Shown here: one piece after another, positions 1 through 42,353 of the stretch | Layout of the letters: the number at the start of each line of letters is the position of its first letter | How positions within the stretch are numbered: position 1 is the first letter of the stretch | From: a virus | Lineage: Duplodnaviria > Heunggongvirae > Uroviricota > Caudoviricetes | IMG/VR virus record: IMGVR_UViG_2654587736_000008 | Strand: one strand, 5' to 3' | Length of the DNA: 42,353 nucleotides | The notes under the pieces: generated by a model | Databases searched by the model: none | Told to the model about the DNA's origin: nothing | The model's input: the letters and a program-made list of their open reading frames with translations, nothing else | Made by a program: the position numbers and the translations under genes

Positions 1-2
1 CA

Positions 3-48
3 CTGTTTATCCATACAGTTAAAAATAATACTGTATACAAACACAGTA
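3..48 (+). promoter_or_regulatory. Two tandem LexA (SOS) boxes upstream of the dinI-like gene
   Basis: CTGT-N8-ACAG at 3-18 (CTGTttatccatACAG) and a near-consensus TACTGTatacaaacACAGTA at 29-48, immediately upstream of the ATG at 62. Confidence 0.65.
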
Positions 49-61
49 TAGAGGGACTTTT

Positions 62-310
62 ATGCGTATTGAAATCTGTATAGCCAAAGAAAAAATGACT
101 AAAATGCCAACCGGTGCTGTGGATGCGTTAAAGGAAGAATTAACCCGACGCATCAGTAAACGTTATGACGATGTAGAGGTGATCGTAAAAGCCACCAGCA
201 ACGATGGCCTTTCTGTTACGCGCACCGCCGATAAAGATTCAGCTAAAACTTTTGTTCAGGAAACTCTGAAAGATACCTGGGAGTCTGCTGACGAGTGGTT
301 TGTTCACTAA
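62..310 (+). CDS. dinI: DinI-like DNA-damage-inducible protein (prophage-encoded homologue)
   Basis: 82-aa ORF; N-terminal MRIEI.IAK and C-terminal [15 protein letters not shown] match the DinI family pattern; SD GAGGGA upstream; SOS boxes upstream. Confidence 0.8.
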
Positions 311-378
311 TTAGCACGTAAAATCAGTAACGGCTGGAAATCATTCAATACTCGCACTATCGAAAGTTAACCAGCCAG

Positions 379-416
379 CCGCAGTATCCTATCATGACAA
401 GTTACTGCGGCTTTTT
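379..416 (+). terminator. Intrinsic terminator candidate downstream of dinI-like gene
   Basis: Stem CCGCAGTA(379-386)/TACTGCGG(403-410) followed by CTTTTT. Confidence 0.45.
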
Positions 417-483
417 ACTTTTTATATTTAACGGATCAACATCCAGATCAGCAGACACGCCACCACCGGCACAGCAAAATCCA

Positions 484-714
484 TCAGGCTTGCCACATCC
501 CACGCGCGCGGATCAAAACCGCCCCACCACGCATATTCATTCGCTTGCCATGCCCGAACATTTCAATCCAGCGATATTCTGCCTGGGTGTGTTCACGCGC
601 AATGAAGAACGTACAACCGGCTATCGCTCCGTAAGCCCAGTTTCCGGTAAAAAGACCAACCAGTATCTGCGCAGCCACAGCACAAAGTGCATGAAGTAAG
701 GGGCTTATATCCAT
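484..714 (-). CDS. Small membrane protein, hypothetical (76 aa)
   Basis: ORF with strong SD (AAAGGAGG) 6 nt upstream of ATG at 714; hydrophobic segment LLHALCAVAAQILVGLFTGNWAYGAIAGCTFFIA; last gene of the tail-fibre operon. Confidence 0.5.
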   Translation of the reverse strand: MDISPLLHALCAVAAQILVGLFTGNWAYGAIAGCTFFIAREHTQAEYRWIEMFGHGKRMNMRGGAVLIRARGMWQA

Positions 715-726
715 TATTTCCTCCTT

Positions 727-1005
727 TCAGCTCCATTCCCGAAGCGGTGTTTCCAGCTCCACGACATAATCAGAGAATACAGAAACATCAAACAAGTCAT
801 CAAGAATGCGAATGTTGACAAAATAACCGTCATTCCGGACACAGACAGGTTCTCCCTCTTCTGTTACCCCTGTTTCTGTGTAGGTGAAACCAATTTCATC
901 GACTAACAGTTTATTCTGGAGGTCTTCATCCTCCTCCCAGTCAAGAGATGACAGGAAGGCCTTAAACTGCAGTTTGTCATGAAACTTCAAAGTTAAATCT
1001 TTCAT
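727..1005 (-). CDS. Hypothetical acidic protein, possible tail-fibre assembly/chaperone partner (92 aa)
   Basis: ATG overlaps the stop of the tail-fibre ORF (ATGA); acidic composition; no recognisable Tfa motif. Confidence 0.45.
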   Translation of the reverse strand: MKDLTLKFHDKLQFKAFLSSLDWEEDEDLQNKLLVDEIGFTYTETGVTEEGEPVCVRNDGYFVNIRILDDLFDVSVFSDYVVELETPLREWS

Positions 1006-2330
1006 ACGACCTCTTTTAATTGCCTGTCATTTAATTCTTTATGCCATATGCGGAAATTGCGAATATGGCCAAACAGATGTCGTTCTCCAGTATTCGTCTG
1101 CCCTCCAAATCGGATATTTTTATCAGCGGTCACACCATTATATTCACAATAAACTTCATTAACCGCTTTACCATTTGTCACCACATGAAAGTGACCATCA
1201 GCTTTTGCAATACATCCAAATGTGGTTTTCTCTGCAAATACATCTGTCGCTGCGCTATTAACATACAAGCCTGAAGGGTTTGACAGACTCATATATAACT
1301 TACCACTACCTCTGTTGATTGCTGCAATTGCTGATTGCCCGGTATTGGCTGCTGCTATATCCCACACGCGGGGTGCGGCGTTTGGTGCAATATCCCAGTT
1401 TTTATGAATCTCAAGTAAAAAAGTAAATGGTAACTTATAAAGATTATTTCTGGTGGGGATACTAACCAAATCACTGGCTCTTGTCGTTGCGCTGCCTCCT
1501 GAAATAATAAATGATGATACACACGGCCCATTCTCTACTTGTGGGGTGGCAAGATAAATATAGTCACCAGATACTGTTGCCCCACCCTGCTCAGGAGAAT
1601 ACTGTATCTGAGAGCCTATTTTTAACTCACCATCAATTGCCTGAATCGTTGCCTCTGCAAAAATCCAGCCCGTGGTCTTATCCTTCCTGACTCGTGCCGT
1701 AATTCTGCCGGCAGCACCACCTGTCATATTAATTTCAAGCGTTTGCGTATCAATGTACGCATCGCCAAGAAAAGTTGTTGCACTACCATCATACTTATCA
1801 AACCGTATACGTAACCTTACCTGTCGTTCTGTTTTAAAACGGCATGAGGTTGTCACGTACTTGTTATCGCCTGAGACATCAACTGACTTTGTTGCAGCAA
1901 TTGATGCCATATTAATAGCCGAAGTTTGCCCAACCAGAGAATCGTTGCAGACAAACTTTCCATAAGTAAAACCAAAACTATCCGTCCCGGTTTCGGGCAC
2001 ATCCATGTTTGATGACTTCCCCCAGCTGGCTGGACTTTCCGAATTGAGCATGTAGTTCGTTCTTTGTCCCTCAATAAGCAGGCCATCACACTCAAATCGC
2101 GGCTCATTAATTTCCGCCGTTTTCAGTTCGCCAGATTTGTTGATATATGTTGCCGTTGATGCGCGACTGAAATTAACCTGTTTATCACTGGCGACCTGAA
2201 CCACATCGTCACCAATAGCTATTTTTTTATAGCCCGGAGAAAAACCCGCAATCATATCCAGTGAATCGTTAAACGGTATCCACACATCAGGCAGCGGCGG
2301 CACTATATTCGCATAGGGCTCTGCAGTCAC
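1002..2330 (-). CDS. Side tail fibre protein, C-terminal receptor-binding portion (frame separated from N-terminal part by a -1 frameshift)
   Basis: 442-aa ORF; the same frame is open upstream to about 2502 and encodes an Ala/Thr/Lys-rich continuation of the Stf-like shaft. Confidence 0.7.
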   Translation of the reverse strand: MTAEPYANIVPPLPDVWIPFNDSLDMIAGFSPGYKKIAIGDDVVQVASDKQVNFSRASTATYINKSGELKTAEINEPRFECDGLLIEGQRTNYMLNSESPASWGKSSNMDVPETGTDSFGFTYGKFVCNDSLVGQTSAINMASIAATKSVDVSGDNKYVTTSCRFKTERQVRLRIRFDKYDGSATTFLGDAYIDTQTLEINMTGGAAGRITARVRKDKTTGWIFAEATIQAIDGELKIGSQIQYSPEQGGATVSGDYIYLATPQVENGPCVSSFIISGGSATTRASDLVSIPTRNNLYKLPFTFLLEIHKNWDIAPNAAPRVWDIAAANTGQSAIAAINRGSGKLYMSLSNPSGLYVNSAATDVFAEKTTFGCIAKADGHFHVVTNGKAVNEVYCEYNGVTADKNIRFGGQTNTGERHLFGHIRNFRIWHKELNDRQLKEVV

Positions 2331-3061
2331 TTCCGCTGCGGCTTCTGCGCGGTCTGCCGCCTTTTCAGCTCGTGTCGCTGCCGACAGAGCCTCATCCTTT
2401 TTCTGCCCGGCCTTTGTTGCGTCTGCTGCAGCCTCCCGCGCTTTTGTGGTGGCGACTCCGGCATTTTCAGCGGCTGACTCTGCATTACGGCGGGAAGCTC
2501 TTCACTGTCTGCGGAGGCTTCTTCTGACGCACGGGCATTTGTCTCTGAACGTTCTGCCGCTGTTGCTGCGTTTTGTGCGGCTGTTTTTGAAGAAGCTGCC
2601 GCTTTCGCGCTGTTACCTGCATTCGTCTCTGATGTTTTCGCCGCGTTCCTGGACGATGCCGCTGCTGTTTCTGATTTCTTTGCTGCCGCTGCGCTCTGAG
2701 AGGCGGCTTCAGCGTTGCGTGCCACATCCTCCACCATTACCTCAAAACGACGCAATGCCTCCGGCATGACATCCTCTTCCGTCATGGCACCCAGAAAATC
2801 ATTCAGCGTCCCCGGCTTAGAATCCTCATACACGGTGATGGTCCCGGCATGTGAAGGCGGAAAACCTTCAACCAGCAGGATAACGCTGTACTGGCCATAC
2901 TCGACATCCATGCTGTAACGTCCGGCTTCATCCGGATTTTCTGAGGCCACCGTGTTCACCACCACCGTGCTGCTGGTCCGTCTGGCCTTCAGCACAATGG
3001 TGCAGTTCTGTACTGGTTTTCCTGTGCCATCTTTAAGCACGCCAGAAATTTTTACTGTCAT
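2327..3061 (-). CDS. stf: Side tail fibre protein, N-terminal portion (lambda Stf-like); reading frame breaks near 2495-2505
   Basis: N-terminus MTVKISGVLKDGTGKPVQNCTIVLKARR...GRYSMDVEYGQYSV closely resembles lambda Stf; the last ~60 residues of this ORF are basic low-complexity, consistent with out-of-frame translation. Confidence 0.7.
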   Translation of the reverse strand: MTVKISGVLKDGTGKPVQNCTIVLKARRTSSTVVVNTVASENPDEAGRYSMDVEYGQYSVILLVEGFPPSHAGTITVYEDSKPGTLNDFLGAMTEEDVMPEALRRFEVMVEDVARNAEAASQSAAAAKKSETAAASSRNAAKTSETNAGNSAKAAASSKTAAQNAATAAERSETNARASEEASADSEELPAVMQSQPLKMPESPPQKRGRLQQTQQRPGRKRMRLCRQRHELKRRQTAQKPQRK

Positions 3062-3075
3062 ACTTTTCCACCAAT

Positions 3076-3106
3076 AAAAAAAGCCCGCAGCAGTGACGCC
3101 ACGGGC
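3076..3106 (-). terminator. Terminator-like hairpin between lom and stf
   Basis: On minus strand GCCCG...CGGGC followed by TTTTTTT; the loop is long, so only moderate confidence. Confidence 0.35.
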
Positions 3107-3212
3107 TTCAGGACAGTGTAACTTTACGTTTCCTCAAACGCAGTTCACTCCATAAGGCGGATGAACCTGCGTATCATAACAATATTTACAGAAGATAAAT
3201 CGGCGTCTGTTG

Positions 3213-3812
3213 TCAGAAACGGTATCCGATACCAACAATAAATGCATCCGTTCGCCAGTCGCCACTACCGGAACCTTCATAAGCAAGGTCAATGGTCACG
3301 GATTCGGTCGGGTTAAACTGCACGCCAGCCCCCCACGCCAGAGACGTGTTGCTGTGGCGACCGTCATCACTTCCGGTCAGCACATCGTGCGTTTTCCCCT
3401 TGTTGTCAGTTACGCGGAGATAATCCCCGGAGAAAGTCGACACACGGCTGTAAGCCACACCCGCCATCGAATACGCGCTGAACCATTCATTCACGCGTAC
3501 AGACGGCCCCGCCATCACGCTGAACCAGCGGTTACGCACGGAATCTTCATGCCAGCGGGTATCGCTGTAGTGCGTTTTTTGCTCATCCTCAGCATTGGCA
3601 TAACTGAAGGACGTAATCAGCCCCAGCGCGTCCGTAAACTCATAACGGTATTTCACGTTAATCCCGTTCAGATTATCGCTGCCGGGAGCGTTCGTACGGG
3701 CATGAAGATACCCCGCGCTCAGTGTGGACTGATGTTCAGACGCCCATGCAGGCGCACCGGATACGGACAGACAGATGGCTGCGGACAAAATGACTGCACA
3801 AACTTTACGCAT
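3213..3812 (-). CDS. lom: Lom outer-membrane protein (Ail/Lom/PagC family)
   Basis: 199 aa; signal peptide then SEHQSTLSAGYLHA...GINVKYRYEF...GIGYRF, near-identical in pattern to lambda Lom. Confidence 0.9.
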   Translation of the reverse strand: MRKVCAVILSAAICLSVSGAPAWASEHQSTLSAGYLHARTNAPGSDNLNGINVKYRYEFTDALGLITSFSYANAEDEQKTHYSDTRWHEDSVRNRWFSVMAGPSVRVNEWFSAYSMAGVAYSRVSTFSGDYLRVTDNKGKTHDVLTGSDDGRHSNTSLAWGAGVQFNPTESVTIDLAYEGSGSGDWRTDAFIVGIGYRF

Positions 3813-3833
3813 AATTACCTCTCGCTTTTCTGC

Positions 3834-3860
3834 AATAAAAAAGGCGCCATTTCTGGCGCC
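3834..3860 (-). terminator. Intrinsic terminator downstream of J
   Basis: Minus strand: 7-bp stem GGCGCCA-GAAA-TGGCGCC followed by TTTTTTATT. Confidence 0.6.
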
Positions 3861-3879
3861 CGTATATGGGTTATAAAAT

Positions 3880-6800
3880 TCAGCTGATACTGATGCCTGC
3901 GGTGGCTTTCTTCATCACCACAACCAGCAAATCGCTGATACTTGCTGTGGGATACCAGTTATTCACCAGCCATGCTGACACCGAAAACTCCAGCGTCATG
4001 TGGCCGCGACCAGCTGGCATATCAATAACACCACTGTAAATCAGCGTATTATCCAGCGCGGTACGGTTATAAATTTCAGCACCGTTTTTCCGTACTATCA
4101 GGCGGCATGACGAATAAATATCGTTATTCTCCCGCTCATGTTTAGCGCCGCTGAATGCCACCGCCGGAATAACAATCTGCCGGTCAAACGGCTGATCGTC
4201 ATAAACCCTGACGGTGATGGTCCCTGATGGCCACCGTTCCGGTGCACGGGAGTCCCGGGGGAAAGCTTTGCCCACTGTTTTAACGAGATCGCCTTCAATC
4301 TGGTTGGCGGACAATTTTCCCAGAACCCGACAGTTCTCGTTAATCGTGACGTTGTTGAGCGTCCCGGAGTTCGCATTCACGTTACCGCTGATATCGGCAT
4401 TTTTCGCCGTCAGCCGCCCGTCCGGTGTCAGGGAAAATGCCGGAGGATTACCGCCGCTGGTAATGGTCGGAGCCGTCAGGCGTTTCAGGAACACGTCGTT
4501 CATGAATATCTGATCGCCCTGACCAACAAACATCGGCTTTGTGTTGCCATTCGCAGGATTAATCATCGCAATCCGGTCAGCAGCCAGAAGCACCTGACTC
4601 TGCATACCTGCTGGCGTATTCTCAATACCGGCTCCGATACCCGCAATATAAAGGCGTCCGTCCTTCATCTGCTGCAGTTTCACGGCCCACATGCTGTTCA
4701 GGTTATTATTTGTATCAACCTGAACTTTCTGTATCTGCTGGATTGCCGCACTCTGGTCTTCCAGTTTTTTATTGACGGTCTGCGTGATTTCATTGCTGAC
4801 ATTCGTAATGGACGTCCTGATTTCAGCCAGGTCCGGCGCAAGCTGACCGTTATCAATCTGCGTCCACAACTCCTGGGCCAGATGTGTTTTCCCGATTTCT
4901 CCTTTGAAAAAATCCAGGTAACCTTCCGCATCATCGCTCGCCCGACCGACAGCCTCCACGAATGCCGATTTGCCAACGGTGTTCACACTGCGAACGTAAA
5001 AATAATAATCATGGCCCGGTTTGATATTGATACTGGCGGCTATCCAGTACAGCGCCGTACCAAGATAGCGGGCTGTGGTTTCAACCTGCCTGATATCGGT
5101 AATCCGCTTTTCCGAGAACCAGAACTCAAACTGTACCGTCGGGTCATAAACAGCAAGATGCGGCGTGGCGGTTATCTGAAAATAGCCCGGCGTCAGCTCA
5201 ATCCTCGACGGTGCTGCCGGTGCGGCAATCCGGAACGATACCGACGCCGGATCGCCCTGCTGCCCCCGGGCATTTACCGCCCGGACTGTCAGCCTGTAGT
5301 TCCCCAGCGCCAGTTGCGTGAAGCGGTATGTGGTTTCCGTCGTCCGGGCCGTGCTGACCAGTCGCTCACTGCCGTCGTCCGCTGTTACGGTCAGACGGAG
5401 CAGGAAGCTCACGCCCTTCACCACCTTCGGTGTGTCCCATCGCGCCAGCACCTGATATTCCCCGCTGTCTGCAGTGACTTCGGCGGTCAGGTGCTGCACT
5501 GCTGGCGGCGTGACACCATTCACCGTGCCGCTCTGGTCACCGTCAAAGTGCGCCCCGTTATCCACGATGGCTTCTTTCTCCGGTACATGCTGCACGGCGG
5601 TGATGGCATACGTGCCGTCATCGTTCTCACGGATACTCACGCAGCGGAACAGGCGCTGGCGCAGCGTCGGCAGCTTCAGCCCCCACACGCTGTATTCTGC
5701 AACGCCGTCAGGAACACGGCTCACTTTCACCTTCACGCCGTCGGTGACGGACTGGACCTCCACGCTGACCGGATTACCCTGACCGTCAACCAGGCTTATC
5801 AGCGTGGTACCGGAGGATGGCAGCGTGATTTCACGGTCGAGCGTCAGCGTCCGGGTCTGGCTGTTCACCGCCAGCACGCGACCACCGGTGCTGATACCGG
5901 CATAGTCATCATCGCAGATTTCAATGACATCGCCCGGTACATGGCGAAGCCCTTCAGCACCCACGCTGAAATCCACGGTCTGCGTCTCCAGCAGTTCCGT
6001 TTTAATCAGCCACAGCCCGGCGCGGTGTGCCTGCCCCCGGCTGGTACAGCCAAAGGCATCCATCTTCGTGACGTTACGACCGTAACGGGCAATGGCCTGC
6101 GTGTCCTCCACAAGCTCTGTTGCCGTTTCCCAGCCGTTATCCGGGTCAGTCCAGTTCACCTCAACGGCATTATGGCGGTCCTTCAGGGCGCTGAAACTGT
6201 AGCGGAACGGCGCGCCATCATCCGGCATCACCACATTACTGCGGTTATAGGTCCACACCTTATCTGATGGTCGGTCCTGCACGAACGTCAGCGTCTGCCC
6301 GTTCCATACCGGCATACAGCGCATCGCCGAGCAGAAATCACTGAGCACATCCCACGCCTTGCGCTGTGTGGTCAGGTAAGCGTTACAGGTGATGCGCGGC
6401 TCCGTGCCGCCAAAGCCGTCCGGCACCGACTGGTCGCAATTCTGGCCGATGACATACAGCGCCCATTTATCCACATCCGCCGCACCAAGACGTTTCCCCA
6501 TGCCGTAGCGCGGATGGGTCAGCATATCCCACAGACACCAGGCCATGTTGTTGCTGTATGCCGGTTTTAACGTTCCGTCCCAGATACCGCTGTATTGCCG
6601 CGTCTGCGGGTTATAGTTCGACGGCACCTGCAGAATGCGCCCGCGAAGATGATAATTACGGCTCACCTGCTGGCTGCCGAACTGCTCCGAGTCCACCTGC
6701 ACGCCAACCAGTGCCGTGTTCGGGTAGCACTGTTTCACATCGATGATTTCGGTGTATGACGACCAGAGCGTTTTGTTCTGCAGCTGGTCTGTGGTGCTGT

Positions 6801-7359
6801 CCGGCGTCATTCTGCGCATCCGGATATTAAACGGGCGCGGCGGCAGGTTATCCACCACCACCGAGGCCAGATACTGCGAGGTGGTTTTGCCCTTAATGGT
6901 GATGTCTTTTTCCGTCACCCAGCCACCGTTACGCTGGATCTGAACCAGCAGGCGGACTTCCGACGGATTCCTGTCCCCCTTTGAGGTGGTTTCCACCAGT
7001 GCCTGCACACCGAAGGTAAAGCGCAGACGGTCGATGTTTGCCGACGTGATGGTCCGGGTGATCGGCGTGTCATATTTCACTTCCGTACCCAGCACCGTCT
7101 CGGAACCGGAGGATTCAAACCCCTCCGGCGGAGTCTGCTCCTGCTCACCTGCCCGGAACACCACCGTGACGCCGGATATATTGGTATTCCCCTCACTGTC
7201 CAGCACCGGCGTACTGTTCAGCAGCACGCTTTTTAACCCATCCACCGGACCTTCAACCGGCCCTTCGCTGATGGCATCGATCACACTCAGCAACTGCGTG
7301 GACTTCAGGTTGTCCTTCGCTTCGCGCGGGGTATGCCCCTTACTGCTGCCTTTACCCAT
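3880..7359 (-). CDS. J: Host specificity / central tail fibre protein J
   Basis: 1159 aa; N-terminus [34 protein letters not shown] and extensive collinearity with lambda J; C-terminal ~250 aa diverge. Confidence 0.95.
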
Positions 7360-7419
7360 TCGTCATGCTCCATAAACGACAAAACCGCCCGCAGGCGGTT
7401 TCACATAAAACATTTTGCA

Positions 7420-8067
7420 TCAGCGACCAATCACCACAACCTGACCACCGTCACCTTCGTCTGCCGTGCTGATCTCCTGAGAAACCACCCGCGACCCCAC
7501 ACGCATTTCACCGTACAGAACAGGCAGAACATTGCCCTGAGCAACCATGTTATCCAGTGAGGAGAAATAGGTGTTCTGTTTGCCGTTATCTGTACTGGCT
7601 GCCGTGGGCGTCCTGGCTTTCGGTGCCAGCATCTGGGCCACACCACCCAGAATCATACTGGCCCCTGCCGCATACATGCCCGATACAGCCGCAGCACCCA
7701 GCCAGCCCACAGGGTTCCACCATGCCACCGCAATCAGCGCCGCCCCCAGCACCACCTGAAACACACCGCCACTTTTAGCTCCCGCCAGACGCGGCACGAT
7801 GTGAATCACGGCACCATTTTCCAGCGGCTCATTAAGACGGGCAGATAATTCATTTTCGCCTGCATCACGCCCGGCAATGCGCACCTGATACCAGCCCTCA
7901 TTCAGTTTCTGGCGAAACGACGGAAGCTGCGTGGCCAGCGCCCGGATGGCTTCAGCCCCCGTTTTCACACGAAGGTCGATGCGGCGGCCAAATCGTTGTA
8001 AATCCCCGTAAAGGCAGATGCGTGCCATGCCCGGTGACGCCAGAGGGAGTGTGTGCGTCGCTGCCAT
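7420..8067 (-). CDS. I: Tail assembly protein I
   Basis: 215 aa; MAATHTLPLASPGMARICLYGDLQRFGRRIDLRV, lambda gpI-like. Confidence 0.85.
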   Translation of the reverse strand: MAATHTLPLASPGMARICLYGDLQRFGRRIDLRVKTGAEAIRALATQLPSFRQKLNEGWYQVRIAGRDAGENELSARLNEPLENGAVIHIVPRLAGAKSGGVFQVVLGAALIAVAWWNPVGWLGAAAVSGMYAAGASMILGGVAQMLAPKARTPTAASTDNGKQNTYFSSLDNMVAQGNVLPVLYGEMRVGSRVVSQEISTADEGDGGQVVVIGR

Positions 8068-8708
8068 TTGTCGGTATACCTCTCTCGTTTGCTCAGTTGT
8101 TCAGGAATATGGTGCAGCAGCTCGCCGTCACCACAGTAAATGGCGGCATGATTCGGCACCGATGAACCAAAACAGCACAGCAGCACATCGCCCGGCTGCG
8201 CCGCTGACAACGGCACCTGATACAGCCCTGTGGCCTCCAGATTATCCAGATAGAGATTCTGACCGTGACGCCACCAGTCATCCCCGCGATGAAAATCCGG
8301 CATCTCAATCCCCGCCAGATGATAAGCATCCCGGAACAGCGTGTAACAGTCCGTCACCCCGTGCTCAAAGCGCCGCCCGGTAAGATGCGGCACACAGCGG
8401 AATTTATGAATCTCACCCCGGCAGACCAGCCACCACGGCAAATCACTCTGCACCTGCAGCCGCCGGTCGGCCTCACTCAGCCAGGGCAGACCACCGGGGT
8501 GGCTGTGGACCAGCGCCACAATCTCACCCTGCATCTCTGCCCGCAGCCAGTCCTCCGGCGACATCCGGAAATACGCCTCCGGCTCACCGGAGATATTCAC
8601 GCAGGGAAAATATCTTTCCCCCTCCGGCGTTCTCACCACGAAGCCGCACGACTCCGCTGGCGCACATCGCCGGGCGTGCGCCAGAATCGCTGATTCTGTC
8701 TGTGTCAT
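7965..8708 (-). CDS. K: Tail assembly protein K (MPN/JAMM plus NlpC/P60 domains)
   Basis: Start taken at the ATG giving MTQTESAILAHARR; HSHPGG metal-binding motif; the ORF-track upstream extension is rejected. Confidence 0.85.
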   Translation of the reverse strand: MTQTESAILAHARRCAPAESCGFVVRTPEGERYFPCVNISGEPEAYFRMSPEDWLRAEMQGEIVALVHSHPGGLPWLSEADRRLQVQSDLPWWLVCRGEIHKFRCVPHLTGRRFEHGVTDCYTLFRDAYHLAGIEMPDFHRGDDWWRHGQNLYLDNLEATGLYQVPLSAAQPGDVLLCCFGSSVPNHAAIYCGDGELLHHIPEQLSKRERYTDKWQRRTHSLWRHRAWHASAFTGIYNDLAAASTFV

Positions 8709-8712
8709 GGGA

Positions 8713-9411
8713 TTACTGCGAAAGTTTGTTAATGGAAAGGAAGCCGCCAAAGTTGCCGACGTTATTGCGAAACTTACAACCACTCAGGCATTTGCTGCAT
8801 TTATCCTTCGTGATATCGGACGTCGGCTGGTCATATTCATCAGCGACAGCCGGACCGTGATAACCGCACTCATCACCGCGATAGGTCCAGGTGCAGGTAT
8901 TAGCCAGCATGATGCGCCCCGGAAAAACAGCACCGTCCGTTTCCGTCGGCGTGGACAGTACAAAAGAGGCACTGACCGCGCTCAGTTCGCTGCACTGCTC
9001 GATGCGCCAGCGGCTGATCACCTCCTGCTCCGGATCGGCGTCACTGTTTCCGTTGACGAAGTTCACCGCATCCAGAAAACGGGCGTAAACCTTACGCCTG
9101 ACCACCGTTCCGCCGACCAGACTCTGCAGGTCTTCCGCCATCCCGGTGACCATTCCGTGCAGGTTAGAAACCGTCAGTGTCGGACGGGCAGCACTGCCCT
9201 TGCCGTTCAGTTCAAATCCCGTCCCCTGAATAGGGTATGCCTGATACTGCCGCCCCTGCCAGGTAACCGGCTCACCTTTTTCGTTCTGCTCATTACAGAA
9301 AAAATAACGTTCACCACCGACCTCTGTCAGATCGATTTCCCAGAGCACCACCTGGGCTGACTGAGTGAGGCGTGTCGTCTCATGATGTGTTTCCTGTGGA
9401 ATATCCTGCAT
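8713..9411 (-). CDS. L: Minor tail protein L
   Basis: 232 aa, lambda gpL-like; C-terminal Cys cluster CSKCLSGCKFRNNV. Confidence 0.85.
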   Translation of the reverse strand: MQDIPQETHHETTRLTQSAQVVLWEIDLTEVGGERYFFCNEQNEKGEPVTWQGRQYQAYPIQGTGFELNGKGSAARPTLTVSNLHGMVTGMAEDLQSLVGGTVVRRKVYARFLDAVNFVNGNSDADPEQEVISRWRIEQCSELSAVSASFVLSTPTETDGAVFPGRIMLANTCTWTYRGDECGYHGPAVADEYDQPTSDITKDKCSKCLSGCKFRNNVGNFGGFLSINKLSQ

Positions 9412-9420
9412 CAGAGCCTC

Positions 9421-9750
9421 CTATGCCACGACCTGTTCAAAATCTGCCGTTATGGTTACCCACAACGCCCCCACGCTTGCCGACCATTTACGACAAACCA
9501 CCCTGATCGGCTTCCAGTCATAAGGTGGCGTCCACTGAAATGCGCGGACGCCACCGTGCCGTTCCAGAAAGGCTTTTAAAGATGGGTGTTCACATTTACG
9601 AACACGTATCGTCACGCTGTAAGTCGACAACTGGTTATTCAGTCCCGCCGCACGACGCTGTTCATAACCATCGCCCAGCTTCACTGTCACCACTTTCGGC
9701 TCTGATACCACATTCATATCCGGGCGCACTTTCCAGTGAAACGTCTCCAT
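9421..9750 (-). CDS. M: Minor tail protein M
   Basis: 109 aa, lambda gpM-like (METFHWKVRPDM...). Confidence 0.85.
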   Translation of the reverse strand: METFHWKVRPDMNVVSEPKVVTVKLGDGYEQRRAAGLNNQLSTYSVTIRVRKCEHPSLKAFLERHGGVRAFQWTPPYDWKPIRVVCRKWSASVGALWVTITADFEQVVA

Positions 9751-12700
9751 TACCGATATGCTCCACTTAACCGACCACCATCACGGGCCTGCTGTTGCAT
9801 AAAGTCCGCTGCCGCTTTTTTCCCAAGGTCATAAACCACCTTCAGGGCAGCAGGACCTATCTGCCCGTTCGTGCCATCGTTATTGATCTCGATGTTGTAC
9901 TGCGGGGCAAACATCGCCATACCTGAACCACCAATATCCGCCACAACCCCCAGCTTACCGTCAGCACCACGACGCAGTGGCAGAATGGCTTCAGGTCCAG
10001 CTTCCCCCATCACACCCGCGCCTTTTGCAAAAGCAAAAAACGTCGGACGGTTAACCACCGTGCCACTGTAGCGACTCAAATCAGCCGACTGATAAACACC
10101 GCCATCAGCATTGGCTACAAAATCAAAAGGCAGCGCGGAAGCAATGCCTTTTACCGCTTTCATTAAAGCTATCTGAGCCATGATTCTGGACATATCTGAC
10201 AGCACAGAAGAAGTAAAAGATTTGAAATTGAGTTTGCCTGTAGTACAGAATGTCGCCAGCCAATCACTCATGCTACTGAACGCAGACGTGAACAACTGTT
10301 CCACTGTCCCGGCTGTGTTATCCGCATTCTCAGTGACATTCTGGAGTGCACGCAGGACTCCGTTTTTCCAGTTACCCTGAGCAATTTCAAGCTGTTGCCA
10401 GTAACGGCGATTCTCATTCAGTTGTCGGTTCAGACTCTCCGTCAGCGCCTGCTCGGCCTTTCTGTAGTCATCCGTGTTATATGTCCCTTTCTGCTCACTA
10501 TCCCGCCTCAACTGCTCCAGCTGTTGCTGGTATTTCTGGCGAAGACTCAGTTGTACCTGATATCGCTGCCGCTGCTGATCACCCATACCAACCGTGGCGA
10601 TATCCAGGTCATGTTGCTGACGCTGAGCGCGCTCTTCTTCAGCCAGTTGACTGGTCAGCTGAATTGTTTTTTTCTTCAGATCGTTGAGTGCCGTCTGTTT
10701 CTGAAGCTCCTGCTGTTTTACATCCAGCAGCGTCAGTGCCTGAATCAGTTCATCTTTACGGGCCAGCACACTCTTTTCATCTGCCGTCAGTTTTTTCCCG
10801 TCCAGATCGCTGATGCGCTGCTGCAGAGCCAGAAGCTGTTTATGCGCTTCTGTCATCTTTTCAGTGGCAATGCCTGCTGACTGTCTTGCAGCAGCAATCT
10901 GTCCTTCCACCTGTGCCTGTTGCTGACTGTACTGCAGCAATAACCGGGTGGCCTCATCATTACGGGTTTCGCGTGTTTTTTTCTTACCGGATGCCAGGGC
11001 TTTCTCGTAACGTTCATTTTCACGTTGTATCGCCGCATCCCTGACAGCCTGATCGGCGTACTGCATGGCATTAATACGCGCAATTTCACGCTGATGTCGT
11101 GCAGCTTCCGTTTCATTCATCCGGTTCAGTGCAGCATTTTCAGCATTACGGCGTTTCTGTTGCTCCTGATAATTCCGCTCTGCCTGCTCTTTTGCATCCT
11201 GCAAATCCTTCTGGCGTTTTTTCTCCTGAAGATCGTTAAGACGCTGCTGATCGTATTCAACCTGAGAAGATGATGCCGTCCAGGGGAGTCTTTTCGCCCG
11301 CGACACTTTCTCCTGCAAAGTGGCAATCTGCGCATCCAGCGAATCTTCACGACCAATATTCATGGCCGCATCCCAGAACTGCTTCCACCAGTCAGATAAA
11401 GTTTGCAGCGTACTGCCCAGCGCATTGAGGTTATTATCAATATCCGCAGTACGCCGACCGGTTTCCTCTGCCAGTGCAGACATGGCTATCCGTGCCGCAT
11501 CACTGGACCGCCCCTGCTCTCCAAGGACGCGTATCTGCTCAAGCTGAGTGGCAATAAGAAAATGCAGCTCATTGTCCAGAGACTTCGCGGCATTTACAGG
11601 ATCATCCTTCAGCCGCTTAAACTGATTTATGGTATCGCTGACCGACTGGCCAACCGATCGCTCCATCTGTGCGGCAGCTCTCGCCACCATACCGATATCG
11701 TTTCCACGAAATGCACCACTCCCCACCACCTGAGCCAGCGCACCGGCTGCAGCATGTTGCGTGATACCATTCCCGGAAATAGCACGACTGAGCGTCCACA
11801 GCTGCCCGGCAGTGACTCCGGCATAATGCCCCGTCAGCGACAGCTGGCGGTTAAATTCTTCCCCCTCCTTCTGACCGTCATACCAGGCTTTACCCAGGCC
11901 ATAGACAGCCGCGGCAATACCGCCAATAACCCCGCCAAGCATCATGCCTTTCGGTGACATCAATGTGTCTATCCACCCAGCACGGTTAGCCAGCGTTATT
12001 CCGGATCCCCTCAGCGCACCTAAATTTCCGCGGGCCAGTTCACCTATCAGAACGCCTATCTCCTGACGGGCCGCTGCACTTTTCAGCCCCAGCGAATGCG
12101 TGGCTTTTCCTGCCTGCTCCATTTTGCGGATATACACTTCTGCAGCACTGCTTACCCCCAGCTGGGCAGCCTTAGCACGAAGCAACTCAGAAGAAGAAAG
12201 ATTCTGGCGGGTTGCCTGCTCTTTAAGCTGACGGATAAACGCCACTTTCTGTCGGGTAGCCTCTTCCTCAGCCTGTGTAAGAACACGGGTTTTCGCCGTA
12301 ACCTCAGAAATCAGCGCCAGATAATCCTGCTGACCAATCCCGCCACTGTTTCTGGCCTGTCGGATCTGCTGCTGAATACGCTGTAATTCCTGCAGACCCG
12401 CACTGGCCTGTTTCACACTGTCAATCTGACGATAAAACGCAGCAGCAGCTTTATCCTGAGCCTCCGCCAGAGCCATGGCCTGCGCCTGTTCCTCGCGCAT
12501 TTTCTGGCTCAGCGCCTCCATACGCTGGCGGGTTTTCTCCACCTCGCGGGCCATGCGTTCATGAGCCTGTGCGTTCTTCTCCACCGTCTGCGCATGAACG
12601 GATGCGGCTGTTGCAGCCGAAGACGCCGCCTGCGTTGTCTGCCGGGCGGCCTGAGTCTGACGCTCCATAAAACGCTGCATACGGGCAGAAGACCGTTCTG

Positions 12701-12806
12701 CATCGCTGGCTGCACCATTCAGAAGGTTTTTGATACGGGGGATTTCATTTTTAAACTCTGCCGCATCAATCCCCAAATCAATGACCAGGTTGGCTATCTG
12801 GTCCAT
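9750..12806 (-). CDS. H: Tail length tape measure protein H
   Basis: Start placed at ATG 12806 (MDQIANLVIDLGIDAAEF) with SD GGAGG; about 1018 aa, coiled-coil rich; C-terminus NNDGTNGQIGPAALK as in lambda gpH. Confidence 0.85.
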   Translation of the reverse strand: MDQIANLVIDLGIDAAEFKNEIPRIKNLLNGAASDAERSSARMQRFMERQTQAARQTTQAASSAATAASVHAQTVEKNAQAHERMAREVEKTRQRMEALSQKMREEQAQAMALAEAQDKAAAAFYRQIDSVKQASAGLQELQRIQQQIRQARNSGGIGQQDYLALISEVTAKTRVLTQAEEEATRQKVAFIRQLKEQATRQNLSSSELLRAKAAQLGVSSAAEVYIRKMEQAGKATHSLGLKSAAARQEIGVLIGELARGNLGALRGSGITLANRAGWIDTLMSPKGMMLGGVIGGIAAAVYGLGKAWYDGQKEGEEFNRQLSLTGHYAGVTAGQLWTLSRAISGNGITQHAAAGALAQVVGSGAFRGNDIGMVARAAAQMERSVGQSVSDTINQFKRLKDDPVNAAKSLDNELHFLIATQLEQIRVLGEQGRSSDAARIAMSALAEETGRRTADIDNNLNALGSTLQTLSDWWKQFWDAAMNIGREDSLDAQIATLQEKVSRAKRLPWTASSSQVEYDQQRLNDLQEKKRQKDLQDAKEQAERNYQEQQKRRNAENAALNRMNETEAARHQREIARINAMQYADQAVRDAAIQRENERYEKALASGKKKTRETRNDEATRLLLQYSQQQAQVEGQIAAARQSAGIATEKMTEAHKQLLALQQRISDLDGKKLTADEKSVLARKDELIQALTLLDVKQQELQKQTALNDLKKKTIQLTSQLAEEERAQRQQHDLDIATVGMGDQQRQRYQVQLSLRQKYQQQLEQLRRDSEQKGTYNTDDYRKAEQALTESLNRQLNENRRYWQQLEIAQGNWKNGVLRALQNVTENADNTAGTVEQLFTSAFSSMSDWLATFCTTGKLNFKSFTSSVLSDMSRIMAQIALMKAVKGIASALPFDFVANADGGVYQSADLSRYSGTVVNRPTFFAFAKGAGVMGEAGPEAILPLRRGADGKLGVVADIGGSGMAMFAPQYNIEINNDGTNGQIGPAALKVVYDLGKKAAADFMQQQARDGGRLSGAYR

Positions 12807-13119
12807 AACGCACACCTCCGGAAATACCTTCCCCAAGATGCATCAGTTCTTCGTCCGTTCGCTCCGGTATCCCGTTCTCTTCCGGTAAAAGGCTGAAATC
12901 AGCCACCGCAGCATCACTGCTGCCGGACACCATTCTCACGATCAATGCCTTCAGCGAGGCAAACTGCGCATCCATCCACACATCACTGAAGCTCTGCATC
13001 CGGAAATAATCGCCCCACTCACCAAGCTCAGTGGCCGACATTTCCGACAGCATCCGCCGCCAGTCTGCCCGCCGGAACTCCCGGGCAAGCCGCATGACAA
13101 ACTGCATTTCCCGCGTCAT
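12778..13119 (-). CDS. T: Tail assembly chaperone T segment (expected to be made as G-T fusion by -1 frameshift)
   Basis: ORF in the -1 frame relative to G, overlapping the G stop; a GGAAAAG motif lies just upstream of the G stop. Confidence 0.7.
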   Translation of the reverse strand: MTREMQFVMRLAREFRRADWRRMLSEMSATELGEWGDYFRMQSFSDVWMDAQFASLKALIVRMVSGSSDAAVADFSLLPEENGIPERTDEELMHLGEGISGGVRYGPDSQPGH

Positions 13120-13502
13120 GACTTTTCCGGCGTCAGCGCCTCATGCTCATCATCCCCGGCATTATCAATGGCCCCCATACCGCTCAGCGACAGAACCATC
13201 TCCGCCCCCGCACCCAGGGCATCATACGACCATGTTGTAATAACGGATGCGCAAAGCGTCTCTACATCCTTAGACTGATCCGCATTCCACAGTGAGCGGG
13301 AAACCAGCCAGGCATTGATATCCATCCCCATCCGCAGAAAAGCAATCTGTCGTTCAGCCTCCGGCAGTTCTCCCTCACCGGCATCAAACTTTGCCGTTCG
13401 CTGCTGAACAAACGCCAGATATTCAATTCTCTGCAGCCCGGACAGCTCACTGAGCACCACGGACTGTTTTTCATAATTAAACGTGCCCTGTTTCAGAAAC
13501 AT
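13116..13502 (-). CDS. G: Tail assembly chaperone G
   Basis: Start at the second ATG of the ATGATG pair (MFLKQGTF...), SD GGTGGAG; resembles lambda gpG. Confidence 0.8.
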   Translation of the reverse strand: MFLKQGTFNYEKQSVVLSELSGLQRIEYLAFVQQRTAKFDAGEGELPEAERQIAFLRMGMDINAWLVSRSLWNADQSKDVETLCASVITTWSYDALGAGAEMVLSLSGMGAIDNAGDDEHEALTPEKS

Positions 13503-13562
13503 CATGTTCTCCACCTGCAAAAAAGCCCCGGATAACCGGGGCAAATGATAAGTATCGTCCTG

Positions 13563-14306
13563 TTAACCTGCGGCGCTGACAGTCACCGCAGCCACAGCCA
13601 CAAAATTCCCGTCAGCGGTCATGCCCACAATGCTGACACTGCCCTGCTTCACGCCTTTCACCGTGGCTACAAGCCCGTTCAGGGTCACCGTGGCAGTCTG
13701 TGGATCTGACGAATGCACACTGATCGCTTTGTCACTGGCTCCGTCAGGTTTTACTGTAAAGGTCAGCGTGGTGGTTGCTCCCACTTTTACACTGGCAGAT
13801 GCCGGTGCCACCGTCAGCCCGGTAACGCTCACTGTTTCAGTGCCTTCCTCTGCCAGATACGGACGCCCCACACCGCTGATTTTCACAGTGCGGGTCATCA
13901 CGTCTTTTGAGGCAATGGTTTTACCCAGTGAACTCAGCCAGCCACGGAAAACATCAACAGTACCGTTGGGATATTTGATACGAAACGCGCAGACTTCACC
14001 GGAGTCGAACAACTGAACCAGTTTTTTCTGCCCGCTGTCACCCGGACGCCAGGCCAGCGTCGCCGAAGTATCACCGACTGATTTCTGCCCCTGGGTTGTC
14101 GTTTTCCAGTCTGCATCTTCATCATCGAGATAAGTATCATCTTCTGCATCAGCGGTCATTTCGCCAGGTTGCAGATCCTTCACCATCGCAAGACGCAGCC
14201 AGTCAGTGTCCGACAAAGGGTTCGCAAATGCGTCGCCGTTGCCGGTATACATCCAGAACGTCGTCCCCGCACCTTTCGTCTTTGCCAGTGGATTTGGTGT
14301 GGTCAT
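13563..14306 (-). CDS. V: Major tail protein V (with C-terminal Ig-like domain)
   Basis: Start at ATG 14306 (MTTPNPLAKTKGAGTT...) with SD AAGGAGG; lambda gpV-like throughout. Confidence 0.9.
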   Translation of the reverse strand: MTTPNPLAKTKGAGTTFWMYTGNGDAFANPLSDTDWLRLAMVKDLQPGEMTADAEDDTYLDDEDADWKTTTQGQKSVGDTSATLAWRPGDSGQKKLVQLFDSGEVCAFRIKYPNGTVDVFRGWLSSLGKTIASKDVMTRTVKISGVGRPYLAEEGTETVSVTGLTVAPASASVKVGATTTLTFTVKPDGASDKAISVHSSDPQTATVTLNGLVATVKGVKQGSVSIVGMTADGNFVAVAAVTVSAAG

Positions 14307-14316
14307 TGCCACCTCC

Positions 14317-14718
14317 TTAATTCGTGTACGTGATCTGGTACGTGATTTCCGCCATCGCCCAGGTGGCCATCTCATTATCACGTTGATAGTTAAAACCGAG
14401 TGGGATCAGGGTGTCGATGAGTCCGGAAAGTGCCGGTACATCATTCAGGGCCGGGAAAATGGTGCTCTCCATCCACATATCCAGCTCTGAATCCGGTGCC
14501 TGTGCCCGGATGAAGACAGCAATATGCAGAACAGCCTGCCAGTCATCTTCATCCGTCATTTTTCCGGTGTACTGAGCATCACTCAGCCACACCGCCACGG
14601 CAGGCAGTTCCTGCGCATCAATAAATGCCGGAAGCCCGTCAAAAAACGTGGCGCTGTCTCCACACTGTTCCCGAAGGCGTGCCAGTACGACCTGGCGGAT
14701 TTGTGTATGTCGGTTCAT
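14317..14718 (-). CDS. U: Tail terminator protein U
   Basis: ATG at 14718 overlaps the Z stop (ATGA); ATFFDG...AVAV...DSELD motifs as in lambda gpU. Alternative start at 14730. Confidence 0.8.
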   Translation of the reverse strand: MNRHTQIRQVVLARLREQCGDSATFFDGLPAFIDAQELPAVAVWLSDAQYTGKMTDEDDWQAVLHIAVFIRAQAPDSELDMWMESTIFPALNDVPALSGLIDTLIPLGFNYQRDNEMATWAMAEITYQITYTN

Positions 14719-15305
14719 CGGGTCAGCCATAATCTCAGTTGTTGTTTCAGTGCATACCCCAGCTGTTTCGGCATTTCCGCAGCAATGATGCGGTCGCGGG
14801 CATCTTCAAATGCCTGTGTCAGCGGTCCGGACAGCGGGATTTTCACTACCTCCACAGGAAGACGATTTTTTCTTGGCCTGCCCTGATGGTCATGCCCTGT
14901 TGCAAAACGCGCTTCAGGAAGACGCCTCAGAACATGCCAGCGGCCATTCGCCAGTTGCTGAACAAATGCCCCCCGGAAAAAGTATTTTCCCACTCTCAGT
15001 CCTTCACCAGCACGCCGCCGTGTTGTGTTCAGTTTGATGGCGGGCAGATTGCCCCGGTTAACGCGGATCCTGGCCGTCATTTTTCCTGACGGACTGGCTT
15101 TAAACACCCGGACACGCTGACGTACCAGTTTCAGGGGGATCCCTTTCACCTGGTTATCTCCCGCAACGGTATTCCCGGCAACCTGCCGGGTGGCAACCGA
15201 GACCGCTTTCTGTGCCACACGGTTTATCGCCCATGCGCTGGCCTGTGGCACCATACGGGTATCAAGGCTGTTCAGATTGCGGATGGCATTCTCAAGCCCC
15301 TTCAT
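14715..15305 (-). CDS. Z: Tail completion protein Z
   Basis: 196 aa; lambda gpZ-like (GRWHV...VKIP...LGYAL). Confidence 0.8.
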   Translation of the reverse strand: MKGLENAIRNLNSLDTRMVPQASAWAINRVAQKAVSVATRQVAGNTVAGDNQVKGIPLKLVRQRVRVFKASPSGKMTARIRVNRGNLPAIKLNTTRRRAGEGLRVGKYFFRGAFVQQLANGRWHVLRRLPEARFATGHDHQGRPRKNRLPVEVVKIPLSGPLTQAFEDARDRIIAAEMPKQLGYALKQQLRLWLTR

Positions 15306-15316
15306 CCCACACCTCT

Positions 15317-15592
15317 TTACTCAATAAAGATCATTGGCTTACCGTTAAAGCGTTCATGCCGTGTGACCGTCCATTGTTGTCCGTCATAAACAACGCGATC
15401 CCCGCGCCGTGGGCGGTATCCCGAAGAAAACACCACCAGAGAGACCGCAGGTCCGGACAGAGCATTCAGCTCTGCCAGTGTTTCTCCCGGGATCACAGTC
15501 ATATCGACATCATTAATCGAGGCTGTCTTTCCCATCTTTCTGACCGTGATAGCATCCATACGCGCTGCCAGCCGGGAAAAGGGATCAGACAT
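15317..15592 (-). CDS. Head-tail joining protein, FII-like
   Basis: 91 aa in the FII position; RGD-containing C-terminal region. Assignment rests mainly on position. Confidence 0.5.
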   Translation of the reverse strand: MSDPFSRLAARMDAITVRKMGKTASINDVDMTVIPGETLAELNALSGPAVSLVVFSSGYRPRRGDRVVYDGQQWTVTRHERFNGKPMIFIE

Positions 15593-15908
15593 TGAGTTTT
15601 ACCGGCACTTCTTCTGCACTGGTTCCGGCATCTGCCCAGACAACCCCGACCAGCGGATCAGAGCCGCTGTTAGTCAGCTGAACTTTTCCGGACTTCAGAT
15701 AAACCTTCTTACCCGTTTTCATGTCATCCGTTTTCAGCTTAGGCAGCATAAACACACCTTCGGTCATGCCGTCGCCTGTTTCACCCTGTGGAATATCGGT
15801 CAGCGCCACCGCAAAAACATCGCCCACCTGCACCAGATCTCCGCTGCTGATGGCTGCACTGGCAACAATCGCCACCGTTTTTCCTTCTTCTACAAAATTC
15901 TTTGCCAT
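15585..15908 (-). CDS. DUF2190-type head protein (capsid decoration/cement-like)
   Basis: Start MAKNFVEEGKTVAIV...; Gly/Val-rich small protein immediately downstream of the major capsid gene. Confidence 0.55.
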   Translation of the reverse strand: MAKNFVEEGKTVAIVASAAISSGDLVQVGDVFAVALTDIPQGETGDGMTEGVFMLPKLKTDDMKTGKKVYLKSGKVQLTNSGSDPLVGVVWADAGTSAEEVPVKLNV

Positions 15909-15951
15909 AACTGTCTCCGCACAGCCCCGTTCAGGGGCTGATTTCAGGTAC

Positions 15952-15970
15952 AAAAAAAGCCCTTACGGGC
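15952..15970 (-). terminator. Terminator-like hairpin after the capsid gene
   Basis: Minus strand GCCCGTAAGGGC followed by TTTTTTT, just 3' of the capsid stop. Confidence 0.4.
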
Positions 15971-15994
15971 CATCAGAGTTGTTGTCTGCGACGT

Positions 15995-17953
15995 TTACGC
16001 CGTACATTTCACCAGACCGCGGTGATCAACTGGCGCGACACCGGCGTCAATACGCACTTTCGTTGTCACGCCATCCACACTGAAGCCCTCCATCTGATCA
16101 ATATATGGCGTATCCACACCGTTGAGATAAGCCACTTCAATCGTATCGGAGCCTTTGGACGCAGCCAGGTAGAAAGTGGTCTGGCTGTTATCATCAAGAC
16201 GAGGCTCTGCAATAACGGTCGCAAAATCTTTCACCGGGTTAATAATACCGGCGTTAATGTCAGCCCCCTTGACACTTGAGGAGCGAATGACCTGGTTAGC
16301 AACAGACTCCATCGCCGTCGGTACCAGTACGAACGCAGGACGAATATTCAGATGACGCTCCCCCTCTTTCTGAACACGCATCAACTGGCGGGCTTTATCC
16401 AGCGATGCCACGTCCATTGCAGCGCTCTCCAGTACGTTTGCATGTTTCGCTTTATCGAACAGACTTACATTATCTGTGGAGATTTTCGGGTTAGACGTCA
16501 GAATGGCATAAACCAGATCGGCAATAGTGGATTTCGCCGCACGGCCCAGTTTCATCGGGACATCGGTCAGCATATTCAGATCATCATTGATAATGGCCTG
16601 ACGGGTGATACTGAACAGCTCGCCATAGGTCGCCAGTGCAATAGTGGCCTGTTTATCTCCGGTGGTGACGTATTTATATTCCGCCCCTTCACGCACCTGA
16701 CGCAGAGCACTGAAGCCCCCCATACCCACACGATGGGCAATTTTAAAATCAGACAACTGACCTTTCCGCGTCCACTGTTCATAGGTTTCAGGGGCATCTT
16801 CCCAGCCCTGCAGAATGGCTTTGTTCGCAACATCCAGCAGAATATTACCGAAGTCAGACGTACTGTGTGTGAACGCCGCACCGACCATCTGCATCGGGTT
16901 ATAACTGGAAACCCCAATCCCCCGTTCAGTCAGTGACATACGAGCATATTCACGCAGGGTCATCCCGTTGTAGACATTATCACGTTCGGTTTTTTCAAAT
17001 CCGGCACGCGCCATCAGCGCCTGGCGGATCCCGTCCCCCACAAAATTACCGTTACCGGCATAAATATGAGCCGGGGTATTTTTATTGGATGGCGTGGACT
17101 CGCGCCCCATCTCGTTCAACAGCTTTTCGCGGGCTTGCTCCAGCGAACATTCAGGATCGGCAAGACACTGAGCCTGCAGCGTCTGATAACGCCCGCCAAA
17201 CATGGCAAACAAATCATTAATACCGTTTACACGCGCTTTTTGCTCTGCCAGTACCTGCGCACGGATACTGTTTTCATCCACCACAGGTGCTGCTGCCTGC
17301 ACTGGCGTCCGGGAGGCTACAGGTTCATTATCCTGTACGCGTGGAGCACTGTTGCGTGGCGGAGTAATCATGTTTCGAATGGATTCCGGCATCTTTTTAA
17401 ATTCCTCTGTACGTTTTGACTGAATACATGCCATTGCCTTAACGGCTGGCGTTACCTGATCAGCAAATCCATGTGCCAGACATTCGGCACCGGACATCCA
17501 GGTCTCATCCGCCAGCATGGCAGCAATTTCATCGGTGGTTTTCCCGGTTTTCTGTGCATAAGCGGGTAACAGAACCGCCTCAACCTTATCGAGCAGGTCG
17601 GCATAGGTGCGCATGTCCTCCGCATCACCGCCCGTAAAGCCAAATGGTTTATGAATCATCATGAAGGTGTTTTCCGGCATAATGACCGGGTTTCCCACCA
17701 TCGCAATGACCGACGCCATTGACGCCGCCACACCGTCGACATAAACGGTAATGGACGCCCCATGTGTTTTCAGCGCATTAAAAATGGCGATGCCTTCAAA
17801 GACATCGCCACCCGGTGAATTAATATGGAGATTAATGTGGGTGATATCGCCCAGTGCATTCAGATCACTGATAAACTGCTTCGCTGTAACACCCCAGAAA
17901 CCAATCTCGTCATAAATATAAATATCCGCGTCACTCTGGTGACCAGCCTGCAT
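15995..17953 (-). CDS. Prohead protease (ClpP-like) fused to major capsid protein
   Basis: N-terminal ClpP-like domain (DIYIYDEIG, catalytic Ser in GVAASMAS, His in MMIHKP) continuous with a C-terminal HK97-fold-like capsid region; start uncertain (ATG 17953 chosen; ORF open to 18214). Confidence 0.75.
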   Translation of the reverse strand: MQAGHQSDADIYIYDEIGFWGVTAKQFISDLNALGDITHINLHINSPGGDVFEGIAIFNALKTHGASITVYVDGVAASMASVIAMVGNPVIMPENTFMMIHKPFGFTGGDAEDMRTYADLLDKVEAVLLPAYAQKTGKTTDEIAAMLADETWMSGAECLAHGFADQVTPAVKAMACIQSKRTEEFKKMPESIRNMITPPRNSAPRVQDNEPVASRTPVQAAAPVVDENSIRAQVLAEQKARVNGINDLFAMFGGRYQTLQAQCLADPECSLEQAREKLLNEMGRESTPSNKNTPAHIYAGNGNFVGDGIRQALMARAGFEKTERDNVYNGMTLREYARMSLTERGIGVSSYNPMQMVGAAFTHSTSDFGNILLDVANKAILQGWEDAPETYEQWTRKGQLSDFKIAHRVGMGGFSALRQVREGAEYKYVTTGDKQATIALATYGELFSITRQAIINDDLNMLTDVPMKLGRAAKSTIADLVYAILTSNPKISTDNVSLFDKAKHANVLESAAMDVASLDKARQLMRVQKEGERHLNIRPAFVLVPTAMESVANQVIRSSSVKGADINAGIINPVKDFATVIAEPRLDDNSQTTFYLAASKGSDTIEVAYLNGVDTPYIDQMEGFSVDGVTTKVRIDAGVAPVDHRGLVKCTA

Positions 17954-17966
17954 CCTGAACCAGGAA

Positions 17967-19475
17967 TTATTCTTCGGACTGGTCGTCGGTGTGCTGCGGC
18001 TCCTGTCGTTTCGTTGCGGCACTGCTGCCTCCTTTATCACTGGCCGGATCGGTATCAAATACCAGATCCAGCTTGCGGTTTTCATCAATTTCGGCCTTGC
18101 GCCGACGTTTGACATCATCCGGATTACGACCACCAGCACGTACCCAGTCTGATTCTGTCGCCGCTCCACCACGAATCTGGATTTTCCAGGCCTCAGCCTC
18201 CTTAACAGGGTCAATCCACGGCATCACCGGTCCGGAATACACCGCGGTATACAGTGAAGAACGGTCAAGATCGCGGGGTAGCCTGATAACACCGGATGCC
18301 ACAGCCTGTTTCAGCCAGGCACGATACATCGGGCGGGTGACGGCACCAATAAACCAGTCCTGCAGGATCAGGTAGCCATCAGTAGACTCAACCAGTTCCT
18401 GACGCTGGGCGCTGTAAGTGCCGTTATAGTTGCGTGCCGTACTGGAAAAACTCAGACGACTGCCCGCCGCCACGGCACGCAACTGACCATTACGAAAAGT
18501 TTCAAGGTTAGGATTGGGACGATCCGACTTCACCATTCCGATTTCTTCGCCGGGTTTCAGATCGTCGTAAATAATGCCTGGCTGAATGGTAAGCTCGCGT
18601 TCATTCTCCTTGCTGCCATTACCATCCGGTTCATAGCTCTGCCCGTCGCCTTTCCGGATGTACATCCCCAGAGCAGCGGCGATCCTTGCTGCAGTCAGCT
18701 CAGAATCTTCATACTCTTTCAGGGCACTGAGGCGGATCAGCACACCGGACAACAAAGACGTCCCGCGCATCTGGTGCAGACGGCGAACAAATTTAAGATG
18801 CAGCATTCGCTCTGCATCCACTTCTTTGGTTTCCATCTGCCGCCCGGATACGGGACGGCTTTTATACACCAGATATTTTTCGGGACGCCCCCAGTCATCA
18901 ACAAACACGCCCTGATTCAGCCTGTTGCTCTCATCACTGGTCATGGGAATAAAGTCCGGCTCGAGCGCCTCCAGCCAGAAATGAACACCGGCAGAAGGCG
19001 TCAGGCTGTTTATGCGCCCGGAAACCATCTGGGCAAACACCTCACCATCGCGCAGCCAGGTACGCAGCATCAGACGTTCCAGCATCGGACGGGTAAACTG
19101 CCCGGTGACTTCCGGACTGACAGACCATTCACTCCATCGGGTGCGTATCTCCGCTGCCAGATCACGGGCAATGGCCCCATTGCGTAATACCGGATGTGGC
19201 TCGACAATAATCCCGTTTTTCCCCACCACCCGTTCTTCCAGCTTGTCAAATACACCAATAACCAGATCGTGGTTGTTATCAAGGTAACGGGCCTGCTCAC
19301 GTAACGACACGGCCCCGTACTGGCTTAACTGGTCGGCAGTTCGGTTCTCCCGCCGGGCTTTGTGTGTCCGCGTCGTTTTTACGGCCTCATAAGCCTGGAT
19401 CACCGCACGGGAACGCAGCCTTGCCGCTTTCCATCCTGGTGAAAAAACGCCAATCACATCATCAAGAATTGCCAT
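17967..19475 (-). CDS. B: Portal protein (lambda gpB-like)
   Basis: Start MAILDDVIGVFSPGW at ATG 19475 overlapping the W stop; about 500 aa. Confidence 0.85.
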   Translation of the reverse strand: MAILDDVIGVFSPGWKAARLRSRAVIQAYEAVKTTRTHKARRENRTADQLSQYGAVSLREQARYLDNNHDLVIGVFDKLEERVVGKNGIIVEPHPVLRNGAIARDLAAEIRTRWSEWSVSPEVTGQFTRPMLERLMLRTWLRDGEVFAQMVSGRINSLTPSAGVHFWLEALEPDFIPMTSDESNRLNQGVFVDDWGRPEKYLVYKSRPVSGRQMETKEVDAERMLHLKFVRRLHQMRGTSLLSGVLIRLSALKEYEDSELTAARIAAALGMYIRKGDGQSYEPDGNGSKENERELTIQPGIIYDDLKPGEEIGMVKSDRPNPNLETFRNGQLRAVAAGSRLSFSSTARNYNGTYSAQRQELVESTDGYLILQDWFIGAVTRPMYRAWLKQAVASGVIRLPRDLDRSSLYTAVYSGPVMPWIDPVKEAEAWKIQIRGGAATESDWVRAGGRNPDDVKRRRKAEIDENRKLDLVFDTDPASDKGGSSAATKRQEPQHTDDQSEE

Positions 19476-19687
19476 CAGAACCTCGCCAGCCGGTACCCGG
19501 GATGCCCCCGTCGTCGTGTAATCAGAGCCGCAAGGCGGCGCTCCCACTCCTGCCGTCCCTGCCGGATCTCAGATAAGTTTTCCATGGTCATCTGCTGACC
19601 ATTAAAGGTGACGGATTTTCCGTCCAGCACCGCCATTTCAGCTTCCGTATAACGCTGAATCATGGCTTCGATATCATTCTGGTTCAT
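19475..19687 (-). CDS. W: Head-tail connector protein W
   Basis: gpW-like small protein ending RRRGHPGYRLARF; ATG at 19687 overlaps the terminase stop (ATGA). Confidence 0.75.
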   Translation of the reverse strand: MNQNDIEAMIQRYTEAEMAVLDGKSVTFNGQQMTMENLSEIRQGRQEWERRLAALITRRRGHPGYRLARF

Positions 19688-21786
19688 AACCATCCTCCGG
19701 AAGTCAGCCAGGGGTTAACATCGTCAGTTACTGTTTTCTTCCGTTTTTGTTTTTTAACAGGCGTGGATACCGGTTCCGGTGAGGGTGACGGTTCGGTACT
19801 GTCCGGGACACACTCCAGCCAGGTTTCCCGGCTCGCCCACTCCGGTGCATCCGGCCAGCGGATCTTTTCGTATCCATGCAGAATGACCAGAGCCTCGGCA
19901 TACACCATCAGGTCAAAAGCTTCGTTGGCACCGCGACCCGGCTTACTCCATTTCCCGTCACTGCTCCGCTCTTCATACGTCAGTTCGTCGTAAAACCAGC
20001 TCCCCAGCCAGTCAGGGAAATGCACATAGCCGGGACCTGGCGAGTCACGCCATAACGCGTTATTCACCCGGTCTTTCAGGGCATCCGTCTGAAGAAGCCA
20101 GAGCGGTACATCACCTGCGGCCTGCGCCCGTCGGCCCGTTCGTCCGGTGTTATCAGGGAATGTACGGGTGATCAGTTTTGCGCGCCGGATGCTGTCGCCC
20201 TTAAACAGGTAAATACGTTTACCAAGGCCATCACGACGGCAACGACGCCAGAATTTATAGGCATTATCAGTGACCCCGTCTTCACCGCCGGAGTCCACCG
20301 CCATTGCCATCAGTCGCATTTGTTGAGAAGGATCGGAGGCCAGCGGCCAGCTTTTATGAAAAACATCCGTCAGCAGGACATCCCAGTCTTCCGGATAACT
20401 GGCCGGATCAATTCGCTGGCTCTCCCCGTCGCTGTCACCGCGCAATGACTGCGTGATGTTGTAACGATCAATAATCCAGCGTTCGCCACGGCTGCCATAG
20501 CCCGTTACCTGAACCACAAAACGGCGATGACGTCCCGCCTGCACATCCACTGTCGCCACAAGGAAATTAACGCCATCCGGCACACTGCGGGAAGGAACTG
20601 GCTCTGCCCGCTGCTCAAGCAGTTCACTTTTTCGTTGCTCCATGCTGGCGCGGGGAAGATAAGGTAATCCCCAGTCGGTATTGATAACCGTCTTGAGTGT
20701 TTCTTCACTTCCGGTTGTCTCGTATTCCTGTTCTGCAGTAAGCAGTTTGTAAACGAGTTGCGAGAGTGTCTGGTAAGCAGCTGCCGGACCCTCCATCCAG
20801 AATGACGCAATACGTGAGCGTCGGGGATCACCATAACGACTGCCATCCGCATTGATGGATTCACCATCCCGCAGCCAGACCCCACGTCCGTTCAGCTCAC
20901 GTTTTTGTTCAGGCATAATCCGTCCTGAACAGGAAGGACACTGAATATAAGCCGCCTCACTTGCCAGCACGGGATCGGCAATATCACGGAAACCAGCAAC
21001 CACATCGCCGCAGGGCTGAAAATACTCACCACAGTGTGGACAGGGCCAGTACCAGCGACGGCGATCGCCACGGTTATAGAGCGACAGTATCCCAGTGGTT
21101 GGTGGAGCCTCATGCGGTGAAGTCCGTCGCCATTTCACATCCTTCACATCCCTGCCGGGGGAACTCTCCACCAGCGTCATACCACTGGACATAAATGTTG
21201 TGGTACGTTTTGAGGCAAGAGAGAAAGCATCCCCCTCGCCATCAATATCTTCCGGAAAACGGTCATAATCCGTCAGCGCGACGCATTTATAATCTGATGA
21301 GGACATGATATTGACTGACGGCCAGCCGATTTTCAGGTAGTTGCCAGCAAGGAATGTTCTGTCATAAACGTTGTTGTCATTTTTGTTCGGACTCAGGCGA
21401 CTGACCACTTCCGGGCTGACGCGAAACGTTCTGGCGAGTCGTTTTTTGGAGTGTTCGCGGGCTTTTTCCTCCGTCATCTGAATGATCAGCATATCCGCAG
21501 GGTCGCAAATCACGTTGTAAATCACCCAGCCGTCAATCAGGCCGATAGTCTTGCCGGTTCGTGCCGGGCCAACAAATATCACTGCGTCGTATTCACGCGA
21601 GGCCAGGCAGTTCATCGGCTCAATAACATACGGTGCCACCAGCGGATCCCACGGGACTGAGTTCCCTGCCCCCATGGGCACCCGCATATACTGAGCAACG
21701 GCATCAGCAACCCGCATTCGTCTCGGTGCGCGAAGGATATAACCTGAATCGGTTCGTGCTGCCTTTGCGGTTTCCTGATTCAGCAT
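19684..21786 (-). CDS. A: Terminase large subunit (lambda gpA-like)
   Basis: 700 aa; Walker A-like VGPARTGKT; collinear with lambda A. Confidence 0.9.
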   Translation of the reverse strand: MLNQETAKAARTDSGYILRAPRRMRVADAVAQYMRVPMGAGNSVPWDPLVAPYVIEPMNCLASREYDAVIFVGPARTGKTIGLIDGWVIYNVICDPADMLIIQMTEEKAREHSKKRLARTFRVSPEVVSRLSPNKNDNNVYDRTFLAGNYLKIGWPSVNIMSSSDYKCVALTDYDRFPEDIDGEGDAFSLASKRTTTFMSSGMTLVESSPGRDVKDVKWRRTSPHEAPPTTGILSLYNRGDRRRWYWPCPHCGEYFQPCGDVVAGFRDIADPVLASEAAYIQCPSCSGRIMPEQKRELNGRGVWLRDGESINADGSRYGDPRRSRIASFWMEGPAAAYQTLSQLVYKLLTAEQEYETTGSEETLKTVINTDWGLPYLPRASMEQRKSELLEQRAEPVPSRSVPDGVNFLVATVDVQAGRHRRFVVQVTGYGSRGERWIIDRYNITQSLRGDSDGESQRIDPASYPEDWDVLLTDVFHKSWPLASDPSQQMRLMAMAVDSGGEDGVTDNAYKFWRRCRRDGLGKRIYLFKGDSIRRAKLITRTFPDNTGRTGRRAQAAGDVPLWLLQTDALKDRVNNALWRDSPGPGYVHFPDWLGSWFYDELTYEERSSDGKWSKPGRGANEAFDLMVYAEALVILHGYEKIRWPDAPEWASRETWLECVPDSTEPSPSPEPVSTPVKKQKRKKTVTDDVNPWLTSGGWL

Positions 21787-22277
21787 TACTCCTCCTGCTG
21801 TAATTCCTCCTCATCATCCGCACCTGCTTCGGTCACCCGCAGGGCTATCTGATCGCGCAGATCATCAATAATGGACTGAACACGGCTCACAGCGGCAGGC
21901 TGCAGGCCGCAGTCACGTTCCAGAATATCCGGTAATGTCTCCAGCACCTGCACGACCGCTTTTGCCCAGATGGCAAACTCCCGTCTGACATCACTGGCCG
22001 GAATGAGTTGTGCCGTTTCCTGTTCGAACTTAAGACGCTCACGTTCAGACTGATACCAGGCTTTGCGTTCATGTGGATCCATTTCGCCCTCAGCAACCGG
22101 CGGTGGTAACCCCATAAATTCAGTCAGAATATCGGTCAACCGGTATAGCTTGAGTTTGTCATGTCCACCAGCGGGACGAATGTTTTTCAGTCTTGCCACG
22201 ACAGTCTGGCGGTGCAGACCAGATAAAGCCGCCAGTTGATTAATATTCAGCACCAGGTTTTTCAACTCATGATCCAT
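21786..22277 (-). CDS. Terminase small subunit (Nu1-like)
   Basis: 163 aa; N-terminal wHTH (LNINQLAALSGLHRQTVVARLKN); acidic C-terminus; SD GGAGG. Confidence 0.8.
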   Translation of the reverse strand: MDHELKNLVLNINQLAALSGLHRQTVVARLKNIRPAGGHDKLKLYRLTDILTEFMGLPPPVAEGEMDPHERKAWYQSERERLKFEQETAQLIPASDVRREFAIWAKAVVQVLETLPDILERDCGLQPAAVSRVQSIIDDLRDQIALRVTEAGADDEEELQQEE

Positions 22278-22289
22278 ATTTCCTCCGGA

Positions 22290-22470
22290 GAGCTTTAAAC
22301 ATGCATCGTGCGAACAACTTTAAGAAAACGCGTTCGATGTCGAACAAAAAACACTCAATTCGACATGCAAAAAACAAATAACCATTAATAATCAATAAGA
22401 TGCAAAGATGATGGTGGCCAATAAAAATGCAAAAACTAGCCTTTTTCCGCGACGCTCCCGCCCCGTGGCA
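22290..22470 (-). other. Candidate cos site: cosB-like repeats (22300-22376) and cosN-like GC-rich element (22447-22466)
   Basis: Minus strand reads GGGGCGGGAGCGTCGCGG, resembling lambda cosN GGGCGGCGACCTCGCGG, about 170 bp upstream of Nu1; TCGAACA/TCGACAT motif occurs three times between. Confidence 0.5.
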
Positions 22471-22519
22471 GGCCACCCCACCGGGAGGACCCGTCAGCCT
22501 GACAGCCATGACGAACGTC

Positions 22520-22795
22520 TTATACAGCCCTTGCATGAATGGCATCGGGATAATCCAGAAAGGAATAGCATCGACCCACAAGAATCTGTGTGAGTGTCCT
22601 GTTTCTTCCACCCCCGCACAGGACTGGCGAGCATGAGGGACAACCTCGCGAACCATAACCGCGCTGATGACAGGACTGGCCCGGCTTGTATTGCTTCCAG
22701 CCTTCGCTTTTGTGGCTTTTGCAATAGCCTGACGGATCTGTGGTGGTATGGCGGCAGCCGCGAACTCGGCATGCTTTTGAGGTTCGAGGGAGCAT
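22520..22795 (-). CDS. Cys-rich small ORF with HNH-endonuclease-like N-terminus; possibly a degraded gene
   Basis: MLPRTSKACRVRGCRHTTTDPSGYCKSHKSEGWKQYKPG...HQRGYGSR pattern; the downstream part does not continue the expected HNH motifs in any single frame. Confidence 0.3.
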   Translation of the reverse strand: MLPRTSKACRVRGCRHTTTDPSGYCKSHKSEGWKQYKPGQSCHQRGYGSRGCPSCSPVLCGGGRNRTLTQILVGRCYSFLDYPDAIHARAV

Positions 22796-22910
22796 ATGTA
22801 CTCCAATGAAGAAGCCACCGACATAGTCTCCTCCATTCGTCGTGAAACTATTTTCATCTACCCAGTAATGAACTCTTTGAAGAGTTGTAATCAATACAAC
22901 TCGCTAATGG

Positions 22911-22934
22911 AGAGGCTTGTCTCACACGTGAGAC
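22911..22934. repeat. Perfect 24-bp palindrome / hairpin (GCTTGTCTCACACGTGAGACAAGC)
   Basis: 10-bp arms around a CACG centre, in the intergenic region between the lysis and packaging modules. Confidence 0.6.
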
Positions 22935-23289
22935 AAGCTTCCTGTTTGATTTACTGGACACTATAGAAGGACAGAATGCCTTCCTCACTCGAATCACATC
23001 AATTAAGGAGGTTCAACATGTTTCATTCCACAAGTCATCAGGCTGTAATTATGGCAGCATCAGTTTGTGCCACAGACCTTTTCCGCTTCACTTTGAGCCT
23101 GATTCATTTCTACCTGACCGGCTCGCCTCTATCTTTCTAATCCCCGATTTATCCAAATTTCACTGCCATAATGCCGACATTCTCTGCCATTGTTGGCTCC
23201 GTTTATCCGTTAAAAGGGATATCAGTTAAGTTATCCCGTGCAGGGTATAAGCCATTATCAAACCCACCCGTAGATAGGCTTTGTAATGG

Positions 23290-23808
23290 CTACTTCTTCA
23301 GAAATGATTCGATGAATTCACGTCGAGGATGACGATAGTTCAGAATATCTTCTGGCATCCTCATAAAGCGGTTGTTGCCGTCTTTGGCAGTAACAAAACA
23401 GCTGTGAACTCCGCAGACATCCGTTTTGATCGTGTCGCTATACTCAAAAAGCAACTGAGCCATCTTCTCTTGCCATTCTGGAGGCATAGCCTCCATGAAT
23501 ACTCGCGGCATCACGCAGAACGACGCATGCGTAAGACCAAACCACAGTTGCAGGTCTTTACGATATTCTTCATCCATCGTCTTTACCTTTGTTGCAATAA
23601 AAAGCCCCGCGAATGCGAGGCTAAATCCTAGTGTTTGTGATGACTGGCTCTTATCTAAACGCAGCCCCTTACCGCGCGCCAAATGCTCAACTTTAAGCAT
23701 CAGCAATGAGATGTTTAATCTGGATTCACTCCAGAAGTGATCACCACCCTGTCTACAGAGCCAGATGTGAAGGATGATGAGTAAAATTATCTCTATCATC
23801 GAAGGCAT
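23290..23808 (-). CDS. Hypothetical protein in the bor position (moron candidate), N-terminal hydrophobic segment
   Basis: 172-aa ORF after Rz; relatively AT-rich; no recognisable family. Confidence 0.45.
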
Positions 23809-24263
23809 TGCGTCCTGATATATTCCTGAAGCGTTCTCAGTGCTGTCTGGTCTCTGATGATTCCGTCCCGGATACCGAGAACGTTTCGTCCAGCAACTGG
23901 AGAGAGTTCGACGGTGGCATCATTGCCCATGCCGGAGGCGCTGGAGGTTTCGGCTGAGGATGGCACAGAGCATTTTCCTTTGACGAGCACCCGACCACCA
24001 TTATCAAGCTTGCGCCGAAGAGCATCATTTTTAGCTTTCGCATCAGCCAACTCCTTCGTGTATTTAGCATCGAGTACATCAGCAGCACGCTGGCGTTGCT
24101 GCATGTCAGTAATGGTGGCGGTCGCCTGCTTCAGCTCACTGACTTTTTTATCACGCTGTTCTTTGTAGGCGATGGCGTTATCACGGTAATGATTGACCGC
24201 CCACGACAGGCAGACGATGGTGCAGATAACCAGAGTATAAATAATCGCTGCGACTCTGCTCAC
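23796..24263 (-). CDS. Rz: Spanin inner-membrane subunit Rz (i-spanin)
   Basis: N-terminal TM ([19 protein letters not shown]), coiled-coil body, C-terminal Cys; GTG start overlapping endolysin stop (TTG at 24278 also possible). Confidence 0.8.
23837..24043 (-). CDS. Rz1: Spanin outer-membrane lipoprotein Rz1 (o-spanin), embedded in Rz in the +1 frame
   Basis: [21 protein letters not shown] lipobox followed by Pro-rich [11 protein letters not shown]. Confidence 0.8.
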
Positions 24264-24793
24264 TGATCTATCCCCCAACAGGCTAATGCGCTTTCCTGGT
24301 CACGACGAATAACCTGTCCATAGCAGTTATTTGAACGTATGCGGCAATCGCGCCCACCATCTTTTATCCACCAGCGAATCGCCTCGCATGCGCCCTTACG
24401 ATCACCGGCATTCAGCCGCTTATAAAACGTCGACGGGAAACACTTACCGGGGCCAATGTTATAGGGACAGAATGACGCTATACCCGCTTTCTGTGGTTCG
24501 GTCAGTGGTACTTTAATATTGCGCTCTACCCATGCCAGCGCCTTATCACGTTCAATAGCGTTAACCTGGTCGCATTTTTCCTTCGACAGCTTCATTCCCG
24601 GTATGACGGGCTTACCATCCACCATTGTGGCACCCCGACAGATGGTCCAGATGCCGGCCCCATCGCGGTATGCCGTTGTGTGGTTACCTTCTTTTTCATC
24701 CAGAAACTGGTCGAGAATATCAGGCGCGGGCGCACCGACGGCAATCAGTGCCAGAACGGCAGCCGACAGGCCGTATCTGATTTTTGCGTTCAT
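24260..24793 (-). CDS. R: SAR endolysin (T4-lysozyme-like, GH24)
   Basis: 177 aa; N-terminal signal-anchor-release-like segment ([16 protein letters not shown]), then lysozyme-like body resembling phage 21 R. Confidence 0.8.
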
Positions 24794-24856
24794 GGATATT
24801 TATCAGGATTTATCGGTTTCTGCCCACGGACAGGTTTATCTGTTCCGGTCAGTGAC

Positions 24857-25207
24857 TTAAGGTTGTGATTCCGGAGGAGTCTTCAGAGAACCAGTAATTC
24901 TTCCTGGTAGCTTTCCTTTGTAGGTTATCCACACATTCTGCGCCTCTAAAATTACGGGGCGCTTTTCCGGCGACTGCTCATCCCCTTCACATAACCCGGC
25001 AGCAACATCCAGGAAGACCTGTCTGATGCTCCTTCTGGCTGCTGCCTCATAAAACTCCAGCGCGGCACCTTCAACACGGTCCAGCGAGATGTCCAGGTCA
25101 AAAATTTCACCGTCAAAGCGTTTTTTGTCCCGTAACGCTAAAGTTACCGTAACTTTATTCTCAAAATTGCGGATCCCTTTCACAATCACTTCATAGTTTT
25201 GAGTCAT
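24857..25207 (-). CDS. Hypothetical protein inserted between holin and endolysin (116 aa)
   Basis: SD GGGGAGAG upstream of ATG 25207, 4 nt after the holin stop; soluble, acidic; no recognisable family. Confidence 0.55.
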   Translation of the reverse strand: MTQNYEVIVKGIRNFENKVTVTLALRDKKRFDGEIFDLDISLDRVEGAALEFYEAAARRSIRQVFLDVAAGLCEGDEQSPEKRPVILEAQNVWITYKGKLPGRITGSLKTPPESQP

Positions 25208-25211
25208 TGAA

Positions 25212-25427
25212 TTACTCTCCCCGTGCAGCCTTACGCTTGTCTTCTTTAATCTTGAAATAAAGGTTTGTCAGATACGTCAGCAAGCCAAATACCAGACTAC
25301 CCAGCACACCTATTGCCGCCCACTGTGAGGGCGTGACTTTATCGAGCAACTGTAAAAACCAGTACCCGGCACTACCTGCTGAGGTGCCATAGGCGACACC
25401 CGTTGTTAACTTATCCATGGATTTCAT
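25212..25427 (-). CDS. S: Pinholin, phage 21 S-like (class II holin) with dual-start motif
   Basis: [29 protein letters not shown]...[22 protein letters not shown]; two Met codons (M1, M4) as in S21 holin/antiholin. Confidence 0.85.
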
Positions 25428-25462
25428 AACCCCACCTCGCAGATGCGGGTGCTGTGTAATGG

Positions 25463-25488
25463 AAATAAAAAGGCCACCTGACGTGGCC
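25463..25488 (-). terminator. Intrinsic terminator between methyltransferase gene and holin
   Basis: Minus strand GGCCAC-GTCAG-GTGGCC followed by TTTTTATTT. Confidence 0.65.
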
Positions 25489-25494
25489 ACCAGA

Positions 25495-26547
25495 TTATTT
25501 CCCCACCAGCTCGTTTATCTCTTTCACTGTCTGGTTAAACCGCTCTGACTCAAGCTCAACACCTAAGGCCCGACGCCCCAGCGCCATTGCTGCTTTTATT
25601 GTGGAACCGGATCCCATAAAAAAATCAGCAACCAGATCACCTGGTCGACTACTGGCATTGATTATTTGCCTGAGCATATCCGCCGGTTTCTCACACGGAT
25701 GTTTCCCCGGGTAGAACTGAACGGGTTTATGCATCCAGACATCGGTATAAGGCACGGAGACTGATACGGAGAAATAGCGCCGGAGAGATTTAAACTCATC
25801 CAGCAATTCAGAATATTTGCGATTCAGTGAATCATAAGATGCCACCAGCTGGTGGTGTGGTTGTTCCAGTTGTTGTTCCTGAAACTTCTCTGCCGCTATA
25901 CGGGAAAACAGTGCCTGTAACTTCCGATAGTCAGCCTCATTCGGCAACTGCCACTGACTGGCACCAAACCAGTGGGAAACCATATTTTTCTTACCTGTGG
26001 CTTCGGCAATTTGTTTTGCCGTTATACCCAGTTCGGCACGAGCATCCCTGAAATACGAAATCAGCGGTGCCATTATGTGCTGTTTGAGTTCCCTTTCTTT
26101 TGCCGCATAGCCGTCACTTTTGCCGCGATATGGCCCCTGGTAATGTTCAGCAAACAGAACGCGCTCTGTGGCAGGAAAATATGCACGCAGACTTTCTTTA
26201 TTACACCCATTCCAACGTCCGGACGGCTTCGCCCAGATGATATGGTTAAGCACGTTGAAACGTTCACGCATCATGATCTCAATATCAGATGCCAGGCGAT
26301 GCCCACAGAACAGGTAAAGGCTTCCGGCAGGTTTTAACACCCGCCAGAACTGGGCCAGACAGTGGTCCAGCCACTTAAGGTAATCTTCGTCCCCTTTCCA
26401 CTGATTGTCCCAGCCGTTGGGTTTCACCTTGAAGTACGGCGGATCGGTAACAATCAGGTCAATGGAATCATCAGGCAGGGACTGAATAAAATGCAGGCAA
26501 TCAGCGTTGATTAAATCAACACTGTTTATTTTTACAGTATTTTTCAT
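25495..26547 (-). CDS. DNA N6-adenine methyltransferase, beta-class (DPPY before FxGxG), orphan
   Basis: 350 aa; motif IV VTDPPYF near the N-terminus and SAM-binding DFFMGSGST near the C-terminus; no adjacent restriction gene. Confidence 0.8.
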
Positions 26548-26697
26548 GGATCAGTAAGCGTAACTCTGGTAGGCTCACTCTGCTTTTGCGCTAAAGCAGT
26601 GGGCCGTGGTTCGCTTGTGACCAGTAAGCATGAGCGAATGGCTGGCAGGTGCTACCAACACCCACCAGCCGCCCATTTTCACAGCAGGAAACCGCCA

Positions 26698-26925
26698 TTA
26701 CTGGCAGCGTCTGAATTTATTCCCGTACCCGCCGTTATCCTTCGCCAGACCCGCCAGAACTAACTGAGTCAGTATTAACTGGCACCGGGCTTCGCTTACT
26801 CCGGTAGTTCTCGTCATCATGCGTGGCGTTACCCACTTGTCAGCAGGTAAGAAATGAAGGACTGCGGCGGCGGTTTCTGTCATATCTTGCTGTTTTAGCA
26901 TGTCTTTTTCCCTTCTGGTTAACAT
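26698..26925 (-). CDS. Small wHTH-like protein, hypothetical (75 aa)
   Basis: ORF immediately upstream of the methyltransferase; alternative start at 26901 with SD AAGGGA. Confidence 0.4.
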   Translation of the reverse strand: MLTRREKDMLKQQDMTETAAAVLHFLPADKWVTPRMMTRTTGVSEARCQLILTQLVLAGLAKDNGGYGNKFRRCQ

Positions 26926-27023
26926 GACATACCAATAACTCTTGTCTAAAAAGCCAGCAAGATAAAAAGTCAGTATTCACGACCACCAGCGTGTTTACTG
27001 TACTGCACCAAGTTTACAGGTAC

Positions 27024-27046
27024 AAAAAAAACCGCTCAGCGGCGGG
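27024..27046 (-). terminator. Intrinsic terminator (candidate tR'-like)
   Basis: Minus strand CCGCTGAGCGG hairpin followed by eight T. Confidence 0.5.
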
Positions 27047-27079
27047 TTTAAGTTGTGTGGCGAAGTAACCACTCTTAAC

Positions 27080-27107
27080 AGCATATTTGATTTTTTACGA
27101 TTGTAAA
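27080..27107 (-). promoter_or_regulatory. Candidate sigma70 promoter on the late strand (possible PR'-like), about 45 nt upstream of the terminator
   Basis: Minus strand TTTACA-N16-TATGCT. Confidence 0.3.
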
Positions 27108-27172
27108 CGGTTGATTATTCATCTCCAATAAAAATAATTGTGTGGGTATACCCTTAGCAATGGATAAGAAAC

Positions 27173-27619
27173 ATGAATAAAATGACTGTACTATTACTTA
27201 GCGCAACTATCATTTCAGGTTGTACTTCTTCCGTACCATTGATAAAGAAAACTCAATCAGGAAAACCTGAGGGGGTTTATCAAAATACGACAAAAGATAA
27301 AGTCAAAGATGCCCTTGTGAATTACTGCAATAGTAGAGGGTTGATAATTTACAACGCGGATAACAGCAGTGTTATATGTGGTAAAGAACTGGAAGGCGGC
27401 TCTGCTGTTTTTGGACAAATGTTAATCGGAAATGCCTATTCAACAACCCCGGTATCAAAAGTCAGATTTACTATCGCTCAAGTTAATAACGATACAAAAG
27501 TGTGGGCCGATATGTGGATGGAAACTCAAATGGCAATGGGGCAAGTACAACAAATGGCTATAACAGACAACGCAAGCAAAAACACTATCCAACAACGTCT
27601 TGATGAATTAAAACCTTAA
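27173..27619 (+). CDS. Lipoprotein, hypothetical (moron on opposite strand)
   Basis: 148 aa; signal peptide with lipobox LLSATIISGC; gene and flanks are AT-rich; opposite strand to Q and the late genes. Confidence 0.7.
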   Translation: MNKMTVLLLSATIISGCTSSVPLIKKTQSGKPEGVYQNTTKDKVKDALVNYCNSRGLIIYNADNSSVICGKELEGGSAVFGQMLIGNAYSTTPVSKVRFTIAQVNNDTKVWADMWMETQMAMGQVQQMAITDNASKNTIQQRLDELKP

Positions 27620-27639
27620 GTAAACTAATTAAATAAAAT

Positions 27640-27661
27640 GGGGAGAATAAATCGACTCCCC
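27640..27661. terminator. Hairpin between convergent lipoprotein and Q genes
   Basis: GGGGAG-N10-CTCCCC; on the minus strand it is followed by ATTTTATTT. Confidence 0.4.
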
Positions 27662-27703
27662 ACACATTAAACTGATTCAATTACCCCCTCAATAAGAGGT
27701 CTT

Positions 27704-28069
27704 CTAACGATCCATCTCTAGCTCAATTTCTAACATCATTAACATGCCATCAACTACACCTTCAGCCTTTTGCAATAAACGCCCAACCCAGCAATCAGAA
27801 CGCCCATGTTTACGGGCAAGCGCCATAAACGTCATACCACCTACATAATAATCCACTAATAAATCGTGCAAATCGCTGTTGTTCTTTTTCAGGCGAGCCA
27901 TGCACCCACAAATGATCATCGCGTCATCGTCACAACATTGCGGGCGGGATTTTACTTTTGAAGGGATTAGTCCTTTAAATCCTGCAGCAATAGACGACCA
28001 GGTGACATCCTCGTGATTATTTGCCACCCATGCCCCCCAACGTTCAAGAACCATTTGAATATCACGCAT
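27704..28069 (-). CDS. quuD: Late-gene antiterminator Q (phage 21 / QuuD-type)
   Basis: [14 protein letters not shown]...[18 protein letters not shown]...[11 protein letters not shown], as remembered for DLP12 QuuD; ATG 28069 with SD GGAG (ORF track begins at a TTG 28084). Confidence 0.8.
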
Positions 28070-28086
28070 CAACTTTCTCCACAAAA

Positions 28087-29082
28087 TCAGGCCAGCACGC
28101 CAATTGCCAGCGCACGATCGATAAAACGAAATATCAGCTCCAGTTGGGAGCCATACTTCTCTTCAAATGCCACGGTATCCGCATGCAGCTCGTCGTGATG
28201 CTTTCTGCACAAAGGCAACACAAAAAGGTCATGCGCTTTTGTTCCCATTCCACCCTGACCGTGACCTATCAGGTGGTGGGGATCATCAGCAGGCTTTCCA
28301 CAACATGCACACGGCTGTGTCTTAACCCAGCGCGTGTACTTTTCATTAACCCAGCGGCGACGTTTTGGGCGTAACATAAAAGACTCCGGCGACTCTGGAT
28401 CCACTTTCAGCGCCAGCACCTTTTTCGCTTTATCCTGGATGATGCTGGTGGCAGGAACCGAAGGCACAAGGTCACTTTCCCGGGTGACAGACGGCACAAC
28501 AGGCTTCGGTAATCTCAGTGCCTTACGGGCTGCACTTTCCGGTAAGGCATCCGCCAGGTCATTACGAATCAGCCACCAGCACAGTTCCGGCATTGTCACA
28601 ACGTGACTGTCATCAAAACCGAGATCCCGACGCACAACAGACAACACCCAGCGGGTACAGTTATCCGTTGCCATTGATTCCAGCCGTTCCGTGAACTGAT
28701 CGCGCAGCTGGTTATCGCAGTGCCAGCACAGACGGATTGCGCCCGGCGTGTGTCGCATTGTGGTCATGTTCTCGCTGTGCCAGTCGGAATGAGGCCACTG
28801 GCAACCTTTTTCACGAAGTAACCAGCGTTCAAGACATTCCACTCCACCAGCACGACGGATCACTGCCTCATTGCGGAACACGGCCCGAACGGCAGGATCA
28901 TCCGCCAGCGGTTGTGATGCCGCCGGAACGGCACCACTGGCGAAAGATGAATAACGTTCCGGCTCAGGCTCCAGCAGAACACGCCCCTGCATAAACAGGG
29001 GCATCAGCTCTGAACCTGGCCTGAACAATACGATCCCCATACGCGGGGCAATTTCAGGGGTCAGTAGTGCTCTCACGGTCAC
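28087..29082 (-). CDS. DUF968 family protein (HNH-like Cys/His C-terminal motif)
   Basis: 331 aa; C-terminal [21 protein letters not shown]...CRKHHDELH; start uncertain (GTG 29082 or downstream ATG). Confidence 0.65.
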
Positions 29083-29083
29083 C

Positions 29084-29893
29084 TCAATGAACGGTATCGA
29101 GCAGCTTTAACAGCTCAGGGAACCGGGATTCGAAGAAATGCGGCTGCGTCTCGCGCGGATTTGCAGGACTGGTGATGTTCTTGCCGAACATGCAGCCTTT
29201 CGCCGTCAGCGACCAGAATTTTTTGATGTTGTTAATCGCGGTACGGCTGTATCGTTCGCGTTGTTCAACGATCCCCAGCTTCACCATCTGGTGATATGCC
29301 TGATTAGCCGTCAGGCGGATACCATACTGCTTCAGCAGTGCACTCAGCGACAGCGTGGGGCGACTTGAGCCATCAGGCGCGTCAGCAGGAGCATCAATGG
29401 CATAGCGCGGTGCCAGATTCGGTAAGCCAACAGCCTCCTGAAGCTTCTGACAGGCTCCAAGCACTGATGAGTTAGACAGATTTAATTCCCGGCGCATAAA
29501 GTCCAGCAGGATCACGCCAGCCTGCATCTTGTCAGCAGCCTGTCCGGATAATTTTTCCGGTGCGCTGGTTACCATGTCGAAAGTACGGATCACCTTCAGA
29601 TGGAATGACGGGCTGATCCACATTGCATAGGCATACACCAGTTCTTTGCAGACATACGTCCCCTGGTTATTTCCGCCATTAATGACGCTAACTGGTTGAT
29701 TTTGTTCCAGAGGCGGAATTCCACCCTCGGTGAAAAGTTGTTCAATCAATTCACAGGTTTGCTTATTGGAGAGCCAGTATTTCGGGCGGTTTTTTTGTTC
29801 TCCCCCGGCAGCCCTGTGCAGATCGTTCAGGCTGTAACGCCCATAAGCATCACGACGAACTTCAATACCATCAATGACCATCAGATTATTCAT
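29084..29893 (-). CDS. KilA-N domain protein
   Basis: Start MNNLMVIDGIEVRRDAYGRYSLNDLHRAAG (SD AGAGGAGAA); KilA-N-like N-terminal domain. Confidence 0.7.
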   Translation of the reverse strand: MNNLMVIDGIEVRRDAYGRYSLNDLHRAAGGEQKNRPKYWLSNKQTCELIEQLFTEGGIPPLEQNQPVSVINGGNNQGTYVCKELVYAYAMWISPSFHLKVIRTFDMVTSAPEKLSGQAADKMQAGVILLDFMRRELNLSNSSVLGACQKLQEAVGLPNLAPRYAIDAPADAPDGSSRPTLSLSALLKQYGIRLTANQAYHQMVKLGIVEQRERYSRTAINNIKKFWSLTAKGCMFGKNITSPANPRETQPHFFESRFPELLKLLDTVH

Positions 29894-29912
29894 ACTTCGT
29901 TTCTCCTCTTGA

Positions 29913-30302
29913 TCAGGCGGCTGCACCCGCCGTTTTCTCGTACTTACTGATGGTGATCTCGACCTTCCCTTTCGGGATAACCGGTCCCCACTCCACCAGC
30001 ATTCTTTTCACCTGTCTGTCGTCTTCCCACACACCCGCGTGGGTCAACGCGTCAAACAGCGCCTTGTTATAGTTGTCCAGATCGCGGATCCGGTTATCCG
30101 GAGGAAACAACACGATCTCCACTGCAGCAGGTGCCGACGTTGGTTTTGGCAGACGACGTAACTGCTCAACTATTGCTGCGCACGCCGCGCTCTGAAATTT
30201 TCGCCCCGCCGCGCTTATCAGGCTCTTACCAGCAAATGCCCCTTTGTTGGGGTGTCGCCAGTACGTGTTCACGCTGGGCGGGAAAGGCAGGATCAGCTTC
30301 AT
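29913..30302 (-). CDS. rusA: Holliday junction resolvase RusA
   Basis: 129 aa; LPFPPSVNTYWRH...RDLDNYNKALFDALTHAGVWEDD; ATG overlaps upstream stop (ATGA). Confidence 0.85.
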   Translation of the reverse strand: MKLILPFPPSVNTYWRHPNKGAFAGKSLISAAGRKFQSAACAAIVEQLRRLPKPTSAPAAVEIVLFPPDNRIRDLDNYNKALFDALTHAGVWEDDRQVKRMLVEWGPVIPKGKVEITISKYEKTAGAAA

Positions 30303-30625
30303 ACTTTCAGGCCTCTCTCATGTAACCAGTGGGTTGCACGCAGCCTGGCGTTTTCCTCACCGGCAAGCAGTGAGCGGATAATCCCGACCGCCTCGCTGTC
30401 GTCGTCCTTCACCGCGGTATGAAGAGTGATACCCCGGGCCACGCCACGCTTTATCGTGATGACGCCTTTTTTCTCCAGTGCGCGAAGATGTTCCACCGCT
30501 GCATTCACTGAACGGTATCCCAGCATGGTTGCCACCTCCTGATTGGTTGGCGGGAAGCCACGTTCTTTCTGATAAGAAATCAGCATATCCAGCACCTGCT
30601 GCTGGCATTGAGTTAACGTCGTCAT
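30299..30625 (-). CDS. LexA-type N-terminal DNA-binding-domain protein (no peptidase domain)
   Basis: 108 aa; LTQCQQQVLDMLISYQKERGFPPTNQEVATMLGYRSVNAAVEHLRALEKKGVI resembles the LexA wHTH; ATGA overlap with the upstream gene. Confidence 0.55.
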   Translation of the reverse strand: MTTLTQCQQQVLDMLISYQKERGFPPTNQEVATMLGYRSVNAAVEHLRALEKKGVITIKRGVARGITLHTAVKDDDSEAVGIIRSLLAGEENARLRATHWLHERGLKV

Positions 30626-31275
30626 GCCGCCATCTCCCTGAGCAGTTTTTCCGCCTGCTGGCGAACCTGCGCCAGAAACGCCTCACCACATGCCTCAAGT
30701 TCATCGCGCCCGATGTAGCTGATTGCCGGTCCCTTCCAGGTCTTGTCAAAAACAGCAATAGCACCAGCGAAGAAAGCTCCTGTCGGCACCTGCTTCTCGT
30801 CTTTCGGGATAAACCAGACAGGCAGTTCAAAACCAATACGCCCGCGAATAAAAGCAATATGATCTGCATCTTCCGGCCACCACACTTCGCTGGTGGCCGC
30901 TTTGATCAGGAAAACATAGCGCCCGCCCTTATCACGCATGACACTGGCATGTTTCATGATGTAACGCATGCCGGTGATGTATTGCCCCTCATGCTGACTG
31001 GCGCGGCTGTATGGGGGATTACCAAAGGCAGCACCTTTAAGCTCCGCAAGACGTTCTGACCAGTCATGCGCCAGCGCGTTATCTTCCGCCGTGTAATACG
31101 CGGCACATTTGGCGTTATCACCGTCAGTAAACAGATCCAGAACAAACGGGCCAAACAGGGTGTTAATTCCCCAGAAAATGTTGTCCGGCGTGCGCCACTG
31201 ATCGCCCACTTCCTTCAGTTCATGGGCTGGTTTGTTCCGCAGTTCCACCAGCGCCTGGCAATATTTATTACTCAT
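30622..31275 (-). CDS. Phage Dam-type DNA N6-adenine methyltransferase (NPPY family)
   Basis: Start MSNKYCQALVELRN at ATG 31275; FGNPPYS motif. Confidence 0.75.
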   Translation of the reverse strand: MSNKYCQALVELRNKPAHELKEVGDQWRTPDNIFWGINTLFGPFVLDLFTDGDNAKCAAYYTAEDNALAHDWSERLAELKGAAFGNPPYSRASQHEGQYITGMRYIMKHASVMRDKGGRYVFLIKAATSEVWWPEDADHIAFIRGRIGFELPVWFIPKDEKQVPTGAFFAGAIAVFDKTWKGPAISYIGRDELEACGEAFLAQVRQQAEKLLREMAA

Positions 31276-31763
31276 TAAGCCCCCACGTAATTCCCTGACA
31301 GATACCACTCTTCACCCGATGCAGCGCGCTTGCTGCTTTTCCGTAAGCACCGCTCACGACGCGCCAGAAAATTGTTTCGTTCTGGCTGGGAGTGGCTTTC
31401 ACGGAATGCCGCCATCCACACGGTTGCAGCACGACGGTATAAGCCCCTGGACTCCAGTTCTTCAGCCTGGCGGGTCAGGCACAAAATCACCCGTGGATCG
31501 TTAGTGCCGACATAGAAATTGCGCACAGGTCTGGTTTCTCGAACTGGTTGTGGTTCCGGTTCCTGCGCTCTCTCAGTCAGGCGCGGGAAATGTCTGCGTG
31601 TATCTCCTTCACAACGGTGAGCCACACGCCCACTCTGACGTAACTTGCTTGCTGACTGCAGAACGCGCTGCCGTGAGTAACCTGCAAAAGCATCCGCAAT
31701 GTCTCCGGAAGTACACCCCGGATGGGCTTCAATGAATTTCTGAACTTCATTCAAAAGACTCAT
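31275..31763 (-). CDS. PerC/Pch-like transcriptional regulator domain protein
   Basis: C-terminal AEELESRGLYRRAATVWMAAFRE...RRERCLRK resembles the PerC family signature; N-terminal ~90 aa unassigned. Confidence 0.5.
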   Translation of the reverse strand: MSLLNEVQKFIEAHPGCTSGDIADAFAGYSRQRVLQSASKLRQSGRVAHRCEGDTRRHFPRLTERAQEPEPQPVRETRPVRNFYVGTNDPRVILCLTRQAEELESRGLYRRAATVWMAAFRESHSQPERNNFLARRERCLRKSSKRAASGEEWYLSGNYVGA

Positions 31764-31765
31764 GA

Positions 31766-32584
31766 TCACCCCCTGAATCCTGCCGGGATCTGGCTGTAGT
31801 CCACGTTGTCGTAACTGGCTTTGAAGTACGGGTCCTCGCGTCTGGCTGCAGATACCGCAGGAACTTCCCAGGATTCTTCGAAATGACGATCCGGACCAAA
31901 GAACGTAACAGCCTGTTTCACAAATTGTGTGCCGCTGTTACCCATCGCAGATACCCAGCCCGCGTAGCGTTTCACACCTTCCAGCATGGTTTCGGGGTTT
32001 ACCCCCTCATTCAAACGGGCTTTCCAGGCTTTGAAGGCTGCAGATTTTGAATTGCCACCAGCACGTTTGGGATATACCAGCCATGCCTGCTCAAACTCCG
32101 GAGAGTATTCCGGTCGGTTTGAACGAACTCGCACGGACTCATCAACTGATGCACCAACAGCTATTGGTTCATTGACTGGTTCTTTGACTGGTTCAAAAGA
32201 GTGACTGGTTCTGGGTGAATCTCCTGCACTACCCCCTGGTGCAACTCCTGCACTACCTGGTGAATTTGCTGCACCAGATAGTGAATTATTTGCACTACCC
32301 CCTAGTGAATCTCCTGCACCATCCAGATGAAGGAGATAGATATTACTTGAGTTACCTTTTTCACCTTTCCGGGTGACTTTTTTTACCAGCCCGGACTCAC
32401 AAAGGGCCGCAATATGATTCATCACAGAACGTTTGCTAATCTCGCACTGGTCAGCAATATGCTGGTAGCTGGGCCAGCACTCCCCCTGATCGCTGGCATT
32501 ATCAGCCAGCTTGATCAGAACCAGTTTTCGCAATGGATTACCCACTCGAATTTTCATCGCTTTAACCATCAGCTCCATACTCAT
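31766..32584 (-). CDS. Replication initiator (O-like, N-terminal wHTH) containing the origin iterons
   Basis: 272 aa; N-terminal wHTH; Gly/Ser/Ala-rich central linker encoded by the DNA repeats; conserved C-terminal domain. Confidence 0.65.
   Translation of the reverse strand: MSMELMVKAMKIRVGNPLRKLVLIKLADNASDQGECWPSYQHIADQCEISKRSVMNHIAALCESGLVKKVTRKGEKGNSSNIYLLHLDGAGDSLGGSANNSLSGAANSPGSAGVAPGGSAGDSPRTSHSFEPVKEPVNEPIAVGASVDESVRVRSNRPEYSPEFEQAWLVYPKRAGGNSKSAAFKAWKARLNEGVNPETMLEGVKRYAGWVSAMGNSGTQFVKQAVTFFGPDRHFEESWEVPAVSAARREDPYFKASYDNVDYSQIPAGFRG
32165..32325. repeat. Iteron-like direct repeats (candidate ori) inside the initiator gene
   Basis: At least three copies of TGACTGGTTC followed by about five ~21-bp repeats with core TCCTGCAC(T/C)A. 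Confidence 0.6.
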
Positions 32585-32805
32585 GCAGCACCTCCGAGAT
32601 GCTTCATGTTTTTTCCGGAGCGAAAGGCTATAAGCGGCATACTGACGCGGTAACTACGGCCCAGCGGTTCACAAATCACCTTCTGACATTCACGGTCAAC
32701 CAGGCTAACACGTAGAACATGCCCTGCAGGTGTGGTGTACCACTGACCCGGACGAGGACAACGGAAAGTCTGATTGGTAAACCGTTTGAAAATATTCCGG
32801 ATCAT
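32581..32805 (-). CDS. Hypothetical protein (74 aa)
   Basis: ATGA-coupled to both neighbours. Confidence 0.45.
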   Translation of the reverse strand: MIRNIFKRFTNQTFRCPRPGQWYTTPAGHVLRVSLVDRECQKVICEPLGRSYRVSMPLIAFRSGKNMKHLGGAA

Positions 32806-33953
32806 TTGCGCCCCCTTACCTCTGAAGGGTTCAGCGACAAATTTATGAGGCAGGCCAGTGCCGAAGCATCATTAATATAGTCATACAAGCTAACAGCCAG
32901 CGGAGATTCGGCTTTTGCCAACATAGGATAAAGCTGCTGCAGCCAGACCTGATGAATTGATGAAATGTAGGAATAGAGAACGCTGGCGTTATGTGCAACG
33001 TCGCTCAGTACAGAGGGATTTGAAAGCTGTTTCTCCATCTGGTTAAAGGCATTGATGTATGCCTCTTTGAACTGGGCAGCACGTTTACCCGTGAAACCCA
33101 TAGCAAGAAACGCAAAGCCGTCGCGGGTTATTTGATAGCAAGGTAGTTTGCGGCCTGTGCAATCGGTGTAATCACTCGCCGAAAAATTGCGGGAAGTGAA
33201 TGATGCAGAGCATTCAAGCGTGCGGATCTTTTTCAGTACATCGTCATGACGTTTGGAGAAGAAGTTGGCAACAGCCAGGGATGAAGTAACAGCCTGACCA
33301 TCAACGATGGCAATTTCAGGTTGAGTGAGGGTTGGGATCGTAGCCATGATGGCAGCCTCTTTGGTGATTTTTAATAACTCACCACCAAGGCTTTCCACGA
33401 CCTTATTGGTGGTGAGACGTACAGGGGTGGAAATACCGGTCACCAAAGAACCCGGCCCAACCGAAGTTGGCCCTGCACGCCCCACCATAATTTGGGCGTA
33501 ATGCTGCTCATTACACAAAAAAACCGCAAGAGCGCGGTTGTGCGCTTTGGTGAATTCCGAGTTTCCACGCCCGGCACCCGCTTTATAAGGTGCCTGAACA
33601 GTGTAACGTCCCGGAATGGCAGAATCAATGTGCTGGTGGTCCTTCACACTCAACAAAATCACGCCTGAATTTCCACAAAGGACTAAAGCACTCATGCGGG
33701 TAGTCTTTGCGAAGATAGATAACGCGCTGTGTTTCTGGCTCCCAACGAATAACATGGACATAAAGCCCTCTTCCGTCACGAAACCAGCGGTTAAGTTCCT
33801 GCACAACTCGCCCCCCACAGTCAGGTAAAGTTCTCTGTGGTTACTTACAGCCAAGTGATTTGGTAATCTGCATTCATGCCGTAACAACAGGTGTTCAGCG
33901 ACACTGACCACCAGCTGTTGCGACAAACGGTTATTTGCCGTTAAACTGTTCAT
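32802..33953 (-). CDS. Rha-family phage regulatory protein with a ~200-aa N-terminal extension (alternative start ATG 33348)
   Basis: pRha domain (IAIVDGQAVTSSLAVANFFSKRHDDVLKKIRTL...YQITRDGFAFLAMGFTGKRAAQFKEAYINAFNQMEKQL) in the C-terminal half; the ORF is open to ATG 33953, which overlaps the upstream stop (ATGA). Confidence 0.6.
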   Translation of the reverse strand: MNSLTANNRLSQQLVVSVAEHLLLRHECRLPNHLAVSNHRELYLTVGGELCRNLTAGFVTEEGFMSMLFVGSQKHSALSIFAKTTRMSALVLCGNSGVILLSVKDHQHIDSAIPGRYTVQAPYKAGAGRGNSEFTKAHNRALAVFLCNEQHYAQIMVGRAGPTSVGPGSLVTGISTPVRLTTNKVVESLGGELLKITKEAAIMATIPTLTQPEIAIVDGQAVTSSLAVANFFSKRHDDVLKKIRTLECSASFTSRNFSASDYTDCTGRKLPCYQITRDGFAFLAMGFTGKRAAQFKEAYINAFNQMEKQLSNPSVLSDVAHNASVLYSYISSIHQVWLQQLYPMLAKAESPLAVSLYDYINDASALACLINLSLNPSEVRGRK

Positions 33954-34501
33954 GCGTTAGTTTCTCCACAGACACAAAACGCCACGACGCCCGGAGCTGC
34001 ACACTCGCGGGCGTCACTCTTTTCTGGAGCGCAGAAGATTTTGTAGACCAGTGCTGCATGCTCCTGGAGCTTCGAAATTGACAGATACAACTCATCATTA
34101 ATTGCTGTCTGCTCGTGTGGCTCCACGACCCCATCTTCGATTGCCGAACGAATCTGCTTTGAGTAATTCCCGATCTGTTCGATGACTTCCAGCAGGCGCT
34201 GGTTTATATCGGCGTTCTCTACTTCCTCAATTTCAGGAAGCGATACGAACACCCCACCAGCAGACTGTGCGACAGCATCCGCAATGTAGTGAGTGCCAGC
34301 CGCGCGCTGTAAAACCATTGCCCATCCCAGCGGGAAAATCTGATCGCCATCTGCACGAAGGCGGTTGAATAAAGCGTTCTCTGTTACATCCAGCCAGTCA
34401 GCAGCTTCAGCGTAACCCCCAGGCAATGCCGCGATAGTTTTTCTGACAGCTTTCACGTACCACTCAGGTTGTTTTTCCACTTTCCAATGATGCTTACCCA
34501 C
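33950..34501 (-). CDS. YdaT-like (CII-position) regulatory protein
   Basis: 183 aa; GTG start with SD AGGAGGT; sits immediately downstream of cro as in Rac ydaS-ydaT. Confidence 0.45.
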   Translation of the reverse strand: MGKHHWKVEKQPEWYVKAVRKTIAALPGGYAEAADWLDVTENALFNRLRADGDQIFPLGWAMVLQRAAGTHYIADAVAQSAGGVFVSLPEIEEVENADINQRLLEVIEQIGNYSKQIRSAIEDGVVEPHEQTAINDELYLSISKLQEHAALVYKIFCAPEKSDARECAAPGVVAFCVCGETNA

Positions 34502-34754
34502 GGCTTACCTCCTGTTCCTGTGGTTTAAACCCATTCTGGTTTTGGCTAGATTGAAAACGTGCCGGATAAAGAATCTGCATTTCGCTGATTTCACCCTTAA
34601 AAAAATTGGCCAGACGTTCTGCAAGATCGATAGATGGAATTTGTTCCAGTCTTTCAATACGACTCAGCGTCGCTGGATTGACCTGAACGCCCGCAGCAAC
34701 ATGCTGCAAAGTAAATCCGTGCGCCTTACGCACATTCCGTAATGGTGATTGCAT
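34494..34754 (-). CDS. cro: Cro-like HTH repressor (XRE family)
   Basis: 86 aa; HTH FTLQHVAAGVQVNPATLSRIE; strong SD GGAGG; divergent from cI. Confidence 0.75.
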   Translation of the reverse strand: MQSPLRNVRKAHGFTLQHVAAGVQVNPATLSRIERLEQIPSIDLAERLANFFKGEISEMQILYPARFQSSQNQNGFKPQEQEVSRG

Positions 34755-34851
34755 ATAACCTCCACATATTGCGTGATGAGCATATTATTTCACGCAAATA
34801 TTTTGCGCAAGTTGATTTGCTTAACGCGCAATAAAGAAATGTAATAAACGC
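34755..34851. promoter_or_regulatory. Divergent cI/cro promoter-operator region (OR-like)
   Basis: Repeated half-sites TTGCGTGA / TCACGCAA / TTGCGCAA / CGCGCAA in 97 bp. Confidence 0.7.
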
Positions 34852-35544
34852 ATGAACATAGGAAATCGAGTCAGACAACTTCGCCAGGCGAAGAACATGA
34901 AAATCGCCGATCTCGCTGAAGCAATAGGAGTGGATGCGGCGAATATCTCGCGCCTCGAAACAGGTAAGCAGAAACAATTCACTGAACAAGCCCTGAGTAA
35001 TATTGCCAGGAGCTTAGGTGTTGATATTGCTGATCTCTTTACCTCAGACCTCAAAAGTAATACTGTATGTAAAAACAGTATTAGTGAGGATGTTGCGCAG
35101 GTGAAGGATGTATTCCGTATTGAAATGCTGGATGTCAGTGCCAGTGCGGGAAATGGCCTTATCCAGGGCGGTGATGTCATTGATGTGATTCATGCCATTG
35201 AATACAGAACTGATAATGCTGTATCGATGTTTGGTGGACGACCAGCAAATCACATTAAAGTTATCAACGTTCGTGGGGACAGTATGTGTCCAACCATTGA
35301 GCCAGGAGATCTCATCTTCGTTGATATCAGTATCAATCAGTTTGATGGGGATGGTATATATGTATTTGGTTTTGATGATAAAATTTACGTCAAACGACTG
35401 CAAATGATACCTGATAAACTGCTGGTAATTTCTGATAATCAGATTTACCGCGAATGGGGAATTACCAGCGAAAACGAACACCGGTTTATGGTCTTTGGAA
35501 AGGTCTTAATCAGTCAGTCACAAACCCTTAAGCGACACAATTAA
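34852..35544 (+). CDS. cI: CI-type prophage repressor (HTH plus S24 LexA-like peptidase domain)
   Basis: 230 aa; N-terminal HTH; Ala-Gly (SASAGNG) candidate cleavage site; S24 Ser in GDSM and Lys in VKRL. Confidence 0.85.
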   Translation: MNIGNRVRQLRQAKNMKIADLAEAIGVDAANISRLETGKQKQFTEQALSNIARSLGVDIADLFTSDLKSNTVCKNSISEDVAQVKDVFRIEMLDVSASAGNGLIQGGDVIDVIHAIEYRTDNAVSMFGGRPANHIKVINVRGDSMCPTIEPGDLIFVDISINQFDGDGIYVFGFDDKIYVKRLQMIPDKLLVISDNQIYREWGITSENEHRFMVFGKVLISQSQTLKRHN

Positions 35545-35565
35545 CCCCCTACCTCAACATCAATT

Positions 35566-35590
35566 AGCCACCAGAAGGTGGCTTTTCATT
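35566..35590 (+). terminator. Intrinsic terminator after cI
   Basis: AGCCACC-AGAA-GGTGGCT followed by TTTTCATT. Confidence 0.6.
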
Positions 35591-35592
35591 AC

Positions 35593-35645
35593 TCACGCTA
35601 TTGCATATCTCGCAACAAAACACTTGCACATTACGCAATTTCATT
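35593..35645 (+). promoter_or_regulatory. Candidate OL/pL region
   Basis: Operator-like half-sites (TTGCATATCTCGCAA, TTGCGTAAT revcomp) similar to those in OR. Confidence 0.35.
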
Positions 35646-36083
35646 TTATCTTTCTTTCCAGACCAACAAACAAGGTCCTAACAAAATTTGGTTGTAACAC
35701 GGCGTATGGCACATGCGTCGTTAGCGGTCTGGGGACGTTAAAGGGGACAATCCACTCCTTGCTCGAGCAGACAAACCAGGTAGCCGGAATGTGCAAGTCA
35801 ATGAGGATGCTGATAAGACGCCTAACCAGCGTGGCGATTCGGTTTGACGCCTGGGAAGAGACCAGGGTGCAACGATGAGGGCATTTATGGAACCGCGACA
35901 AAGTGTGGTGCCGTAACTGGCTAAGTGCTCTCAGCGTTGTGGTGAATGCGCAGGCTGATGCGCGAAAGACATTGCAGCTATTGCGGAAAAGAGCTGTTCG
36001 GCGGGGCAATTAAACGCCCGTGAGAGTCTGAAATAACCGCAAGCCGGAGATCAGCACCGGTCACCACAACAGCCACTGCTTTG

Positions 36084-36129
36084 GCGGTACCAGTTTGTAC
36101 ACTTGCTTCCGGCTGGTACCGCTCTTTTT
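36084..36129 (+). terminator. Strong hairpin with T-tract in the pL leader (tL-like)
   Basis: Perfect 10-bp stem GCGGTACCAG/CTGGTACCGC (19-nt loop) followed by TCTTTTT. Confidence 0.5.
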
Positions 36130-36266
36130 ACAAAACAGAGAAGAGCATCACCGGACGACGGGCTCATAACCCAATCCATCCGGGCGGCAGTCACCGCAGG
36201 TGTTCTTCTCTGTTTTGTGGAGAAACCAACCGACCTTGCAGGGTCGATATGATGAGGAGCAGCAAA

Positions 36267-36629
36267 ATGGCTAGCGAACGCAGTACTGATGTGCAGGCAT
36301 TTATCGGGGAGCTGGACGGCGGCGTATTTGAAACCAAAATCGGCGCTGTTCTCAGTGAAGTCGCTTCCGGTGTGATGAACACGAAAACCAAAGGTAAGGT
36401 CTCGCTCAACCTGGAAATCGAACCGTTTGATGAGAACCGTGTGAAAATCAAACACAAACTCTCATATGTTCGCCCGACTAACCGCGGGAAAATTTCTGAA
36501 GAAGACACCACCGAAACGCCGATGTATGTCAATCGCGGTGGTCGCCTGACTATTCTGCAGGAAGACCAGGGACAATTACTGACTCTTGCCGGTGAACCTG
36601 ACGGAAAACTCCGCGCAGCAGGTCATTAA
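36267..36629 (+). CDS. yfdP: YfdP-like protein (CPS-53-type early gene)
   Basis: 120 aa from ATG 36267 (MASERSTDVQAFIGEL...) with SD GAGGAG. Confidence 0.55.
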   Translation: MASERSTDVQAFIGELDGGVFETKIGAVLSEVASGVMNTKTKGKVSLNLEIEPFDENRVKIKHKLSYVRPTNRGKISEEDTTETPMYVNRGGRLTILQEDQGQLLTLAGEPDGKLRAAGH

Positions 36630-36694
36630 TATCGTTCTTAATTAACTGATTATTTATCTCATCACTGAATATCTTTATATAGTGAGGACTTATT

Positions 36695-37519
36695 ATGTCT
36701 CAGAACTTAGACGCAACCGCAATTAATCAAATCCATGCTCTTATTTCTGCTCAGGGTGTTAATGAAATTATCAGTAAGATTGGTGCCGATGCTGTGGCAT
36801 TGCCTGAGAATTTCCGCATTCATGATCTGGAAAAATTTAATTTAAATCGCTTCCGTTTCCGTGGTGCGCTTTCCACTGCCAGCATCGATGACTTTACCCG
36901 TTATTCTAAAGATCTTGCAGATGAAGGCACCCGCTGCTTTATCGATGCCGATAATATGCGAGCCGTCAGTGTGCTTAACCTGGGTACTATTGATGAACCA
37001 GGTCACGCAGATAACACCGCCACTCTCAAACTGAAAAAGACAGCACCGTTCTCTGCTCTGTTGTCTGTTAACGGCGAGCGTCATTCCCAGAAGTCACTGG
37101 CAGAATGGATTGAAGACTGGGCCGACTACCTTGTGGGCTTTGATGCTAATGGTGACGCTATTCAGGCAACAAAAGCGGCTGCGGCTGTCCGTAAAATCAC
37201 GATTGAAGCAAACCAGACCGCTGATTTTGAAGATAATGACTTCAGCGGCAAACGCTCCCTGATGGAGTCTGTCGAAGCGAAAACCAAAGATATTATGCCA
37301 GTGGCATTTGAATTTAAATGCGTTCCGTTTGAAGGTCTGAAAGAACGTCCATTTAAATTACGCCTCAGCATTATCACTGGCGATCGTCCTGTACTGGTTC
37401 TGCGCATTATTCAGCTGGAAGCAGTGCAGGAAGAAATGGCTAACGAATTTCGTGATCTGCTTGTTGAGAAATTCAAAGACAGCAAAGTAGAAACCTTTAT
37501 TGGTACTTTCACCGCCTGA
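36695..37519 (+). CDS. yfdQ: DUF2303 family protein, YfdQ-like
   Basis: 274 aa, [21 protein letters not shown]...; recognised by resemblance to E. coli CPS-53 YfdQ from memory. Confidence 0.65.
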
Positions 37520-37647
37520 TTTCATTACTGCAAATGCCCCTGCGGGGGCATTTATGGAAACGTAATTAACTCAATAATCGCCGGATGGTGCGGGATTCCT
37601 TTTACCCGAATTCAGCGCGGTGCAGCGCATATAAAGTGGAGAACGAA

Positions 37648-38184
37648 ATGTCATTTATTAAAACTTTTTCCGGGAAGCATTTTTATTATGACAAGATAAA
37701 TAAAGACGACATCGTGATTAACGATATCGCGGTTTCCCTTTCAAATATCTGTCGCTTTGCAGGACATCTTTCACACTTCTACAGTGTCGCCCAGCATGCG
37801 GTGCTTTGCAGCCAGCTGGTGCCGCAGGAATTTGCTTTTGAAGCGTTAATGCATGATGCAACAGAAGCGTATTGCCAGGATATTCCCGCTCCACTGAAAC
37901 GCCTTCTTCCTGACTATAAACGGATGGAAGAAAAAATAGACGCCGTAATCCGTGAGAAATACGGGTTACCCCCGGTTATGAGCACGCCTGTGAAATATGC
38001 CGATCTCATCATGCTGGCAACCGAACGCCGCGATCTCGGGCTTGATGATGGCTCTTTCTGGCCAGTACTGGAAGGTATCCCGGCAACAGAAATGTTCAAA
38101 GTTATTCCACTGGCTCCGAGCCATGCCTACGGGATGTTTATGGAGCGCTTTAACGAGTTATCGGAGTTACGCACATGCGCATGA
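37648..38184 (+). CDS. yfdR: HD-domain phosphohydrolase, YfdR-like
   Basis: 178 aa from MSFIKTFSGKHFYYD; HD-like motif (AQHAVL...MHDATE); SD GGAG. Confidence 0.65.
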   Translation: MSFIKTFSGKHFYYDKINKDDIVINDIAVSLSNICRFAGHLSHFYSVAQHAVLCSQLVPQEFAFEALMHDATEAYCQDIPAPLKRLLPDYKRMEEKIDAVIREKYGLPPVMSTPVKYADLIMLATERRDLGLDDGSFWPVLEGIPATEMFKVIPLAPSHAYGMFMERFNELSELRTCA

Positions 38185-38537
38185 ATGTTTTCGAAATGGA
38201 AGGGTTTCTTCGCGGGAAATGTGTACCACGAGATCTGAAAGTGAATGAAACAAATGCTGAGTACCTGGTACGTAAATTCGATGCGCTTGAAGCTAAATGT
38301 GCGGCACTGGAAAACAAAATAATACCAGTGTCAGCTGAACTGCCGCCAGCAAATGAAAGTGTTCTGTTATTTGATGCTAACGGAGAAGGCTGGCTAATTG
38401 GCTGGCGTTCTCTCTGGTACACCTGGGGACAAAAAGAAACCGGAGAATGGCAGTGGACATTTCAGGTCGGGGACCTTGAAAACGTCAATATCACTCACTG
38501 GGCAGTAATGCCGAAAGCACCGGAGAATAAAAAATGA
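38175..38537 (+). CDS. yfdS: DUF551 protein, YfdS-like
   Basis: 120 aa; ATG 38175 with SD GGAG; overlaps upstream stop. Confidence 0.55.
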   Translation: MRMNVFEMEGFLRGKCVPRDLKVNETNAEYLVRKFDALEAKCAALENKIIPVSAELPPANESVLLFDANGEGWLIGWRSLWYTWGQKETGEWQWTFQVGDLENVNITHWAVMPKAPENKK

Positions 38538-38737
38538 GCGTGATAAAAACTCATACAGGAATTGTTATCACCCGAGACGGTCCGCAGGTAAAAAAACTGC
38601 ACCAGACAAAGCGGATGTGGGTCGTCGGAAAAAACGAGTTTTACCACAAAGAAACCGGACGCCGCCACTTTGCAGAAAATACTCGCCGCCGACTGCTGAT
38701 CGATACCATCAAGCCTATCGAGGTGAAGCATGTTTAA
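38534..38737 (+). CDS. Hypothetical basic small protein (67 aa)
   Basis: ATGA overlap with the upstream gene; SD GGAG. Confidence 0.45.
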   Translation: MSVIKTHTGIVITRDGPQVKKLHQTKRMWVVGKNEFYHKETGRRHFAENTRRRLLIDTIKPIEVKHV

Positions 38738-38978
38738 ACAGAACGAAAAATCTATCGCTCAAATTGCTGAGTATATCCCGCGTGCGTGCCGGGGTATGCA
38801 GTTGCAGGAAGCCAAAGCGCGCCTGGAGAAAAAAATTGCGCTCTATATTGATGACGGCTGTGATGCCGCCGTTCTTAACGCGGCGTTCGCACCAGCTCTT
38901 AACTGTCATACGCGAGAGTCTTTTTTTTCGTGCATCGCAGCGCAGATCCGTAAAGGAGGCACCAGTGAGCGAGATTGA
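38730..38978 (+). CDS. Hypothetical protein (82 aa)
   Basis: ATG 38730 with SD GAGGTG; translationally coupled. Confidence 0.45.
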   Translation: MFKQNEKSIAQIAEYIPRACRGMQLQEAKARLEKKIALYIDDGCDAAVLNAAFAPALNCHTRESFFSCIAAQIRKGGTSERD

Positions 38979-39750
38979 CTATCAGGCGTTGCGTAAGGCA
39001 GCACAAAACTATCAATCGACTCTGGCGTGGTATCAGGAAAAGCCAGACAGTCCAAACGCTGAACAGGATTGTGATGCAGCTTTAGCGGCGTTTAAGCGAG
39101 AAATCCGTCATCGGGAAGTGGACATTATCGCCGGGCTGTTGGATGAGCTGGACGAAAAACAGCAATACATCAAACTCCGCGACCAGGAGAACGAGGATAT
39201 TGCGCTAACGGTAGGGAAGCTGAGAGTTGAGCTTGAGGAGACAAAATCAAAACTCAACGAGCAGCGTGTGTATTACGAGGGAGTAATCGCGGATGGAAGT
39301 AAGCGCATAGCAGAGTTGCAGACAAAATCTGCACCAGATTCGTTTGGCATCATCGGTGAAAATATTCGAACACAGGACAATCATATAACGTCAGACCCTA
39401 TGTTTTGTGTGTATCAAAAGCGCGAAATCGTTGTTGATGCTGATTATGACTATGACCGGATTGTCTGGGTTGATGAAGATGGCAATGAAGCCAATAAACT
39501 CCAAAGTCGTCGTCTCGAACTACTTCATGAAAACTTTCGGGAGCCACCAGAAAAATGGCGGCGCGTTGCTGTGAAAGATATTGATGAATTCGTTACCTGC
39601 TGTTTTACCGAACAGGGTTGTAAAGACTACCTGGCAGCCAATGGTCACAATCTTCGCTTGCCATTTATATATGTAAAAAGCGGTTTCAGGAACGCTGAAT
39701 ATATCGGCATAAGAAACTGGCTTGCTGGCATTCGCATCAAAGGAGAGTGA
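38965..39750 (+). CDS. Hypothetical protein, N-terminal coiled coil (261 aa)
   Basis: GTG 38965 preceded by AGGAGG; the portion of the ORF-track ORF upstream of this start is rejected. Confidence 0.5.
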   Translation: MSEIDYQALRKAAQNYQSTLAWYQEKPDSPNAEQDCDAALAAFKREIRHREVDIIAGLLDELDEKQQYIKLRDQENEDIALTVGKLRVELEETKSKLNEQRVYYEGVIADGSKRIAELQTKSAPDSFGIIGENIRTQDNHITSDPMFCVYQKREIVVDADYDYDRIVWVDEDGNEANKLQSRRLELLHENFREPPEKWRRVAVKDIDEFVTCCFTEQGCKDYLAANGHNLRLPFIYVKSGFRNAEYIGIRNWLAGIRIKGE

Positions 39751-39751
39751 T

Positions 39752-40039
39752 ATGGCAACTTTGCAGGAATTAATCGACCTGACGCCAGAACAGGAAAAAG
39801 CGTGGAATCGCCTTGTGAAGGCTGTAAAGGATTTCAGGGCAGCCGGAGGAAAGTTTTATAGCGTCCTGGACACGCTGAGCGCATACAACGGCGAGCACGT
39901 TGCCAGCATTGATAACGATAAGGGCTACCACACTGCAAGCGTCTATATGCCTAGCATTGATGCGCCAGGGCTAACCAGTTGGGCTGATGATTGGCACGGC
40001 ATCACGCTGAAAGATGGCGTTGAAGTGGATGAGGACTAA
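39752..40039 (+). CDS. Hypothetical protein (95 aa)
   Basis: ATG 39752 (MATLQELIDL) with SD AGGAG. Confidence 0.5.
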   Translation: MATLQELIDLTPEQEKAWNRLVKAVKDFRAAGGKFYSVLDTLSAYNGEHVASIDNDKGYHTASVYMPSIDAPGLTSWADDWHGITLKDGVEVDED

Positions 40040-40042
40040 CAC

Positions 40043-40783
40043 ATGACTACTTTTACCGACAAAGAACTGATTAAAGAAATCAGAGAGCGAATCGGCAGCC
40101 TGGACGTGCGAGACAATATTGAGCGCCTGGCTTATGAAATCGCACTGGCATCGCTGGCAGCAGTATCGGATGAACGAGCAGCCTATGAATTATTTATGGA
40201 GAAGCGTTTCGGGGAATCTGTAGATCGCCGTAGGGCAAAAAATGGCGATAGAGAATACATGGCATGGGATATGGCGCTTGGCTGGATTATCTGGTGTCAC
40301 CGCGCCGCCATGCTTCAGGGTAGCCAACCTGTAAGCCAAACTTACAACTTGCCAGAATTAATCGAAGGCATGGAAGTTTCCATTGATGTAAGCACTTGTG
40401 ATGCTGATTTAGGTAATCGCTATTTCGGCACCGTCACCGAGGCGTTAGAACTTGATACAGCCAAGAATGGTTACATCCTCCTGGTTCAGGACGCAGAGCC
40501 AAACTTCGATGTAAATGGCAACTCTCCGGGAACTCCGGATAGTTGGGTTATGGTGCCGAAGAGACTAACAGCAGAGAACGGCGCTAAGGGGGTGCTATCC
40601 GGTGAATTTTCAGAAACTACGTTTATAAGCTGCCTGGAATGCTTTGGCGATGATGATTGCGATACCTGTGACGGGAGCGGACGTATTGAAATTAAAGTGC
40701 CAGTCACGTGGTCGACCATAAAATCTATCTGGGATAAAGGTATCGAGTATTTTGCAGCAAAACCATCACAAGAGGTGAAGTGA
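40043..40783 (+). CDS. Hypothetical protein with C-terminal Cys-cluster (246 aa)
   Basis: CLECFGDDDCDTCDGSGR zinc-ribbon-like motif; SD upstream. Confidence 0.5.
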   Translation: MTTFTDKELIKEIRERIGSLDVRDNIERLAYEIALASLAAVSDERAAYELFMEKRFGESVDRRRAKNGDREYMAWDMALGWIIWCHRAAMLQGSQPVSQTYNLPELIEGMEVSIDVSTCDADLGNRYFGTVTEALELDTAKNGYILLVQDAEPNFDVNGNSPGTPDSWVMVPKRLTAENGAKGVLSGEFSETTFISCLECFGDDDCDTCDGSGRIEIKVPVTWSTIKSIWDKGIEYFAAKPSQEVK

Positions 40784-41355
40784 TGAACAACTTAATGATC
40801 GACCTTGAGACGATGGGGAAAAATAAGGATGCACCGATCGTTTCCATTGGCGCGGTGTTCTTCACTCCAGAAACCGGAGACATCGGACAAGAATTCTATA
40901 CGGTTGTTAGCCTGGAAAGTGCTATGGGGCAAGGAGCTACACCTGACGGCGATACCATCCTGTGGTGGTTGAAACAAAGCCCTGAGGCACGAGCTGCAAT
41001 CTGTATTGATGATACTTTGTCGATCAGCGATGCTCTCTCAGAACTAAATCATTTCATTAACCGGCACGCAGCCAATACGAAATATTTAAAAGTCTGGGGT
41101 AACGGGGCCACCTTCGACAACGTAATTTTACGTGGAGCTTATGAGCGAGCAGGACAAATCTGCCCGTGGGCATACTGGAATGACCACGATGTACGCACGA
41201 TCGTTACGCTTGGGCGTTCCATCGGATTCGACCCCAAAATAGACATGCCTTTCGATGGCGAACGGCACAACGCCCTGGCCGATGCCCGTCATCAGGCAAA
41301 ATATGTTTCCGCTATCTGGCAGAAATTAATTCCTGCCACCAGCACAGAATTATGA
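40783..41355 (+). CDS. 3'-5' exonuclease, DEDDh (DnaQ-like) family
   Basis: Exo I motif MIDLETMG and Exo III-like HNALADA; ATG 40783 with SD AGAGGTG. Confidence 0.7.
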   Translation: MNNLMIDLETMGKNKDAPIVSIGAVFFTPETGDIGQEFYTVVSLESAMGQGATPDGDTILWWLKQSPEARAAICIDDTLSISDALSELNHFINRHAANTKYLKVWGNGATFDNVILRGAYERAGQICPWAYWNDHDVRTIVTLGRSIGFDPKIDMPFDGERHNALADARHQAKYVSAIWQKLIPATSTEL

Positions 41356-41391
41356 TTTTCCCGGGTGCAGCCGGTTTTGATGGAGAAAATT

Positions 41392-41673
41392 ATGAACACC
41401 TTGTTTTTACTGATGGCTGAATTCAATACCCCTAACATTGAACTCTCAGCAGTTAGCCAAAAGTACTTTGGCATGAGTCCAGCCACGGCAGAAGCAAAAG
41501 CAAACGCTTGTAAGTTGCCCGTTCCAACATATCGCATCGGCACATCACAAAAAGCAAAACGTTGCATCAATATTCAGGATCTTGCGGAATACATAGACAA
41601 AAGACGAGAAGAAGGACGTATCGAGTGGGAACAGGTCAGAACAGGCAAACAGAAGGGCAAAGAACATCACTAA
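41392..41673 (+). CDS. PrtN/excisionase-like DNA-binding protein
   Basis: MNTLFLLMAEFNTPNIELSAVSQKYFGMS...LPVPTYRIG pattern typical of PrtN-family/excisionase-like proteins; last gene of the early-left operon. Confidence 0.5.
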   Translation: MNTLFLLMAEFNTPNIELSAVSQKYFGMSPATAEAKANACKLPVPTYRIGTSQKAKRCINIQDLAEYIDKRREEGRIEWEQVRTGKQKGKEHH

Positions 41674-41674
41674 A

Positions 41675-41705
41675 GAAAAAACCCGCCTAAAGGCGGGTTT
41701 TCAAA
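41675..41705. terminator. Bidirectional intrinsic terminator between convergent operons
   Basis: A7-CCCGCC-TAAA-GGCGGG-T4. Confidence 0.75.
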
Positions 41706-41720
41706 AAGCACCAGCTATGA

Positions 41721-41894
41721 TCATGCTACTTTGCGACGACGAAGCTTACCCTGCTGCTCTTTACCAGAGACAGTAGCGTGAGTGAACGCATTAGGAGCAG
41801 CCTTCATCAGAACTTCAACAGCAGCCCCCATACCTGCGAATGCTTTCATTGTGTCGAACTTAACCTGTGGCTTGGTTGCTTTTTGATCTTCCAT
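41721..41894 (-). CDS. Small hypothetical protein (57 aa; below ORF-track cutoff)
   Basis: ATG 41894 with SD GGAG 7 nt upstream; basic C-terminus (GKLRRRKVA). Confidence 0.45.
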   Translation of the reverse strand: MEDQKATKPQVKFDTMKAFAGMGAAVEVLMKAAPNAFTHATVSGKEQQGKLRRRKVA

Positions 41895-41933
41895 AGAAAA
41901 CTCCAGAAGCTATACCGAAAAAATTCCTGTTGT

Positions 41934-42353
41934 TTACTCATCATCAATAGATGATACGCAATATTTATTTTTAAATTTAAGGTTCTTTGGCGTAACTTCA
42001 TCAGATATATCAAAACCGTCCAGAATTCTATTGAATGTAGCTTCTGGCATATCATCATGAACAGAAATCTCACCCGATCGCTGCTTTCTAACCATGTTAT
42101 CCACTCGCCAAATTATAGCTTCAGCGTAAACAACATAACTTGGATGCTTGATAAAGCGATGATCACCAGAATTCAAGACGCAAGACGGATCGTGGGGGAC
42201 ACCATCCTTGATACTAGAAATATTAACAACTAAAACACAATAACAATCGTTAACGGGGTAATAAACAGGATCATTACAAATCACATGAAGATGATTGCAT
42301 GGCCCTGTTGGGGCAAGCACAGTTCCTTTCCTGTATGGCTGATAATCCGTCAT
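41934..42353 (-). CDS. Hypothetical protein in AT-rich cargo DNA (139 aa; ORF begins at the window edge, so the 5' end may be incomplete)
   Basis: ORF in AT-rich sequence convergent with the early-left operon; Cys/His-rich; no recognisable family. Confidence 0.45.
   Translation of the reverse strand: MTDYQPYRKGTVLAPTGPCNHLHVICNDPVYYPVNDCYCVLVVNISSIKDGVPHDPSCVLNSGDHRFIKHPSYVVYAEAIIWRVDNMVRKQRSGEISVHDDMPEATFNRILDGFDISDEVTPKNLKFKNKYCVSSIDDE

Follow-up and report, generated by a model that had tools for sequence, protein, structure and literature searches.

A candidate replication origin of dyad iterons and a nucleotide-conserved core within the HTH_36 initiator gene of a lambdoid Escherichia coli prophage

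Bacteriophage lambda carries iterons and a second tract in the middle of its initiator gene O; the number of iterons, 4 in lambda against 6 in Stx phages, alters the length of the encoded protein (PMC7466680), and two iterons with the adjacent tract have been reported to be enough for unwinding (PMC7466680, citing Dodson 1986). Gene 18 of phages P22 and L contains phage-specific, imprecise intragenic repeats, where an origin was predicted from sequence (Casjens and co-workers, PMC8022706). In plasmids of the pHW126 family (pIGRK, pIGMS31), the origin consists of a conserved region (CR) and four 20-bp iterons, both of which are needed and both of which are bound by a winged-helix Rep protein (PMC6854812). 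In the Stx-phage literature, nothing is known on the replication proteins of Eru-type modules; the Eru classification is descriptive, and no origin, iterons or mechanism is given for Eru6 (PMC8951638).

Here, we describe a locus in a 42,353-bp stretch of DNA (the window), which is a lambdoid prophage of E. coli; NZ_CP051744.1 is 100% identical to it over the initiator gene. A segment of an E. coli chromosome that is 100% identical over the whole window is annotated by PGAP with, in order, an integrase, the tail, head, lysis, Q and nin-like genes and an immunity region. The best explanation of the repeats at 32165-32319, inside the linker-coding part of the initiator gene, is that they form a cis-acting, initiator-bound replication origin of this prophage, which on the sequence evidence we regard as very probable. 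An origin inside the initiator gene is an already known arrangement, ordinary for phage biology; the unexpected part of this origin is a nucleotide-conserved core that is not AT-rich.

The first-pass annotation had likened the arrangement to lambda ori within O, and much of this likeness holds. As in lambda (and its 933W and P27 variants), the candidate origin sits mid-initiator gene, with a dyad iteron array and a second cis tract on its C-terminal side; what the array encodes is the flexible linker that joins an N-domain for DNA binding to a C-domain for partner binding; transcription (from pR in lambda) runs across the origin from the cro side; and iteron number varies among relatives. The likeness fails in the family of the initiator, which is HTH_36 and not Phage_rep_O, and in the absence of an AT-rich tract, since the window has a conserved 37-bp core of 44% GC where lambda has its AT-rich stretch. 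Also unlike lambda, this prophage has no P gene or any other loader.

The gene 18 products of P22 and L are likewise ori-binding proteins of lambdoid phages, distantly related, with their own repeats inside the coding region, but these phages have a DnaB-type helicase (gene 12) next door, and no family-wide nucleotide-conserved core has been described for them. The pHW126 family resembles the window, by analogy only, in combining a family-conserved short sequence with element-specific iterons; in these plasmids, the rep gene does not contain the origin and rolling-circle replication is thought likely. A further described module is that of the Eru6 reference phage Stx2a_WGPS2 (AP012537), in which a Rha/Ash-domain gene and then an HTH_36 gene lie downstream of cI/cro. 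The initiator gene of the window has 98.4% DNA identity with that phage and also has a Rha/Ash gene upstream; judged on these two genes, the window module may correspond to the Eru6 type. A literature search of incomplete coverage found no earlier description of the iterons, the core motif or HTH_36 origins, and when plasmids were searched for a characterised replicon carrying the module, only circular phage-like or misassigned records came up.

The initiator gene and its repeats

The encoded initiator matches Pfam HTH_36 (PF13730) over aa 17-67 (E 1.8e-11, 44.1 bits with the gathering threshold at 25) and PHROG 270, 'replication initiation protein' (E 6.9e-88), and its gene shares ~98-99% DNA identity with SfV orf39, mEp460, cdtI orf46 and genes of Stx2c and Stx2a phages. 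These counterparts in SfV, mEp460, cdtI and the Stx2c/Stx2a phages are annotated 'replication protein'. The lambda O family, Phage_rep_O (PF04492), is absent among the Pfam matches of the initiator at E <= 0.01; where PHROG uses names such as 'replication initiation O-like', these label relatives of its N-terminal domain. The rightward operon in which the gene lies has the order cro-like, CII/YmfL-like, Rha/Ash regulator, 74-aa ORF, initiator, yfdN (PerC family), dam, LexA-like and rusA.

AlphaFold2 (AF2), run with a shallow alignment of 24 sequences, predicts an N-terminal HTH_36 winged-helix domain (wHTH; helices at aa 3-11, 17-29, 40-47 and 51-64, strands at 67-73 and 79-85), a disordered linker (aa 91-157, pLDDT <50) and a helical C-terminal domain, whose helices at aa 162-225 are modelled with modest confidence. 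The putative recognition helix spans ~aa 49-62 (ISKRSVMNHIAAL). Foldseek searches with the model yielded generic winged-helix matches only, including the DnaD N-domain 2v79 (E ~0.02), and for the C-terminal domain nothing beyond wHTH matches. PHROG 1701, which carries the annotation label 'DnaD-like helicase loader', matches aa 145-249 (7e-33). A DnaD-like primosomal protein was considered and rejected: the DnaD_N score of 24.3 bits does not reach the cut-off of 27, 2v79 is matched in fold only at an E value of ~0.02, and the C-terminal domain has no match in Pfam, NCBIfam or the PDB, either by sequence or by profile.

Table 1. Coordinates in the window of the initiator gene, its domains and the repeat elements that it contains
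Feature	Position	Strand	Basis or detail
Replication initiator gene, 272 aa	31766..32584	minus	Pfam HTH_36, PHROG 270, nucleotide identity to phage genes
wHTH DNA-binding domain coding region, aa 1-89	32318..32584	minus	AF2 pLDDT 79-92
C-terminal domain coding region, aa ~158-272	31769..32113	minus	motif FEQAWxxYPKRAGGNSK...TFFGPDRHF
Iteron array, five 15-bp dyad units, encodes aa 89-124	32215..32319	minus	pattern count vs shuffles
Iteron units	32215-32229, 32239-32253, 32260-32274, 32281-32295, 32305-32319		spacing 24/21/21/24 bp start-to-start
37-bp core CCAGAACCAGTCACTCTTTTGAACCAGTCAAAGAACC, abuts last iteron, holds two GAACCAGTCA copies	32178..32214	minus	conservation in 84 genes
Additional 12-bp copy of the 3' part of the core: third GAACCAGTCA copy, then ATGAACCA	32165..32177	minus	TRF, exact counts

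Two repeat families had been claimed to lie within the initiator coding sequence, and both were recovered where they had been placed, as five dyad units and three exact copies of a 10-mer (Table 1). The degenerate dyad pattern GTGMA-N5-TKCAC (GTGMANNNNNTKCAC) has exactly five matches in the window, all within the array, against an expectation of 0.30; 0 of 100 dinucleotide-preserving shuffles reached five. Repeat-finding programs pick up both families. Each dyad unit is an imperfect inverted repeat, GTGCA-N5-TKCAC on the gene strand; in unit 2 (GTGCAGGAGTTGCAC), the 5-N5-5 palindrome is perfect. Of the core sequence TCCTGCAC proposed for this family in the first-pass annotation, units 1, 2 and 5 have an exact copy and units 3 and 4 a degenerate one. 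Because the units are dyads, the region has some single-strand hairpin potential (z = -2.0; 8 of 200 shuffles fold equally well).

The 10-mer GAACCAGTCA (gene strand; TGACTGGTTC on the + strand) occurs three times in the window, at 32173-32182, 32185-32194 and 32202-32211, and TRF reports a period of 12 with 2.6 copies over 32165-32195. The copy closest to the iterons is read AGA ACC AGT CAC (RTSH), and the other two GAA CCA GTC A (EPV). Jointly, the repeats encode aa 89-140 (GAGDSLGGSANNSLSGAANSPGSAGVAPGGSAGDSPRTSHSFEPVKEPVNEP), a Gly/Ser/Ala-rich linker followed by PRTSHSFEPVKEPVNEP, as had been noted for the linker from the first; the array is thereby placed between the wHTH and the C-terminal helices.

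Two further features of the neighbourhood were set aside. An inverted 10-mer, CAGAACCAGT, at 32516-32525 matches the 10-mer repeat, but such inverted pairs are expected ~0.5 times per 1 kb (a rough estimate) and its KLVLI codons vary synonymously in homologues, and we attribute it to chance. A promoter or terminator role for the region was rejected, there being no sigma-70-like promoter in 31600-32900 and one antisense terminator-like hairpin against ~1.3 expected.

The 37-bp core and its conservation

To compare the locus across phages, homologues were picked by two N-terminal peptide patterns only, with one genome per species, which gave 80 loci in host genera including Pseudomonas, Xenorhabdus, Photorhabdus, Shewanella, Marinomonas, Haemophilus, Rahnella and Proteus. 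With the added phages ST64B, Aeromonas AsXd-1, Vibrio D67, D79 and phiV039C, Salmonella S107, Aggregatibacter S1249 and Stx2a_F403, the comparison set comprises 84 non-identical homologues from Gammaproteobacteria. The diversity came from the scan of genome contigs; a scan of viral contigs with the N-terminal alignment had returned near-identical E. coli copies only.

In 87 of 89 genes, the core sequence CCAGAACCAGTCACTCTTTTGAACCAGTCAAnGAACC follows directly after the last iteron, and its reading frame never changes. Its information content in the 84 genes is 1.6-2.0 bits per position at most offsets from -2 to +34 and ~0.2 bits beyond, conservation stopping sharply 35 bp past the AGA codon of the element. 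In a codon test on the 84 non-identical genes, the core codons CCC (68/68), AGA (79/79), AGT (80/80), CAC (74/74), TCT (77/77), GAA (83/83), CCA (65/69), GTC (76/79) and GAA (81/81) are fixed; conserved residues of the N-terminal domain are near maximal synonymous entropy (Ser39, 2.55 of 2.58 bits; Arg72, 2.53 of 2.58 bits). The fixed core codons hold across genes of 36 to 62% GC, and the core has ~45% GC in GC-rich and AT-rich hosts alike. These comparisons show purifying selection on the nucleotide sequence of the 37-bp element throughout the family. The core was found in 139 phage records at 140 places, once each in nearly all of them and always inside a gene annotated as a replication or HTH protein.

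Since the core is conserved family-wide at the nucleotide level, the TGACTGGTTC repeats are not a private second iteron family; they are this phage's version of the family-wide core with one extra 12-bp copy. The suggestion that both families are iterons is thus upheld for the dyads, which are constrained as DNA, and revised for the 10-mers. The 12-bp extension is lineage-specific and codes for the second EPV, and one natural variant (P0018) carries one further copy of the 12-bp repeat (EPVKEPVKEPVNEP).

Base composition gives no hint of the unwinding tract that lambda would lead one to look for. The core and the 50 bp that adjoin the iterons have 44% GC against 50% for the gene, the lowest 60-bp window has 41.7% GC, and a search by GC windows found no marked AT-rich tract next to the iterons; strand opening at exactly that place is therefore not indicated by composition. 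A check by eye found no DnaA-box or IHF consensus in the core.

Matches of the initiator in tblastn break at ~aa 140. The N-domain, iterons and core shift as one module among different C-terminal domains, and the C-terminal domain recombines independently of this module; the element stands at the exact junction of N-terminal modules with unrelated C-terminal domains. One natural hybrid (P0059), which joins a Stx2a_F403-type module to a C-terminal domain of the window type, has its crossover inside the core. These observations, together with the frame of the element, constant in the genes where it was found, and the presence in it of the rare codon AGA, would fit a recombination 'linker' at a module boundary, kept there by the exchange of modules, or an mRNA-level signal such as pausing or recoding between domains, in place of a part of the origin. 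We consider this reading unlikely. Recombination alone cannot fix ~35 positions across phages of Pseudomonas, Vibrio, Haemophilus, Xenorhabdus and E. coli with fully diverged flanking codons; the element keeps a fixed distance to the last iteron, which it abuts; and a direct reading found no canonical slippery heptamer in it. Moreover, the element is always found with the N-terminal module and is absent where other N-domains are joined to the same C-domain. This is the case in the initiators of Stx2_14040 and Vibrio D79, which combine that C-domain with an unrelated or very divergent N-domain and with repeats of their own; the array of Vibrio D79 comprises five GTGAC-N5-GTCAC units, of which one is frame-shifted, and what follows it is a stretch of 37% GC in place of the core. 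The roles of the core in an origin, in recombination and as an mRNA signal are not mutually exclusive and may coexist.

Iterons as binding sites across the homologues

All 84 genes have 15-bp repeats at the corresponding position, 2-7 in number and mostly 4-5, and 260 of 275 intervals between them are 21-24 bp. In 63 of the 84, the consensus unit has 4-5 of 5 complementary arm positions. The sequence of the unit differs between lineages together with the putative recognition helix: KRSVMNHI pairs with GTGCA-N5-TKCAC, KRSVMRHI with GTGAC-N5-GTCAC, RSTVKxHIR with GGGCAG-GAG-CTGCCC, DRSTVRKHIK with GTAGGC-N5-GCCTAC and SKSAVxxHI with GCACA-CCCC-TGTGC. The comparison shows that iteron sequence covaries with the putative recognition-helix motif among the 84 homologues, as expected for iterons.

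Sites bound by the initiator need not start replication. Plasmid iterons double as copy-control and incompatibility determinants (PMC6854812 for pIGRK), and the array could be a genuine initiator-binding cluster that serves regulation, by autorepression, titration/handcuffing or incompatibility, with replication starting elsewhere; the lack of a strongly AT-rich tract beside the array and a weak extra iteron-like site at 31598-31613 would both fit. We judge this quite improbable. No second repeat cluster or other candidate origin was seen in the window, the iteron pattern occurs nowhere else in it, and no promoter-like site for the array to regulate lies nearby; the array and core are present exactly once per phage genome; and in the sole well-studied analogue, intragenic iterons are the origin (PMC7466680).

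In the window, all iteron units share one frame, but in 33 of the 84 genes they lie in more than one (spacings of 23+22 bp), and the encoded peptide is then VVQEIHQG instead of GSAGDSP. As the DNA unit and its phasing are kept across frames, the repeat is maintained as DNA and not as peptide, and the predicted disorder of the linker suggests that the protein tolerates what the DNA dictates. Iteron copy number differs among near-identical E. coli genes, and natural variants range from 2 iterons (P0028, 64 contigs) to 9 (P0001). That the repeats are a low-complexity, slippage-prone Gly/Ser/Ala-rich coding linker with no DNA function is very hard to credit: the region does code for a predicted disordered linker, in one frame in the window, and copy number varies as it often does in tandem coding repeats, but homologues with out-of-frame units keep the DNA unit and its 21-24 bp phasing while the peptide changes, the units have dyad symmetry and change together with the recognition helix, the synonymous positions of the adjoining core are invariant, and one GAACCAGTCA copy in the window is in another frame than the remaining two. 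The comparison thus shows phased dyad sites that are specific to the initiator lineage and conserved as DNA, which is consistent with the origin reading that we prefer.

Helicase recruitment, proposed mechanism and significance

The genes that adjoin the initiator in this family differ with the type of C-terminal domain and include lambda-P-like, DnaC-like (IstB_IS21), DnaC-like with DnaB-like, DnaB-like alone and primase-helicase genes; the C-domain type found in Pseudomonas is adjoined by a 268-aa protein without a Pfam domain. The C-terminal subtype of the window is present at 12 loci, at 7 of which a DnaC-like gene comes next, 6 of these also having a DnaB-like gene. At 3 of the 12 (this window, ST64B and a Leclercia prophage), yfdN and dam-type genes are next instead, and at 2, both in Vibrio phages, a 108-aa gene of no assigned function. 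The phage cdtI is without even yfdN.

It had been remarked that no helicase loader is encoded near the initiator and that loader recruitment may differ here. The genes downstream of the initiator include no P-like loader, and PGAP annotates no helicase, helicase loader or primase anywhere in the 42-kb prophage, which bears out the first part of the remark; the second is given substance by the DnaC-like and DnaB-like phage genes that are normally paired with the same C-domain type and are absent from this prophage. Because the prophage is without a loader or helicase and relatives with the same C-domain carry these genes, gene neighbourhood suggests a DnaC/DnaB-type complex as the partner of the C-terminal domain, presumably that of the host in this case. 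The same C-terminal subtype occurs in Vibrio phages D67 and D79, which are also without an adjoining DnaC-like gene; as many Vibrionaceae are without dnaC (PMC11087808), host DnaC cannot be the universal partner.

We propose that N-terminal winged-helix dimers of the initiator would bind the five iterons, which lie about two helical turns apart, to form an O-some-like nucleoprotein complex. The 37-bp core may stand in for the AT-rich tract of lambda as the place of duplex opening and helicase delivery; alternatively, it may be a conserved docking site for a conserved part of the initiator or for a host factor, travelling with the N-terminal module. The C-terminal domain would then recruit the helicase, most likely by direct use of the host DnaC-DnaB complex, and rightward transcription from the cro side would cross the origin, as in lambda.

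A broader and more tentative reading, which we hold to be possible, is that CCAGAACCAGTCACTCTTTTGAACCAGTCAAnGAACC is an undescribed portable origin core common to HTH_36-initiator phages across Gammaproteobacteria. It would be a sequence-specific, non-AT-rich site where DNA is opened or the helicase handed over, either by the conserved portion of the initiator or by a conserved host factor, whatever the loader or helicase (lambda-P-like, DnaC-like, DnaB-like, primase-helicase or none). If this is true, then in the loaderless lineage one phage protein and the core would suffice to capture the host DnaC-DnaB complex.

Among complete E. coli genomes, 2,718 of 5,426 contain the initiator gene, in part or in full; initiators of this type also occur in SfV, ST64B, cdtI and Stx2a- and Stx2c-converting phages and in prophages of Pseudomonas, Vibrio, Xenorhabdus, Shewanella and Haemophilus. 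For this very widespread and little-characterised family, the present analysis adds a base-precise candidate origin, made up of 15-bp dyad iterons, for which a specificity code from helix to site is predicted, and a 37-bp invariant core; the natural loaderless variant lends itself to the question of how the host helicase is recruited by an initiator. Since Stx production depends on phage replication, the core could be a marker or a target. Finally, variation in the iterons allows replication specificity and incompatibility groups to be predicted for prophages that reside together.

Module junctions and the conserved core

The homologous initiator P0059 is a natural hybrid, in which an N-domain of the Stx2a_F403 type is joined to a C-terminal domain of the window type, and its iterons are of the GGGCAG type. 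The junction between the two modules falls within the conserved 37-bp core, which thus doubles as a module-exchange point. The Vibrio phages D67 and D79, at 60 kb each and otherwise collinear, have the same C-terminal domain followed by the same set of genes downstream; their N-domain/iteron modules are unlike, and the pair represents a clean natural swap of this module.

Features and iteron arrays of the window and of homologous loci
Feature	Position	Strand	Iterons	Remark
yfdN, PerC-family protein	window 31275-31769	-		overlaps initiator stop codon
Lone iteron-like site TGTGAAGGAGATACAC	window 31598-31613	-		inside yfdN; 3 mismatches to consensus
Iteron array of the window's initiator gene	window 32215-32319		5	
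74-aa ORF, PHROG 1153	window 32581-32805	-		overlaps initiator start codon
Tail/tail-fibre genes	window 1192-9507			many flagged by PGAP as frameshifted or partial
P0042			1	source is a short ENA contig
P0028			2	found on 64 contigs
cdtI, P0003			8	
P0001			9	
Vibrio phage D67 (L004)			GTGAY-N5-GTCAC x3	core present
Vibrio phage D79 (L011)			GTGAC-N5-GTCAC x5	37% GC tract, without core
Initiator gene, Pseudomonas bharatica CSV86 (L135)	3001-3402			frameshift
~265-aa protein, L094	3893-4699			example

Iteron number and reading frame

Among E. coli and Shigella initiator genes of more than 87% identity, the number of iterons is polymorphic, as seen in a comparison that took in the window array, P0001, P0003, P0021, P0028, P0042 and the locus L005 (2501-3385). 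A 7-iteron version also occurs in this set, and P0018 carries one additional GAACCAGTCA copy. The lone iteron-like site in yfdN is within chance expectation.

The frameshift in the P. bharatica initiator gene lies inside the iteron array, and the shifted product terminates ...VVQELHPEPVTLLNQ*. The window's own sequence, read in the alternative frame, would yield the same peptide. The gene may be a pseudogene or the source of a truncated product that only binds DNA; otherwise the frameshift is an error of the assembly.

Neighbouring genes and the loader slot

PGAP flags, read from the identical E. coli SCU-484 record (L006 annotation), mark gpJ, tail assembly, Lom and fibre genes; either a defective prophage or indel errors in the assembly may account for this.

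A homologue of the 74-aa ORF, 53% identical, holds the same position in Stx2_14040, whose initiator has the same C-terminal domain as the window's but a different N-domain; upstream of the Aeromonas AsXd-1 initiator gene such a homologue is absent. The product of yfdN has an N-terminal part weakly matching a MarR-type regulator PHROG, and the gene fills the loader-gene slot in three loaderless Enterobacteriaceae loci (the window, ST64B and Leclercia L159); cdtI lacks it.

A third type of C-terminal domain is found at 21 loci of Pseudomonas and relatives (L094-L132), all with a ~265-aa protein directly after the initiator, its start overlapping and no Pfam domain found in it. This protein occupies the exact slot of the lambda-P-like or DnaC-like loaders of other lineages, which makes it a candidate helicase loader of an undescribed kind.

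What the first reader, a model, noticed from the sequence alone, without database searches (positions are those of the whole stretch)
32802..33953. Rha domain carried on a 383-aa ORF with an unexplained 200-aa N-terminal extension
Rha-family proteins usually begin with the pRha domain, but here the ORF stays open for about 600 nt upstream and begins at an ATG that overlaps the preceding stop (ATGA). An internal ATG at 33348 with SD GAGG could also initiate a conventional Rha protein, so one locus may yield two products.
Basis: seen in the sequence. Interest (0 to 1): 0.4.

Follow-up and report, generated by a model that had tools for sequence, protein, structure and literature searches.

The report
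Antirepressor gene fused to RNA switch
The "extra 200 amino acids" in front of this phage Rha regulator are not a protein domain: they are a stop-free reading frame laid over a small-RNA immunity switch that controls the Rha gene, a design known from satellite phage P4, so the locus is an ordinary but instructive member of that class.

Summary
The 383-aa ORF is real (minus strand, 33953..32802). Its ATG overlaps the stop of the cII-like gene ymfL (ATGA). The Rha domain starts only at residue 223. The internal start is ATG 33347, not 33348.

The upstream 606 nt are not an unknown protein domain. They hold a separate 59-aa DUF4222 gene in another frame, a predicted promoter, an IsrK/seqA-like small RNA with a terminator, and a C4/CI-type antisense RNA. 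The two C4 loops pair with sites next to and over the Shine-Dalgarno of ATG 33347.

Across 20-60 related modules the C4 loops, the targets at the ribosome site and the decoy sites in IsrK change together. Pfam "Phage_ASH" (residues 117-213) is the translation of these RNA genes.

The frame is nevertheless almost never interrupted in relatives. Substitutions show no codon periodicity, and the ORF start usually overlaps the stop of whatever gene lies upstream.

This matches the nested eta/kil genes of P4. There a long ORF is translated through the immunity RNA region, and a short product is nested in frame behind the RNA-controlled ribosome site.

Verdict: a new member of a known kind. Two products are plausible but untested.

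The parts
32802..33953 (-). 383-aa stop-free ORF (eta-like 'transit' frame) ending in the Rha effector
   Evidence: ORF; 0/2000 shuffles stay open; the other frames have 13 and 10 stops; the frame is kept open in relatives.
33950..34501 (-). ymfL / CII-like gene; its TGA (33952-33950) overlaps the ATG of the long ORF (ATGA, 33953-33950)
   Evidence: Phage_CP76, E 1.2e-14; phrog_101 CII-like activator.
33625..33804 (-). 59-aa DUF4222 gene, GTG start, in a different frame, wholly inside the long ORF
   Evidence: PF13973, E 9.5e-14; phrog_1343; annotated by PGAP; substitutions versus Citrobacter, Salmonella and e14 fall on DUF4222 third positions (7/3/11, 3/3/14, 19/16/38); 64% identity to the e14 copy.
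33600..33628 (-). Predicted sigma-70 promoter inside the ORF: -35 TTGATT (33628-33623), 17-nt spacer, -10 TACACT (33605-33600); predicted start near 33593
   Evidence: Read. It scores 8/12, below the 9/12 cut-off of the scan. A -10 box (TACACT/TATAGT) sits at the same distance from isrK in the relatives, in P4 and in Gifsy-1, where PMC4825925 demonstrated an isrK promoter by fusions. Inferred, not shown.
33517..33593 (-). IsrK / seqA-like small RNA carrying decoy sites a1 (33568-33562, hairpin loop) and b1 (33553-33545), plus an intrinsic terminator (stem 33539-33522, then a U-run)
   Evidence: RF01394, 62.5 bits vs gathering 50; weak c4-a1b1 overlap; terminator; cognate pairing with the C4 loops.
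33405..33492 (-). C4 / CI-type antisense RNA; b' loop 33450-33440, a' 33433-33427; an orf45-like AUG at 33488-33486 lies in its 5' strand, in frame with Rha
   Evidence: RF01695, 83.6 bits vs gathering 45. (-44.6 kcal/mol, z -4.1); closing stem 17 bp, 100% canonical in 61 distinct sequences, 12 pairs with compensatory changes.
33340..33404 (-). Target and translation-initiation region: a2 33398-33392, GGUGGUGAG 33386-33378 (alternative partner of the C4 3' strand), b2 33367-33357 overlapping SD GAGG 33359-33356, ATG 33347
   Evidence: b'-b2 -15.0 kcal/mol, 11 bp; b'-b2 91% canonical, 8/11 pairs with double changes; alternative hairpin 96%, 6/9; a local hairpin sequesters the SD and AUG (-27.4 kcal/mol, z -5.3).
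32802..33347 (-). Rha-family regulator / probable antirepressor, 181 aa, nested in frame
   Evidence: Phage_pRha; phrog_821, phrog_518 Rha-like, phrog_373 and phrog_63 anti-repressor; strong codon periodicity (0.50/0.43/1.14).
32581..32805 (-). 74-aa ORF whose start overlaps the Rha stop and whose stop overlaps the replication-gene start (next gene of the operon)
   Evidence: phrog_1153, unknown function.

Best explanation
The locus is an RNA-based anti-immunity cassette of the P1 c4 / P4 cI type. It sits in the early right operon of a lambdoid prophage (mEp460-like), between the cII-like gene ymfL and the replication genes. Reading the minus strand, the order is: (1) a promoter inside the ORF (about 33628-33600); (2) an IsrK/seqA-like RNA (33593-33517) with sites a1 and b1 and an intrinsic terminator; (3) a C4/CI antisense RNA (33492-33405) whose segments a' and b' are complementary to a1/b1 and to a2/b2; (4) a2 and b2, with b2 covering the Shine-Dalgarno of ATG 33347; (5) the Rha-family effector, probably an antirepressor. 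In a lysogen, C4 made from the internal promoter would pair with a2/b2 and keep Rha untranslated. IsrK carries a competing copy of the targets. The 383-aa ORF is the counterpart of P4 eta. It is a reading frame coupled to the stop of the upstream gene (ATGA). It is kept free of stops but not conserved as a peptide, and it runs across the DUF4222 gene, the promoter, the terminator and the RNA genes, in frame into Rha. When the early operon is transcribed from upstream, ribosomes passing from ymfL into this frame would keep the terminator and the C4-target structures from forming. Transcription would then reach rha and the replication genes. This route yields a long Rha fusion. The 181-aa Rha from ATG 33347 is the RNA-controlled form, as Kil is in P4. 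Shown here: the RNA genes, the three-way covariation, the absence of amino-acid constraint, the stop avoidance and the start-stop overlaps. Inferred: promoter activity, C4 processing, actual translation of the long frame, its anti-termination role, and the antirepressor function of Rha.
For: RNA genes: C4 scores 83.6 bits and isrK 62.5 bits, both above gathering. The same pair precedes Rha homologues in nearly all gammaproteobacterial loci scanned, Gifsy-1 and P4. Structure: 61 distinct sequences keep the C4 stems 100% canonical with 12/17 and 4/5 compensatory pairs, and b'-b2 is 91% canonical with 8/11 double changes. Specificity: cognate versus non-cognate duplex energies are b'-b2 -14.9 vs -6.5, a'-a2 -9.6 vs -6.9, b'-isrK -13.1 vs -8.4 and a'-isrK -11.3 vs -8.3 kcal/mol. 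None of 10000 permutations did as well. Not a protein domain: column entropy by codon position is 0.72/0.77/0.77 upstream against 0.50/0.43/1.14 in Rha. In the DUF4222 overlap, changes fall on second positions of the long frame. In the first 149 nt there is no periodicity. Phage_ASH hits the P4 'cI' ORF exactly over the CI RNA, whereas the real P4 epsilon protein belongs to another family. Frame kept open: 2 stops in frame 0 versus 67 and 43 in the other frames, over 17 modules. Among distinct sequences, 2/64, 5/82 and 5/69 have a frame-0 stop in the C4, isrK and promoter segments, against 61/47, 67/37 and 62/48 in the other frames. 104 of 105 distinct IMG/VR upstream sequences are open for at least 100 codons. 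The frame stays open for 300-400 codons even across reverse-strand toxin-antitoxin-like inserts. Coupling: the first ATG overlaps the stop of the upstream gene in 10 of 17 loci and in at least 12 different junction contexts. Precedent: the P4 eta/kil description in PMC10111431, and the P4 sequence shares the SD-ATG string and the ATGATG overlap with ORF88. Gifsy-1: translation across the C4 region (orf45) is needed for effector translation (PMC4825925; sequence).
Against: No expression data exist for this locus. The promoter is a weak consensus match (8/12) and the scan missed it. Modules share ancestry, so part of the stop-free state is inherited and not independently selected. Indel lengths between the C4 AUG and the effector ATG are multiples of three in only about 3 of 5 inferred events. 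Gifsy-1 lacks the open frame (TGA TAA 33 nt upstream), as do one IMG/VR module, L012, L015 and the Marinomonas loci. The design is therefore not universal. The DUF4222 gene lies inside the long ORF in another frame, which is awkward for efficient translation of both. The AlphaFold model was poor throughout (mean pLDDT 33) and says little. The primary P4 paper (Forti 1999) could not be read, so its content is cited second-hand.
Confidence: 0.7

Rival explanations
1. Pure annotation artefact. Nothing upstream of 33347 is translated in this frame. Only the 181-aa Rha, DUF4222 and the RNAs are made, and the open frame is inherited by chance with the conserved RNA sequence.
For: No codon periodicity upstream. 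A promoter, a terminator and another gene lie inside the ORF. PGAP start calls are inconsistent. Some relatives have stops.
Against: Variable positions generate 103 and 86 stops in the other two frames but only 6, in two sequences, in this frame. The frame also stays open through the isrK and promoter segments and through unrelated inserted cassettes. The start overlaps the upstream stop in many unrelated contexts. The homologous P4 ORF is reported to be translated.
Confidence: 0.15
2. A genuine two-domain protein: an 'Ash' domain (plus a YmfM-like N-terminus) fused to Rha, with a protein-level function for residues 1-202. This is how Pfam, PHROGs and some papers read it.
For: Phage_ASH hit above its gathering score. 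phrog_821 and phrog_995 include the extension. Residues 1-89 are 33% identical to e14 YmfM, annotated as a cell-division inhibitor. PMC8951638 treats Rha/Ash as domains.
Against: There is no amino-acid constraint. The 'domain' covaries as RNA. In P4 the family is anchored on the cI ORF that holds the CI RNA. The similarity to YmfM is weaker than that of the overlapping DUF4222 frame (33% vs 64%). Register shifts occur between relatives within the 'domain'.
Confidence: 0.05
3. Only a short upstream ORF is translated. Ribosomes start at AUG 33488 inside the 5' strand of C4 (the counterpart of Gifsy-1 orf45) and, because it is in frame here, make a 228-aa Rha. The frame further upstream is irrelevant.
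For: Gifsy-1 orf45 starts at the homologous AUG and its translation is required for effector translation. The AUG is in frame with the effector in 14 of 17 modules. The rha initiation region is predicted to be locked in a hairpin, so an upstream ribosome would help.
Against: Stop avoidance continues upstream of C4 through isrK and the promoter. The ORF start coincides with the stop of the upstream gene. No SD precedes 33488. The AUG is also fixed by base pairing in the C4 stem.
Confidence: 0.1

Closest known systems
Satellite phage P4 immunity region (PLE, seqA, cI RNA, seqC, nested genes eta and kil)
   Same: Homologous isrK/seqA-like and C4/CI RNAs in the same order. Same SD-ATG string at the nested short gene. 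A long ORF overlaps the stop of the upstream gene and runs through the RNA genes, in frame with the short product. The described logic is that a promoter internal to the ORF makes the immunity RNA, and translation of the long ORF from upstream transcripts overrides termination (PMC10111431).
   Different: The effector is a 181-aa Rha-family regulator, not the 65-aa Kil. The host element is a lambdoid prophage early operon after a cII-like gene, not a satellite. The long frame additionally overlaps a DUF4222 gene. P4 has about 100 extra nt between seqA and cI. Whether repression here acts by termination (P4) or by translation block (P1) is unknown.
Phage P1/P7 immI operon (c4 antisense RNA, icd, ant)
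   Same: C4 family RNA (Rfam RF01695). Its two recognition segments a' and b' are matched by one target pair upstream (a1b1) and one at the ribosome-binding site downstream (a2b2). Many specificities resemble the P1/P7 heteroimmunity. The effector is of antirepressor type. The P1 mechanism is stated from general knowledge (Citron and Schuster 1990; Riedel et al. 1993), not read here.
   Different: No separate icd gene: the target is the effector's own SD. The a1b1 element is a terminated small RNA (IsrK). Homology of Rha to P1 Ant was not tested.
Salmonella Gifsy-1 isrK-orf45-anrP locus (Hershko-Shalev et al. 2016, PMC4825925)
   Same: isrK followed by a C4-type RNA and then an effector with its SD under b2. 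A short IsrK and a read-through mRNA come from one promoter. Translation across the C4 region is coupled to effector translation.
   Different: In Gifsy-1 the upstream ORF is 45 codons and ends in AUGA, out of frame with anrP, and the effector frame is closed 33 nt upstream. AnrP is not homologous to this Rha. The module lies after the Q gene, not in the early operon. That paper does not describe the C4 element.
E. coli K-12 e14 prophage ymfL-ymfM
   Same: The same ATGA junction after ymfL, the same MNSLT start, the same phase relative to an overlapping DUF4222 ORF.
   Different: e14 has no isrK, C4 or Rha. Its ORF stops after 112 codons, just before the replication-gene remnant.

Membership tests
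Rfam C4 antisense RNA (RF01695) | Covariance-model score above the curated gathering score | tested here: met
   83.6 bits vs 45, full-length match at 33492..33405.
Rfam C4 antisense RNA (RF01695) | Conserved secondary structure supported by compensatory changes | tested here: met
   Closing stem and hairpin 1 are 100% canonical in 61 distinct sequences, with 12/17 and 4/5 pairs showing double changes; slid controls give 20-53%.
P1/P7 immI-type control | Antisense loops complementary to a target overlapping the ribosome-binding site of the downstream gene, and to a second target pair upstream | tested here: met
   b' pairs with b2 over 11 bp covering the GAG of the SD; a' with a2 over 7 bp; a1 and b1 lie in isrK. 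Cognate pairs beat non-cognate pairs, and 0/10000 permutations did as well.
P1/P7 immI-type control | A separate icd gene between c4 and ant, translationally coupled to ant | tested here: not met
   Only 57 nt separate C4 from ATG 33347, and the target covers the effector's own SD.
P1/P7 immI-type control | C4 processed from the operon transcript (RNase P) and acting in trans | not testable with these tools
   Needs RNA mapping.
P4 eta/kil nested-gene immunity region | Long ORF translationally coupled to the upstream gene and spanning the immunity RNA genes | tested here: met
   ATGA overlap with ymfL; 202 stop-free codons across isrK and C4. The P4 arrangement was verified in sequence.
P4 eta/kil nested-gene immunity region | Short product nested in the same frame behind the RNA-controlled SD | tested here: met
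   ATG 33347 is in frame; the SD-ATG string is shared with P4 kil.
P4 eta/kil nested-gene immunity region | Constitutive promoter internal to the long ORF | tested here: inconclusive
   TTGATT-17-TACACT at 33628-33600 matches 8/12 and was missed by the scan. The -10 box is conserved in position across relatives, P4 and Gifsy-1.
P4 eta/kil nested-gene immunity region | Translation of the long ORF suppresses immunity-dependent termination | not testable with these tools
   Indirect support only: stop avoidance without amino-acid constraint.
Gifsy-1 isrK-orf45-anrP | isrK RNA above the gathering score, with a terminator | tested here: met
   62.5 bits vs 50; terminator at 33539-33517.
Gifsy-1 isrK-orf45-anrP | Separate short upstream ORF ending at the effector start (AUGA), and an AnrP-type effector | tested here: not met
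   AUG 33488 is in frame with Rha with no stop. Rha versus AnrP shows no similarity.
Pfam Phage_pRha (PF09669) | HMM score above the gathering score | tested here: met
   108.3 bits vs 29.9, residues 223-308.
Pfam Phage_ASH (PF10554), taken as a protein domain | HMM score above the gathering score | tested here: met
   56.2 bits vs 26, residues 117-213.
Pfam Phage_ASH (PF10554), taken as a protein domain | Evolution under amino-acid constraint, as expected of a protein domain | tested here: not met
   Entropy by codon position is 0.72/0.77/0.77. The match equals isrK plus C4 plus the ribosome site. In P4 it covers the CI RNA.
YmfM (e14 cell-division inhibitor) | Sequence similarity reflecting protein-level homology | tested here: inconclusive
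   33% identity over 99 aa, E 5e-9. The overlapping DUF4222 frame is 64% identical, and substitutions follow the DUF4222 frame.

The most novel reading that the evidence does not exclude
Stop-free but sequence-unconstrained 'transit' reading frames laid over C4/CI-type immunity RNA genes may be a general, selected device. They are coupled to whatever gene lies upstream and are kept open even across reverse-strand inserts. Phage early operons and satellites would use them to drive ribosomes through their own immunity terminator and antisense targets. On this reading the Pfam Ash 'domain' is not a protein domain, and many 'Rha/Ash', 'Bro-network' and 'peptidase' annotations are mis-read. YmfM/SfiC of E. 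coli e14 would be a remnant of such a frame.
Probability: 0.5. Interest if true: 0.6.

Novelty: new member of a known kind. Interest (0 to 1): 0.45.

Why it matters
It turns an "unexplained domain" into a testable regulatory design. The design combines an antisense-RNA lock on an antirepressor with a translated bypass, and it sits in the early operon of a common E. coli prophage type found in roughly half of complete E. coli genomes.

It also has annotation consequences. Pfam Phage_ASH, several PHROG families and many RefSeq "Rha family/ash family/peptidase" proteins of 280-600 aa are built on translated RNA genes. Start calls differ on identical DNA. Published surveys treat Ash as a protein domain of unknown function or use it as a marker for P4 epsilon.

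The many a/b specificities, and their reshuffling, give a catalogue of RNA-based immunity types among lambdoid prophages, Stx phages and satellites.

Tried and rejected
- My first assumption was that the extension was simply non-coding and the ORF a chance run-on. I dropped this after the stop counts per frame and the start-stop overlaps.
- I considered that only the orf45-like upstream ORF explains the open frame. This is not sufficient, because stop avoidance continues upstream of C4.
- I considered that indels in multiples of three prove coding. There are too few independent events, so I do not use this as evidence for the C4 segment.
- AlphaFold2 on the 383-aa ORF with an 11-sequence alignment gave mean pLDDT 33: 20-28 for residues 1-210 and 45-57 in the Rha part. 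The model is too poor to use, and no fold search was run.
- Comparison of Rha with Gifsy-1 AnrP showed no homology, so the effector is not an AnrP orthologue.
- Rfam on e14 found no RNA genes, so e14 is not a full homologue.
- Forti et al. 1999 (PMC94026) is not held. The P4 mechanism is taken from the summary in PMC10111431 and from the P4 sequence.
- The a'-a2 column count in the MAFFT alignment was out of register: 47% canonical, 84% when slid by one. The duplex-energy test is used for a'-a2 instead.
- The first regex extraction of hairpin 2 failed for four modules and was redone.
Full report
**1. The observation**

The window carries a 383-aa ORF on the minus strand, 33953..32802. Its ATG overlaps the TGA of the preceding 183-aa ORF (34501..33950), giving ATGA. 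That preceding ORF is a CII-like protein, ymfL (Pfam Phage_CP76; phrog_101).

Pfam places Phage_pRha at residues 223-308 (E 3e-31) and Phage_ASH at residues 117-213 (E 5e-15). GAGG lies 8 nt upstream of it.

The open stretch is not a chance event. None of 2000 shuffles of the upstream 609 nt lacks a stop in that frame, and the other two frames carry 13 and 10 stops.

The DNA is 99.8% identical to phage mEp460 and occurs in many E. coli genomes. NCBI's annotation pipeline (PGAP) aa in one genome. On 100%-identical DNA in another genome it aa plus a separate DUF4222 gene.

**2. What lies inside the "extension"**

Rfam finds two RNA genes on the same strand, both above their gathering scores: C4 antisense RNA at 33492..33405 (83.6 bits) and isrK at 33593..33517 (62.5 bits). 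There is also a weak overlapping match to the "a1,b1 targets of C4" model.

The Phage_ASH match, converted to DNA (33605..33315), is exactly isrK plus C4 plus the ribosome-binding site of ATG 33347.

Further upstream, a 59-aa ORF in another frame (33804..33625) is a DUF4222 protein (E 9.5e-14; phrog_1343).

isrK ends in an intrinsic terminator. By eye, a promoter-like TTGATT-17-TACACT sits at 33628-33600. It was missed by the scan (8 of 12 matches). However, a -10 box lies at the same distance from isrK in the relatives, in P4 and in Gifsy-1. In Gifsy-1 an isrK promoter was demonstrated experimentally (PMC4825925).

**3. The RNA logic**

The loop of C4 hairpin 2 (b', 33450-33440) is complementary over 11 bp to b2 (33367-33357), which covers the GAG of the SD. 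The single-stranded a' (33433-33427) pairs with a2 (33398-33392). Copies of both targets (a1 and b1) lie in isrK.

I collected relatives from four sources:
- by Rha similarity in GTDB genomes;
- from E. coli and Salmonella genomes;
- from Gifsy-1 and P4;
- by the exact SD-ATG 18-mer in IMG/VR.

In these modules the three copies of a and of b change together. Cognate versus non-cognate duplex energies are:

| Pairing | Cognate (kcal/mol) | Non-cognate (kcal/mol) |
|---|---|---|
| b'-b2 | -14.9 | -6.5 |
| a'-a2 | -9.6 | -6.9 |
| b'-isrK | -13.1 | -8.4 |
| a'-isrK | -11.3 | -8.3 |

None of 10000 permutations reached the observed means.

In 61 distinct sequences the C4 closing stem and hairpin 1 are 100% canonical, with 12/17 and 4/5 compensatory pairs. 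b'-b2 is 91% canonical with 8/11 double changes. A hairpin between the C4 3' strand and a downstream GGUGGUGAG also covaries (96%, 6/9).

C4 folds at -44.6 kcal/mol (z -4.1). The 65 nt after it fold into a hairpin that buries the SD and the AUG (z -5.3).

This is the P1/P7 c4 and P4 cI type of control, here with many specificities. Tandem modules in one genome carry different specificities.

**4. Is the extension a protein?**

At the amino-acid level it is not.
- Column entropy by codon position is flat upstream (0.72/0.77/0.77). It is strongly periodic in Rha (0.50/0.43/1.14).
- Against Citrobacter, Salmonella and e14, substitutions in the DUF4222 overlap fall on DUF4222 third positions (7/3/11, 3/3/14, 19/16/38). 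These are second positions of the long frame.
- The first 149 nt show no periodicity.
- In P4, Phage_ASH hits the old "cI gene product" ORF exactly over the CI RNA. The true derepression protein epsilon belongs to another family.

So the Ash "domain" is translated RNA-gene sequence.

**5. The frame is nevertheless kept open**

- Over 17 modules, the 243 nt before the effector ATG contain 2 stops in the effector frame, against 67 and 43 in the other frames.
- Among distinct sequences, 2/64, 5/82 and 5/69 have a frame-0 stop in the C4, isrK and promoter segments. The other frames have 61/47, 67/37 and 62/48.
- Stops at variable positions number 103 and 86 in the other frames, and 6 (in two sequences) in this one.
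- 104 of 105 distinct IMG/VR upstream sequences are open for at least 100 codons.
- In Edwardsiella, Izhakiella and other loci the frame stays open for 300-400 codons across reverse-strand toxin-antitoxin-like inserts.
- The first ATG of the frame overlaps the stop of the upstream gene (ATGA) in 10 of 17 loci and in at least 12 different junction contexts. The upstream genes include ymfL, DUF4222, a helicase-like gene and another Rha.

Exceptions exist: Gifsy-1, one IMG/VR module, L012, L015 and the Marinomonas loci.

**6. The precedent**

P4 has the same arrangement in homologous sequence. An ORF starts at the ATGATG overlapping the stop of ORF88. It runs through seqA/isrK and cI/C4, in frame into the 65-aa Kil. 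Kil's start is CAGGAGGCTGCCATCATGGCTACA, against AAAGAGGCTGCCATCATGGCTACG in the window.

PMC10111431 summarises Forti et al. 1999 as follows:
- Kil is a truncated Eta;
- full-length Eta is translated only from an upstream promoter and is coupled to the upstream gene;
- its translation prevents termination.

In Gifsy-1, orf45 is the translation of the C4 region, starting at the homologous AUG. Its translation is required for antirepressor translation.

**7. Best explanation and its limits**

The 383-aa ORF is an eta-like transit frame over an RNA immunity cassette. Rha is the nested, RNA-controlled product. In the early operon the frame would let ribosomes coming from ymfL carry transcription through the isrK terminator and the C4-target structures, into rha and the replication genes.

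Promoter activity, C4 processing, translation of the long frame and the antirepressor role of Rha are all inferred. For Rha the only support is matches to anti-repressor PHROG families. The AlphaFold model was uninformative.

I put about 0.95 on the RNA cassette and on "not a protein domain". I put about 0.6 on the translated-bypass role.

**8. Novelty**

The RNA families, the P4 nested genes and the presence of CI/seqA inside "Bro-network" genes of satellites are all published. New here:
- the assignment of this lambdoid Rha ORF to that design;
- the evidence that the frame is open but unconstrained across many modules and contexts;
- the reading of Phage_ASH as translated RNA.

This is a new member of a known kind, of moderate interest.

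Noticed in passing
L077 (E. coli K-12 e14) 3323-3681; window 33953-33625: ymfM of e14, annotated 'cell division inhibitor YmfM' and equated with SfiC, is the 5' remnant of the same long frame (ATGA after ymfL, MNSLT start). It overlaps a 59-aa DUF4222 ORF (TTG 3502-3681) that is much better conserved (64% vs 33% identity to the window). The ymfM paper cloned the ORF into pBAD24 and, in the text I searched, reports no frame controls. Which product causes filamentation may need re-examination.
   Followed up: partly
window 33953-33916 (minus strand): The first 38 nt or so of the long ORF (ATGAACAGTTTAACGGCAAATAACCGTTTGTCGCAACA) are nearly invariant between the window, Citrobacter, Salmonella and partly e14, while the following sequence diverges freely. 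They contain an inverted repeat AACGG-N7-CCGTT. Function unknown.
   Followed up: no
L079 2501-4282 (Salmonella); L082 1909-3476 (STEC); L014: Some genomes carry two tandem isrK-C4-effector modules with different a/b specificities. In Salmonella they are read as a single 593-aa ORF ('hypothetical protein') that runs through both RNA cassettes and a truncated first Rha.
   Followed up: partly
L006, L008, L009 (about -880 to -290 relative to the effector ATG); L007, L011: Reverse-strand gene pairs are inserted between DUF4222 and the isrK promoter, yet the forward frame stays open across them for 300-400 codons. By eye one type looks BrnT/BrnA-like toxin-antitoxin, the other an HTH protein plus a small protein.
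   Followed up: partly
L176 versus window (C4 to ATG region); list: The a and b specificity elements reassort independently. L176 has the window's b'/b2 but a different a'/a2 (UUUCUCAC / GUGAGAAG). Many combinations occur among IMG/VR modules.
   Followed up: no
L013 2367-2453 (Providencia); L019 2358-2442 (Marinomonas): Upstream of Rha homologues, at the position where C4 sits elsewhere, Rfam reports sRNA-Xcc1 (RF02221, 72 and 67 bits). sRNA-Xcc1 may be an analogue or relative of C4.
   Followed up: no
L081 2404-2637 and IMG/VR loci: The same 5' cassette (99% identical up to the C4 region) is joined to other effectors just after the conserved MAT(I/V)P codons. Examples are a 77-aa protein (MATVPALSRLNDDD..., phrog_3960/4908), a MATVPTSPYLKIE... 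type and P4 Kil-like peptides. RefSeq names the resulting ORF 'ash family protein'.
   Followed up: partly
window 33404-33340 (minus strand): The rha translation-initiation region is predicted to fold on its own into a hairpin that pairs an anti-SD (AGCCU) with the SD and buries the AUG (-27.4 kcal/mol, z -5.3). CCUCU-type anti-SD strings appear at the same place in several relatives (by eye).
   Followed up: partly
literature: bioRxiv 10.1101/2021.03.30.437493; PMC8951638: PF10554 is used as the marker for P4 epsilon in a survey of P4-like satellites, and is described as a domain of unknown function in Stx-phage Rha proteins. In P4 it actually matches the cI-RNA ORF, while epsilon is PF25738.
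   Followed up: yes
window 32581-32805 (minus strand): A 74-aa ORF (phrog_1153, no Pfam hit) is linked by start/stop overlaps to both Rha and the replication gene. Its core (GQWYTTPAGHVLRVSLVDRE...) looks DUF4222-like by eye. A 78-aa homologue follows the alternative effector in L081.
   Followed up: no

What the first reader, a model, noticed from the sequence alone, without database searches (positions are those of the whole stretch)
35545..36266. N-less pL leader of about 700 bp containing a 10-bp-stem terminator and a 14-bp inverted repeat 59 nt apart
No Arg-rich N-like ORF is present between the pL-like operators and the first early-left gene. Instead the leader has a perfect hairpin plus T-tract (36084-36129), immediately followed by CAAAACAGAGAAGA (36131-36144) and its complement (36204-36217) enclosing a GC-rich segment. 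This could be an RNA-based antitermination element (as with HK022 put), a processing site, or a small RNA. A 25-codon Arg-rich ORF (35946-36023, MRRLMRERHCSYCGKELFGGAIKRP) is the only peptide candidate.
Basis: inference. Interest (0 to 1): 0.6.

Follow-up and report, generated by a model that had tools for sequence, protein, structure and literature searches.

The report
Phage early leader of structured RNAs
The roughly 600-base untranslated stretch after this prophage's early-left promoter is three conserved folded-RNA modules in a row, not an empty leader: one is a published small RNA that belongs to a widespread, unclassified tRNA-like phage RNA family, and the reported hairpin with its T-run is that RNA's terminator.

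Summary
In detail: a 10-bp stem plus T-tract (36084-36129), and a 14-bp inverted repeat that extends to a ~25-30-bp helix (36125-36223). No N-like gene is present, and the 25-codon ORF is not conserved as coding.

The leader is a mosaic of three covariation-supported RNA modules on the + strand:
- **A (35686-35890):** a pseudoknot-prone RNA. It also occurs in phage P1 between trnI and ban, and in more than 120 viral contigs.
- **B (35936-70):** a closing stem, two hairpins with complementary loops and a variable insert. Together with the terminator it equals the published sRNA-17 of E. coli K1. Its 25-nt 5' half is identical in prophages from Enterobacterales to Betaproteobacteria. It often sits in tRNA arrays, or exactly where a tRNA-Arg sits after module A.
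- **C:** the terminator, the long helix capping a three-way junction, and a small hairpin before the yfdP ribosome-binding site.

No module matches an Rfam family.

The best reading is a non-coding RNA cassette ended by a working terminator that insulates the early-left operon, followed by a structured 5'-UTR (inferred to be a processing or translation element). HK022 put-like antitermination is not supported, but is not excluded for module A.

The parts
34852..35544 (+). cI-type repressor gene (HTH + S24 peptidase). Context: it is on the same strand as the leader.
   Evidence: Pfam Peptidase_S24 and HTH_3, PHROG transcriptional repressor. Annotated cI / prophage repressor in mEp460 and relatives.
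35566..35590 (+). Weak terminator-like hairpin after cI: 7-bp stem, then TTTTCATT.
   Evidence: Terminator scan.
35601..35652 (+). Operator-like TTGC-N7-GCAA sites (35601-35615 and 35624-35638) and candidate pL (TTGCAC at 35624, 17-nt spacer, TATCTT at 35647).
   Evidence: Pattern search: 5 sites in the window against 1.7 expected, 3 of them in the immunity region. The promoter is read from the sequence (inference). Homology to other-immunity phages starts at about 35680, i.e. the immunity module ends there.
35686..35890 (+). Module A, a conserved structured RNA. It has a first hairpin at 35700-35720, a long-range stem GCGGUCYGG/CYRGGUAGCC enclosing a variable hairpin, a stem enclosing a second variable hairpin, and a hairpin CCUGG-GAAGAGA-CCAGG at 35850-35866. 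A pseudoknot GCACAU (35709-35714) with AUGUGC (35800-35805) is possible.
   Evidence: 78% identical to P1 71010-71194, which lies between trnI and ban. The exact 19-mer occurs in more than 120 viral contigs. RNAalifold and pair counts: 98.9% of cells paired, 8 pairs with compensatory changes, 0/500 shuffles reach the observed score. No Rfam match.
35922..35938 (+). Conserved 5' flank of module B (AAGUGCUCUCAGCGUU). In other phages it is CAGUGCUCUUUCCGUU, which contains a boxA-like GCUCUUU.
   Evidence: GCUCU[UC] sits at a fixed position (-12) in 67 of 162 unique flanks, against 1.2% background. The published boxA consensus is GYTCTTTAANA (PMC5725501). The window copy deviates at a critical U.
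35936..36070 (+). Module B, a tRNA-like scaffold RNA. It has a closing stem GUUGUGGUG/CACCACAAC and hairpin 1 at 35948-35963 (loop GGCUGA). A variable ~80-nt insert follows, then hairpin 2 at 36043-36061 (loop AGAUCAGCA). The two loops are complementary: GCUGA at 35954-35958 and UCAGC at 36051-36055.
   Evidence: Both halves are conserved around inserts of 12 to more than 170 nt. Covariation in all three stems: 12 pairs with compensatory changes, 96.9% of cells paired, 0/500 shuffles. The MFE fold of the sRNA alone recovers the four-way junction. The exact 25-mer occurs in 51 GTDB species genomes across Proteobacteria. It sits in tRNA arrays or at the position of tRNA-Arg.
35935..36128 (+). 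Published small RNA sRNA-17 (193 nt) = module B plus a 3' tail with the terminator hairpin.
   Evidence: The full-length, RACE and Northern primers of PMC7719688 Table S2 map to these coordinates, and their orientation fits a + strand RNA.
36084..36129 (+). Intrinsic terminator: 10-bp GC-rich stem, 19-nt loop, UCUUUUU.
   Evidence: The 3' RACE end of sRNA-17 falls in the U-tract. yfdP is nearly silent in the wild-type lysogen (0.49 reads). A hairpin plus T-run is present at this place in all diverged homologues, with different stem sequences.
36125..36223 (+). Module C core: a long helix (the reported inverted repeat, extended) capping a three-way junction. The junction has hairpin 36151-36183 (invariant GGGCUCAUAACCCAAUCC) and hairpin 36184-36197.
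   Evidence: RNAalifold and pair counts on 11 sequences: the 24-pair helix is 98.5% paired with compensatory A-U>C-G and G-C>C-G changes, and 0/500 shuffles reach the score. U.G pairs occur only on the + strand. The reading frame through it is broken in diverged homologues.
36230..36247 (+). Small covarying hairpin (CCGACC-UUGCA-GGGUCG) between the helix and the yfdP start region.
   Evidence: 4 of 6 pairs show compensatory changes.
36254..36629 (+). GAGGAG ribosome-binding site (36254-36259) and yfdP (ATG 36267; alternative ATGs at 36249 and 36252), the first gene of the early-left operon.
   Evidence: PGAP annotates only yfdP under this region in E. coli genomes. PHROG 204.
35946..36023 (+). 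Rejected as a gene.
   Evidence: Across 19 unique variants with the same insert, all changes are non-synonymous or disruptive: 2 start-codon losses, 2 premature stops, 1 frameshift. The start codon lies inside hairpin 1. No family hit.

Best explanation
The region between the pL-type promoter and yfdP is a mosaic of three conserved structured RNA modules on the + strand.

**Modules A and B form a non-coding RNA cassette.** Their transcripts end at the intrinsic terminator 36084-36129. The stable product is the published 193-nt sRNA-17, which is module B plus the terminator hairpin. Its 5' end lies at the foot of B's closing stem. I infer that this end is made by processing of a longer A-B transcript.

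Module B belongs to a widespread phage RNA family. The family has a tRNA-like layout: a closing stem, two hairpins with complementary loops, and a variable insert where the anticodon arm would be.

**The terminator has two roles.** It makes the 3' end of the sRNA, and it keeps transcription from the immunity region and leaky pL out of the early-left operon in the lysogen.

**The reported inverted repeat is the base of a long helix.** It is about 25-30 bp and caps a three-way junction in the yfdP 5'-UTR. Its 5' arm starts in the terminator's U-tract, so it forms only on read-through transcripts. I infer that it acts as a double-strand processing, stability or translation element, comparable to the RNase III site in the lambda N leader.

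**Shown here:** the sequences, the structures by covariation, the distribution, the identity with sRNA-17, and the absence of an N-like gene.

**Inferred:** the processing of A-B, the gating role of the terminator, and the RNase III-like role of the helix.
For: **Observation**
- Confirmed.

**Mosaic structure**
- Break points lie at about 35680, 35923 and 36081.

**Covariation**
- Module A.
- Module B.
- Module C.
- In each case 0/500 shuffles reach the observed covariation score, and all slid controls score far lower.
- G.U pairs indicate the + strand.

**Non-coding status**
- PGAP annotates no gene in the leader.
- The leader ORFs give no Pfam hit and only one PHROGs family of unknown function.
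- The 25-codon ORF is disrupted in variants.
- The reading frame through module C is broken in diverged homologues.

**sRNA-17**
- RACE, Northern and primer mapping place it at about 35935-36128 on the + strand.
- The qRT-PCR amplicon 35686-36081 spans A and B, so the two are co-transcribed.
- yfdP gives 0.49 reads in the wild-type lysogen.

**Terminator**
- A terminator-like site follows B within 150 nt in 88 of 181 unique contexts, against 16% background.
- A terminator hairpin precedes every module C homologue, including those in front of a different first gene.

**tRNA relationship**
- B or tRNA-Arg(UCU) occupies the same position after module A, in 35 and 23 of 123 contexts respectively.
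- B lies inside tRNA arrays in Massilia, Aeromonas and Rouxiella.
Against: - No transcript data exist for this exact prophage or for induced cells. The sRNA-17 paper treats module A as a promoter rather than as RNA, and its RACE did not separate primary from processed ends.
- The RNase III role of the helix is inference only.
- The terminator has a large 19-nt loop and an interrupted U-tract, so its efficiency is unknown.
- The rise of yfdP in the deletion mutant (0.49 to 47 reads) could be read-out from the resistance cassette, so it does not measure terminator strength.
- How early-left genes are expressed after induction is unexplained.
- The homologue sets were collected with exact-match patterns, so parts of each motif could not vary. 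The loop-loop pairing of B (one compensatory case, seven G.U) and the pseudoknot of A are therefore barely tested.
Confidence: 0.68

Rival explanations
1. **RNA-based processive antitermination, as with HK022 put.** Module A, or the helix of module C, would bind RNA polymerase in cis and let it read through the terminator and later ones, replacing N.
For: - The phage has a Q-like gene but no N-like gene.
- The closest phage, mEp460, comes from a collection described as Nus-dependent coliphages (PMC11893012).
- Module A is promoter-proximal in several independent contexts: 9 of 90 have a stringent promoter within 50 nt, against 1.8% background.
- In L216 and L223, module A follows an HK022-type pL where HK022 has putL.
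- The first hairpin of A shares its stem CGGCG/CGUCG, CAUG and AGCG with putL stem I.
Against: - The similarity to put is one 9-mer plus its stem. About 0.3 such 9-mers are expected by chance (my estimate), and putR does not share it.
- The put-critical G35 has no counterpart in A.
- There is no second copy of A, B or C in the right operon. The apparent right-operon copy is coding sequence, matches at chance level and does not covary.
- Module A also occurs mid-operon in P1, and as a stand-alone unit followed by a terminator.
- In the lysogen, transcripts that contain A still stop before yfdP.
- The inverted-repeat helix lies downstream of the terminator it would have to suppress.
Confidence: 0.12
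2. **Nus-factor (boxA) antitermination of the rrn type.** The conserved flank upstream of B or of the tRNA would load NusB/NusE and protect the untranslated RNA cassette from Rho, possibly helping read-through.
For: - GCUCUUU lies at a fixed position -12 in 41% of unique B flanks, against 1.2% background. It matches the first 7 positions of the boxA consensus GYTCTTTAANA.
- The cassette is untranslated and is often a tRNA array.
- The source collection of mEp460 is described as Nus-dependent.
Against: - The A residues that follow the U-run in all functional boxA sequences are C in this flank.
- The window copy is GCUCUCA, changed at the U whose mutation (together with C4) abolished the suhB boxA.
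- The flank is absent from 59% of contexts.
- From general knowledge, boxA complexes act mainly against Rho, not against intrinsic terminators.
Confidence: 0.1
3. **Hidden small protein genes.** The leader would encode an N-like Arg-rich peptide, the 49-aa or 84-aa ORFs, or an N-terminal extension of YfdP.
For: - Other annotators have called ORFs here: mEp460_036/037 and three ORFs in phiSTEC1575.
- The 49-aa ORF matches PHROG 33599, of unknown function.
- The frame through module C is open and in frame with yfdP in this window.
Against: - The 25-codon ORF has lost starts, premature stops and a frameshift in close variants.
- The frame through module C carries stops in diverged homologues, and one homologue has a 25-nt insertion.
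- Compensatory base changes keep RNA helices rather than codons.
- PGAP calls no gene here in thousands of genomes.
- No ORF matches Pfam, and none matches an N or antiterminator family in PHROGs.
Confidence: 0.03
4. **DNA-level elements rather than RNAs.** The conserved halves of B and the inverted repeat would be recombination or junction sequences, or protein-binding sites.
For: - Mosaic break points coincide with the module borders.
- The halves of B are extremely conserved in sequence, including inside the stems.
Against: - G.U and U.G pairs are kept on the + strand only, in all three modules.
- Compensatory changes preserve pairing.
- An RNA of the predicted extent has been detected experimentally.
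Confidence: 0.03

Closest known systems
sRNA-17 of E. coli K1 RS218 (PMC7719688)
   Same: Same sequence and strand, at window positions about 35935-36128. It lies in an mEp460-like prophage, is detected by RACE and Northern blot, and its 3' end falls in the U-tract of the reported hairpin.
   Different: The paper describes a strain-specific ArcA-controlled trans-acting sRNA with an Mfold structure and treats module A as its promoter. It does not report the covariation-supported fold, the conserved-halves/variable-insert design, the link to tRNA arrays, the spread across Proteobacteria, or the position in the pL leader.
HK022 putL/putR antiterminator RNAs
   Same: Both are phage RNA elements just downstream of an early promoter in an N-less lambdoid phage. 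Module A occupies the putL position after an HK022-type pL in some relatives, and its first hairpin shares a 6-bp stem and a 9-mer with putL.
   Different: put is about 70 nt with two stems and occurs in both early operons. Module A is about 190 nt with four or more helices, is single-copy, lacks the critical G35 equivalent, and also occurs away from promoters. Antitermination was not shown, and the lysogen data argue against it.
Lambda pL leader (nutL, RNase III site before N) and the immunity-region terminator
   Same: A long untranslated leader between pL and the first early-left gene contains a large hairpin upstream of that gene. A terminator separates lysogenic from lytic transcription.
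   Different: There is no N, no boxB, and only a degenerate boxA-like word. The leader carries separate ncRNA modules, and RNase III cleavage is untested.
tRNA-like non-coding RNAs: tmRNA tRNA-like domain, bacterial Y RNA YrlA, engineered tRNA scaffolds
   Same: A closing stem plus two short arms whose loops can contact each other, with foreign RNA in place of the anticodon arm. The genomic position is among tRNA genes.
   Different: The T-loop and D-loop sequences are not canonical. The loop contact would be 4-6 Watson-Crick pairs. The closing stem is 8-9 bp and no CCA is encoded. There is no score against the Rfam tRNA, tmRNA or Y RNA models.
Phage P1 ban operon (C1-controlled promoter, dicF-like region, three tRNAs, ban)
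   Same: It contains copies of both modules on the operon strand. Module A lies 2 nt after trnI. Module B lies downstream of tRNA-Thr.
   Different: In P1 neither element is annotated. The B copy is covered by the antisense ORFs plp and upl, and there is no yfdP-type module C.

Membership tests
Intrinsic (Rho-independent) terminator | GC-rich hairpin directly followed by a U-tract on the transcribed strand | tested here: met
   10-bp perfect stem at 36084-36122, then UCUUUUU. The consensus scan missed it only because its loop limit is 8 nt.
Intrinsic (Rho-independent) terminator | RNA 3' ends map to the U-tract and downstream genes are not expressed | tested here: met
   By literature mapping: the sRNA-17 3' RACE end is at about 36128, and yfdP gives 0.49 reads in the wild-type lysogen. 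This was not measured in this exact strain.
Published sRNA-17 | Sequence identity with the RACE-defined 193-nt RNA, on the same strand | tested here: met
   The full-length, RACE and Northern primers match 35935-36128 in the orientation expected for a + strand RNA. The supplementary alignment also fits.
HK022 put RNA | About 70-nt two-stem RNA with the conserved put residues (A9-G35 platform, stem I/II interface) | tested here: not met
   Only the stem CGGCG/CGUCG, CAUG and AGCG are shared with putL. putR does not share them, and no G35 equivalent exists.
HK022 put RNA | One copy downstream of each early promoter (putL and putR) | tested here: not met
   No second copy of A, B or C in the window. 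The candidate right-operon copy was rejected.
HK022 put RNA | Factor-independent suppression of downstream terminators in cis | not testable with these tools
   Indirect only: in the lysogen, transcripts containing A stop before yfdP.
Lambda-type N/nut antitermination | Arg-rich N-like protein encoded in an early operon | tested here: not met
   No antiterminator-family hit in Pfam or PHROGs for the leader ORFs. An Arg-rich ORF scan of the whole window gave no credible candidate. Of the ten right-side ORFs scanned with PHROGs, only a Q-like protein was found.
Lambda-type N/nut antitermination | boxA (GYTCTTTAANA or CGCTCTTA) upstream of a boxB hairpin | tested here: inconclusive
   The family flank GCUCUUUCC matches 7 positions. 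The window has GCUCUCA. No boxB-type 5-bp stem with a purine-rich pentaloop was noticed when reading the leader, and no dedicated search for one was run.
tRNA (Rfam RF00005) | Cloverleaf with canonical D and T loops and an anticodon arm, scoring above the model threshold | tested here: not met
   ARAGORN finds no tRNA in the window. There is no RF00005 hit, even at E<=10, on the window copy or on the minimal 62-nt copy. The inserts have no common anticodon arm. No CCA is encoded.
tRNA-like element (works like, not a member) | Occupies tRNA positions in tRNA arrays and has an acceptor/T-like coaxial stack plus a D-like arm | tested here: met
   B starts 2 nt after tRNA-Gly in Massilia, and a tRNA follows within 9-60 nt in three genomes. 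tRNA-Arg replaces B at the same base after module A. The stems are 8 + 4-5 bp and 5 bp.
tmRNA / bacterial Y RNA / any Rfam 15 family | Match to the family covariance model | tested here: not met
   The whole window gives only C4 and isrK, both elsewhere. The E<=10 hits in the leader are noise. Thirteen diverse loci give only tRNAs.
RNase III processing site | Roughly 20 bp or more of near-continuous double-stranded RNA | tested here: met
   24 predicted pairs, 98.5% paired across homologues.
RNase III processing site | Cleavage that depends on rnc | not testable with these tools
   Needs primer extension or RNA-seq in rnc+ and rnc- hosts.

The most novel reading that the evidence does not exclude
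Module B would be the first recognised member of a new class of phage RNAs. The class has an ultra-conserved tRNA-elbow-like scaffold. Its 25-nt 5' half is identical from E. coli prophages to Janthinobacterium, Aeromonas and Martelella genomes. The scaffold would be cut out of tRNA arrays or early operons by the host tRNA-processing machinery and would carry a freely exchangeable insert, for example as a decoy or regulator aimed at a universal host partner. Module A would be a second new class, sitting at the 5' end of such units.
Probability: 0.3. Interest if true: 0.8.

Novelty: new variant of a known kind. Interest (0 to 1): 0.6.

Why it matters
- Part of this leader occurs in about half of complete E. 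coli genomes: 2644 of 5426.
- Its modules occur in P1, Stx-converting phages, epsilon15-like, T1-like and Ackermannviridae phages, and in prophages of several proteobacterial classes.
- Neither the protein-centred annotations examined here nor Rfam represents any of the three RNA modules. Some deposited phage records call spurious ORFs over them.
- If module B is a tRNA-like scaffold with exchangeable inserts, it would be a natural counterpart of engineered tRNA scaffolds, and a new player in phage-host RNA biology.
- The published phenotypes of sRNA-17 would need re-reading, because deleting it also changes a cis-acting part of the prophage early-left control region.
- The work sharpens an open question: how N-less lambdoid phages pass a conserved terminator placed right after pL.

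Tried and rejected
1. **Rfam.** A gathering-threshold search on the window and on 13 diverse loci, and E<=10 searches on the leader and on the minimal B copy, gave nothing for A, B or C.
2. **tRNA/tmRNA.** ARAGORN found none in the window.
3. **N-like protein.** Pfam, PHROGs and an Arg-rich ORF scan found none.
4. **The 25-codon ORF and an N-terminal extension of YfdP.** Rejected from the variant spectrum and from broken frames.
5. **Homology to HK022 put.** Only a 9-mer plus one stem is shared, so it is kept as a weak lead.
6. **A left/right pair of module C elements, like nutL/nutR.** The tail UGUGGAGAAAC(C/U)AAC also ends the cII-like gene at about 33958-33973 on the minus strand. That copy is coding, the match (15 of 18) is at chance level (about 3 expected, my calculation), and the flanking helix words do not covary in homologues. 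Rejected.
7. **Encoded CCA after B.** Not enriched.
8. **A common anticodon-like arm in the inserts.** None found.
9. **Literature searches with the conserved RNA words.** No hit.
10. **The RS218 record.** Not available in the collections.
11. **Covariance models for A and B.** I did not build them, because the long variable inserts would dominate the score.
Full report
**Setting.** The window is a lambdoid prophage closest to phage mEp460, with 97.9% identity over 35400-36400.
- On the + strand a cI-type repressor gene (34852-35544; HTH + S24 peptidase) is followed by a weak hairpin (35566-35583).
- Two TTGC-N7-GCAA operator-like sites follow, at 35601 and 35624. A third lies between cI and cro. 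The window holds 5 such sites against 1.7 expected.
- A TTGCAC-17-TATCTT promoter candidate lies at 35624-35652.
- cro and a cII-like gene run the other way.
- The first early-left gene is yfdP (ATG 36267, preceded by GAGGAG), followed by yfdQ and yfdR.
- The region in question is therefore a leader of about 600 nt in the pL position.

**The observation.** It is correct.
- The repeat extends to 25-nt arms (36130-36154 / 36194-36218), and the T-tract adds five U-A/U.G pairs with GGAGA 36219-36223.
- The + strand folds better than shuffles (z = -4.8).

**Not coding, and N-less.**
- PGAP annotates nothing but yfdP under this region in thousands of E. coli genomes.
- None of the five small ORFs matches a Pfam family. 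In PHROGs the only hit is one family of unknown function.
- An Arg-rich ORF scan of the whole window gives no N candidate. A Q-like gene is present at 27704-28084 on the minus strand.
- The 25-codon ORF is not under coding constraint. Among 19 unique variants every change alters the peptide, including two lost start codons, two premature stops and a frameshift.

**The leader is a mosaic.** Similarity searches break it at about 35680, 35923 and 36081. Each piece has its own distribution.

**Module A (35686-35890).**
- It is 78% identical to P1 71010-71194. That stretch is unannotated, starts 2 nt after trnI and precedes ban in the C1-controlled ban operon.
- It is 83% identical to an intergenic stretch of phiV10.
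- An alignment of 25 diverse copies supports several helices:
  - a first hairpin with 12 G-C to A-U exchanges;
  - a long-range stem enclosing a variable hairpin;
  - a stem enclosing a second variable hairpin;
  - the hairpin CCUCG-GAAGAGA-CGAGG.
- Overall 98.9% of cells are paired and 0/500 shuffles reach the covariation score.
- A loop-to-downstream pairing, GCACAU with AUGUGC, is possible. It could not be tested because both partners are invariant in my sample.
- Downstream context:
  - In 35 of 123 unique contexts A is followed by module B.
  - In 23 it is followed by tRNA-Arg(UCU) at the same distance.
  - The remaining 65 have neither within 420 nt. In one of these (L256) the sequence just after A reads as a terminator.
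- It is often within 50 nt of a promoter: 9 of 90 contexts, against 1.8% background.

**Module B (35936-36070).**
- It consists of two conserved halves, GUGGUGAAUGCGCAGGCUGAUGCGC and AAGCCGGAGAUCAGCACCGG(C/U)CACCAC. They flank an insert that ranges from 12 to more than 170 nt and is unrelated between phages.
- Pair counts on 71 distinct half-pairs support three stems:
  - a closing stem of about 8 bp, with 6 pairs showing compensatory changes;
  - hairpin 1, where GCGCA/UGCGC becomes GCACA/UGUGC, GCGUA/UACGU or GCGAA/UUCGC;
  - hairpin 2, where CCGG/CCGG becomes UCGG/CCGA, CAGG/CCUG, CUGG/CCAG or UUGG/CCAA.
- Overall 96.9% of cells are paired and 0/500 shuffles reach the score.
- The two loops keep a complementary core (GCUG with CAGC) even though loop 2 varies from 7 to 13 nt. 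Direct covariation for this contact is thin: one compensatory case and seven G.U.
- Folding the sRNA sequence alone recovers a four-way, cloverleaf-like junction.
- The exact 25-mer occurs in more than 120 viral contigs and in 51 GTDB species genomes. These include Enterobacterales, Aeromonas, Marinobacterium, Moraxellaceae, Lysobacterales, six Janthinobacterium, Massilia, Undibacterium, Xenophilus, Martelella and a Geobacteraceae MAG.
- In Massilia, B starts 2 nt after tRNA-Gly and is followed by tRNA-Pro. In Aeromonas and Rouxiella a tRNA follows within 9-40 nt.
- In phiV10 a tRNA-Arg begins at the very base where B begins in this window.
- B is nevertheless not a tRNA. It has no anticodon arm, its loops are non-canonical, no CCA is encoded, and it gets no score from the tRNA model.

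**Link to the literature.**
- PMC7719688 reports a 193-nt "sRNA-17" in the mEp460-like prophage of E. coli K1 RS218, found by RACE and Northern blot.
- Its primers (Table S2) place the RNA at about 35935-36128 on the + strand. That is module B plus the reported hairpin, with the 3' end in the U-tract.
- The authors' qRT-PCR amplicon runs from 35686 to 36081, so transcripts spanning A and B exist. This makes the 5' end at the foot of B's closing stem look like a processing product (inference).
- Their RNA-seq shows yfdP at 0.49 reads in the wild type and 47 in the deletion strain.
  - The wild-type value fits an effective barrier.
  - The mutant value may be read-out from the resistance cassette. 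That reading rests on my recollection of the cassette's orientation.
- They found no Rfam homologue, and I confirm this for Rfam 15.

**Module C (36084-36262).**
- Diverged homologues all carry a hairpin plus T-run at the same place, with different stem sequences. The long helix follows immediately, and it shows compensatory changes (A-U to C-G and G-C to C-G).
- Inside the helix is a three-way junction with an invariant GGGCUCAUAACCCAAUCC. A small covarying hairpin sits before the ribosome-binding site.
- The same terminator-plus-helix unit, with the tail UUGUGGAGAAGCUAAC, precedes a different first gene in phages with HK022-like immunity. The unit therefore belongs to the start of early-left operons rather than to yfdP itself.
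- The in-frame ORF through it is broken in diverged homologues.

**How it most likely works.**
- *Shown:* the three RNA structures, their strand, their spread, the identity of B plus the terminator with a detected RNA, and the absence of an N-like gene.
- *Inferred:*
  - A and B are transcribed together, from pL leakage or read-through from cI, and end at the terminator.
  - B is trimmed to sRNA-17.
  - The terminator keeps lytic early-left genes off in the lysogen.
  - The long helix, which needs the U-tract and so forms only on read-through RNA, acts as a double-strand processing, stability or translation element, like the RNase III site in the lambda N leader.

**Rivals.**
- *put-like antitermination.* Promoter proximity, the putL-like position of A in L216/L223 and a shared stem favour it. 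Against it:
  - it fails the put membership features;
  - it has no right-operon partner;
  - it conflicts with the silent yfdP in the lysogen.
- *boxA-type Nus loading site.* The GCUCUUU word at -12 of many B copies suggests it, but the window copy is degenerate.
- *Coding and DNA-level readings.* Both are disfavoured.

**Novelty and limits.**
- sRNA-17 is published. The family structure, the spread and the tRNA relationship of B appear undescribed, as do modules A and C as conserved RNAs. There is no Rfam match and no literature hit for the conserved words.
- My homologue sets were gathered with exact-match patterns. Conservation of the searched words is therefore partly circular, and tertiary contacts remain proposals.
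- No transcript data for induced cells were available.

Noticed in passing
window 33405-33593 (- strand), inside ORF 32802-33953: Rfam finds a C4 antisense RNA (33405-33492, 83.6 bits) and an isrK RNA (33517-33593, 62.5 bits). Both lie inside the 383-aa ORF that mEp460 annotates as 'regulatory protein Rha'. The 5' third of that ORF is probably non-coding. The layout resembles the P1/P7 immI (c4-icd-ant) and Gifsy-1 isrK-anrP modules.
   Followed up: partly
L003 (phage P1 AF234172) 1811-1906 and 3001-3185: P1 carries a complete B-family copy on the ban-operon strand at about 69820-69915. It is antisense to the annotated plp/upl ORFs, which may be spurious. P1 also carries a module A copy starting 2 nt after trnI. 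Neither is annotated.
   Followed up: partly
window 35922-35938; 5' flanks of B in many loci: The conserved flank CAGUGCUCUUUCCGUU contains a boxA-like GCUCUUU at a fixed -12 position in 41% of unique contexts, against 1.2% background. The window copy reads GCUCUCA.
   Followed up: partly
L216 5150-5950 (- strand); also L223, L233: These phages have an HK022-like cI and pL and carry module A where HK022 has putL. Genes that look like a HicA/HicB pair (judged by eye from the translations, no family search run) lie between cI and pL. A terminator plus long-helix unit sits in front of a non-yfdP first gene.
   Followed up: partly
window 33958-33973 (- strand) and 36216-36233 (+ strand): The word UGUGGAGAAAC(C/U)AAC ends both the cII-like gene and the long helix of module C. 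I judged this chance-level (15 of 18 match; about 3 expected), and the right-operon copy is coding.
   Followed up: yes
window 36168-36176; 3' flanks of B in other loci: AACCCAAUC, invariant in the apical part of module C, also recurs just 3' of B in many other phages (CACCACAACCCAAUCAC). Unexplained.
   Followed up: no
L288 (phage SfV) 1650-1790: SfV has a divergent B-like element in front of the same terminator and module C. It keeps the closing stem GUGGUG/CACCAC but has different hairpins whose loops are not complementary. Its orf33, in the N position, is acidic and not N-like.
   Followed up: partly
L005 (phage swi2) 911-1285: ARAGORN calls a 'tmRNA' that spans the B motif and the neighbouring tRNA-Met. 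This is almost certainly a false positive caused by the tRNA-like ends.
   Followed up: no
window 27704-28084 and 31275-31769 (- strand): The right operon contains a Q-like antiterminator and a PerC-like transcriptional activator. A large HNH endonuclease gene (28087-29082) lies directly upstream of Q.
   Followed up: no

What the first reader, a model, noticed from the sequence alone, without database searches (positions are those of the whole stretch)
41675..42353. AT-rich convergent two-gene cassette at the xis/int junction: candidate novel accessory or defence module
Behind a bidirectional terminator lie a 139-aa Cys/His-rich protein and, 39 nt downstream with its own SD, a 57-aa protein with a basic tail, both on the opposite strand to the early operon. 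The DNA is markedly more AT-rich than the flanking phage genes. Placement, composition and the large-protein-plus-small-partner layout are typical of horizontally acquired defence or toxin-antitoxin-like cargo. No motif I can name explains either protein.
Basis: inference. Interest (0 to 1): 0.65.

Follow-up and report, generated by a model that had tools for sequence, protein, structure and literature searches.

The report
PanAT toxin-antitoxin cut by window edge
The 139-aa gene is the toxin half of an already described kind of prophage toxin-antitoxin pair (a Panacea-domain antitoxin with a MazF-fold toxin); its antitoxin gene lies just past the window edge, and the 57-aa gene next to it is an unrelated small phage gene, so this is ordinary mobile cargo and not a new system.

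The parts
41934..42353 (-). panT: complete 139-aa toxin gene of a PanAT type II toxin-antitoxin pair (MazF/Kid/CcdB fold, Kurata cluster T6 type)
42350..42352 (-). TGA stop codon of the upstream antitoxin gene panA (190 aa, otherwise outside the window), overlapping the panT ATG as ATGA, which suggests translational coupling
   Evidence: 100%-identical DNA in E. coli K-15KW01 (L001) and 99.1%-identical DNA in phage SKA5 (L002). PanA hits PF13274 SocA_Panacea at 67.9 bits against a cutoff of 25.7. The -4 overlap recurs in 20 of 36 other loci.
41905..42353 (-). The part of the 1,213-bp panAT cargo cassette that lies inside the window (GC 0.407); its left junction with the phage backbone is at 41904/41905
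   Evidence: blastn of K-15KW01 against mEp460: homology ends at L001 6605 (window 41904) and resumes at L001 7819-7896 next to attP. Cassette GC.
41721..41894 (-). 57-aa small basic protein gene (phrog_2741), a conserved phage gene that is not part of the PanAT module; probably co-transcribed with panAT in this arrangement
   Evidence: PHROGs E = 2e-35. Purifying selection: 15 synonymous vs 6 non-synonymous codon changes against Enterobacter. Elsewhere it always follows phrog_4350. Absent downstream of panT in all other loci. AF2 model poor, pLDDT 62.
41901..41904 (-). GGAG Shine-Dalgarno of the 57-aa gene, retained on the backbone side of the cassette junction
   Evidence: Sequence; junction position.
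41678..41701 (.). G+C-rich hairpin terminator shared by the convergent xis transcript (+) and the panA-panT-57aa transcript (-)
   Evidence: -16.2 kcal/mol, z = -4.75. Terminator-like site called on the - strand. Rfam gives only sub-threshold hits on this hairpin.
41392..41673 (+). Context: PrtN-type excisionase gene converging on the cassette
   Evidence: PF11112 E = 4e-23; phrog_1300 excisionase; RefSeq coordinates.

Best explanation
The 139-aa ORF is the toxin gene (panT) of a PanAT type II toxin-antitoxin module. Its antitoxin gene panA (190 aa, standalone Panacea/DUF4065 domain) lies immediately upstream, just outside the window, and its stop codon overlaps the panT start (ATGA), so the two are probably translationally coupled. 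PanT has a MazF/Kid/CcdB-type fold and belongs to the family Kurata et al. 2022 called toxin cluster T6. By analogy with the validated T6 member from P. moraviensis, free PanT should arrest growth by selectively inhibiting translation, most likely by cleaving RNA, and PanA should neutralise it by direct binding. The pair is a 1.2-kb AT-rich cassette in the variable slot between xis and attP of a dusA-integrating lambdoid prophage. The 57-aa gene is not a partner. It is a conserved small phage gene (phrog_2741) whose usual upstream neighbour, phrog_4350, has been replaced here by panAT, leaving it 39 nt downstream of panT and probably read through from the panAT transcript to the shared terminator. 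Shown here: gene order, domain identity, co-occurrence, fold, cassette boundaries. Inferred: toxicity, neutralisation, RNase chemistry, co-transcription, and any benefit to the lysogen such as prophage stabilisation or abortive infection.
Confidence: 0.85

Rival explanations
1. One reading: the 139-aa and 57-aa proteins form a self-contained two-gene toxin-antitoxin or defence pair, a large effector with a small partner.
For: They are adjacent, co-oriented, 39 nt apart and share a terminator. This arrangement is present in about 205 complete E. coli genomes.
Against: None of the 37 other loci encoding a 139-aa homologue shows a 57-aa gene downstream in the neighbourhoods inspected. The 57-aa gene occurs without the 139-aa gene in 358 E. 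coli genomes and in Salmonella, Enterobacter and Hafnia, always behind phrog_4350. The recombination junction lies between the two genes. The 139-aa gene has a far better-supported partner, PanA.
Confidence: 0.03
2. A three-part system: in this prophage lineage the 57-aa protein has been recruited as a third component of PanAT, for example a regulator, an adaptor, or a second antitoxin-like factor with a basic nucleic-acid-binding tail.
For: Co-transcription is likely, given the 39-nt gap with no terminator between the genes. The junction preserved the 57-aa gene and its Shine-Dalgarno exactly. The gene is under purifying selection. Kurata's pipeline allowed conserved three-gene architectures.
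Against: The association is confined to one cassette-swap event in closely related E. coli prophages (95-100% identical DNA). PanAT works as a two-gene unit everywhere else. The 57-aa protein has its own habitual partner. Its AF2 model is largely disordered.
Confidence: 0.07
3. The 139-aa protein has the MazF/CcdB fold but is not an endoribonuclease. It could be a CcdB-like gyrase poison, a metal-binding protein using the conserved His/Asp/Cys/His set, or a non-toxic RNA- or DNA-binding factor.
Against: MazF and Kid outrank CcdB in both structure searches. The validated T6 member inhibited translation specifically, not replication (PMC8832971). Strict pairing with an antitoxin-type gene argues for toxicity.
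Confidence: 0.1

Closest known systems
PanAT type II toxin-antitoxin systems, toxin cluster T6 (PanA/PanT of Pseudomonas moraviensis LMG 24280; Kurata et al. 2022, PNAS, PMC8832971)
   Same: Standalone Panacea (PF13274) antitoxin of about 185-190 aa encoded first, then a toxin of about 130-140 aa with no Pfam domain, at -4 or -1 nt spacing. MazF-like toxin fold. Proteobacterial, often in prophages. The same genomes (Pantoea septica LMG 5345, strain 2016Iso4) appear in T6 and in my homologue set with the same spacings.
   Different: This E. coli prophage pair has not been tested experimentally. It is roughly 30-60% identical to other family members, and I made no direct alignment to the validated P. 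moraviensis toxin. Here the pair is followed by an extra, unrelated 57-aa gene.
MazF/PemK/Kid endoribonuclease toxins (Pfam PF02452; e.g. PDB 4mzm, 1m1f, 8zws)
   Different: No detectable sequence similarity. The antitoxin is a Panacea protein, not MazE/PemI/Kis. There is an extra C-terminal helical region (residues about 104-131). The conserved residues are His/Asp/Cys/His, not the MazF Arg/Thr pair. RNase activity is unproven.
PanAT of E. coli STEC O31 (toxin cluster T3; Kurata et al. 2022)
   Same: An E. coli PanA-neutralised toxin-antitoxin pair.
   Different: That toxin is a small membrane-depolarising peptide unrelated to the 139-aa protein.
Cargo ('moron') slots at lambdoid prophage ends, here in a dusA-integrating phage (mEp460, SKA5, Lys8385Vzw)
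   Same: An AT-rich, independently transcribed accessory cassette between xis and attP that is swapped between otherwise near-identical phages.
   Different: Nothing unusual. The two alternative fillings are panAT or phrog_4350.

Membership tests
PanAT (Panacea-neutralised toxin-antitoxin) | An adjacent, co-oriented gene encodes a Panacea/DUF4065 (PF13274) protein | tested here: met
   190-aa upstream protein: PF13274, 67.9 bits against a cutoff of 25.7. It lies outside the window but is present in 100%-identical DNA.
PanAT (Panacea-neutralised toxin-antitoxin) | The two-gene architecture is conserved across diverse taxa and genomic contexts | tested here: met
   36 of 37 other loci have a same-strand upstream ORF. 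All 37 upstream ORFs scanned (those 36 plus this locus) are PF13274. A -4 overlap occurs in 20 of the 36. Contexts differ.
PanAT (Panacea-neutralised toxin-antitoxin) | The toxin belongs to a described PanT cluster (T6) | tested here: met
   Indirect: T6 lists Pantoea septica LMG 5345 (gap -4) and strain 2016Iso4 (gap -1), and L026 and L025 are those genomes with the same gaps. No direct alignment with WP_083201923.1 was possible.
PanAT (Panacea-neutralised toxin-antitoxin) | The toxin is growth-inhibitory and is neutralised by the cognate PanA through complex formation | not testable with these tools
   Shown only for the P. moraviensis T6 representative (PMC8832971).
MazF/PemK/Kid toxin superfamily | SH3-like barrel fold of MazF/Kid/CcdB | tested here: met
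MazF/PemK/Kid toxin superfamily | Sequence-profile match to Pfam PemK_toxin (PF02452) or to solved MazF sequences | tested here: not met
   No PemK hit for the protein or for 69 diverse relatives. PDB profile searches find nothing. hhalign against E. coli MazF gives probability 0.3%.
MazF/PemK/Kid toxin superfamily | Catalytic Arg and Thr/Ser (E. coli MazF R29/T52) and endoribonuclease activity | not testable with these tools
By eye, H21-L22-H23 and N44-I-S-S fall where MazF has H28-R29-P30 and T52; this is inference only.
Known anti-phage defence systems (PADLOC-DB v2) | A match to any defence-system protein model | tested here: not met
   No hits for the 139-aa, 57-aa, PanA or phrog_4350 proteins.
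phrog_4350 + phrog_2741 gene pair (for the 57-aa gene) | The 57-aa gene lies 140-197 nt downstream of a 177-179-aa phrog_4350 gene | tested here: not met
   In the window phrog_4350 is replaced by panAT. The pairing holds in mEp460, Salmonella, Enterobacter and Hafnia and in 358 E. coli genomes.

The most novel reading that the evidence does not exclude
The T6-type PanT toxins, including this one, are not conventional MazF-type RNases. They use a family-specific His21 / Asp55 / Cys58 / His65 constellation on a MazF-like scaffold, either as a different catalytic mechanism (for example His-based or metal-dependent cleavage of a specific tRNA or rRNA) or as a Zn site with a new target. In addition, the 57-aa basic protein retained downstream modulates the module in this prophage lineage.
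Probability: 0.15. Interest if true: 0.5.

Novelty: new member of a known kind. Interest (0 to 1): 0.22.

Why it matters
It mainly matters as a correction. An apparently orphan "Cys/His-rich protein plus small partner" is the truncated view of a published class of toxin-antitoxin module, so it should not be pursued as a new defence system. Three modest points remain. (1) About 4% of complete E. coli genomes (205 of 5,426) carry this untested PanAT pair at the end of a dusA-integrating prophage, and RefSeq still calls the toxin "hypothetical protein" and probably starts it 11 codons too late. (2) The toxin family is large (2,703 cluster representatives) and has no Pfam model, and its conserved His/Asp/Cys/His residues leave its chemistry open. 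(3) The clean either/or swap between panAT and phrog_4350 provides natural near-isogenic prophages for testing what each cargo does for the lysogen.

Tried and rejected
1. Pfam, NCBIfam and PADLOC scans of the 139-aa and 57-aa proteins gave nothing meaningful; weak ICMT and DapC hits were far below threshold.
2. PDB sequence-profile searches with the narrow (A1) and broad (A5) alignments gave only chance hits, E of at least 0.3.
3. hhalign of A1 against E. coli MazF found no alignment, so catalytic residues could not be mapped.
4. RefSeq accessions from this locus were not found in the Kurata 2022 and NetFlax 2023 supplements, but the stored files are truncated. The cluster-member lookup did not display the WP numbers needed for a direct accession match.
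5. The promoter scan upstream of panA gave 3 sites against 4.4 expected, so it is uninformative.
6. Rfam on the locus gave only sub-threshold hits on the terminator hairpin.
7. AF2 of the 57-aa protein was low confidence (pLDDT 62), so I did not run a fold search on it.
8. My by-eye impression that phrog_4350 is GNAT-like got no support: Pfam found nothing and the PDB profile search returned only spurious HIV gp41 constructs. It is not claimed.
9. The afdb50 fold library was unavailable.
10. Looking for the other prophage end in K-15KW01 by coordinate arithmetic landed outside the prophage, and I dropped it.

Full report
**1. The observation**

The window is a lambdoid E. coli prophage. Tail genes (J, lom, stf) lie on the minus strand at its start. 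An Rv2179c-like 3'-5' exonuclease (40780-41355) and a PrtN-type excisionase (41392-41673) lie on the plus strand at its end.

- A complete 139-aa ORF at 42353..41934 (-), whose ATG is the last codon of the window.
- A 57-aa ORF at 41894..41721 (-), 39 nt downstream, with GGAG 6 nt before its ATG.
- A hairpin at 41678-41701 flanked by A and T runs: -16.2 kcal/mol, z = -4.75, with 0 of 200 shuffles as stable. The scanner calls it a terminator on the minus strand.
- A 139-aa protein with 6 Cys and 6 His, and a gene GC of 0.383 against 0.511 for the window.

The 57-aa gene, at GC 0.483, is not AT-rich.

**2. What the window edge hides**

Megablast of 41300-42353 finds 100%-identical DNA in six complete E. 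coli chromosomes and 99% identity in phages SKA5 and Lys8385Vzw.
- In all of them a 190-aa gene lies directly upstream on the same strand, and its TGA overlaps the 139-aa ATG (ATGA).
- That protein passes Pfam's SocA_Panacea (PF13274) gathering threshold, 67.9 bits against 25.7.
- The window contains only its stop codon (42350-42352).
- Beyond panA come about 195 nt of cassette DNA, 78 bp of conserved phage DNA, the attachment site inside a dusA 5' fragment, and then int.
- Window position 1 is the first base after the int stop codon. The window is therefore the phage genome minus the roughly 2.1-kb int-attP-panA segment, and "xis/int junction" is only loosely true.

**3. The conserved unit is PanA plus the 139-aa protein**

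- The 139-aa protein has no Pfam, NCBIfam or PADLOC match. It belongs to phrog_19071, of unknown function.
- Word-indexed searches found 62 clusters with the single sequence and 198 with the profile. An exhaustive profile search found 2,703 representatives at E ≤ 1e-3 and 929 at E ≤ 1e-10.
- I examined six family members at 52-73% identity (17 loci) from Shewanella, Vibrio, Proteus, Pantoea, E. coli and Enterobacter. I also examined 31 loci from species-representative genomes, extending to Alpha- and Betaproteobacteria at 30-40% identity.
- In 36 of these 37 loci a same-strand ORF of 117-227 aa ends between -4 and +62 nt of the toxin start, with a -4 overlap in 20. The one exception is cut off at a contig end.
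- All 37 upstream ORFs scanned, including the one at this locus, hit PF13274 (best E = 6.9e-28).
- The pair sits in unrelated contexts: between tail genes K and I, just after a cI-like repressor, beside a tail fibre, in a P4-like island, in a P2-like prophage, and next to a giant MuF polyvalent protein. It behaves as an autonomous mobile two-gene module. No 57-aa gene follows it in any of these loci.

**4. Fold of the 139-aa protein**

- AlphaFold2 with the 54-sequence alignment gives mean pLDDT 90.2 and pTM 0.84: a β-barrel core (residues 10-83) followed by helices.
- Foldseek's top 50 PDB hits are all MazF, with E from 4e-3 and TM 0.45-0.63.
- In the viral structure library the top named hits are PemK-like or endoribonuclease proteins.
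- There is no sequence-level link. None of 69 diverse members hits PF02452, PDB sequence profiles find nothing, and hhalign against E. coli MazF finds nothing.
- In the broad alignment H21 is invariant, and L22, D55, C58, G63, H65, F67, S72 and Y76 are at least 90% conserved. This is not the MazF Arg/Thr catalytic pair, so the chemistry is open.

**5. Relation to published work**

Kurata et al. 2022 (PMC8832971) named DUF4065 "Panacea". They showed that PanA antitoxins pair with dozens of unrelated toxins, and they validated nine PanAT pairs.
- Their toxin cluster T6 is proteobacterial, has antitoxin-then-toxin gene order, and typically has gaps of -4 or -1 nt.
- T6 contains the validated P. 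moraviensis pair. That toxin had no CDD hit, was MazF/PemK-like by HHpred, was toxic, was neutralised by and pulled down with PanA, and selectively inhibited 35S-Met incorporation.
- The T6 table lists Pantoea septica LMG 5345 (gap -4) and "Yersiniaceae bacterium 2016Iso4" (gap -1). My loci L026 and L025 are those genomes, carry 56% and 55% identical homologues, and show exactly those gaps.
- Proteus, Pluralibacter and Salinivibrio socompensis appear both in the T6 table and in my results.
- The N-terminus the authors restored to P. moraviensis PanA (MIFSEQKVAQ) matches this PanA family's consensus MFxExKxAQ.
- I conclude the 139-aa protein is a T6-type PanT. I could not obtain WP_083201923.1 for a direct alignment.
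- The other validated E. coli PanAT pair (STEC O31, cluster T3) has an unrelated membrane-peptide toxin.
- Ernits et al. 2023 (PMC10440598) report that a standalone Panacea domain neutralises its toxin directly, and they hypothesise a sensor role. No phage-defence phenotype is reported for this toxin type.

**6. The 57-aa gene**

- It is a real coding gene. Against the Enterobacter copy, 15 of 22 differences fall at third codon positions, with 15 synonymous and 6 non-synonymous codon changes.
- It belongs to phrog_2741, is confined to Enterobacterales (mostly Enterobacteriaceae, plus Hafnia) and is almost always 57 aa.
- It has a conserved KFDT-KAFAGMGAAVEVLMKAAPNAF core and a basic tail.
- Its AF2 model is poor (pLDDT 62).
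- In mEp460, Salmonella, Enterobacter and Hafnia it always follows, by 140-197 nt, a 177-179-aa protein of phrog_4350 (65-89% identical to one another; no Pfam or PADLOC hit). That pair is itself mobile: it sits beside xis/attP in some phages and between Q/antiterminator and the lysis genes in others.
- blastn shows that homology between our prophage and mEp460 breaks at window 41904, which is 10 nt upstream of the 57-aa ATG and just past its GGAG. Homology resumes 195 nt upstream of panA.
- So a 1,213-bp panAT cassette (GC 0.407) replaces an 806-bp segment carrying phrog_4350 and its spacer.
- Among 5,426 complete E. coli genomes about 565 carry the 57-aa gene: 205 with panAT upstream and 358 with phrog_4350.

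**7. Mechanism: what is shown and what is inferred**

Shown: gene order, overlap, domain identity, co-occurrence, fold, and cassette boundaries.

Inferred from the validated T6 homologue and general type II toxin-antitoxin knowledge:
- PanA and PanT are co-translated and form an inactive complex.
- Free PanT blocks translation, most probably by RNA cleavage on a MazF-like scaffold.
- The transcript runs through the 57-aa gene to the shared hairpin terminator.
- In the lysogen, the orphaned host dusA promoter and 5' fragment (MPAESHTVYPAYRFSIAPMLDRMYRF*) are co-oriented about 240 nt upstream of panA and could add read-through transcription.

Whether the module stabilises the prophage or aborts infection by other phages is not addressed by any evidence here. 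PADLOC has no model for it.

**8. Verdict**

It is a new, untested member of a known kind, and interest is low.

Residual questions:
- The catalytic chemistry of T6 toxins.
- The function of the phrog_4350 / 57-aa pair.
- The likely mis-set RefSeq start for the toxin. RefSeq gives 128 aa from a GTG, whereas residues 1-11 are conserved across the family (M1 in at least 90% of members, G10 invariant) and the ATGA overlap recurs widely.

Noticed in passing
window 41721-41894 (-); L003 4792-5325, L053 2274-2807, L057 2283-2822, L061 2319-2858: The 57-aa gene (phrog_2741) has a habitual upstream partner, a 177-179-aa protein (phrog_4350; no Pfam, PADLOC or PDB match). The pair is mobile: it sits beside xis/attP in mEp460 and Salmonella, and between Q/antiterminator and holin genes in Enterobacter and Hafnia. 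It is an uncharacterised two-gene accessory module in its own right. It looked GNAT-like to me by eye, but no test supported that.
   Followed up: partly
L003 4596-4791 (-), L053 2808-3000, L057 2823-3000: The 140-197-nt spacer between phrog_4350 and the 57-aa gene carries a conserved inverted repeat, CACCAATCG(N6-8)CGATTGG, and a second hairpin-like element (TACCTT-AAAGGTA). This could be an operator, a terminator or attenuator, or a small RNA. The spacer is deleted in the panAT arrangement.
   Followed up: no
window 42321-42353 (-); L001 7021-7054: RefSeq annotates the toxin as 128 aa starting at GTG (codon 12). The family alignment conserves residues 1-11 (M1 and P6 in at least 90%, G10 invariant), and the ATGA overlap with panA recurs in 20 of 36 other loci, so the 139-aa ATG start is more likely correct.
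   Followed up: yes
L001 7861-7941 (-), about 240 nt upstream of panA: The host dusA 5' fragment (MPAESHTVYPAYRFSIAPMLDRMYRF*) left behind by integration points into the prophage on the same strand as panA-panT-57aa. The orphaned dusA promoter could therefore drive the cargo in lysogens. The phage carries its own dusA 5' surrogate next to int (SKA5 L002 6859-6981).
   Followed up: partly
window 1 and 42353: Both window ends fall exactly on gene boundaries. Position 1 is the first base after the int stop codon (as in SKA5 and mEp460), and position 42353 is the first base of the panT ATG. The window is the phage genome minus the roughly 2.1-kb int-attP-panA segment.
   Followed up: yes
L061-L063 (Hafnia) 995-2109: A 319-352-aa RelA_SpoT-domain gene, possibly a toxSAS or CapRel-like defence gene, lies immediately upstream of the phrog_4350/57-aa pair between Q and the holin genes. 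This suggests that slot is a defence or accessory-gene hotspot.
   Followed up: no
L012-L014 (Pantoea) 2057-3905: Here the PanAT pair lies directly downstream of, and co-oriented with, the cI-like repressor (HTH plus Peptidase_S24). That is the position classically occupied by lysogen-expressed exclusion genes such as rexAB, which hints that this module is expressed in lysogens.
   Followed up: no
L015 and L017 (E. coli) 1-3902: A divergent E. coli PanAT pair (toxin 52% identical) lies immediately after a 2,791-aa MuF/LPD polyvalent protein on contigs of about 26-33 kb (L015, L017), probably a plasmid or phage-plasmid.
   Followed up: no
window 62-310 (+): A DinI-family gene (82 aa) lies immediately downstream of where int would be, as in mEp460, SKA5 and Lys8385Vzw.
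   Followed up: no
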